From Thermoproteota archaeon (lineage in GTDB: Archaea; Korarchaeota; Korarchaeia; Korarchaeales; Korarchaeaceae), in assembly GCA_015522685.1 (NCBI GenBank), contig WALU01000051.1:1-34851 (forward strand): DNA of 34,851 nt, in the 5' to 3' direction. The number at the start of each line of letters is the position of its first letter. Positions within the stretch are counted from its first letter, which is position 1. Positions 1 to 34,851 of this stretch are shown here, piece by piece. The notes under the pieces were generated by a model, which had not been told where the DNA came from, did no database searches, and saw only the letters and a list, made by a program, of their open reading frames with translations. Position numbers and translations under genes: made by a program.

Positions 1-9
1 GATATAACT

Positions 10-783
10 ATGAGATTGAAGGCAGCAACCTTCAATGTTAATTCGATAAGATCTAGAATACAAGTGGTTACTTCTTGGCTCGAAGAGAACAAGGTCAATC
101 TGCTTTGCATGCAGGAGACAAAAGTAGATGATTTCAAATTTCCTATTAAAGAATTTAAGAATCTAGGATATCAAGTGACATTTCATGGCTCTGGAAGATA
201 TAATGGAGTCGCTATAGCCTCTAAAGAAGGGCTTGATAAGGTGAAATTTGGCCTCTTTGGTAGAGATCCGGACAGGTTGGTGAGAGGAGTCTATGAGGGG
301 GTCTACATAATAAATACGTATGTGCCCCAAGGGCATAAAATAGATGATCCTCGCTATCAGTACAAGATAAGATGGCTTAAAGATCTCAAGAAGCTGTTTG
401 AGGAGGAATATAATCCAAACTGGCTCATACTTTGGTGCGGAGATATGAACGTCGCCCCAGAGCCAATAGACGTTCATAATCCCAAGAGGCTGAAGAACCA
501 TGTTGATTTCCACATAGAGGTTAGAAAGGCATTTAAGAGAATCGTTTCATGGGGATTTATTGATGTATTCAGGAAGCACCATCTGGATGAGCCTCATCAG
601 TACACATTTTACGATTATAGGGTCAAAAATGCTATAAAGAGGGAGCTAGGCTGGAGAGTAGATCATATCTTAGCCACCAAGCCCCTCGCAGATAAATCTG
701 TTGATAGCTACATAGACATGAAACCAAGATTGATGGAGAGACCATCAGATCACACGGTGCTAGTGGCAAAGTTCAACCTCTAG
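10..783 (+). CDS. xth: Exodeoxyribonuclease III (ExoIII/Xth AP endonuclease)
   Basis: EEP-family motifs TFNVNS, LCMQETK, YNGVA, GDMN, RVDH and SDH; 257 aa. Confidence 0.95.
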   Translation: MRLKAATFNVNSIRSRIQVVTSWLEENKVNLLCMQETKVDDFKFPIKEFKNLGYQVTFHGSGRYNGVAIASKEGLDKVKFGLFGRDPDRLVRGVYEGVYIINTYVPQGHKIDDPRYQYKIRWLKDLKKLFEEEYNPNWLILWCGDMNVAPEPIDVHNPKRLKNHVDFHIEVRKAFKRIVSWGFIDVFRKHHLDEPHQYTFYDYRVKNAIKRELGWRVDHILATKPLADKSVDSYIDMKPRLMERPSDHTVLVAKFNL

Positions 784-866
784 CACATAACTCGACTATA
801 ACTATTAAGAAGTGAAAAGTGCGTGAGATGGAAAGAAATTATGCATTTATGTCAATATAGGACATC

Positions 867-1805
867 TTAAGGGATCTCCGTCCCATATACTATCTTATTC
901 CCCTCATTAAATGCAAAAGCCATTTTTGGTGCATTGTAAGCTATTCCAACATTGCCCTTAGGATCTATTATGATGAGACCAGCTCTCCCACCGACTTTGC
1001 TCTCCATTAGCTTTATTGCTCTAACGGCAGCCCTCATTGGATCTCCTTCGAGCTTTATATACCCCAAGGCGGTCTTGGATAGCACAATTTTCATAATGGT
1101 TTCTCCGAGCCCTGTGGCGCTTGCGGCGCCAAGTTCGTTATCTGCATATGCTCCGCACCCTATAAGAGGAGTATCTCCAACCCTACCTGGCATTTTAAAA
1201 GGTATTCCCCCGGTTGAAGTGGCAGCAACCACATTCCCCTTAGAATCCAGAGCTACAGCTCCAACTGTGGAGTACATGGACCTCCTCATTGGATCTAATT
1301 TTCCTTCCTTCATATCCTCCCACTCTTCTCTTCTTCGATCAGTAACGAAGTAGGATAAACTCTCTAATCTCAAGCCAAATTGCTTCGCGAGATTATCAGC
1401 TGAATTCCCTATGAACATATTATTATCTGTTTTTTCCATGATAATTCGAGCGAGTTTCACAGGATTTCTAACTCTCCTAACTCCCGCAATAGATCCCATT
1501 CCTAGATCAGCTCCATCTACTATTATGGCATCCATCTCAACAAATCCATCCTTATTTAGCACAGATCCCTTACCAGCATCGAAGATGGGATCATTCTCCA
1601 TATATACTACTGCTGTCTCTACCGCATCTAGGGCGCTGCCTCCCGATACTAGTACATCCAACCCGACTTCTGCAGCTTTTTTTACACCAACTGAATATAG
1701 ACCGGTATTGTTTTTTGGTATATTACCCGCACCACCGTGCACTATGATTCTTACCTTCTCGGTATACCTCCTCGATAGAAGAGAATTCAAGTTGGTCCCT
1801 GTCAC
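867..1805 (-). CDS. Isoaspartyl peptidase / type-2 (plant-type) L-asparaginase, Ntn hydrolase
   Basis: HGGAG, EMDA, TVGAVA (Thr nucleophile), ATSTGG, GRVGDTP, TGLGE. Start uncertain. Confidence 0.93.
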   Translation of the reverse strand: MTGTNLNSLLSRRYTEKVRIIVHGGAGNIPKNNTGLYSVGVKKAAEVGLDVLVSGGSALDAVETAVVYMENDPIFDAGKGSVLNKDGFVEMDAIIVDGADLGMGSIAGVRRVRNPVKLARIIMEKTDNNMFIGNSADNLAKQFGLRLESLSYFVTDRRREEWEDMKEGKLDPMRRSMYSTVGAVALDSKGNVVAATSTGGIPFKMPGRVGDTPLIGCGAYADNELGAASATGLGETIMKIVLSKTALGYIKLEGDPMRAAVRAIKLMESKVGGRAGLIIIDPKGNVGIAYNAPKMAFAFNEGNKIVYGTEIP

Positions 1806-2039
1806 TAATCCAATTGGTATTATAAATAATTTGCCTAATCACATATTTAACGCCGAAATATTATGATTAATGATTTTATTATATATGGAATAGGATCATT
1901 CTTACTTACTAGCTGAATGATACTGGGCGCATCTCTTATATTTTCCGATGAAGGTAGCCTATCCAGCTAGGCAAAATATTTCGCAGTAATGATTTAAAAA
2001 TAAATAAATAGAATAAATAAAAAAGCAAAGATAAGGTAT

Positions 2040-3326
2040 TTAGGCTCCAACTTCTGGTGATGGTATATATTTAGGAACGACCATCTTAACTAGCTTGTAC
2101 TTTCCATTCACTATCTTTATTATCGCCACGCCTTTCTGCGGGACTCTATGTCCTGGAGAATAACTTATCTCTCCAGTAACTCCCTGGAATCCATGTATAT
2201 TCTCTAAAGCCTCCGTTATCTTAGCTGGGTTATCCGTTCCAGCGTTCTTTATGGCCTGAGCTAATACCCTCATTGCATCATAACCTAAAGCTGCGAAAGC
2301 ATTCTCCGGCGAATGTCCGAACATGGCCTTGTAATCATTCACGAACTTAACTATCCTCGGATCTTTACTCTCTAAGCTTGTATGTGTGGTGAAGAGAACA
2401 CCTTCAGCATACTTCCCACCCACCTTAACTAGTAAGGGAGTATCAAAACCATCTTCTCCTAAGATCGGTATCTTAACTCCAGCCTGCCTGATCTGCTTTA
2501 CTATAAGACCTGCATTATCTGGTATAGCTCCTATGTAGACTCCATCTACACCTTTCGTGCTCTTCAATCTCGCTATCAATGCGGAGAAGTCCTTATCCTC
2601 AGTCTGGAATGTATCTACATAAGCTATTTTGCCACCTAAATGCTCAAAGGCATTCTTGAAGTACTTAGTAACAGCTACGCTATAATCGACCTTGATATCC
2701 TGCCAAATCGCTATGTTCCTCAAGCCTAAACTGTTGTAAGCATACTCTGCCATGGCTGCGGCCTGTACGTTATCTCCAAAGCATGCTAAAAATGCACCAA
2801 CTCTTTCAGGAATAAGTGGGTAGGTAGCTCCTGGGGTTATAAAAGGAATACCCGCCTTCTGTATTATAGGCCCGGCAGTGAGGACCCAGTGAGTATCTGT
2901 ATAACCTAATACAGCAGCTACATGTTCAACATCCACTAATCTATGTGCAGCAGCAGTTGTTTCGGCCTCATTACCTTTGGTGTCTATTACTGTGGCCTCT
3001 ATCTGTCTGCCTAGCAGGCCTCCTTGATCATTGATCTGCTTTATAGCTAACTTAATACCATTCCAAGCGGGGCCATCTATAGAGGCCCAAGGACCTGTTA
3101 GTCCCATTAGAACTCCTATCTTTATAGGCTTCTTAGATGCAGCTGTTATCGTGGTAGTGGTTCCTGCAGTTTTCGTTACAGTAATGGTCGCTGTCTGTGT
3201 TACGGCCCCTGCAGTTTTCGTTATAGTCTTTACAGCACCAGCTCCACCCCCACCTGCATAATACCCAATAACTAATCCAATAATAAGAAAGATAATAGAG
3301 ATGGTAGTCCATGCCTTAGAATCCAT
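2040..3326 (-). CDS. livK: Liv-type (branched-chain amino acid/amide) ABC transporter substrate-binding protein, membrane-anchored
   Basis: N-terminal TM helix, Thr-rich linker, PIKIG..GL(T)G, GGLLGR, GYDA, GVTG. Start moved from the ORF-track 3368 to ATG 3326 because a TATA box lies 23-30 nt upstream of it. Confidence 0.9.
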   Translation of the reverse strand: MDSKAWTTISIIFLIIGLVIGYYAGGGGAGAVKTITKTAGAVTQTATITVTKTAGTTTTITAASKKPIKIGVLMGLTGPWASIDGPAWNGIKLAIKQINDQGGLLGRQIEATVIDTKGNEAETTAAAHRLVDVEHVAAVLGYTDTHWVLTAGPIIQKAGIPFITPGATYPLIPERVGAFLACFGDNVQAAAMAEYAYNSLGLRNIAIWQDIKVDYSVAVTKYFKNAFEHLGGKIAYVDTFQTEDKDFSALIARLKSTKGVDGVYIGAIPDNAGLIVKQIRQAGVKIPILGEDGFDTPLLVKVGGKYAEGVLFTTHTSLESKDPRIVKFVNDYKAMFGHSPENAFAALGYDAMRVLAQAIKNAGTDNPAKITEALENIHGFQGVTGEISYSPGHRVPQKGVAIIKIVNGKYKLVKMVVPKYIPSPEVGA

Positions 3327-3348
3327 AGGCTCTTTTCTATAACAGAAA

Positions 3349-3356
3349 CTTATAAA
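3349..3356 (-). promoter_or_regulatory. Putative TATA box (TTTATAAG) for livK
   Basis: Plus-strand CTTATAAA, 23-30 nt from ATG 3326, the usual spacing for an archaeal leaderless transcript. Confidence 0.5.
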
Positions 3357-3983
3357 GATATCTATCAAACAGTTCTATTTTATCGTCTGACATAATTTAA
3401 TAAAAATATAAATGTAGAGGAAATTATAGAAATATAATTGAAAAGCCTAACTACCGTGCGATTACCTGATGACTGAATTATGCTGGAAAAACACATCATA
3501 GGTTATATATACCCTTGCACTGATGAAAAACATCATTTGGTTGATATGGAGGAGGCTTTTGAGATGCCATAGTAAACCGCCTATTGAAATTGATTTATTT
3601 AAGCATATTTACTTTTAAGCTAAATATTCACCTTATTCAAGATGAGCTTAATGTCCCTCTAACTTAAAACATATGTTACATCGTTATAATATTAAATCTT
3701 ATATTTAAGTGTACATCTCCACAAAAATTATAATTTAATTGAAAATTATATATTTTTATAAAAATGAGGATCACTTTCATAGCATGATACTGTATCTAAG
3801 CGGCTCTATTGGAAGCTCATTCCCTGAACTGCCTCTGCTCTTAACTAAAATAACGAGGAGGCATTCTAATATTAATAGCGAAAGTACACTAGCTAATTTA
3901 GTGCCTAGTCTTGAAAATATATCCTCTATATTCTTGAATCATAGAGCCCTCCACATATACAAGGTAAATAATGAGGTGGTCAT

Positions 3984-4760
3984 ATGAGCGTTTTACTTGA
4001 TGTAAAGGATCTTAAAAAATCATTTGGAGGCCTCTGGGCAGTTAAATCTTATAGTTTAGAGTTACCCAAGGGCAAGATATACGGGCTCATAGGTCCAAAT
4101 GGGGCGGGAAAGACGACCATATTTAACATGATCAATAACTTCATAAAACCAAGTGGCGGGAGGATTTCATTTAATGAGGTAGATATTACAGGCAAGAAAC
4201 CGGACTTCATAGCCAGATTAGGGATAGCTAGGACCTTCCAGAACTTGAGGCTGTTCAGAAATCTAAATACAGAGATTAATATAAAGATAGGGGGCCACAA
4301 ATATCTAAAATATGGCTTTTATGACTTAATAACAAATACGTCCAGGTATAAGAAAGAAGAAGAAGATCTAAATAAACTTGTAAATGAGATAATGAATCTT
4401 CTTAATCTCAAAAGATATAAAGATTCAATCGTTGGTAGCTTACCTTACGGTATTCAAAAGAGAGTGGAGATAGCGAGAGCTCTCGTATCTAAGCCTGAAC
4501 TCCTCCTGATGGACGAGCCTACAGCAGGAATGAACCCATCAGAAGCTAGAGAACTGGAAGAATTTGTTAAAGAGGTAAAAGAGGAATTCTCTCTTACAAT
4601 TTTAATAATAGAACATAGAATGCCTTTTGTCATGAGATTGGCGGAGAAGATCCAAGTTTTGGATCATGGAATCCTCATCGCTGAAGGAATTCCTGAAGAA
4701 GTGAGGACAAATCGTAAGGTTATTAAAGCTTATTTAGGAGAGGTGAAAAATCTTGCTTAA
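3984..4760 (+). CDS. livG: Liv-type ABC transporter ATP-binding protein
   Basis: GPNGAGKTT, ARTFQ, LPYG, LLMDEP, IEH, C-terminal AYLG; GAGGTG RBS upstream. Confidence 0.95.
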   Translation: MSVLLDVKDLKKSFGGLWAVKSYSLELPKGKIYGLIGPNGAGKTTIFNMINNFIKPSGGRISFNEVDITGKKPDFIARLGIARTFQNLRLFRNLNTEINIKIGGHKYLKYGFYDLITNTSRYKKEEEDLNKLVNEIMNLLNLKRYKDSIVGSLPYGIQKRVEIARALVSKPELLLMDEPTAGMNPSEARELEEFVKEVKEEFSLTILIIEHRMPFVMRLAEKIQVLDHGILIAEGIPEEVRTNRKVIKAYLGEVKNLA

Positions 4761-5454
4761 GCTTGATAAGGTAGATGTCTATTATGGTGCTATTCAGGCC
4801 CTTAGAGGAGTCAGTATAAAAGTGGATGAGGGGAAAGTAGTATCTCTCATAGGAGCTAATGGAGCGGGTAAGACGACTACTCTAAAGACGGTCATAGGAC
4901 TGTTAAAGCCAAAGAAGGGAAAAGTTATATATAAGGGGGAAAATATAGCTCACCTCTCATCTCATAAAAGAGTAAAAATGGGGATATCAATAGTCCCTGA
5001 GGGTAGGAGAATCTTCTCTAGGCTCACTGTATTAGAGAACCTTATGATAGGAGCATACACTAGAGAGGATAAGGGGATAAAGGATGATCTAAATTTTGTA
5101 ATGGATCTATTCCCCATATTGAGGGAGAGAGAGAACCAGCTCGCAGGTACACTGAGCGGTGGGGAGCAGCAGATGCTTGCAATAGCTAGAGCTTTAATGG
5201 GAAGGCCTGAACTCCTCCTGATGGACGAGCCTTCATTAGGACTTGCTCCTAATATAGTAATTGAAGTTTATAAAACGATAAAAGAGATAAATAAGAGAGG
5301 AGTTACAATTCTTCTTGTGGAGCAGAACGTGAATATGGCTCAGAGAGTATCTAGCTATATGTATGTCCTTGAAAACGGAATAGTTAACATATCAGGGACT
5401 CCTCAGAATGTCGTTAGTCTAGATGAGATCAAGAAAGCCTATTTGGGTGGTTAA
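4753..5454 (+). CDS. livF: Liv-type ABC transporter ATP-binding protein
   Basis: GANGAGKTT, VPEGRRIF, LSGGEQQM, DEPSLGLAP, VEQN; overlaps livG. Confidence 0.95.
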   Translation: MLKLDKVDVYYGAIQALRGVSIKVDEGKVVSLIGANGAGKTTTLKTVIGLLKPKKGKVIYKGENIAHLSSHKRVKMGISIVPEGRRIFSRLTVLENLMIGAYTREDKGIKDDLNFVMDLFPILRERENQLAGTLSGGEQQMLAIARALMGRPELLLMDEPSLGLAPNIVIEVYKTIKEINKRGVTILLVEQNVNMAQRVSSYMYVLENGIVNISGTPQNVVSLDEIKKAYLGG

Positions 5455-5456
5455 AA

Positions 5457-6356
5457 ATGCTATCAGCCAGCTATTTTGCTCAGCAGTTGATAAATGGAAT
5501 AGTTTTGGGCAGCATGTACTCCCTACTTGCCCTAGGGATGACAGTCGTTTATGGTATACTCAGACTGATAAACTTCGCTCATGGAGCTTTTGTGATGCTG
5601 GGGGCTTTCTTCATATACTTCCTTACATCACTATGGAATGTACCCTTCCCCCTAGCCCTCGTCGCCCTAGCAATCTTCGGAGGTGTGATGGGAGTTTTCT
5701 ATGATACAGTAGGGTTCAGAAAGCTCAGAGGAAGAGGTGAGCTTCCTCTACTTATAACTAGCTTGGGAATATATATATTCCTAGAGAACCTTGCTAAAAT
5801 GATATTCTCGCCTCAGAGCTATGCCTTTTCAGCCCCAGACTATTTTTATGATAGGATAAGCTTGGGAAATGTGAGTATAGCCAATATAGATGTATTCACC
5901 ATAGCCTCCTCCATAATAATAGTTGTTGCATTCTCTCTGTTTCTCAGAAAGACTAAAGTAGGCATAGCTATGAGAGCCACTGCGGAGGATCTTGAAGCGG
6001 CTAGAATGATGGGAATTAATATAGATAAAGTAATACTTACAGCATTTATTATAGGAACTGCTATAGCAGCTCTAACGGGGTTTATGTGGGGAGCCAAATA
6101 TTCCTCAATACAGTACAATATAGGCTTCATGATAGGAGTTAAGGCATTTGTAGCTGTAGTCATAGGAGGGCTTGGAAGCGTTGCTGGATCAATGCTTGGC
6201 GGGTATATCCTAGGTATAGCTGAAATCTTGACTGTTGGGCTACTTCCACCCGGTTATGCGCCATACAGAGATGGAATCGTCTTTACTTTACTTGTTATAA
6301 TACTCCTAACTAGGCCATCAGGTCTCCTTGGTCAGAAGGAGGAGGTGAGGATCTGA
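5457..6356 (+). CDS. livH: Liv-type ABC transporter permease
   Basis: INFAHG, TKVGIAMRA, KAFVAVVIGGLGS, RPSGL; multiple TM segments. Confidence 0.94.
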   Translation: MLSASYFAQQLINGIVLGSMYSLLALGMTVVYGILRLINFAHGAFVMLGAFFIYFLTSLWNVPFPLALVALAIFGGVMGVFYDTVGFRKLRGRGELPLLITSLGIYIFLENLAKMIFSPQSYAFSAPDYFYDRISLGNVSIANIDVFTIASSIIIVVAFSLFLRKTKVGIAMRATAEDLEAARMMGINIDKVILTAFIIGTAIAALTGFMWGAKYSSIQYNIGFMIGVKAFVAVVIGGLGSVAGSMLGGYILGIAEILTVGLLPPGYAPYRDGIVFTLLVIILLTRPSGLLGQKEEVRI

Positions 6357-7381
6357 TGAAGAAGGACATGACGAAAGGCATATTAACGATAGTGCTATTC
6401 TTTATAATACTCTGGATAGCCCAACAGAACTTAAACAAGTATGTAATGTTTATAATCGACCTTATAGGCGTTTACATGCTTATAGTCCTCAGCTTGAATC
6501 TCACTAATGGATATACAGGTCTATTTAACTTGGGGCATGCAGGTTTCATGGCTGTCGGTGCATATACATCGGTGCTTCTCACATTTCCTGCGGCAGCTAG
6601 AAAATTTGCAGCTTTACCTTATCTTCCACCATGGCTTGGAGGTCCAAACTATCAATGGCCCTTCCTCCCGGCTCTCTTAATGGGTGGAATTCTAGCTGCT
6701 CTCCTAGCGATACCTGTTGGCTTGCCGGCTCTTAGGCTTAGAGGACATTATTTTGCAGTTATGACGCTGGGTTTTATGATAATAATGGAGACTATAGCCA
6801 TAAATGCTAGGGGACTAACTAGGGGAGCCCTTGGAATAAATGCCATTCCTACATATACAAATGTGTTCTGGACATATGGATGGATTCTCATCTTCCTCTA
6901 TATAGATATAATGCTCATGAGATCTTCGTATGGAAGAGCAATGCTCGCTATAAGGGAGGATGAAATAGCTGCTCAAGCTATGAGCATAAACCTAACGAAA
7001 TACAAGATGGTACCCTTCGTGCTCAGCGCTTTCTTCCAAGGGATAGCAGGCGGTCTCTTCGCTCATCTGACAACTAATATAAGCCCATACGATTTCTCCT
7101 TCGACCTAACATTTGCTACAATAATAATGCTTATAATAGGGGGATCTGGGACTATGACAGGTGCTATCCTAGGCACAAGCATACTTACAGCGCTTTCCTT
7201 CGCATTAAAGCCTGTCGAGGAGGGATTAAGGCTTTACGGCTTGATAGAGCTGATATATTCAGCTCTCCTGATTATAGTAATGATAAAATGGCCTCTTGGA
7301 ATATCTGGGGGAAATGAATGGACGTTGGACTATATAGCTAGGAAATTAAGATTGAAGAGAAAAGATACATATACCACCTGA
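6356..7381 (+). CDS. livM: Liv-type ABC transporter permease
   Basis: GYTGLFNLGHAGF, LRLRGHYFA, GRAMLAIREDE, GGSGT; TGATG overlap with livH. Confidence 0.94.
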   Translation: MKKDMTKGILTIVLFFIILWIAQQNLNKYVMFIIDLIGVYMLIVLSLNLTNGYTGLFNLGHAGFMAVGAYTSVLLTFPAAARKFAALPYLPPWLGGPNYQWPFLPALLMGGILAALLAIPVGLPALRLRGHYFAVMTLGFMIIMETIAINARGLTRGALGINAIPTYTNVFWTYGWILIFLYIDIMLMRSSYGRAMLAIREDEIAAQAMSINLTKYKMVPFVLSAFFQGIAGGLFAHLTTNISPYDFSFDLTFATIIMLIIGGSGTMTGAILGTSILTALSFALKPVEEGLRLYGLIELIYSALLIIVMIKWPLGISGGNEWTLDYIARKLRLKRKDTYTT

Positions 7382-7388
7382 TTTTTTT
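7382..7388 (+). terminator. Possible oligo(T) terminator after livM
   Basis: T7 tract directly after the stop codon. Confidence 0.35.
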
Positions 7389-7511
7389 GAATATATGATG
7401 CTTTAAATAGATTTTTTCACTCACATTTGACATAAGGACGATGCTCCTTTGATAAATGTTTCAATCGATAAGGTTATTTCTTACCGTCTGCTGACTTAAT
7501 GGCGATGATTT

Positions 7512-8276
7512 ATGGGCATCATCCTAGATAAGGACGTGAACCTCCTTTTTCTAAGTGGGAAGAAGTTTAGGAAGGGAAGCTACGATAAAGCATTGATACC
7601 AGTTGGAGCATGCGAGAATCACGGGGATCACCTTCCCTTTGGCTCTGATACTATAGTCTCCACTAAGATAGCTGAAGAAGTAGCCAAGAGGGTTAAGGGG
7701 GCATTCGTAGTCCCACCCCTACCCTACGGAATGAGTGAGCACTATGCCATGTTTCCAATAGCCGTCTCTCTCAAACCTGAAACAGTTGTTGCAGTCCTTA
7801 AAGACGTTTTTGAAAGCCTTTACAAGCACGGACTAAGGAAATTCCTAGTAATAAATGGCCATGACGGAAATATAGAGCCTATAGAGATAGCATCTAGGCA
7901 ATTCAAGGTATCTCATAAAGATGCGAAAATAGCAGTACTAGATGCTTGGTGGGTGACGGCAGGAGAGCTCCTGCCTCCTGGTACCTTTGAAGTATGGGAT
8001 GGCCTAGGACATGCTGGTGAGGGTGAAACATCTATCAACTTGGCCATAGCCCCCGAGCTCGTTGATATGAAATCTGCTAAAGGCATAGTTCCAAAGCTTC
8101 CTGAGCACATAAAGATAGAGTGGACCTTCGATGAGCTGACTCCATATGGTGCTACAGGAGATCCAACAAAGGCCACAAAAGAGAAAGGAGAGAAGATGCT
8201 CAATGCAATCGTAGATTTCTTAGTGAAGTTCATACAAGATATGGATGCAAAAGACTGGAATTACAAGCAATACTGA
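7512..8276 (+). CDS. Creatininase-family amidohydrolase
   Basis: PVGACENHGDHLP..D, SEHY..FP, NGHDGN, HAGEGETS. Confidence 0.92.
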   Translation: MGIILDKDVNLLFLSGKKFRKGSYDKALIPVGACENHGDHLPFGSDTIVSTKIAEEVAKRVKGAFVVPPLPYGMSEHYAMFPIAVSLKPETVVAVLKDVFESLYKHGLRKFLVINGHDGNIEPIEIASRQFKVSHKDAKIAVLDAWWVTAGELLPPGTFEVWDGLGHAGEGETSINLAIAPELVDMKSAKGIVPKLPEHIKIEWTFDELTPYGATGDPTKATKEKGEKMLNAIVDFLVKFIQDMDAKDWNYKQY

Positions 8277-8466
8277 GCTCTACTACTTTTTCTTTCATTT
8301 ATAGCTTTGTAGAGGATATCGTAACTTAAGAGAGAAATCGCATTTTTAAATAGAATCTGACTTAGTCTTCCCTTTTTCTAACAAAAATTCCCCGTGCGCC
8401 TAGGGGAATAAGTTAAGGAACATATGATTGCTTTTCATTTTTTAGAATAAATTTAAATATATGATC

Positions 8467-9130
8467 TTAATGAATAAAGATTGAGATAACTGTACCGATA
8501 ACTAGACTCGAAAGCATCGAACTAAGAGTAATCTCTGTTAGATTCATCTTGGGATATCCCCAAAGTAAACCGACATAATAAAAGGAAATAGTTGCATTTC
8601 CAACTATCTTTCTTATTTTAAAGAAAGTATTCAAATAAGCTTTAAAAAGATCTGGATTTGTGATATAAAAGTAGTACTGGGAAAGCGTTATAATATCTAT
8701 AAATAGCATAATATAGTATACATTATATGCAATGGAATTTGTTTTTAGAAGGTTACCATACTCTATACTAAATTCACCTAACGTAATCCAAAGAGGCCAT
8801 CCAATTCAAGTAGCGTGAAGAAATAGGCCAAAAACTTAGACAAAAAATGCCGGAATCCAGTGAATAATGTTACAGAGTAGTCCTTTCCTCTATCAAATAA
8901 GTTAATTTTATAAAAGGATAAAAATTCTGTTAGAATTGATAAGATAATAACAGGAAAGAGATATTAATGGTTAAATCATTATCGACATCGCTGATTAAAA
9001 TTGCAAGGCTTAATGAGGCAAGGAATCCTATAAATTGAGAAATTAAAGCACTTGTAATTATACCTTTTTTTGGGTAGTAGTAATAATTATTAATATAGCC
9101 TCCTAACTCCAAGGCTTTATCTCCTCTCAT
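8467..9130 (-). pseudogene. Fragmented AT-rich membrane-protein gene
   Basis: Three consecutive hydrophobic frame segments (8930-9130; a bridging LSILTEFLSFY...FGLR segment; IGWPLWITLGEF... running in frame into 8467-8709), joined by at least two frameshifts. Confidence 0.5.
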
Positions 9131-9331
9131 AAGGAACGCTTAGCCTTGCAACTCCTCCTAGTTGAGCCTAAGTTTTACTCTGAGTCGCGCGCGAATTATC
9201 TCTTTAATAGGGTCTAATTTGGTCTTTCCTTCTTTCCCTAACTTTCCATAAGTATTTTATCTGGCATACCATAACAATCATTGGGATGCTAATATTACTT
9301 TATTCTGAAGGTTACCCTCTTCAGCTGTAAG

Positions 9332-9841
9332 GTGATCCTAATGAATATGAATATGGGAGAGTACTGCTTCAAACCAATCGGGTTGGTGAGAGTATTAAAT
9401 GAAAGAGAAGAGATAAAAAGTAGCTATGAAGGCGTCGAAGGATATGTTGAAATATTTAAAGAATTCTCGAAGGGCCTATTGAAGCTGGAAGGTTTTTCGC
9501 ACATAATTCTCATAACTCGCCTCCATGAAGCGACAGAGGAACAGAGGAGAGTATTGGTGGTCAAGCCTAGAAGACTTACTCGATTTGGTATATCAATGGA
9601 CGGTCTACCTGATGTAGGTGTATTTGCTTCTGACTCGCCTCACAGGCCCAACCCTATCGGCCTTCATATAGTAAGGCTAAAGAGAATAGAAGATAACAGG
9701 CTTTATGTCTCCGGCTTGGATACATTCGATAAAACACCAGTTTTAGATATAAAACCATATACTATATCTAGAAAGATAGAGAATCCAGGATATCCTAAAT
9801 GGTACATTGAGCTAGTTCATAAAACTGGAATAGAAGTATGA
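9332..9841 (+). CDS. tsaA: TsaA/TrmO-family SAM-binding protein (tRNA m6t6A37 methyltransferase-like)
   Basis: FKPIG, GL..LEGFSH, GVFA..SPHRPNPIG, LD..D.TPVLDIKPY. Start may be a later ATG. Confidence 0.88.
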   Translation: MILMNMNMGEYCFKPIGLVRVLNEREEIKSSYEGVEGYVEIFKEFSKGLLKLEGFSHIILITRLHEATEEQRRVLVVKPRRLTRFGISMDGLPDVGVFASDSPHRPNPIGLHIVRLKRIEDNRLYVSGLDTFDKTPVLDIKPYTISRKIENPGYPKWYIELVHKTGIEV

Positions 9842-10509
9842 GGACGAAAACTAACTTCCCTTACTATTCAATTTTCTGAAGATCATGTATAACGCTTCAA
9901 CTGCTATAGAGATCCCAAAATAAGCCTATATCTGTAGTACATGAATTTTTTACCTAAAGTCGGGCTTTTTAGTCTAATGTCTTGGCGTCGAATGAAGAAT
10001 TAAGATATCTCTCAAAAGTTCAAGGAAGGCAGGGCGGATTCTTCGCCTTAAAAGTACTCACTCATTTATATGGTCCTATTTCCTGACGGTGCACAGCTGA
10101 CCAATCCTTGGGCATCATAATGAAGGCATCACCAAACTTCCTCTCCCCTTTGGGGATCTCTGATTTTTAGGGACTTCAAGGCTATCTAATAAAGAGAAAT
10201 TTTTTCTCTCGAGCCATAAGAGAATGAAACAGTACAAGGTAGTTATTTTCTATCCTAAAATTCTTAGGACTTCTTCTATCGACGCACTGCCGATTAAGAG
10301 AATTATTCTCCTTTAGTAAGTATAGGCATAAATATTATAACCTATTTCATACAGAATCAAGTAAATAGGCGGCTTATTTTCTTTAATTTGGCTCTCATGG
10401 AGAGTACTCTAGAATAGTGTGTTAGAAGTTACTTGCTATATATCATATCTGATCTAGCACAAATTATTAGATTGATAGTGATACAGTAGCTAATAATTGG
10501 TAGATAAAA

Positions 10510-11394
10510 ATGGAAAGTGACTACCTAGCCATCGGGCATATTACAATAGATGAAATCTGGAAAGGAGATCATAGGAAAGAGGTAAGAATTGGAGGAAGTG
10601 CAGCCTATGGATCCATCTTCGCTTCAGGGCTAGGGTACAAGGCGAGTATTGTATCGAGGATAGGAAAGGATCTCCCAGGAGAGTTCTTGGATTATTTAGA
10701 GAATAGCGGAGTTAGCTTATATCTGCAAGTATCAGATTGCCGGACAACGAGATTCGTTATAAGAAGGGAAGAAGAAAAAGAAGTTATTAATCTATCCTCC
10801 TTATGCGATCCAATCTGGCCAGAAGACCTGAACGACTTGAAGGCTGATGTGATTCATCTTGGTCCAGTAGCATCTGAGGTAGATGATGAAATTATATCGA
10901 AATCGTTATCTCTAGGCAATATAGTTCTCCTGGATCTCCAAGGAATTCTTAGGCATTTTAATTTAAATGGGAGGATTGAACTAAGGAGAGAGAGGCTGAA
11001 CAGCATAGCTGGGCTAGATCTGGCAGTCCATGCAAATGAAGAGGAGGCAAAGGCTGCTACAGGAGAAAATGATCCATTAAAGGCTGTTGAAAGGCTATCA
11101 GATATGTTCTGGCTTGCGTCAATCACCTTAGGAATGAAGGGAGCCTTAATAGCATCATCTGAAGGATTGATAATAGCAAGTCCTCCCCAAGTTGAACAAA
11201 TAGATAGCATAGGAGCGGGAGATGTTTTTACAGCAGCTCTGGGGATTGCCCTTAATAGAGGGGATACATTCGAGGATGCTTCGAGATATGCAGTAGCGGC
11301 TTCAGTATCTTCGACCCTACACAAAGGATCATCAGCGATCCCGGAGGCTGATATAAGGAAGTTCATGAGGAAGGTATCTATAGCTTGGCTATAA
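10510..11394 (+). CDS. PfkB/ribokinase-family carbohydrate kinase
   Basis: IGHITID, GGSAAY, NEEEA, TLGMKGA, DSIGAGD. Confidence 0.9.
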   Translation: MESDYLAIGHITIDEIWKGDHRKEVRIGGSAAYGSIFASGLGYKASIVSRIGKDLPGEFLDYLENSGVSLYLQVSDCRTTRFVIRREEEKEVINLSSLCDPIWPEDLNDLKADVIHLGPVASEVDDEIISKSLSLGNIVLLDLQGILRHFNLNGRIELRRERLNSIAGLDLAVHANEEEAKAATGENDPLKAVERLSDMFWLASITLGMKGALIASSEGLIIASPPQVEQIDSIGAGDVFTAALGIALNRGDTFEDASRYAVAASVSSTLHKGSSAIPEADIRKFMRKVSIAWL

Positions 11395-11422
11395 GATGGC
11401 TAATTGAGTGGCAGCTATGCCC

Positions 11423-11451
11423 TTAATTTAACTTAACTATAGTTAAATTAA
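11423..11451. promoter_or_regulatory. Perfect 11-7-11 inverted repeat with a nested 14-bp palindrome; candidate operator
   Basis: TTAATTTAACT-taactat-AGTTAAATTAA, containing TTAACTATAGTTAA (11433-11446); about 30 nt upstream of the DUF59 gene. Confidence 0.5.
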
Positions 11452-11481
11452 TAAGATGGATAGGTAATAATCCAAGTTCTG

Positions 11482-11883
11482 TTGGTAGGGAGAGTGATAA
11501 AGACGGGGCTCAGTGCTGAGGAGAAAGAGCATATGAAAAAGGAAGCCATAGAGGCCCTAAAATCTGTTTACGATCCTGAAATACCTATAAATATAGTAGA
11601 TCTTGGTTTAATATATAGGATAGAAGTAGATGACGAAGGTAACGTTACGGTAGATATGACTCTAACCTCCCCTGGATGTCCTGTTGCCGAGATGGTTCTT
11701 AATATGGCTGAAGCATCTATAATGGAGAAGGTAGGAGAAGATAAAAAAATTACAGTGAATCTGATCTGGGATCCTCTATGGACGCCTGATAAAGTCTCAG
11801 AGGAGGGTAGAAATAAACTTCAGGAGATATATGGATATGACTTTGTTGGGGAATGGATAAAAAAGCAGAGAGGTGTGTCCTAA
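11482..11883 (+). CDS. DUF59 / SufT / PaaD-like Fe-S cluster assembly protein
   Basis: VYDPEIPINIVDLGLIY, MTLTSPGCP, W.P.WTP. Confidence 0.92.
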   Translation: MVGRVIKTGLSAEEKEHMKKEAIEALKSVYDPEIPINIVDLGLIYRIEVDDEGNVTVDMTLTSPGCPVAEMVLNMAEASIMEKVGEDKKITVNLIWDPLWTPDKVSEEGRNKLQEIYGYDFVGEWIKKQRGVS

Positions 11884-11964
11884 TGCTAACGATTATCGAT
11901 CTTATATCTTGCTCGTCTGATTCCACTAAAGCCTCTCCTTTTAGCTTATTGGGAGGTGCAGTTA

Positions 11965-12852
11965 ATGGAACTAAAATCTAGAATGTTATCTATCTCAGGT
12001 GGAAAAGGAGGCACAGGAAAATCGACAGTGGCTGTGAATCTAGCTATCCTTCTAGCTGAGAATTATGATCTAGTAATGGCCGATCTGGACGTAGAAGACC
12101 CAAACGATCATATACTCCTCGGAGCTCAACTTCAAAATGAGAAGCCAATTAATATAATGCTCCCCTTCATTAAGTATAGTAGCTGTATAAAGTGTGGTGC
12201 CTGTGGAAAGGTTTGTGATACAGGAGCGATGCTCATAAGCCCGGACGGACTACCTTATGTAATTCCTAGGCTCTGTAGTGGATGTATGTCCTGCTACTTT
12301 GCCTGCCCAACAAAGGCCATAGTGCAGGGAGAGAGGACGATAGGCTACACCTATGATACCCCCATACAGTTTAAAGGGGAGGAGTTTCGCCTTATCACAG
12401 GTATATTGAGGGAAGGAGAAGAACATACGCCTCCCGCCGTAATTGCAGCTAAAGAGAGAGCCCTCTCTATAGAAAGGAGCTTCTACCTAATAGATACATC
12501 TGCAGGAACTAGTAACACTGTTGCTACAGCTATGGGCGGATCTAAGCTTTTGTTAGCTGTAACAGAACCAACTCCCCTTGGATTGCATGATCTAGAACTT
12601 ATATTACAACTTGCGTCCCAAATGAGCATAGAAACTTGGGTAGTAATGAATAGGTCTGGTTTGGGTCCTGAAGATGAGCATGATAAAATTGTAAAGAACT
12701 ATGGCTCTAAGATAGTGACGAGAATACCCTACTCTAGAAAGATCGTTGAATCCTATGTGAAGGGCATACCTATAGTCCTATCTCATCCAGAGTCTAAGGA
12801 GACCTCCATATTCAGAAAATTGGCCTTTATGGTTAAGGAGGTGATGGAATGA
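11965..12852 (+). CDS. MinD-superfamily P-loop ATPase with inserted 2x[4Fe-4S] ferredoxin domain
   Basis: GGKGGTGKST, DLDVEDPN, CxxCxxCxxxC twice, EPTP; ATG 11965 follows a GGAGGTG RBS. Confidence 0.9.
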   Translation: MELKSRMLSISGGKGGTGKSTVAVNLAILLAENYDLVMADLDVEDPNDHILLGAQLQNEKPINIMLPFIKYSSCIKCGACGKVCDTGAMLISPDGLPYVIPRLCSGCMSCYFACPTKAIVQGERTIGYTYDTPIQFKGEEFRLITGILREGEEHTPPAVIAAKERALSIERSFYLIDTSAGTSNTVATAMGGSKLLLAVTEPTPLGLHDLELILQLASQMSIETWVVMNRSGLGPEDEHDKIVKNYGSKIVTRIPYSRKIVESYVKGIPIVLSHPESKETSIFRKLAFMVKEVME

Positions 12853-13823
12853 TTGAAATGGCAATAGCAAGTGGGAAAGGAGGGGTAGGCAAATCTACAG
12901 TTTCATCAACAATAGCTATAACGCTAGCAAAGAAAAGGAAGGTTATAGCTGTTGATGCTGATGCTGACGCTCCTAATATGCACTTAATCTTAGGAATGAG
13001 GGAGTCAAAGTGGGAATGGGAAGAGCCATATAGTGACTCCATGGTGGCTAAGATAGTTCAAGCTAAATGCATTAAATGCGATGAATGCCGCAAGATCTGT
13101 CCATATAGAGCTATAAGCATAGATCCCCAAGGGAACTATGTGATAAGCCAAGTTATATGCGAAGGTTGCCTAACATGCTCACTTATCTGCCCAGTAAAAG
13201 GAGCCATAGTAAGAGAGCAAGCTCTATCTGGTATTATGCGAATGACTCATACAAAATATGGGTTTCCCCTGATCTCCGCCAGACTTAGTCCTGGAAGGCC
13301 TAATACGGGAAAACTTGTGACAGAGGAGAAAACAAAGGCTAAAGAGATAGCTGATCAGGAGACAGTTATAGTGGTAGATTCGGCAGCTGGAATAGGATGT
13401 CAGGTGGTATCGAGCCTCGCTGGAGCTAATATGGCCATTCTGGTAGCTGAGCCGACACCAGCAAGCTTCAATGCTCTAAAGAGAGTTCATACTCTAGCTA
13501 AGCATTTCATGCAACCTGCCGCTATAGTTATCAACAAATGGGATATGAACTCCCAGCTAAGCGAAGAAATTGAGGCATATGCTAGAGAGAATAACCTAGA
13601 TTTCTTAGGCAAGGTACCTTACGATGACTCTATTCCTAAGAGTATGGCCCTCATGAAGCCTGTTATGGAAGCATTTCCAGATAGCTCATCATCAAAGGCC
13701 TTGCTCGAAGTAGCCGAAAGGGTTGGCAGTATACTGGACAATTGGAGGAGTTGGTTCATGAGATACAGGCCAAAGAAGCCGGAGCCCTACAAGCCCGTGA
13801 TAATAAAGCCGGAAGGATTCTGA
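12849..13823 (+). CDS. MinD-superfamily P-loop ATPase with inserted ferredoxin domain (paralog)
   Basis: SGKGGVGKST, DADADAPN, two CxxCxxCxxxCP motifs, GIGC, EPT; ATGA overlap with the upstream gene. Confidence 0.9.
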   Translation: MIEMAIASGKGGVGKSTVSSTIAITLAKKRKVIAVDADADAPNMHLILGMRESKWEWEEPYSDSMVAKIVQAKCIKCDECRKICPYRAISIDPQGNYVISQVICEGCLTCSLICPVKGAIVREQALSGIMRMTHTKYGFPLISARLSPGRPNTGKLVTEEKTKAKEIADQETVIVVDSAAGIGCQVVSSLAGANMAILVAEPTPASFNALKRVHTLAKHFMQPAAIVINKWDMNSQLSEEIEAYARENNLDFLGKVPYDDSIPKSMALMKPVMEAFPDSSSSKALLEVAERVGSILDNWRSWFMRYRPKKPEPYKPVIIKPEGF

Positions 13824-13882
13824 TTCTACAACTTAATCCTACTAAACTAAACTATTTTTCTTTCTTATTATACTATAACCTT

Positions 13883-14641
13883 ATGTTACTTAATGGTAAA
13901 GTAGCTTTGATAACTGGAGGGACTTCTGGCATAGGCCTTGCCGCAGCTAAGCTGTTCAGCTCGGAAGGGGCATTTGTGGCGATAATGGGAAGAGACCCGT
14001 CTAAGGGAAAAGCAGTTCTTCCTGTTCTCTCGAACGCGACTTATCATAGGGGCGATGTTTCCAGAGAAGAAGATGCCAGAAGGGTCGTCAATGAAGTGGT
14101 GAGCTTACATGAAAGGATAGACATCCTGGTGAATGCTGCTGGTGCCTTCATCAGCTCTCCCATAGACGACATATCCGTGAAGGATTGGGACTATGTAATA
14201 AATGTGAATCTAAGAGGGACCTTTCTCATGACAAAGTTCTCCATCCCTCATATGGGTAATGCAATAATTAATGTCAGTTCGACAGCGGGAGTAAGTCCCT
14301 ATCCAAGAGGGACGGCTTACTGCTCATCAAAAGCAGCAATAATTGCTTTTTCTAAGGCTCTAGCTTTAGAATTAGCAGATAGAGGGATAAGAGTTAATGT
14401 TGTGGCTCCTGGCTTGACAGACACTCCTATGTTAAGGGGAATTGCTGGTAGCAATGAGAAAATGAGAAAATTTGCCTCACTAGTTCCTCTAAAAAGGATA
14501 GCATTGCCTGAGGAGATAGCCCAAGCGATACTATTCCTAGTTTCTAACAGAGCTTCCTACATAACTGGACAGGTTCTCGTTGTTGATGGAGGAATGACTG
14601 CAGGTAGATCGACCACTGCGGGCTCCCTATCTAAACATTAA
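13883..14641 (+). CDS. Short-chain dehydrogenase/reductase (FabG-like SDR)
   Basis: TGGTSGIG, NAAG, YCSSK, VVDGG. Start moved to ATG 13883, since the ORF-track start overlaps the upstream gene. Confidence 0.92.
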   Translation: MLLNGKVALITGGTSGIGLAAAKLFSSEGAFVAIMGRDPSKGKAVLPVLSNATYHRGDVSREEDARRVVNEVVSLHERIDILVNAAGAFISSPIDDISVKDWDYVINVNLRGTFLMTKFSIPHMGNAIINVSSTAGVSPYPRGTAYCSSKAAIIAFSKALALELADRGIRVNVVAPGLTDTPMLRGIAGSNEKMRKFASLVPLKRIALPEEIAQAILFLVSNRASYITGQVLVVDGGMTAGRSTTAGSLSKH

Positions 14642-15812
14642 CCTCCCTTTTCTTTTTCTTCCTCTCTTTTACCCTAGACTCTACTAAACCGAGAGTGCAA
14701 GCAACTCCCCTGTATATCAGCAGGGAGATAGCCAAACCAATTATGCCCATAATCGATCCAAGCATTATGATCGACAGCACCATAAAACTAACCGAAGCTA
14801 TGTTTACAATGAGGATTGCCACAGGATCCTCTCTACTATATTTCCCTGCGGCCCATATACTGAATATTGAATCGAAGATTATGGCAAAGGATGCTATTTG
14901 GGCTGGGGTCGCGCTCATGGGATAGAATCTAGGAAATAGGGTCCTCACAGTCCAAGGTATCAGGAGGAATGCTGACACAGCTACTGCTATAGAAAGAGCG
15001 ATTCCAACGATCTCAGCCATCTTTGTCTTCCTCCCAGAGGATTTCTCCGGTAGCAGGTAATTTGAGAGACTTACTGGTATAACTGTCATTGCAACGTAAA
15101 ACTGGAAAGCTAACTGGTAGTATCCTAAAGCTTCATTTCCAAAGAAGAATCCTATAAGTATCTTGTCAAGTCTTACCCCCATAGCACCTGTGAATCCTAT
15201 CAAAAGGGCCGTTACAGCGAACTCCACATGCTTCCTTATGGACCTGAGGCTTACCTTTAGATCCTTAATCCCCCTAAATATCCAGAGCGATAGAGCTAGG
15301 TAAATTAAAGCAAAACTATATAGAACTCCGCTTACCCCCCATTCAGGTACAAGCAGTATCACCAAGGAGAGTATAGCTGCTCTGCTGGTCCCCTGCATGA
15401 TAGCATAGTCCCTGTACTTCCTTCTTCCAAGCCTCTCCTTTATAGCCAGTGTGAAGAGAGAGCTTCCTAGGATTATCAACGGAAGGGATGGATGTATCAG
15501 CGTCAACGGAATGCCTATGAAAAGAGAGGCTATTAGAACCAGCATAATTGAAGATGGCAGTATGTCCTCTTCTCCCTTAGGAATATACGTTTGCACCGTA
15601 GTCGGAAGGCCAAGCCCAGCCATACTAGCAATTAGGGCACCAATGGATAATATATAATTTGCAAATCCATAATCGCCAACTGTCAGTATTGTGGCCAGTA
15701 TCAGCCAGATAGCAGCCCCCAGAATCACAGCAGCTAGGTTTCCAGCTGTGACTAGCAGTAACCCTTCCTGACTTAAGGCAGCGTGTAGAAGATCTTTAGG
15801 TGAATACTTCAT
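14631..15812 (-). CDS. Polysaccharide biosynthesis flippase (Wzx/MOP-like membrane exporter)
   Basis: About 12 hydrophobic segments, DYG..., LGL, DKILIG....LGYY.LA; GGCGGTG RBS-like element upstream on the minus strand. Confidence 0.8.
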   Translation of the reverse strand: MKYSPKDLLHAALSQEGLLLVTAGNLAAVILGAAIWLILATILTVGDYGFANYILSIGALIASMAGLGLPTTVQTYIPKGEEDILPSSIMLVLIASLFIGIPLTLIHPSLPLIILGSSLFTLAIKERLGRRKYRDYAIMQGTSRAAILSLVILLVPEWGVSGVLYSFALIYLALSLWIFRGIKDLKVSLRSIRKHVEFAVTALLIGFTGAMGVRLDKILIGFFFGNEALGYYQLAFQFYVAMTVIPVSLSNYLLPEKSSGRKTKMAEIVGIALSIAVAVSAFLLIPWTVRTLFPRFYPMSATPAQIASFAIIFDSIFSIWAAGKYSREDPVAILIVNIASVSFMVLSIIMLGSIMGIIGLAISLLIYRGVACTLGLVESRVKERKKKKREVNV

Positions 15813-16471
15813 TTTAAGGACACCGCCTTTTTATCATTCTTTCCCATGGAGGGGATCTTAAAAAGATACTATAAGCTTCAGAGAGCATCTAAATGCCTAG
15901 TATCTGAGTTAGAAAGGCCCTGTTCTGATATAATTGATTCTCCAGGTAGCCTTATTATTACTGAAGAAAAATTGACGGTTGAATAACTAGGAGCTCAACT
16001 CTCATTCAGCAAGATTTCTACACCCATCACCCAACTCCAACAAGTCAAGTCAAGAAGGAAGAATAGATCAGGGAGATTCAGCCTAAGAACTTGTAGAGGT
16101 GGTTAGGGCGAGATCAATGATTGAACATCACGTTTTTAATCGCACTCAAAACCAAAAAACATGCGGCATTCTCTAAGAGAGAAGTGGCTTGACTTGGAAG
16201 ATGATACCTCTAATGTTGAGGCTTGGGATCCGAATATTTAAGCCTGGGTCTCACTTCCTCTTCTCGCTTTAGCGATAGGTTCCTGTGATGTGGATTCTAT
16301 GAGATGATAAAGAGCGCGCGATCTTCTAATAAAGAAAGAGCTTACCAAGATAGTTAACAATTAGTAACAAGTTATCAATTCACTAATAACTAACCAGTAG
16401 ATTGGGGAAACCCTCTATTATCCTTTTAGCTGGCTAGATATATTAATATACTTGTATTGATACCTTGTTAG

Positions 16472-17464
16472 ATGCCGATTGGAAGATCGAAGAAACTCCC
16501 GAGGACATCTGTTCAGAGCAAACCCATTATGATAATAGCCCACGGTGACGTTGACGGAGTTATTAGTGCTGTAATAGCAGCTAGATCTCTATCCTTGAAT
16601 GACAGGGATGATGTGGAATACTACTTCTCTGGTCCTAGATCAATAGATAATGTGCTATCTAGAATTCCTGGTGGTGGGAAGAGGCTCATAATAGTTGATA
16701 TAGCCATAAATCCAGATAAGCTGGATAAAATAAGGAAACAAATTAAGAGGCTCAGCAAATCGGGTTGGCAGATAACATGGATAGACCATCATGAGTGGCT
16801 ACCTAATGCTCTCGATGGACTTTCTATGTATGCAGATGTGAGGGTTAGGCGAGCTCCAAGCGCAGCTAGAGTCGTGCTCGAGGATCTTAGTGGCAGCGAC
16901 TACGAGAAAGAGCTAGCAGTAATAGCTGATGATGCCGATACAGCTACTTACTCCAATAACAGAGCTAGAATGTACAATTCCCTTACTAGGGACAGGAAAA
17001 AGAGAGAGTATTTACTGAAAGTCCTTCTAGAAGGAAAATTTGAGGACGATCGTGTGATTAAATGGGCTACTAAGAGAATTAGAGAACAGGAAAAAGCTAT
17101 GAGGATAGGAATTAAAGGTAGTATTATAGAGAAGACTAATAAAGGGAGGAGCTTTGCTATAATTGATCTTAGGCCAAGGGGAGGGCCTGGATCCCTAATC
17201 TCCAAAAAGTTGGCCAATGATAAAGGTGTAGGATTTTCCCTCGTCATTTACTCATGTGACAAATTCTCGCTCTATGCCGGGATGGATAAGAGCGCGAATC
17301 TAAAGCCCATCTGTGAGAACCATAGTGGAGGAGGGCATCCCTATGCCTGCGGAGCTAGAATAGATATTCCATATTATAAAAAACTGATCTGCTTATTATT
17401 AGGTAGGATGTACCTTCCTAGGGAAATCAGGGAGCTTACAGAGGAGATAAAGCAGGAACTATAG
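16472..17464 (+). CDS. DHH/DHHA1-family phosphoesterase (NrnA/RecJ-like)
   Basis: HGDVDG, IVDIA, WIDHH, DDAD, GGGHPYACGA. Confidence 0.88.
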   Translation: MPIGRSKKLPRTSVQSKPIMIIAHGDVDGVISAVIAARSLSLNDRDDVEYYFSGPRSIDNVLSRIPGGGKRLIIVDIAINPDKLDKIRKQIKRLSKSGWQITWIDHHEWLPNALDGLSMYADVRVRRAPSAARVVLEDLSGSDYEKELAVIADDADTATYSNNRARMYNSLTRDRKKREYLLKVLLEGKFEDDRVIKWATKRIREQEKAMRIGIKGSIIEKTNKGRSFAIIDLRPRGGPGSLISKKLANDKGVGFSLVIYSCDKFSLYAGMDKSANLKPICENHSGGGHPYACGARIDIPYYKKLICLLLGRMYLPREIRELTEEIKQEL

Positions 17465-17523
17465 TTTAGCCTTTCTAGATAAAGCAGGGAAAAGGAATTA
17501 AGAGAATATTCTATTGCTTTATT

Positions 17524-18417
17524 ATGAAGGATAAGATTCCGGAGGGAGTGATCCCTCCTCACGTAACTCCCTTCAATGAAGGAGGCAATATAGACCTACC
17601 TTCCTTGAGGAAACTTGTATCCTTCTGGCTTGAAGCAGGTGTTCATGCCCTAGCAACATGTGCGAGCAATGGAGAAGGACCATTAATGAGTGAAGATGAG
17701 AGAAATGTCGTAATAGGTCAAGTTATTGATCAAGTTGGGAGCCAAGTTCCAGTCATAGTAGGAGTAAGCTCTCCGTCAACGAGAGGCATCTTGAGGCAGA
17801 TAGCAGATGCTGAGAGGTTGAATGCTGATGCTATACTTCTCGCACCTCCATACTACTTCAAACCAGGGCCTAGAGAACTACTAGAGCATTACAGGGCAAT
17901 CTTAAGGGAAGCTAATCTTCCAGTCATCTTGTACAATGTACCGAAATTTGTGGGCTACAATGTACCGATAGAGGTCATATTCCAAATATCTAAGGAGTTT
18001 GACAATCTAGTAGGGGTTAAGGAGTCAAGCGGCCTTCTTTGGAGAATCTCTGAGCTTATAAGACTCATCGGAGCTAGCATATCGATACTAGCTGGCACAG
18101 GGGATCTACTCCTCCCAACCCTAATGCTGGGAGGTAGAGGTGGTATAGTTGGGGTTGCTATATTCGCCCCTGAGCTTGCTGTGGAACTTTACAATTCCTT
18201 CACTGGGGGAAATATGAGTAGGGCCAGAGAGCTCCAGCTCATCCTAACAATGCTCAATGAGGCGATTGTAAAGAAATTCAATCAATTGAGTGCTACAAAG
18301 GAAGCCCTTAACCTTAGAGGTTTGCCAGCTGGTTATCCAAGAAGGCCTTCATTACCTCTCAGCGAGGAAGAGAGAATCTATGTAAAGCAAGCCTTAGAGA
18401 AAGCCAATATTATTTAA
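17524..18417 (+). CDS. Dihydrodipicolinate synthase / N-acetylneuraminate lyase family aldolase
   Basis: TPF, SNGE, PPYY, LYNVP, GVKES (Schiff-base Lys). Confidence 0.9.
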   Translation: MKDKIPEGVIPPHVTPFNEGGNIDLPSLRKLVSFWLEAGVHALATCASNGEGPLMSEDERNVVIGQVIDQVGSQVPVIVGVSSPSTRGILRQIADAERLNADAILLAPPYYFKPGPRELLEHYRAILREANLPVILYNVPKFVGYNVPIEVIFQISKEFDNLVGVKESSGLLWRISELIRLIGASISILAGTGDLLLPTLMLGGRGGIVGVAIFAPELAVELYNSFTGGNMSRARELQLILTMLNEAIVKKFNQLSATKEALNLRGLPAGYPRRPSLPLSEEERIYVKQALEKANII

Positions 18418-18453
18418 GCTGGGGGATTCCATCAGCCAGGCCATCCAGCTAAG

Positions 18454-18792
18454 CTACCATACCTTAACTCCTACGGGAGCCTTTTCATCTACTTCAATCA
18501 GATATACCTTCTCATTTTCTTCCTCTGCTAGGAGAAGCATCCCTTGACTCTCAACTCCCATCAGCTTCTTTGGTTTCAGGTTTGTCACAAATATCATCTT
18601 CTTCCTCTCCAGATCCCTTGGCTTGTACTGATCCCCTATACCTGTCACGATCGTCCTCTCTTCATCGCCGAAATCCACGACTAGCTTTATGAGCTTCTTA
18701 GATTTGGGAACCTTCTCAGCCTCTTTAACCAGTCCTACTTTCAAGCTGAATTTCCAGAATTCTTTCACATCGTAAAGCTCCATGCGAGTCAT
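18454..18792 (-). CDS. Stand-alone tRNA-binding OB-fold protein (Trbp111/CsaA, MetG C-terminal domain-like)
   Basis: KLIKL.VDFG..RTIV.GI, NLKPKKLMGVESQGMLL. Confidence 0.9.
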   Translation of the reverse strand: MTRMELYDVKEFWKFSLKVGLVKEAEKVPKSKKLIKLVVDFGDEERTIVTGIGDQYKPRDLERKKMIFVTNLKPKKLMGVESQGMLLLAEEENEKVYLIEVDEKAPVGVKVW

Positions 18793-18851
18793 CCTACAAT
18801 TGAACTTCCCTCTATTATTTTTATTTTAATGGAAGGCTAATCAAAGCAAGA

Positions 18852-19979
18852 ATGGCCTCAGATGTAGTGGGATTCTTGCAGAGATTAGTTAGAGTTAGGA
18901 GCTTATCAGGTAATGAGGAAGATCTAGCAGGCTTGGTAAAGGATGAGCTATCTTCGTTAGGCGTGGATCAAGTGTGGATCGATAAGGTGGGGAATGTCAT
19001 AGCGAAGGTCTCAGGGACTGGGAGAGGGCCTATACTCTTCGATGCTCATATGGATACCGTGCCAGAGGGGGATTCAACGAATTGGAGAATAAATCCCTTC
19101 TCCGGTGGATTAATTAATGGACATGTCTACGGAAGAGGATCTGTGGATATGAAGAGCGGTTTGGCAGCAATAGTTCACTCGATAAAACTCGTTAAGGAGG
19201 GATTTCCCGATCTAGTATATGCGTTCGTGGTTCATGAGGAGGATCATGAGGGATTTGGCGTTCGACATGTGATAGAATCCACGAGCAAGCCAAAGCTAGT
19301 GGTTCTAGGTGAACCTACTTCCCTTAATTTAGCTAGAGGGCATAGAGGGAGGGCAGAATTGATTGTAGAGCTGAGGGGAAAGACAGCTCACTCTAGCATG
19401 CCTGAACTAGGGGAAAACTGTCTTGACACTCTATGTGATTACATGAAGGAGTTGAAGGGTTTGGATATGCCTTATCACTCTGTCCTAGGTCCGGCCTCCA
19501 TTGCAGCAGTAAATGTGGAAGTAAGCCCCGGAGTCATTCCCATAATCCCAGACAGATGCCAGTTGTTGCTTGATAGAAGAACCTTACCTAGGGAGAGCAG
19601 GGAAGATCTTGAGAGGCAGCTGGGAGGTACCATAGTCAAGAGGATATTGAGGTGCTATACAGGCTACGAGGAAGAAGTTGAAGCATGGTTTCCAGCTTGG
19701 GTGAATAAAGATTCTGATCTTGTTAAATTGACTGGGAGATTAGGTACAGACATGATCATCTGGAGATTTGGAACGGATGGTTCATACACTGCTGGAGAGC
19801 TCGGAATCCCTACGATAGGCTATGGACCTGGCGATCAAGAAATGGCTCATCGTCCAAACGAGATGGTTAGCATAGGAGAAGTTGAAAGAGCAGTTAGAGG
19901 ATATGCCGAAATTATTGAGTGGTTTTCATCATGGTTTGACCGAACAGATCGACTCAATCAGTCAGTGGCCTCACATTAA
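18852..19979 (+). CDS. M20-family metallo-hydrolase (YgeY/ArgE/DapE-like)
   Basis: DAHMDTV, GRGSVDMKSG, HEE, GEPT, GHRGR, AHSS, GTDG, AH..NE. Confidence 0.9.
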   Translation: MASDVVGFLQRLVRVRSLSGNEEDLAGLVKDELSSLGVDQVWIDKVGNVIAKVSGTGRGPILFDAHMDTVPEGDSTNWRINPFSGGLINGHVYGRGSVDMKSGLAAIVHSIKLVKEGFPDLVYAFVVHEEDHEGFGVRHVIESTSKPKLVVLGEPTSLNLARGHRGRAELIVELRGKTAHSSMPELGENCLDTLCDYMKELKGLDMPYHSVLGPASIAAVNVEVSPGVIPIIPDRCQLLLDRRTLPRESREDLERQLGGTIVKRILRCYTGYEEEVEAWFPAWVNKDSDLVKLTGRLGTDMIIWRFGTDGSYTAGELGIPTIGYGPGDQEMAHRPNEMVSIGEVERAVRGYAEIIEWFSSWFDRTDRLNQSVASH

Positions 19980-20018
19980 CTTATTTAATAAGATTATACA
20001 CAGCGTTCATGTCGGAAA

Positions 20019-21206
20019 ATGAGGGTTTTAGTAATAGCACCTCACTACAATACTTTCGTTAAAGGATCCATCGAAGCCATAGCGAAGAGAGTTAAGCGAG
20101 TCGATGTGCTAGTGCACCATAACAGATTTACGAGCTTGCTCAAATATGTGCCACTTGGAGGATATATAGACTACGCTAGGAGGTTTACTAGGGACAAACT
20201 CCTCAACTTGGAGGGAAAACCCGAGAACGTCAGAGTCCACTTTATATCAAAATTTTACTTCCCACCGAGCTTTAGAAATCTTAAAGTTGGAGATATCTTT
20301 GCTAAGGAAATGCTAAAAATCATAGATAATGAAAGAATAGAGGCAGACGTAATTCATTCTCATTTCATATGGCCTCCAGGTTATATAGGTGCTAAAATTA
20401 AGCCTAATCTCGATGCGAAGCTCGTCATAACTGGGCATGGCTATGATGTATACGACCTTCCCTTCAGAGGAGATGAGTGGATGGAGAGAATAAGGTGGGC
20501 CCTATCCCAGACCGATGCTGTAACTACAGTTAGTAGAAGCAATTTAAAGGTGCTGACAGAGAAACTGGGTGTTGATGTTAGTAAAGCCCATTTAATACCA
20601 AATGGAGTTTCATCCATTTTTAAGCCAATTGATGGATTATATGCAAGGAATGAGCTTGGAATTAAGGGAGATGCTCAGGTGATCCTGTCAGTTGGTAGCT
20701 TTATAGAGATAAAAGGCCATGAATACCTGATAAAGGCTGTGAAAAAGCTGAAGGATTCTGGGTTTCATGTCCTCACCTATATCATAGGTGAGGGCTCCTT
20801 CAAGGAGAGGCTCATCAAGTTAGTGAGAAAGTTAGATCTAACTGATTCTGTAAGGATTGTCGGTCCAAGGCCTCATAGTGAGATTCCTCTGTGGATGAAT
20901 GCTGCTGACGTTTTAGCTTTACCTAGTCTTAAAGAAGGTACCCCAACTGTCATGCTCGAAGCGTTAGCTTGTGGTACACCGCTTGTCGGTTCTAGAGTAG
21001 GGGGAATACCTGATATTATAACCTCTGAGGAATATGGCATATTAGTGGAACCTAAAAACACCGAAGAGTTAACAAAGGCAATATTAGAGGCCTTCAATAA
21101 AGAATGGGATAGAAAGAAGATTGCTGATTATGGAAGTCAGTTCTACTGGGATAAAATATCTGAGAAGATTATTGATCTATATGAAAATCTCCTTAGATTC
21201 AAGTAA
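20019..21206 (+). CDS. Glycosyltransferase family 4 (GT-B)
   Basis: IHSH, TGHGYD, IPNGV, KGH, PS..EGTP...LEALACG, GGIPD. Confidence 0.92.
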   Translation: MRVLVIAPHYNTFVKGSIEAIAKRVKRVDVLVHHNRFTSLLKYVPLGGYIDYARRFTRDKLLNLEGKPENVRVHFISKFYFPPSFRNLKVGDIFAKEMLKIIDNERIEADVIHSHFIWPPGYIGAKIKPNLDAKLVITGHGYDVYDLPFRGDEWMERIRWALSQTDAVTTVSRSNLKVLTEKLGVDVSKAHLIPNGVSSIFKPIDGLYARNELGIKGDAQVILSVGSFIEIKGHEYLIKAVKKLKDSGFHVLTYIIGEGSFKERLIKLVRKLDLTDSVRIVGPRPHSEIPLWMNAADVLALPSLKEGTPTVMLEALACGTPLVGSRVGGIPDIITSEEYGILVEPKNTEELTKAILEAFNKEWDRKKIADYGSQFYWDKISEKIIDLYENLLRFK

Positions 21207-21299
21207 ATGTGGTAAATGTGGAAATTATGTCTTTAGGAAAAGGCAACTAATACAGCTATAGCGAGATTACATTTATACTCTCTTTACGGTCTTTCTCTT

Positions 21300-22922
21300 G
21301 TGCTCTTCAAGGATCTAGCTAGTATTGCAAGACGAGTTGCAGCCATCACTTCTAGGCAGGAGAAAGTTCGTTATGTCGCTGAGCTAATATCGAAACTTCC
21401 ACCTGATGAGGCTTACAGGGCACTCTTGATACTTACAGGTCGCATATTTCCTCCATCAGATCCTAGAGAGCTCAATGTATCTTGGGCAACTCTCTGGCAC
21501 GTAGTATCCTTACTCGTAGGCGAAGCACAGCCCAAAGGGGTTGATGTAGGCGAACTTATTGAATCCATGCTCCGTTTTAGAAAGATGAAGCAGACATCCC
21601 TCTTTGAGGAGCCCCTCACCATCAACGAAGCTTACAGGATGCTAGAAGCCATAGCTTCTGCGGAAGGTCCTGGATCCAAGGTAAAGAAGGGAGTTATATT
21701 AAGCTCCCTTTTCTCAAAGGTCGAACCTGAGGAAGCTTGGCTGCTGGCGAATGCTATAGTGGGTGAGACGAGACTTGGACTGAGTGAAGGCCTCCTTATA
21801 GACGCTATAGCCTATGCTTACAATCTCAGGAGGGAGGATGTCGAGAAAGCAGCCATGGTGCTAGGTGATCCATATGAGATAGTTAGGAGGGGTGGTAAGC
21901 TAGAACTCCGCCCAGTTATCTTCAGGCCCATCAGACCTATGCTCGCTCAGACAGCGGAAAGTGTTAAATTGGCCATAATGGAGCTGGGGAAATGCGCATT
22001 GGAGTACAAGCTAGACGGTGTCAGGGTTCAGGTTCATGTCAAGGGAAGTGAAGTTAAATTGTTCAGCAGGCGCCTCAGCGATGTGACTGCAAGCATTCCT
22101 GACATAGTTGAAGATGTAAGGAAGGGGCTTAAAGCTGAGAAAGCTATCTTGGAGGGAGAGGTGATAGCTGAGAGGGATGGCAAGCCTTTACCCTTTCAGC
22201 TTCTCATGAGAAGGCTTCACCGAGCTACATTAGATGCCAGCATTATGAGGGAAATTCCGTTAAAGCTATATCTCTTCGATCTCCTACTAATTGATGACAC
22301 AAGCTTCTTAGAAAGGGCTTATATTGAGAGAAGAGCTAAATTGGAGGAAGTTATTGAAGATCCTCTCCAACTGGTTCCCTCCATTGTGACCAAGAGTGTA
22401 GAGGAAGGCCAAGCTTTCATGCAAGAATCCTTGAGAAGAGGGCATGAGGGAATCATGGCTAAGAAACTGAATTCTCCCTACATGCCAGGGGGAAGGGGTA
22501 GGCTTTGGTTGAAGATAAAGCAAATCCATACCCTCGATTTGGTAATAGTGGCAGCCGAACGTGGTTATGGAAGAAGGAGCAGATGGTACAGTGACTATTA
22601 CTTAGCTGCTAGGGATCCCAAGACCGGAGAATTCATAATTGTTGGAAAAACTTTCAAGGGTCTTAGCGATGAGGAATTCGAGTGGACGACTCAGAAGTTG
22701 AGATCTATGGCTGTGGAGGAGACTGGCAAGCTGATCAGAGTTCGACCTGAGATTGTGGTGGAAGTGGCATTCAACGAGATCCAGAAGAGCCCAAAGTATA
22801 AGAGCGGCCTAGCCCTGAGGTTCGCTAGGATAGTCAAGATTAGGGATGATAAAACTGCTGATGAAGCTGATACGATAGATAGAGTTAGAGAGCTTTATGA
22901 GAAGCAGTATAAGAAGCTATAA
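21300..22922 (+). CDS. lig: ATP-dependent DNA ligase
   Basis: RPMLA, EYKLDG, LEGE, YLFD, EGIMAK, WLKIK, LRFAR..R.DK; TTTATA 23-28 nt upstream. Confidence 0.96.
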   Translation: MLFKDLASIARRVAAITSRQEKVRYVAELISKLPPDEAYRALLILTGRIFPPSDPRELNVSWATLWHVVSLLVGEAQPKGVDVGELIESMLRFRKMKQTSLFEEPLTINEAYRMLEAIASAEGPGSKVKKGVILSSLFSKVEPEEAWLLANAIVGETRLGLSEGLLIDAIAYAYNLRREDVEKAAMVLGDPYEIVRRGGKLELRPVIFRPIRPMLAQTAESVKLAIMELGKCALEYKLDGVRVQVHVKGSEVKLFSRRLSDVTASIPDIVEDVRKGLKAEKAILEGEVIAERDGKPLPFQLLMRRLHRATLDASIMREIPLKLYLFDLLLIDDTSFLERAYIERRAKLEEVIEDPLQLVPSIVTKSVEEGQAFMQESLRRGHEGIMAKKLNSPYMPGGRGRLWLKIKQIHTLDLVIVAAERGYGRRSRWYSDYYLAARDPKTGEFIIVGKTFKGLSDEEFEWTTQKLRSMAVEETGKLIRVRPEIVVEVAFNEIQKSPKYKSGLALRFARIVKIRDDKTADEADTIDRVRELYEKQYKKL

Positions 22923-23009
22923 TGCTGGCTGCCAAGGAACAAGCTATCGTGCACGAAATGTAAAGGGTCACAAATGATTTGAATTCAAAGTCATTTCCTA
23001 ATTAAATCC

Positions 23010-23213
23010 CTAGGATCTACCCTCCTGTGAGATTATCATCTCACCTATGTCTATGGCGGCCTCTGTCGCTATCTGGAAATTTCTCTCAATGGCGCTCCTC
23101 AGTTCGTAGTTCTCCTGGAGATCCTCCAAAGTGATATCTCTCCTACTCCGCAAGTAGCTTAGAGAGATCTCCAAGTACCTGAGCTTCTCGGCGATCTTCT
23201 CTCTGAAGAACAT
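23010..23213 (-). pseudogene. Truncated HepT/DUF86 HEPN toxin (N-terminal half only)
   Basis: AIERNFQIA.EAAIDIG is the HepT N-terminal signature; stops at 67 aa with no RNxxxH motif and no convincing continuation in other frames. Confidence 0.75.
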
Positions 23214-23217
23214 CCTT

Positions 23218-23601
23218 TCACCTCGAAATGATGAGATTGGCCCTCCTCAAGTCGTAATACCTCCTGTCCAAGTAGGTCCTCAGGGTGCGATAGATGAATT
23301 CCTTCCTGATCCTCTCATCCCTGGAGAAAAGGAGCTTACCCTTGAGAACCTCGTAAGACAGTCGATAACTGGCGGTGTTGAGGAGAACGGCATCCACCCT
23401 CACCTCCCTGAAGCTCAGGCGACTGGCTATGTCTAGGAATGTGTTCCACATAACATCATGGGGGAGGGAGGGATTCAGGTACACGGCGATGTCGACATCG
23501 CTCATCTTACCGGCCTCGCCCCTAGCGTAGGAACCGAATAGGTAGGCGAAGACCACATCTTCATGCTCCTTCAGTATCTCCACTATCCTCTTCACGATCA
23601 T
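23218..23601 (-). CDS. Minimal nucleotidyltransferase (MntA-like antitoxin)
   Basis: AYLFGSYARG....SDVDIAV (GS-x10-DxD), third Asp in VD; directly upstream of the HEPN fragment. Confidence 0.9.
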   Translation of the reverse strand: MIVKRIVEILKEHEDVVFAYLFGSYARGEAGKMSDVDIAVYLNPSLPHDVMWNTFLDIASRLSFREVRVDAVLLNTASYRLSYEVLKGKLLFSRDERIRKEFIYRTLRTYLDRRYYDLRRANLIISR

Positions 23602-23643
23602 TTTCCGAGATCTTCCCTGGAGAAGTAGGTAAAAATGTATTTG

Positions 23644-23820
23644 TTATACAGGTCCATCACCCACCACTCCCCTTTCCTTTAGGTAGTTCAGGATGAGATT
23701 GACCTTCTCTAGAAACCTCTCGTTTCCCGTTTCATGATAGTTCTTAACGAGAAATGCGACGAGGGAGATGGAGTTCTCCACGACCTAGTCCTCGTAGAAT
23801 ACCTCTAATCTTCCTCCTCT
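23644..23820 (-). pseudogene. Remnant of an (alpha/alpha)-toroid protein gene
   Basis: Reading through the TAG at 23785-23787 gives VFYED*VVENSISLVAFLVKNYHETGNERFLEKVNLILNYLKERG, resembling the Y..TG...(F/Y)L repeat of six-hairpin glycosidase-like folds. Confidence 0.35.
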
Positions 23821-24135
23821 TCTGGGCGGTGAAAAGCTGGAGGGCCTGATCCACACGCGTCCTTGAGGGACAGCCCTGAGCAGGCCTTGCGTGTATGGAT
23901 ACATTGGATCCGAGAATATCCCCTCCTTGCTTACCATCTCCACCATCTTGCTAGCATACATTACAGCCACCCTGCCCCCGACGGTGGCTGTGACGCCCAA
24001 GTTATGCGTGATGAAGATGAAAGACACCTCCACCTGACTCTTTAACTCGGTTATGAGCCTGAGTATCTGGGCCTAAACGCTAACGTCCAGCGCAGATGCC
24101 GGCTCGTCCATTATGACAAGGTCGGGCTCCAGCAA
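23785..24135 (-). pseudogene. Oligopeptide ABC ATPase (OppD/OppF) fragment
   Basis: EPDLVIMDEPASALDVSV*AQIL...FIFITHNL...VAVMY...PMYPYTQGLL; conserved Gln replaced by TAG (24073-24075); Walker A half missing. Confidence 0.85.
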
Positions 24136-24210
24136 GGGAGAATCACCTAGAGCTAGCATTTGACTAACTGGAGTAGAAACTACTCCTAATTCCCTTTATT
24201 ATGTGAACGG

Positions 24211-25104
24211 GTGATTCCTCGAATGAAGGTACTGAGAAAGGAGCTTGTAGGAGGAGAAGGTCTCATATACTTAGCTACTAGAGTTTCAAGGAAGGCTGGA
24301 GGACCTAAGGATATAGCTGAGGAGTTAAAAGACATAAGTAGGGTCAAGAGGCTTTTAACTGGCATAGTAAAGACAGGTCACTTCTCTGTCTTGGAGCATT
24401 CCCTCATAAGGTTGTGGGTAAATGCTGACTGGAACAAAGTAACCAAGACATTCTTCCATCATAAGTACGTGGAAGCAACTCAAAGCGATCCTATACTGAT
24501 ATCAATGAATCCTAGAGCAGCTATAGAGATCTTAGATGATGAGAAAGCCAAACCTCTTGCATTAGAGGCTGTAAAAGAGCTGCCTATAATCTCGAACATT
24601 TTAGGAATAAGGAGCGAAAAAGAGCCCAATTTAAATGTGCAGATGACTAAGGTAAGTGAAAGTCCTCTAGTCTACTTCTTCATAGGTTCTCCTCATGAAG
24701 ATCCGAGGCATGGATTCTACGCTTTTTGGACTGAGATGTCTCGTGTTGCCTCCCACCAATTCGTCAGACATCGCAGGCTCAGCTTCACTCAGCGCTCTGG
24801 CAGGTACACTAAACCAAATGGATTTATCCTCCCTTATGTGAAGGAGGATGCTCTAAAAATCATGGAGGAGCATGCTAATATTAGTTATCTAATCTATAAC
24901 AAGCTTCTTAAGATGAATATAAGAAAGGAGGATGCTAGGTACATACTTCCAGCTGCTTTAAAAACTGCTCTATTCGTGAGCGGCCGCCAATCCGATTGGT
25001 ATCACTTCTTAGAGCTGAGGACAGATATACATGCCCAAGAGGAGATAAGGAAGTTTGCTCAAGTAGTAGCTAGGGTGATGGGTTGGTCTGGTGAGATGAA
25101 GTAA
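24211..25104 (+). CDS. thyX: FAD-dependent thymidylate synthase
   Basis: GHFSVLEH, SR..SHQFVRHRRLSFTQRSGRY (RHR-x7-S), EDARYILP, LR...HAQ.EIR. Confidence 0.93.
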   Translation: MIPRMKVLRKELVGGEGLIYLATRVSRKAGGPKDIAEELKDISRVKRLLTGIVKTGHFSVLEHSLIRLWVNADWNKVTKTFFHHKYVEATQSDPILISMNPRAAIEILDDEKAKPLALEAVKELPIISNILGIRSEKEPNLNVQMTKVSESPLVYFFIGSPHEDPRHGFYAFWTEMSRVASHQFVRHRRLSFTQRSGRYTKPNGFILPYVKEDALKIMEEHANISYLIYNKLLKMNIRKEDARYILPAALKTALFVSGRQSDWYHFLELRTDIHAQEEIRKFAQVVARVMGWSGEMK

Positions 25105-25176
25105 GGAAGGTAAGATATGTAAAGAAAGAGCGCTAATGGTTATCAAATAAATAGAGATATACATGAGGGTAAGCCT

Positions 25177-25677
25177 ATGGAAGATCTCAATCTCCTTTAC
25201 CGGGGAAGAATTGTCACCCTTGAAGTTAGGCAGGTGAATAGCGGGATTAGGGAGATAGTATATCATCCTGGTTCTGTCTCAATACTCCCCTATGAGAACG
25301 ATTGCGTGTACCTTATCAAGCAGTACAGGTACCCTCTTAATACATATATATGGGAGATACCTGCTGGCACTTTAGAGGAAGGAGAAAGCCCAGAAGAATG
25401 CGCTAAGAGAGAACTTGAGGAAGAAACGGGTTTAATAGCTGGTAAATTGGAGAAGATTTTTGAGGCATATCTGATCCCAGGATACGGTACGGAAAAGATG
25501 AGCTTCTTCTTTGCAACTGAGCTATCTAAGGGAAGAATGCATCCAGAGCCCTCTGAGAAGATAGAGGTTCACAAATTTCGAATTGATGAGGCTGTGCAGA
25601 AGGTAAGGACGAACGAGATAGCAGATGTAAAAACGATAGCTGCACTTCTTTGGTACATGCAAATGAGGAGTGAATAA
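25177..25677 (+). CDS. NUDIX hydrolase (ADP-ribose pyrophosphatase-like)
   Basis: QYRYP, EIPAG, Nudix box GTLEEGESPEECAKRELEEETG. Confidence 0.93.
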   Translation: MEDLNLLYRGRIVTLEVRQVNSGIREIVYHPGSVSILPYENDCVYLIKQYRYPLNTYIWEIPAGTLEEGESPEECAKRELEEETGLIAGKLEKIFEAYLIPGYGTEKMSFFFATELSKGRMHPEPSEKIEVHKFRIDEAVQKVRTNEIADVKTIAALLWYMQMRSE

Positions 25678-25679
25678 AT

Positions 25680-25697
25680 TTACTTACTTACTTACTT
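25680..25697. repeat. (TTAC)4TT microsatellite directly after the NUDIX stop
   Basis: TTACTTACTTACTTACTT. Confidence 0.7.
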
Positions 25698-25937
25698 GAT
25701 GTAAACATCACTACCCACACCACTATTCTACGAAAAGATAATTCTCTCTACTACTTCATCCATTAGAATCCCCTTAGTTCACACGCGTTCAACTAGGAAT
25801 TCAATGAGAGAGTAATTTCATTGGGATCTCGACTTACCTAATGCTCAAAAGTATAATTCCTAGCGGAGAATAGAGCTGAATTAAAACATTCTTATGTTTA
25901 AATATCATTTTATTGCCCTTGTAAGCCAAGAGCAGCG

Positions 25938-26159
25938 GTGATCTCTATGGAGCTTGAATGTCCAGAATGCGGCGCTATAATAGAACTTGATGAAGATGAG
26001 ACAGAAATAGGCCAAGAGATCGAATGTCCAGAATGCGGAACGATACTTATCTTAAGGAAAAGGGGTAAAAAATTCTTCCTAGAACCCTTGGAAGAGGAAG
26101 AGCTAGAAGAAGCGGATGAGGATGAAGATGAGACAGAAGCGGAGGAAGAGGATTATTAG
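25938..26159 (+). CDS. LysW-like zinc-ribbon protein with long acidic tail
   Basis: ECPECG-x-GQEIECPECG..L architecture of LysW; ends EEEDY rather than EDWGE; start may be ATG 25947. Confidence 0.7.
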   Translation: MISMELECPECGAIIELDEDETEIGQEIECPECGTILILRKRGKKFFLEPLEEEELEEADEDEDETEAEEEDY

Positions 26160-26165
26160 GAGATT

Positions 26166-26972
26166 TTAAGCTGTCTCAAGTATCTTAAATATAGAGATTC
26201 TTCCTATTCCATATTTCTTTATATTATCTAACCACTTGTCTGATACGGATACTATTGAAAAAATGCCCCAAAGCTCCGAACCCACCTCATCTATAATCCT
26301 CATTATGGCGTCTATGGATTCCAAATTATTAAGAACGTCTTTTACCAAGATGATTTTATCTCCTCTATTAATCGACGACCTTGGAATGAAAACATCCATG
26401 ATCCTTCCCTTATCGTGAGATACATAAGAACCTCTAGCGAAAGCATCCACGGTAAGACCAGGATAATCCAAAGTAGAGACCGCTTTGGAAGAGATCCAAT
26501 CAGATGATATAATAGCTAGGGGAGAAACAGCTGAGGGGTGGGCCAATATTATATTCACATCCTCCTCTCCAACGAATTTGGAGATAATATATCCCATTAA
26601 ATCTAAGAACTTGAAACTCGTAAGTAGCCTCCATGTTTCTACATATCCATAAGCATTTGTTCTCAATATCCTATCAAATGCCCTTTCAATTAGCCGTAGC
26701 TCCTCTATTTTACTAATTATCTTTCTGGCTGTCGGTTTTTCTGGGGTATTCTTAAGGCTAATGTACCTCCATATTACCTGGTAGGGTATGCCTAGCATAT
26801 CCTCAAGCTCTTTAAACGTGAAAAATCCTTTTAGTGAACTTAATAACCTAATTGATACATATGGCGACTCTAATCTACCTATTCTAACCAAAATCCTCAC
26901 CCATTTATATACCCAAAAAGAAGGCTGCCATGCATATAACCTTGAGCTTAAAGGGAAAGCGTGTATACTCAC
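26166..26972 (-). CDS. HTH plus phosphoribosyltransferase-fold protein (PurR-like regulator), degenerate PRPP loop
   Basis: FTFKELEDMLGIPYQVIWRY (HTH); INRGDKIILVKDVL (PRT core strand). True start is probably downstream of 26972. Confidence 0.75.
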   Translation of the reverse strand: MSIHAFPLSSRLYAWQPSFWVYKWVRILVRIGRLESPYVSIRLLSSLKGFFTFKELEDMLGIPYQVIWRYISLKNTPEKPTARKIISKIEELRLIERAFDRILRTNAYGYVETWRLLTSFKFLDLMGYIISKFVGEEDVNIILAHPSAVSPLAIISSDWISSKAVSTLDYPGLTVDAFARGSYVSHDKGRIMDVFIPRSSINRGDKIILVKDVLNNLESIDAIMRIIDEVGSELWGIFSIVSVSDKWLDNIKKYGIGRISIFKILETA

Positions 26973-27084
26973 AGAAATTTAAGGAGGTACCTCTAGTGAA
27001 TTATCATGGAATATTGTTAGCATGATTTTAGTTTAATCAGTCTTTTATTTCCTAATATAAGAAAGGAACGGCTGATCTGGCAAG

Positions 27085-28044
27085 ATGATCCAGAAAGATT
27101 GCTCCTTTGAGAGTTTTAGATTTCCTGGAACTTTTTTTAAAGCAAACTTAGTAGCTAGGATCTTAGGATATAAAGGAGATCTTTACATAAAATGGGAAGG
27201 AGATAACCCTACAGGAACACAAAAGGATAGGGCAGGTTTGAGGCATGCCGCTAAAGCATATTCCCAAAGATATTCTGGTTTAACAGTAGGTACCTGTGGA
27301 AACTATGGGGTTTCAATTGCATATTTTGCAAGTATGATGGGTCTAAAAGCAGTAATTTTCATGCCAAGGAGGTATTCTGGCTCTAGAATAGGAGAGATGA
27401 TAAGACTTGGTGCAAGAGTTATTAGAGTAGACGGGAGCTATGAGGACGCTGTAGAGGCTAGCATTCTAGCATCCCTAGAGGGAGATCTTTATGATGCAAA
27501 TCCAGGAGGGGTAAATGGAGAAGAAGCTCTTAGATCCTTTATGGACATAGCTTATGAAATTGTAAATTCTTTAGGAAAATCTCCAGATTTAGTTTCAGTA
27601 CCTGTAGGAAATGGAACTACCTTAGCCGGGATATACCTTGGATTCAAGGATCTTATGACTAGAGGGCTTACTGACAGAGTACCTAAGATGATCGGGGGAA
27701 CAACCGTCCTTGGAAACCAGGTAGCATTAACCCTTAAGAGATCATCTCGCGAGCTTGTGAATCTATCAGAGAGCGACGTTCGAGAAACAGAGGTCAATGA
27801 ACCTCTTGTGGCGATCAAATCTCTCGATGGGGGCGATGCGATTAAAGCTATCCTAGAAACTAAAGGCAGAGTCTATGAGCTCACCGATGAGGAAATGATC
27901 TCCTTGGCTGAAATTCTCTCGTTAGAGAGAATAGATCCTCTACCGGCTTCTAGCTCCTCATTAGGAGCAATAAGAGAGTATAGTGATGAAAATGCATTCT
28001 CAGGAACTGCCGTAGCAATTATCACTGGGAGAAAATCGAGATGA
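27085..28044 (+). CDS. Fold-type II PLP enzyme, threonine-synthase-like
   Basis: KWEGDNPTGTQKDR (PLP Lys), TCGNYG, VDGSYEDA, VPVGNGT, IITG. Confidence 0.88.
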   Translation: MIQKDCSFESFRFPGTFFKANLVARILGYKGDLYIKWEGDNPTGTQKDRAGLRHAAKAYSQRYSGLTVGTCGNYGVSIAYFASMMGLKAVIFMPRRYSGSRIGEMIRLGARVIRVDGSYEDAVEASILASLEGDLYDANPGGVNGEEALRSFMDIAYEIVNSLGKSPDLVSVPVGNGTTLAGIYLGFKDLMTRGLTDRVPKMIGGTTVLGNQVALTLKRSSRELVNLSESDVRETEVNEPLVAIKSLDGGDAIKAILETKGRVYELTDEEMISLAEILSLERIDPLPASSSSLGAIREYSDENAFSGTAVAIITGRKSR

Positions 28045-29087
28045 AGGAGGCCTTAATATTAACTGAGAGTAAATATCTCACCTCTGATGCTAAAACGGCT
28101 CATGGCTTGATCAGGAAATCATTAAGATATAAAATAGTCGGTGTAATAGATAGCACGGTAGCAGGGGAAGATGCAGGAATGATTTTAGATGGAAAGCCTA
28201 GAGGCATAAAGATATATGAGGATTTGAACTTGGCCTTAACTCATAATCCAAGGGCATCAGTACTTATAGTTGGAGTTGCCACCTCAGGAGGCAAGCTACC
28301 TTCTAGCTATAGAAGCATAGTAAGGGAAGCTCTTGAGAGGGGATTGGATGTAGTTTCTGGTCTTCATGAGTTTCTTAGTGACGACATTGAGCTATCCAGC
28401 ATAGCTAAAGAAAAAGGAGCGAAAATAATAGATGTTAGAAAAATATATCAGAGCATGAAAATTTTTTATACCGGAAAGATACGTGAAGTTAAATCTATCA
28501 GAGTCGTGGTCCTAGGTACAGACGCATGTATAGGAAAAAGAACAACAGCATGGATGCTCGTAGATGAGTTAAATGATAAGGGAATAAGGTCCGTTATTAT
28601 CGGTACTGGGCAAACAGCATGGATGCAAGGAGCTAAGTATGGAATAGTGCTAGATTCTATGATAAACGACTTTATTCCTGGTGGCCTAGAGCATGAAGTT
28701 TGGAGGGCCTACAAGGAGGAAAATCCTGATGTAATGGTGGTGCCTGGCCAGGGATCAATGCTGCATCCCGTATTCCCCGGTAGCTTTGAGATTCTTAACC
28801 TTCTCTCCCCAGAAGTTGTAGTCCTTCAACATGCTCCTGGGAGAAAGCACTTAGAGGACTTCCCAGAGTATCCGCTCCCTCCTTTAGATAAGTACATAAG
28901 TTTGGTAGAACTGATGACTGGAAACAAACCTACTGCGATTACGATAAACACTGAAGGAATGAGGGAAGAGGAAATTAATGCCTACCTAAGGAGAGTGGAG
29001 AGGGATTATGGGATACCTACATGTGCTCCTTTATTGCAAGGAGTTGAAAAAGTAGCTCGTCTAACAGAGAGGAGAATTGAAAGATGA
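28041..29087 (+). CDS. DUF1611 (DgcN-like) P-loop protein
   Basis: AKTAHG, GVA..GG, SGLHEFL, DVR, GTDACIGKRTT, TGQT, DF..G.LE, GQGS.LHP; ATGA overlap with the upstream gene. Confidence 0.88.
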   Translation: MKEALILTESKYLTSDAKTAHGLIRKSLRYKIVGVIDSTVAGEDAGMILDGKPRGIKIYEDLNLALTHNPRASVLIVGVATSGGKLPSSYRSIVREALERGLDVVSGLHEFLSDDIELSSIAKEKGAKIIDVRKIYQSMKIFYTGKIREVKSIRVVVLGTDACIGKRTTAWMLVDELNDKGIRSVIIGTGQTAWMQGAKYGIVLDSMINDFIPGGLEHEVWRAYKEENPDVMVVPGQGSMLHPVFPGSFEILNLLSPEVVVLQHAPGRKHLEDFPEYPLPPLDKYISLVELMTGNKPTAITINTEGMREEEINAYLRRVERDYGIPTCAPLLQGVEKVARLTERRIER

Positions 29088-30541
29088 ATGTCAATTTAAA
29101 GTGCTTTGATAGAATCTCAATTAAAGACCTAAAAGTTAAGCCTCATAGTATATCTTCTACATATTCATTGGAAATGGATGGAATAAGAAGAGAGTATAAG
29201 CTCATTGAGAGCTATACTGAAAATATAAATATAAGAGAAGTAAAGGGTATAGAAGAGCTTGCTAGCCTGATAAGCATAGTCCCAGTAGTTAACTATGCTC
29301 TATTCACAGATGAAATAAGCATAGACTTCCCAATCATAGAGTTAGATCTGAAATTTATGAGAGATATGAGTGAGATAACTTCTAGAGATGTATTTGTAAA
29401 TAGGATAGCTCGCGGGACTGGACTTGTAAAGGGAGAGTATATTCCTGATCCTGAGAGCATATCCCTCATGGATGCCAAGCCTAGGGCATCAATTTATGCT
29501 AGGAGGTCCACCTCTACAGCGTTAGACGAAATTGATGGAGAATATACGTGCGGGACCATGCTCTCTGGGGGTAAGGATAGTCTTCTCACTTATTCTCTCT
29601 TGAAGGAGGCAGGATGCAAAGTATATCCTTTTTTTCTAAATGAATCTGGGAGGCATTGGCTATCTGCTTTGAAGGCATATAGATACTTTTCGAAAAATAT
29701 TCCTCTAACAAGAAGAGTGTGGAGCAATATAGATAGGTTATTTGCATTTATAGAGAGAAATATGAAAATTGTGGTCCCTAATTTCATGAGAAAATCCAGA
29801 GAACTTTATCCTATAAGATTATTCTGGTTTGAGCATTATGCTTTCTCTTTTCTACCGCTTATAATGAAGTATAAAGTAGGGAATATAAATTTTGGAAACG
29901 AATTTGATGATCCCACGAGCTCTTCCTTCACCTTCAGGGGAATAGAGCATTATAACGCAATATACGATCAATCTCAGAGTTTTGAGAAATATATGACCAA
30001 TTGGTTCGGAGAAAGAGGATTGGGCATAAAGCAATGGTCTCCCATAAGGCCAATCTCCGGCTTGATTGTAGAGAAAATCCTCTATGAAAGATATAGAGCA
30101 ATGATACAGCTGCAAATGAGCTGTCACTCTCCTAAAATAGTTAGGGGAGAGCTAATACCTTGTGGAAGCTGCTTTAAGTGCACAGGCGTAATGATATTCC
30201 TCTTAGCTAATGGAATAGATCCAAAAATGGTAGGATACACCACTAGCCTGAGTGAAGTGCTTGCTAGAGTTAGAGAAGGAAAATATAGATTAGATAAGGA
30301 TGAGTTGGAGCATTCCTTATTTCTTATGGGAAAAAGATTTCTTATAAAGAGTCCCAAAGCATCATATCACCCTCATGTTGAGACAATCCACTTCGATAAC
30401 ATATCCTCTCATCTCGACTTTATTCCTCAGAAAAAACTAAGAGAAAGAGTACTTGGTATATTAGAGAGGTATACGAAGGGATATTCTGTCTTGAGGGGAA
30501 ACAAATGGGAGATAATGAACAAGGAAAAGCTATCAATGTAG
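29084..30541 (+). CDS. PP-loop (adenine nucleotide alpha-hydrolase) protein with C-terminal Cys cluster; MurL-like epimerase candidate
   Basis: SGGKDS, FGNE, S..FE, SPIRPISGL, SCH, PCGSCFKC; 485 aa; ATGA overlap with the upstream gene. Confidence 0.7.
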   Translation: MNVNLKCFDRISIKDLKVKPHSISSTYSLEMDGIRREYKLIESYTENINIREVKGIEELASLISIVPVVNYALFTDEISIDFPIIELDLKFMRDMSEITSRDVFVNRIARGTGLVKGEYIPDPESISLMDAKPRASIYARRSTSTALDEIDGEYTCGTMLSGGKDSLLTYSLLKEAGCKVYPFFLNESGRHWLSALKAYRYFSKNIPLTRRVWSNIDRLFAFIERNMKIVVPNFMRKSRELYPIRLFWFEHYAFSFLPLIMKYKVGNINFGNEFDDPTSSSFTFRGIEHYNAIYDQSQSFEKYMTNWFGERGLGIKQWSPIRPISGLIVEKILYERYRAMIQLQMSCHSPKIVRGELIPCGSCFKCTGVMIFLLANGIDPKMVGYTTSLSEVLARVREGKYRLDKDELEHSLFLMGKRFLIKSPKASYHPHVETIHFDNISSHLDFIPQKKLRERVLGILERYTKGYSVLRGNKWEIMNKEKLSM

Positions 30542-31011
30542 AGATTAGAATAGTAGAGTTACCTCCTGAGGAATTTGAGAAGTACATAGAGTTTGACTCT
30601 ATGATGAGTTGGGAGTTTATAGATGAGGAAATAAGGAATAAGATGACCTTTGAAGATTACAAAGAAATTCATAGAAGGCTTGTTAGTATTATTTACTTCT
30701 CTAACTTGGATAACAGAATATTCGCTGCCATAAAGAGAGATGATATAATTGGCATAGCTTGGGTTGGATTGAAAATAGATACAATCAACTACATACCTAT
30801 AGGGTATCTTTATGATATAGAAGTTAGAGAAGATTACAGAAGAAGTGGCTTGGGGAGTAAGCTAATGTATCTAGTGGAAGAGGCTTGCAAGGAATGGAGT
30901 GTAGATAGAATTGTGCTCTCCGTTGACTTGGATAATAAGGAAGCATATAGATGGTATCTAAAGAGAGGATACCATATAAAGAGGCTGATAATGACTAAAA
31001 TACTGAGATGA
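30505..31011 (+). CDS. GNAT-family N-acetyltransferase
   Basis: YLYDIEVREDYRRSGLGSKLM (motif A), N..AYRWYLKRGY; overlaps the upstream gene. Confidence 0.9.
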   Translation: MGDNEQGKAINVEIRIVELPPEEFEKYIEFDSMMSWEFIDEEIRNKMTFEDYKEIHRRLVSIIYFSNLDNRIFAAIKRDDIIGIAWVGLKIDTINYIPIGYLYDIEVREDYRRSGLGSKLMYLVEEACKEWSVDRIVLSVDLDNKEAYRWYLKRGYHIKRLIMTKILR

Positions 31012-31191
31012 TATACTAAGTTTATGTTAAGATAAATAAGTATACTAAAATTACACAATCTTTATTATCGAAATTTATTATCAAAAATAACCTAAGAGCG
31101 CTCGATATTACAGGAATTCAAGCATTCTTTCTAACTATCAATCATTACTTACTTATCTTGGCTTATCCTAGGTCAGGCTAGGGGAGACAGC

Positions 31192-32547
31192 TTGCGAGAT
31201 AATATCCTCTACTTCATGAGATATAATATCCTAGATGATTTGAAGTCTCTTATAGAGAGGGGTGAATTATCGGAGGCTAAAGAGGCAATAAGAGAACTAT
31301 TAAAGAACGCTAATGGCGATTATAAGAGAAGATTAGAGTTCGAAGAAAATAGGCTCTATAGATGGCCCATGCAATATCCATTCGAGGAGGAAGAGGCTTT
31401 AGAGGAGCTGAAGAAGAGAATACCGAGCCTCACCATGGAAGAATTTAGGAAGTTAATAGAGAGGGGATGCATAGACTACAGGCTGCTGGAAGGAAAGGTA
31501 AGGATATTCGAGAGGTTTGTCCCCAATTCCCTCTGGTTATGTCCCGATTTGAAAAACAAGGCTATAGAGGAGAAAGATGAGACTATAGAGAGGGCTAAAG
31601 CAGCCTTAGTTGATAGAGCAATGGACGTCATGAGTTCGAGGGCCAAGCCCCTCACCTACAAGTTCAGGGCGAAGGTTATCCTAGGTAAGGGATCCGTGCC
31701 TAAAGGAGAGAAGGTTCGGGTATGGATTCCCATACCTAGAGTGAGCGATCTGCATCCTGAAGTCAGGATACTGGCATATAATCGAGAACCTTACTTGGCC
31801 GATGAGATGCATAAACAGAGGACGGCATATTTCGAGTTCGCCTCCTCTGGCCTAAATGATGAAGTATGGATAGAATATGAGGTAGTTGCAAAGCCGTTCA
31901 AGGTCGATTTAAAGCACGAAGAGGTGGAAGAAATTAGAATTAGCGATTATCTGGAGGAGAGGATACCTCATGTGAGGTTCACTAGGGAGCTTAGGGACCT
32001 AACTAAATCTATAGTTGGGAATGAGGACAATCCGCTGCTCAAGGCTCGTAAGATATGGGATTGGATAGTGGATCACGTGATATACACTTACGTGCACGAC
32101 TACGCTCTCTTCGATAACATAAGCATGTATGCGGCCACTAAGAGGAGAGGAGATTGCGGAATTCAGGCTATACTACTTATTACAATGCTTAGGCTGGCTG
32201 GCATACCTGCAAGGTGGCAATCAGGCTGGTACGCTAATCCTGTTAGGCCCGGAATGCATGACTGGGCTCAATTCTATATAGAACCATATGGATGGGTCTA
32301 TGCCGATCCTAGCTTCGGCCACCCTAGAGATGGAGAAGATTGGAGGAGGGATTTCTACTTCGGCAGCATCGAGGGCTTCAGGCTGGCTTTCAACTCGGAG
32401 ATAAACCACCCATTCGATCCTCCGAAGGAGCACTTCAGGTCCGATCCCGTTGATAGCCAGAGGGGGGAAGTCGAGTGGGATGGGGGTAATCTCTACTACG
32501 ATAAGTGGGATTTCGAGTTAAACCTCTTGGAGGTAGGATCTCCCTGA
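31192..32547 (+). CDS. Transglutaminase-like domain protein
   Basis: RGDCG (Cys), GIPAR, HDWAQFY (His), GW..ADPS (Asp). Start is probably ATG 31216. Confidence 0.88.
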   Translation: MRDNILYFMRYNILDDLKSLIERGELSEAKEAIRELLKNANGDYKRRLEFEENRLYRWPMQYPFEEEEALEELKKRIPSLTMEEFRKLIERGCIDYRLLEGKVRIFERFVPNSLWLCPDLKNKAIEEKDETIERAKAALVDRAMDVMSSRAKPLTYKFRAKVILGKGSVPKGEKVRVWIPIPRVSDLHPEVRILAYNREPYLADEMHKQRTAYFEFASSGLNDEVWIEYEVVAKPFKVDLKHEEVEEIRISDYLEERIPHVRFTRELRDLTKSIVGNEDNPLLKARKIWDWIVDHVIYTYVHDYALFDNISMYAATKRRGDCGIQAILLITMLRLAGIPARWQSGWYANPVRPGMHDWAQFYIEPYGWVYADPSFGHPRDGEDWRRDFYFGSIEGFRLAFNSEINHPFDPPKEHFRSDPVDSQRGEVEWDGGNLYYDKWDFELNLLEVGSP

Positions 32548-32558
32548 TGATTCATCAG
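32544..32558. promoter_or_regulatory. Perfect 7-1-7 palindrome upstream of the MNT-HEPN promoter
   Basis: CTGATGA-T-TCATCAG; TATA-like TTTTTAAG at 32579-32586. Confidence 0.3.
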
Positions 32559-32608
32559 CTCCTTTAAAACACAACCAGTTTTTAAGGACTTGCCGGAACT
32601 TATTTCGG

Positions 32609-32929
32609 ATGCCCGCCTACGTGATAGATCTTAGAGCAGATAGAAGATGGATAGAGCTTGTGGAGAGGTTCAAGGAGACTTTACTATCTAGGCTAGGCGA
32701 TCTTCTGGTTAAGATAGTGGCTCTAGCTTCACCTGATGATCAGCTTTACGATTCCAACGTTCTAGTTATCGTAGAGAGGGATGATGATGCAGTGGTATGG
32801 TCCATAATGGAGTCGATAGCAGAGGTCGAGAGATCTGCTGGAATGGAGGGCACAATCTCTCCCTTGATAGTAACCCCAAATGAGAGAAGAATTATAGAGG
32901 GCTTCGAGGGATACGAAGTTGTCTGTTAA
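32609..32929 (+). CDS. Degenerate minimal nucleotidyltransferase-fold protein (HEPN partner)
   Basis: MNT size and topology (helix, LVKIVAL, SNVLVIV, ISPLIV) but lacks GS and DxD; overlaps the HEPN gene. Confidence 0.65.
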   Translation: MPAYVIDLRADRRWIELVERFKETLLSRLGDLLVKIVALASPDDQLYDSNVLVIVERDDDAVVWSIMESIAEVERSAGMEGTISPLIVTPNERRIIEGFEGYEVVC

Positions 32930-33255
32930 CAAGGCCATGAGGCTAATGAATCAGGCTAAGGTAGATCTTGAGAACGGATGTTATGATAAGGCTATAAGTG
33001 CATCCTACTTTTCAGTCAGAATGCTATCTGAAATATACCTCAAGGGAATCAAGACGAGAAGGGACGATAAAATAGCAAATGCCTTGGGCAGAAAGCTAGG
33101 AGATCAAGTGAGGCTAGAATATTTGCGCCTTCTTTGAAAGGAGGAAGGAAGCAGACCATAGGGATAAGATTTTTAGCGAGGATGAAGCTAGAAGGATAGT
33201 AGCTAGGGCAGAGGATCTATTTAACAGGCTAATTTCACTTTTAGGTGAGAAGTAG
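32919..33255 (+). pseudogene. HEPN-domain protein split by a +1 frameshift at 33132-33138 (pseudogene or recoded CDS)
   Basis: Frame 0 has AK.DLE.G.YDKAIS.SYF and stops at CTT TGA. The +1 frame from 33136 gives ERRKEADHRDKIFSEDEARRIV..AE and ends at TAG 33255. Joined product is 111 aa. Confidence 0.8.
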
Positions 33256-33256
33256 G

Positions 33257-33919
33257 CTACTGCAGGAAATCTGTTAATCTAGTTCTCCTTTTCTCCTCAA
33301 TTATATTTTGGAGGGTTGCCCATCTCCATCTTATCTGCTCCTTTGGAAAAGGAAAGCCTTCCAGCACCTTAGATAGGAATTCCCTCGTCTTCTGATCCCC
33401 TGGATAGCCAGAGCCAAAATCGTATCCTGCAATTTCCCTGAGCCTCGCTACCCTTTTATCTCTCTCCACCTTGGCTATTATGGAAGCAGCTGCTACATGA
33501 ACGAACTTCTTATCTGCTTTATTTTCTGCCCTTATCCTCACCTTTAGACCACCTAGCATGGACTTGAGCGTCTCCTTAAACTTCTTGGTATTTCTTCCAG
33601 GAGCATCAACTATGATGAATGAGGGCTTAAGCTCCCTCACTAGATCTGCCATAACTTCAGCTTCCAGCATGTTAAGGCCGTTTTTAGCCACGACTTCATC
33701 TATCCTCTTGGGTTCTATTACCCTCATTGCATACGCATCAGATAGCTCCTTTATTATGGGAGCTAACTCTTCCCTTCTCCTAGGAGTTAACTCCTTCGAA
33801 TCTCTAACACCTAAAGATCTTAGCTCCTTAGCTGCTTTTTTGGATAGAACCACGATAGCTATTACCATTGGGCCTATAACGGGGCCTCTGCCTGCCTCGT
33901 CCAATCCAGCAGTTCCCAT
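33257..33919 (-). CDS. rnhB: Ribonuclease HII
   Basis: GLDEAGRGPVIGPM, DSK, VDA, KAD, AASIIAKV.RD, GSGYP.D. Confidence 0.96.
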   Translation of the reverse strand: MGTAGLDEAGRGPVIGPMVIAIVVLSKKAAKELRSLGVRDSKELTPRRREELAPIIKELSDAYAMRVIEPKRIDEVVAKNGLNMLEAEVMADLVRELKPSFIIVDAPGRNTKKFKETLKSMLGGLKVRIRAENKADKKFVHVAAASIIAKVERDKRVARLREIAGYDFGSGYPGDQKTREFLSKVLEGFPFPKEQIRWRWATLQNIIEEKRRTRLTDFLQ

Positions 33920-34129
33920 TTATTCCTTCCCTATCGCTAAAGTTCCAAAATTTATCCATATAAACTAAACTCCTCTTTTTCTCCTTGGATTCAACAAATT
34001 CAGATCTTAGGGAAAGTACTCTCTTGTGGCGCACCTGACTTCCCCTCTTACTTCTATCGGATCAATTCCTAGCTCTACTCAAATATCTCTTCTTCATCGG
34101 TAAGTTTTTAGTTTCCTCATCTTTACTAG

Positions 34130-34333
34130 CTTGGGAAGATTTCTGTCCCAGTCGAATTAAAGGAGATCAAGAAGAAGCTAGAGGCTATAGAATCCATGGT
34201 GATATTGCTTTTAGAGAGAGGAATACTGGAAGACAAGCCCCTTTCAGATGAAATAGATGCCATAGAGTCTGAGGAAGAACTGATCAGCTTGGAGGATGCC
34301 AAGAAAATGCTGAAGAGTAATGAAGGGGGCTGA
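34130..34333 (+). CDS. RelB-like archaeal antitoxin (not in ORF track; start problematic)
   Basis: Open frame ..ELKEIKKKLEAIESMVILLLERGILEDKPLSDEIDAIESEEELISLEDAKKML.., a coiled N-terminus with an acidic C-terminus, overlapping the RelE start. First in-frame ATG is at 34196; TTG at 34131 is out of frame. Confidence 0.65.
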   Translation, partial: LGKISVPVELKEIKKKLEAIESMVILLLERGILEDKPLSDEIDAIESEEELISLEDAKKMLKSNEGG

Positions 34334-34614
34334 TCGCATCCCTCTCAAGTTTTCATTGTATTTGAAGAAAAGAGTTCTAAAAGAACTGAGGAGCCTAGAT
34401 AAGGAATTAAGGGATAAGGTTATTGAAACTTTGGAGATTCTGAAGGAGTATCCAATTCCTCGTTTTCTTTATCTTTAAAAAGCTTCGAGGATATAAGGAT
34501 ACCTACAGGATAAGAATGGGGAGAGTTAGAATAGTGTATTCGATAAACTGGGAGAAGGAAAAGATAGTAGTTCATTTCATCGGTCCTAGGGAGAAGGCTT
34601 ATCGAGATATCTAA
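34320..34614 (+). pseudogene. relE: RelE/ParE-family toxin split by a +1 frameshift at 34473-34479 (pseudogene or recoded CDS; not in ORF track)
   Basis: Frame 0 reads ..KRVLKELRSLDKELRDKV..TLEILKEYPIPRFLYL*. The +1 frame reads KKLRGYKDTYRIRMGRVRIVYSI..IGPREKAYRDI*. Joined product is 97 aa. Confidence 0.82.
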
Positions 34615-34851
34615 TGACATTGCTACATGAATGCTGGCAAGTTTTTGTTTTAACAAGAAAAAGAAAGACCTACTTCATTAACCAACCTCATATGGCCTCG
34701 GTTCTACCTAATAACCGAACTTCCCTGAAATCATAGAACGAGGCAATCTTAGGGCTTAAGACTTTCCATCGGTGAAATTATGCTGTGTGTGGAAGATCGT
34801 TATTACACCGTCTTGCCTACTAAATTTTCATATAAAAAATAAATGATGAAA

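Follow-up and report, generated by a model that had tools for sequence, protein, structure and literature searches.

A four-gene operon in the 34,851-nucleotide stretch of archaeal DNA analysed here (called the window below, always at its full length) belongs to a gene cassette that is carried by hundreds of archaeal species and for which we found no description of function. We consider it the best explanation, with a probability of about 40%, that the encoded enzymes acylate an amino acid, which a relative of the epimerase MurL would then activate with ATP and probably invert in configuration. In this genus the operon is part of a 5.5-kb unit that also comprises the genes of a PurR-like regulator and of a LysW-like paralogue that has diverged and is missing from three genomes of the same genus, an arrangement that is new here. 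The initial annotation of this DNA knew of no described pathway with this gene set, and a literature search likewise found no paper describing the set.

Gene content and layout

The initial annotation had also described four co-oriented genes with overlapping ends, and this is borne out both by the list of ORFs, which places all four genes on the + strand (Table 1), and by direct reading of the sequence, in which ATGA start/stop overlaps occur at 28041 and 29084 and the last two genes share 37 nt (30505-30541). The labels given to the products (PLP enzyme, DUF1611, MurL-like and GNAT) were all right, "MurL-like" holding as a remote homology. The four-gene unit is real, but its extent had been missed, as two further genes, for a PurR-like protein and for a small protein resembling LysW, travel along with it. 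The cassette is a self-contained accessory unit of ~5.5 kb that spans positions 25678-31191 of the window, and the promoters of the regulator gene and of the operon presumably both lie in the intergenic region between these genes.

Table 1. Features of the accessory unit in the window
Feature	Position	Strand	Characteristics
73-aa LysW-like small protein	25938..26159	+	Cys4 zinc ribbon, long acidic tail ending EEEDY
268-aa PurR-like protein	26166..26972	-	Phosphoribosyltransferase-fold domain, weak N-terminal HTH; divergent from operon
112-nt intergenic region	26973..27084		AT-rich, divergent; read directly
319-aa fold-type-II PLP enzyme	27085..28044	+	Threonine-synthase-like paralogue, PRK06381 type
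348-aa DUF1611 protein	28041..29087	+	Rossmann-like N domain, P-loop C domain
485-aa MurL-like PP-loop protein (P0001)	29084..30541	+	SGGKDS motif, Cys4
168-aa GNAT N-acetyltransferase	30505..31011	+	Acetyltransf_1

The MurL-like protein

The 485-aa protein is a remote homologue of MurL that lies far under the cut-off of that family and shares common ancestry with it in sequence and fold. On its own it matches no Pfam or NCBIfam family at E<=0.01 and no PDB entry at standard thresholds, and against the MurL equivalog NF041275 it scores 12.8 bits (E 0.03) where the cut-off is 700. The same model is matched by 7 of 16 members of the protein's family at E<=10 (best E 7.9e-5), and by 17 of the 24 scanned members of a bridging clade (E 2.5e-6 to 5.9e-12), which in turn matches A1 at E 1e-18 to 1e-21; hhalign supports the homology with a probability of 100% and an E value of 2.2e-42. 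When a 50%-identical Thermococcus homologue (P0063) was used as the query, Atlas returned MurL Pfam families on 28 of the 30 nearest feature matches and a predicted-structure TM-score of 0.74 to a MurL cluster, and a precomputed PF26299 assignment is found on 2 of 120 listed homologues. Because the protein is so far removed from MurL, its reaction may differ from that of MurL.

MurL is, to our knowledge, the only characterised ATP-dependent peptide epimerase. Excerpts from two reports on it (PMC5808125, PMC8788868) describe an enzyme that converts ATP to AMP and acts unidirectionally, from L to D, on the C-terminal Glu of a peptide. The MurD2/MurL pair of Xanthomonas oryzae (XOO_1320/XOO_1319; Pfam MurL_N and MurL_epimerase_C), which forms an alternative route to peptidoglycan, resembles the cassette in that an amide-forming enzyme adjoins an ATP-using enzyme in both, and differs from it in that the cassette is without a Mur ligase partner, resides in archaea that are without murein and has as partners DUF1611, a threonine-synthase-like PLP enzyme and a GNAT. 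No Mur ligase of the MurD2 type or otherwise is present among the recurrent neighbours of 80 related loci, and the window's own genome has one weak Mur_ligase_M match, on another contig.

The SGGKDS motif at residues 161-166 agrees with the SGGxDS motif of PP-loop ATP pyrophosphatases (in A1, S161, G162, G163 and S166 are invariant and K164 shows a conservation of 90% or more), and Cys347, Cys360, Cys363 and Cys366, which are also invariant in A1, resemble a QueC-type cluster. This layout of PP-loop and Cys4 equally resembles QueC and Cap9. Both of these combine an SGGxDS PP-loop with a C-terminal PCGxCxxC cluster and activate a carboxylate by adenylation, and their reactions yield amides or nitriles, or conjugate proteins.

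The MurL-like protein might accordingly be no epimerase but a ligase or amidotransferase of the QueC kind, in which case ammonia or an amine would attack the adenylated carboxylate, the PLP enzyme would make an unusual amino acid, and the product would be the amide or nitrile of an N-acylated amino acid, a small molecule such as a solute, a signal or a metallophore precursor. The invariance of SGGKDS and of the PCGxCxKC cluster is in keeping with this idea, as are the profile's sole PDB sequence match, a weak one (E 0.38) to the QueC-like Cap9 on exactly both motifs, the name "QueC" that JGI has given to three relatives, a gene order (PLP enzyme, DUF1611, MurL-like, GNAT) that fits a build-up pathway, and a methyltransferase fused to one representative (P0143), which suggests tailoring. 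However, neither Pfam QueC nor any other PP-loop family matches the 485-aa protein at E<=10, the named nearest Atlas neighbours are all MurL families, and the protein differs from QueC and Cap9 in its gene context, in its long C-terminal region and in an additional domain of ~150 residues at the N-terminus. No amidotransferase (glutaminase) is found among the frequent neighbours, and the epimerase-like, carboxypeptidase-like and amidohydrolase partners described below are more in line with breakdown or stereo-editing than with the making of a tailored product. We regard a QueC-like reaction as somewhat unlikely.

A sister clade of MurL-like genes (loci L098-L177, n=80), to which the window's family is related with an hhalign probability of 100%, is partnered in 55 of its 80 loci by D-Ala-D-Ala-ligase-like ATP-grasp genes, often in tandem. 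It shares with the cassette the same threonine-synthase-like PLP subfamily (10/80 loci) and differs in this ATP-grasp partner and in having DUF1611 in 1/80 loci. The partners of the three groups, that is, MurD2 for MurL in the literature, the Ddl-like ligases for the sister clade and DUF1611 for the window's family, are all amide-forming enzymes that act on an amino group.

The PLP enzyme and the acyltransferases

The PLP enzyme scores 155.4 bits against Pfam PALP, has threonine synthases as its best PDB relatives (E 1.6e-25) and passes the legacy NCBIfam model PRK06381 (378.7 bits, cut-off 266). The name of that model, "threonine synthase", might be taken to mean that unrelated housekeeping genes, among them the organism's threonine synthase, have come together by chance. 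The PLP enzyme, however, falls below the cut-off of thrC TIGR00260 (72.5 bits vs 167), and a canonical ThrC with 288.5 bits against that model is encoded elsewhere in the same genome (contig C49); the conserved gene order, the fusions and the matching presence and absence described in the next section further contradict a chance neighbourhood, which is barely credible. The PRK06381-type "threonine synthases" are currently misnamed in annotation.

The DUF1611 protein carries both domains of its family above the Pfam gathering scores (PF07755, 219.5 bits; PF17396, 102.7 bits) and has the PDB relatives 2g0t, 7xrj and 2obn. With 176.5 bits (cut-off 480) it is not DgcN by the NCBIfam equivalog NF041892, and judged by its sequence it is a distant relative of this D-Glu N-acetyltransferase. 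A DgcN-DgcA pathway of D-glutamate catabolism was reportedly described by Yu et al. in 2023 for marine Proteobacteria and haloarchaea. As far as excerpts set it out, the pathway couples a DUF1611-family acyltransferase to an inverter of N-acyl amino acids, in an "irreversible racemisation". The cassette is reminiscent of it in that 17 of 80 related loci contain DgcA-like genes of the enolase superfamily, and differs from it in the window, where no DgcA-type racemase adjoins the operon, the partner is instead the MurL-like, predicted ATP-dependent enzyme, and the PLP enzyme and the GNAT are extra. Relatives of DUF1611 act as N-acyltransferases on amino acids: an excerpt of one report (PMC12363236) treats DgcN as the key gene in an "irreversible racemization pathway", and in an excerpt of another (PMC13759103) the predicted activity of a distant DUF1611 homologue is that of an N-succinyl-Glu synthase.

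The GNAT exceeds the gathering score of Pfam Acetyltransf_1 (58.8 bits vs 20.7) and reaches no equivalog cut-off in NCBIfam. Among the best 80 relatives of the MurL-like gene, a GNAT gene abuts its 3' end in no fewer than 49 of the 73 loci that could be assessed, with 14 co-directional and 36 convergent cases. The co-directional and the convergent GNATs resemble each other weakly (E about 1e-6 at best between the window's GNAT and the convergent ones) and may represent independent recruitments. The presence of two acyltransferases in one operon is a feature that our preferred explanation leaves unexplained.

Conservation, fusions and inheritance of the cassette

Species-representative genomes contain at least 567 relatives of the MurL-like gene, and our synteny counts refer to the best 80 of these, with the assessable loci as denominators. 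DUF1611 immediately precedes the MurL-like gene in 66/76 and the PLP gene lies upstream in 50/64, and the order and strand of the genes recur in other archaeal phyla. Within the window's own phylum, 10 of 32 genomes have the MurL-like gene, all ten with an adjacent DUF1611 gene, and DUF1611 is absent from 21 of the 22 genomes that are without it. The exception to this agreement in 31 of 32 genomes is an 83% complete genome (G029), in which DUF1611 is represented by a 52-residue fragment only. Since order and strand recur across phyla and the presence and absence of the two genes match so closely, the operon arrangement is not a product of chance. Co-occurrence elsewhere, which had been set beforehand as a check capable of refuting the proposed pathway, was thus found both in related loci and across the phylum. 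DUF1611 is not obligatory, because one complete Thermoplasmatales genome (G005) has MurL-like, GNAT, M14-like and MR_MLE genes and no DUF1611.

About half of one genus carries the cassette, which is missing precisely from the remainder; in the three cassette-free genomes mentioned above, the Nudix and transglutaminase-like genes abut. It is gained or lost as one 5.5-kb unit, inclusive of the genes for the PurR-like regulator and the LysW-like paralogue.

Fusions of DUF1611 to the MurL-like protein exist in P0124, whose cluster has 34 member sequences, and in P0141, and a creatininase is fused to the MurL-like protein in 8 of the 17 long representatives scanned. The enolase-superfamily genes in 17/80 related loci are epimerase/racemase-like (dipeptide-epimerase/DgcA-like), and M14 carboxypeptidase-like genes occur in 15/80; neither type is found beside the operon in the window. 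The extra partners predicted by the initial annotation, racemases and amidohydrolases, are therefore represented by these epimerase-like genes and by the creatininase-type fusions, to which the M14-like genes can be added. In the 17 loci with an enolase-type epimerase, a second epimerase seems redundant. Taken with the Ddl-paired sister clade, the fusions and the epimerase-like and M14-like neighbours all indicate a chemistry that acts on N-acyl amino acids or on the C-termini of peptides.

One form that our preferred explanation could take, and a narrow version of the D-Glu idea of the initial annotation, is the specific salvage of D-Glu peptides derived from peptidoglycan. MurL and DgcN, the two relatives that have been characterised, both act on Glu in the excerpts that describe them, and the M14-like and epimerase-like genes of related loci would suit such a pathway; four of the 17 epimerase-like genes were scanned, and the nearest model was that for L-Ala-D/L-Glu epimerase (200-249 bits, cut-off 500), with matches to the DgcA model as well (144-167 bits, cut-off 400). 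But no cut-off of a Glu-specific model is reached anywhere in this set, and the window's operon has no epimerase-like or M14-like gene at its side, which makes this sub-case quite unlikely. The initial reading of the gene set thus stands in its labels, its co-occurrence and its predicted partners, and its tie to D-Glu is unsupported by the scores of the DUF1611 and MurL-like proteins against the DgcN and MurL models.

Proposed function

The substrate of the cassette core would be either a free amino acid or a short peptide. The DUF1611 protein, the GNAT or both would acylate the alpha-amino group at the expense of an acyl-CoA, and the MurL-like PP-loop enzyme would then adenylate the alpha-carboxylate of the N-acyl amino acid, with conversion of ATP to AMP and PPi. 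As proposed for MurL, adenylation would render the alpha-proton labile, most probably leading to inversion and then to hydrolysis. An amidohydrolase that is encoded elsewhere, or fused in other lineages, might take off the acyl group, and the threonine-synthase-like PLP enzyme might either supply or consume the amino acid. The data show the gene identities, the remote homology to MurL, the conserved linkage, the fusions, the co-inheritance and the polymorphism in presence and absence, whereas all of these chemical steps, together with the substrate and the direction, are what we infer; we slightly favour the scavenging of D-amino acids or D-containing peptides over biosynthesis.

A broader generalisation, which we consider unlikely, is that archaea of several phyla share an undescribed, one-way and ATP-driven inversion of chirality, in which an acyl group added by DUF1611 or GNAT, or perhaps a LysW-like carrier protein in this genus, masks the amino group and adenylation is of the MurL type. 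If this were true, murein-free organisms would have a dedicated D-amino-acid metabolism that needs neither PLP racemases nor enolase-type racemases. The MurL-like family, with its loci in species-representative genomes numbering at least 567, would be a large and mostly archaeal branch of the MurL superfamily, whose different partners offer a route to the mechanism of MurL and a possible explanation for the handling of D-amino acids by sediment and hot-spring archaea. The cassette also provides a well-defined target for the function of DUF1611 and of the PRK06381-type enzymes. Its presence and absence within one genus amount to natural plus and minus strains for tests.

The LysW-like protein and the PurR-like probable regulator

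The 73-aa protein appears from its sequence to be a paralogue, though a divergent one, of the amino-group carrier protein. It scores 26.3 bits against Pfam Zn_ribbon_LysW, just below the cut-off of 27 (the orthologue at locus L002 scores 40.8 bits), and its residues 6-63 match PDB 5k2m_E, a LysW-type "probable lysine biosynthesis protein", at E 5.9e-4. The likeness to the LysW/LysX system (PDB 5k2m, 3wwl) lies in the small size, the Cys4 zinc ribbon and the acidic tail at the C-terminus; the differences are that the window copy ends in EEEDY and not in EDWGE, which we take to be the C-terminal tail motif of LysW, and that no LysX-type ATP-grasp ligase gene is adjacent. The genome's canonical LysW (60.4 bits) is encoded on C49, ends in EDWGE and lies between two RimK-type genes, which occur on C49 only.

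In this genus the LysW-like protein may act as a carrier or docking partner. The MurL-like enzyme might even adenylate the C-terminal alpha-carboxylate of its tail (ending in Tyr or Phe) and join an amino acid to it, which would then be processed in tethered form as in LysW-dependent lysine and ornithine synthesis. That MurL acts on the C-terminal carboxylate of a peptide, according to the excerpts cited above (PMC5808125, PMC8788868), would agree with such a role, as does the distinctness of the paralogue from the canonical LysW. The paralogue accompanies the cassette in seven genomes of the genus, with orthologues (E<=1e-15) ~2 kb upstream of DUF1611 in G016, G019, G027, G029, G030 and G031, and none at that similarity exists in eight same-genus genomes without the cassette. 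Yet the linkage is confined to this genus: among the other 79 loci a LysW-like ORF within 7 kb occurs only at L002, and none is found beside the cassettes of G006 and G034, which represent other genera of the phylum, or of Thermofilaceae. Since the window copy also falls short of the Pfam cut-off and its gene is convergent with the regulator gene and outside the operon, we find a carrier route improbable.

The PurR-like protein probably regulates the operon. It scores 99 bits against NCBIfam PRK08558 (cut-off 184), matches PurR TIGR01743 at E 2e-9 and has the Pur operon repressor as the source of its sole PDB sequence matches (E 5.6e-6), with weak HTH matches (E 0.05-0.1). Homologues of it adjoin the PLP and DUF1611 genes in seven loci (L001, L002, L083, L085, L093, L094 and L095).

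Proposed function of the cassette

The cassette formed by the genes for a PLP enzyme, a DUF1611 protein, a 485-aa MurL-like protein and a GNAT protein is read most economically as a route of N-acylation, adenylation, inversion and deacylation, each chemical step of which we infer. An amino acid would first be N-acylated, the MurL-like enzyme might then adenylate the carboxylate of the N-acyl amino acid, inversion would probably follow adenylation, and deacylation would come last, with the PLP enzyme acting putatively at the entry to the pathway or at its exit. Such a route would run parallel to those of MurD2/MurL and of DgcN/DgcA. DgcN has been described as the gene central to an "irreversible racemization pathway" (PMC12363236), and a distant DUF1611 relative has been predicted to be an N-succinyl-Glu synthase (PMC13759103). 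No Asp/Glu racemase was found in the genome to which the window belongs (92% completeness), and the single Mur-ligase-domain match in this genome is weak and lies on another contig.

The initial annotation knew of no described pathway with this gene set, and we likewise found no published description of the PLP/DUF1611/MurL-like/GNAT combination in the literature searched. New here are the precise indel, the co-occurrence tabulated at genome level, the LysW-like and PurR-like companions of the cassette, and fusions to creatininase domains, which we take as a possible deacylase step.

Organization of the genes

The four cassette genes, all on the plus strand, have on re-reading the same coordinates as were first assigned to them, and the ATGA start/stop overlaps at 28041 and 29084 and the 37-nt overlap between the third and fourth genes are present in the sequence. 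The PLP enzyme exceeds the cut-off of the NCBIfam "threonine synthase" model PRK06381 (378.7 bits, cut-off 266) and falls under that of thrC TIGR00260 (72.5 bits, cut-off 167); a housekeeping ThrC role is ruled out because a canonical ThrC is encoded on contig C49 of the same genome. Scans of the cassette region for tRNA and Rfam families gave no match, and a scan for sigma-70-type promoters and terminators, of a kind unsuited to archaea, gave only background levels.

Features of the cassette, its companions and other genes of the window
Feature	Coordinates	Orientation	Remarks
Creatininase-family gene	7512-8276		Creatininase model 119 bits, under cut-off 235
LysW-like ORF, 73 aa	25938-26159		Cys4 zinc ribbon and acidic tail
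PurR-like gene, 268 aa	26166-26972	divergent from operon	PRT-fold models, under their cut-offs
Fold-type-II PLP enzyme gene	27085-28044	+	PALP 155 bits (Pfam)
DUF1611 gene	28041-29087	+	Both Pfam domains matched
485-aa MurL-like gene	29084-30541	+	Remote MurL homology
GNAT gene	30505-31011	+	GNAT family match
Transglutaminase-core protein, 451 aa	31192-32547		No NCBIfam match; cassette flank
106-aa ORF	32609-32929		No family; cassette flank

Remote homology to MurL

At the usual thresholds the 485-aa protein has no sequence match in Pfam, NCBIfam or the PDB. In an alignment of 16 homologues (A1), the PP-loop (SGG(K)DS, residues 161-166) is invariant, as are the cysteines at positions 347, 360, 363 and 366 and further motifs. 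The only PDB match of the family profile, to the QueC-like protein Cap9, has very low significance (E 0.38), and its alignment falls exactly on the PP-loop and cysteine motifs. The 485-aa protein may instead catalyze a QueC-like, amide-forming reaction.

Several lines of evidence, partly independent of each other, point to MurL. A precomputed match to Pfam PF26299 (MurL_N in the naming of the Atlas) exists for 2 of the 120 listed homologues. For the Thermococcus homologue P0063 (50% identical), from whose Atlas model our statements on the fold derive, MurL families are present on 28 of the 30 feature matches that the Atlas ranks nearest, and the model superimposes on a MurL cluster with a TM of 0.74. 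The NCBIfam MurL model, NF041275, matches 7 of the 16 members of A1 (best E 7.9e-5). Run against 1.84 billion representatives, the profile found 511 proteins at E<=1e-3, of which 276 reached E<=1e-10 and 80 reached E<=1e-30; a lower tier consists of ~450-aa proteins that match A1 at E 1e-18 to 1e-21, and 17 of the 24 of these that were scanned match the MurL model (E 2.5e-6 to 5.9e-12). The alignment of this tier and A1 are joined by hhalign at a probability of 100% (E 2.2e-42, 287 columns), and both contain the motifs S[FG]GKDS, FGNE, DQS and SC...C..C.KC.

The label "MurL-like" given initially is therefore correct as remote homology, and the 485-aa protein is not a MurL orthologue. Specificity for D-Glu, a tie that the initial annotation drew through the families involved, is unsupported: the DUF1611 protein scores 176.5 bits against the DgcN model (cut-off 480) and the 485-aa protein 12.8 bits (E 0.03) against NF041275 (cut-off 700).

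Recurrence of the gene set

The neighbourhood check called for at the outset showed that the gene set recurs. With one genome taken per species, at least 567 loci encode a relative of the 485-aa protein, and the best 80 (record titles place 75 in archaea and 5 in bacteria) were kept. Upstream sequence of 1 kb or more is available for 76 of these, and in 66 of the 76 DUF1611 is the immediately preceding gene, on the same strand; where it extends to 2.1 kb or more (64 loci), the PLP gene comes before DUF1611 in 50. Of the 73 loci with 500 nt or more downstream, at least 49 have a GNAT gene adjoining the 3' end of the MurL-like gene. All three counts are lower bounds, since the ORF filter passed over some genes, among them the GNATs of L005 and L066 and the run-on ORFs of L015 and L017. 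The adjoining GNATs, 14 co-directional and 36 convergent, show weak mutual similarity between the two arrangements, which might therefore represent independent recruitments. Thermofilaceae and one Myxococcales genome carry a PLP-DUF1611 pair and, elsewhere in the same genome, a MurL-like-GNAT pair; this division was seen in 4 of 5 genomes checked, and DUF1611 was not found in the fifth, a Thermoplasmatales chromosome. A tblastn search of plasmids gave no match.

Two local variations may be recorded. An isoaspartyl-peptidase/asparaginase-family gene and an MFS transporter precede the MurL-like-GNAT pair of a Thermofilaceae locus (L006:4308-6558), and in seven Thermoplasmatota loci (L064, L071, L078-L080, L040 and L059) a Tsr3-like ribosome-biogenesis protein (Ribo_biogen_C), and no GNAT, is encoded convergently to the MurL-like gene.

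An accessory unit of six genes

The MurL-like gene occurs in 10 of the 32 genomes examined from the window's phylum, each at least 80% complete, with DUF1611 adjacent in all 10; DUF1611 is absent from 21 of the 22 genomes without it, and the other (G029, 83% complete) has a DUF1611 fragment. Within the window's genus the cassette is carried by 8 of 17 genomes and is therefore an accessory unit. In three genomes of the genus that do not have it (G020, G023 and G021) a Nudix gene directly adjoins the transglutaminase-like gene, so that 25678-31191 is the presence/absence unit and the transglutaminase-like gene, considered as a member, is rejected as a flank. This unit exceeds the four genes first described by two, the PurR-like gene and the 73-aa ORF, and in G016 all six are intact within rearranged surroundings.

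The only PDB sequence matches of the PurR-like protein are to the Pur operon repressor (E 5.6e-6), and its HTH matches are weak; homologues also adjoin PLP-DUF1611 in Thermofilaceae. The 73-aa ORF scores 26.3 bits against Pfam Zn_ribbon_LysW (cut-off 27; its orthologue in locus L002 scores 40.8 bits) and matches the PDB LysW 5k2m_E at E 5.9e-4. It ends in EEEDY, versus EDWGE in the genome's canonical LysW, which is encoded at a separate site between two RimK-type genes. In six further genomes of the genus an orthologue (E<=1e-15) precedes DUF1611 by ~2 kb, and none was detected at this threshold in the eight genomes of the genus that have no cassette. Such a companion might mean that the cassette follows a carrier-protein route; outside the genus no LysW-like ORF was found near the cassette except in L002. 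A third LysW-like small ORF of the same genome as the window lies at a contig end (C32:231-494). Its long, acidic tail has many Trp and Phe residues, the last of them Phe, and most genomes of the genus, with or without the cassette, have similar copies (E ~1e-5 to 1e-7).

Fusions, further partners and the sister clade

Extra partners, as the initial annotation had suggested looking for, were also found. P0124 (34 member sequences in its cluster) and P0141 are fusions of DUF1611 with the MurL-like protein, one long MurL-like representative carries a methyltransferase, and 8 of the 17 long representatives scanned bear a C-terminal creatininase-family amidohydrolase domain, the nearest model of which is the peptidyl-dipeptidase MftE (161 bits, cut-off 172). 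An enolase-superfamily gene is present in 17/80 loci and an M14 carboxypeptidase-like gene in 15/80. All four enolase-superfamily genes scanned match the DgcA model (144-167 bits, cut-off 400); three lie closest to the model of the Thermotoga-type L-Ala-D/L-Glu epimerase (241-249 bits, cut-off 500), which for the fourth (200 bits) stands just behind a cycloisomerase model.

The sister clade was sampled as 80 metagenome loci (L098-L177), scanned with a narrower alignment because the initial one was too diverse. One or two tandem D-Ala-D-Ala-ligase-like ATP-grasp genes (E 3.5e-25 to PDB 5d8d) adjoin the sister-clade gene in 55 of the 80. With MurD2, a Ddl-like ligase and DUF1611/GNAT as the respective partners, the constant partner across the superfamily is thus an enzyme that forms an amide on an amino group. 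The window's PLP subfamily occurs in 10 of the 80 loci (E 1e-58 to 1e-68 to the window enzyme), where the gene is convergent and accompanied by one for a putative ~178-aa acetyltransferase.

Other loci of the window and genome

Within 3984-8276 the creatininase-family gene comes after the genes of a Liv/Urt-type ABC transporter (permeases at 5457-7381). The encoded protein belongs to the domain family that is fused to MurL-like proteins elsewhere. Its distance of 19 kb from the cassette and its identity of only 31% to the fused domain of P0142 led us to reject it as a demonstrated partner. Elsewhere in the genome, C9:33000-46500 (L081) is a second possible locus of amino-acid stereochemistry. 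Its dipeptide-epimerase-like member of the enolase superfamily scores 263 bits on the L-Ala-D/L-Glu epimerase model, under the cut-off, and its class-III aminotransferase has racemase-family models among its below-cut-off matches; also encoded are a radical SAM protein, a CysK-like PLP enzyme and an Orn/DAP-decarboxylase-fold protein.
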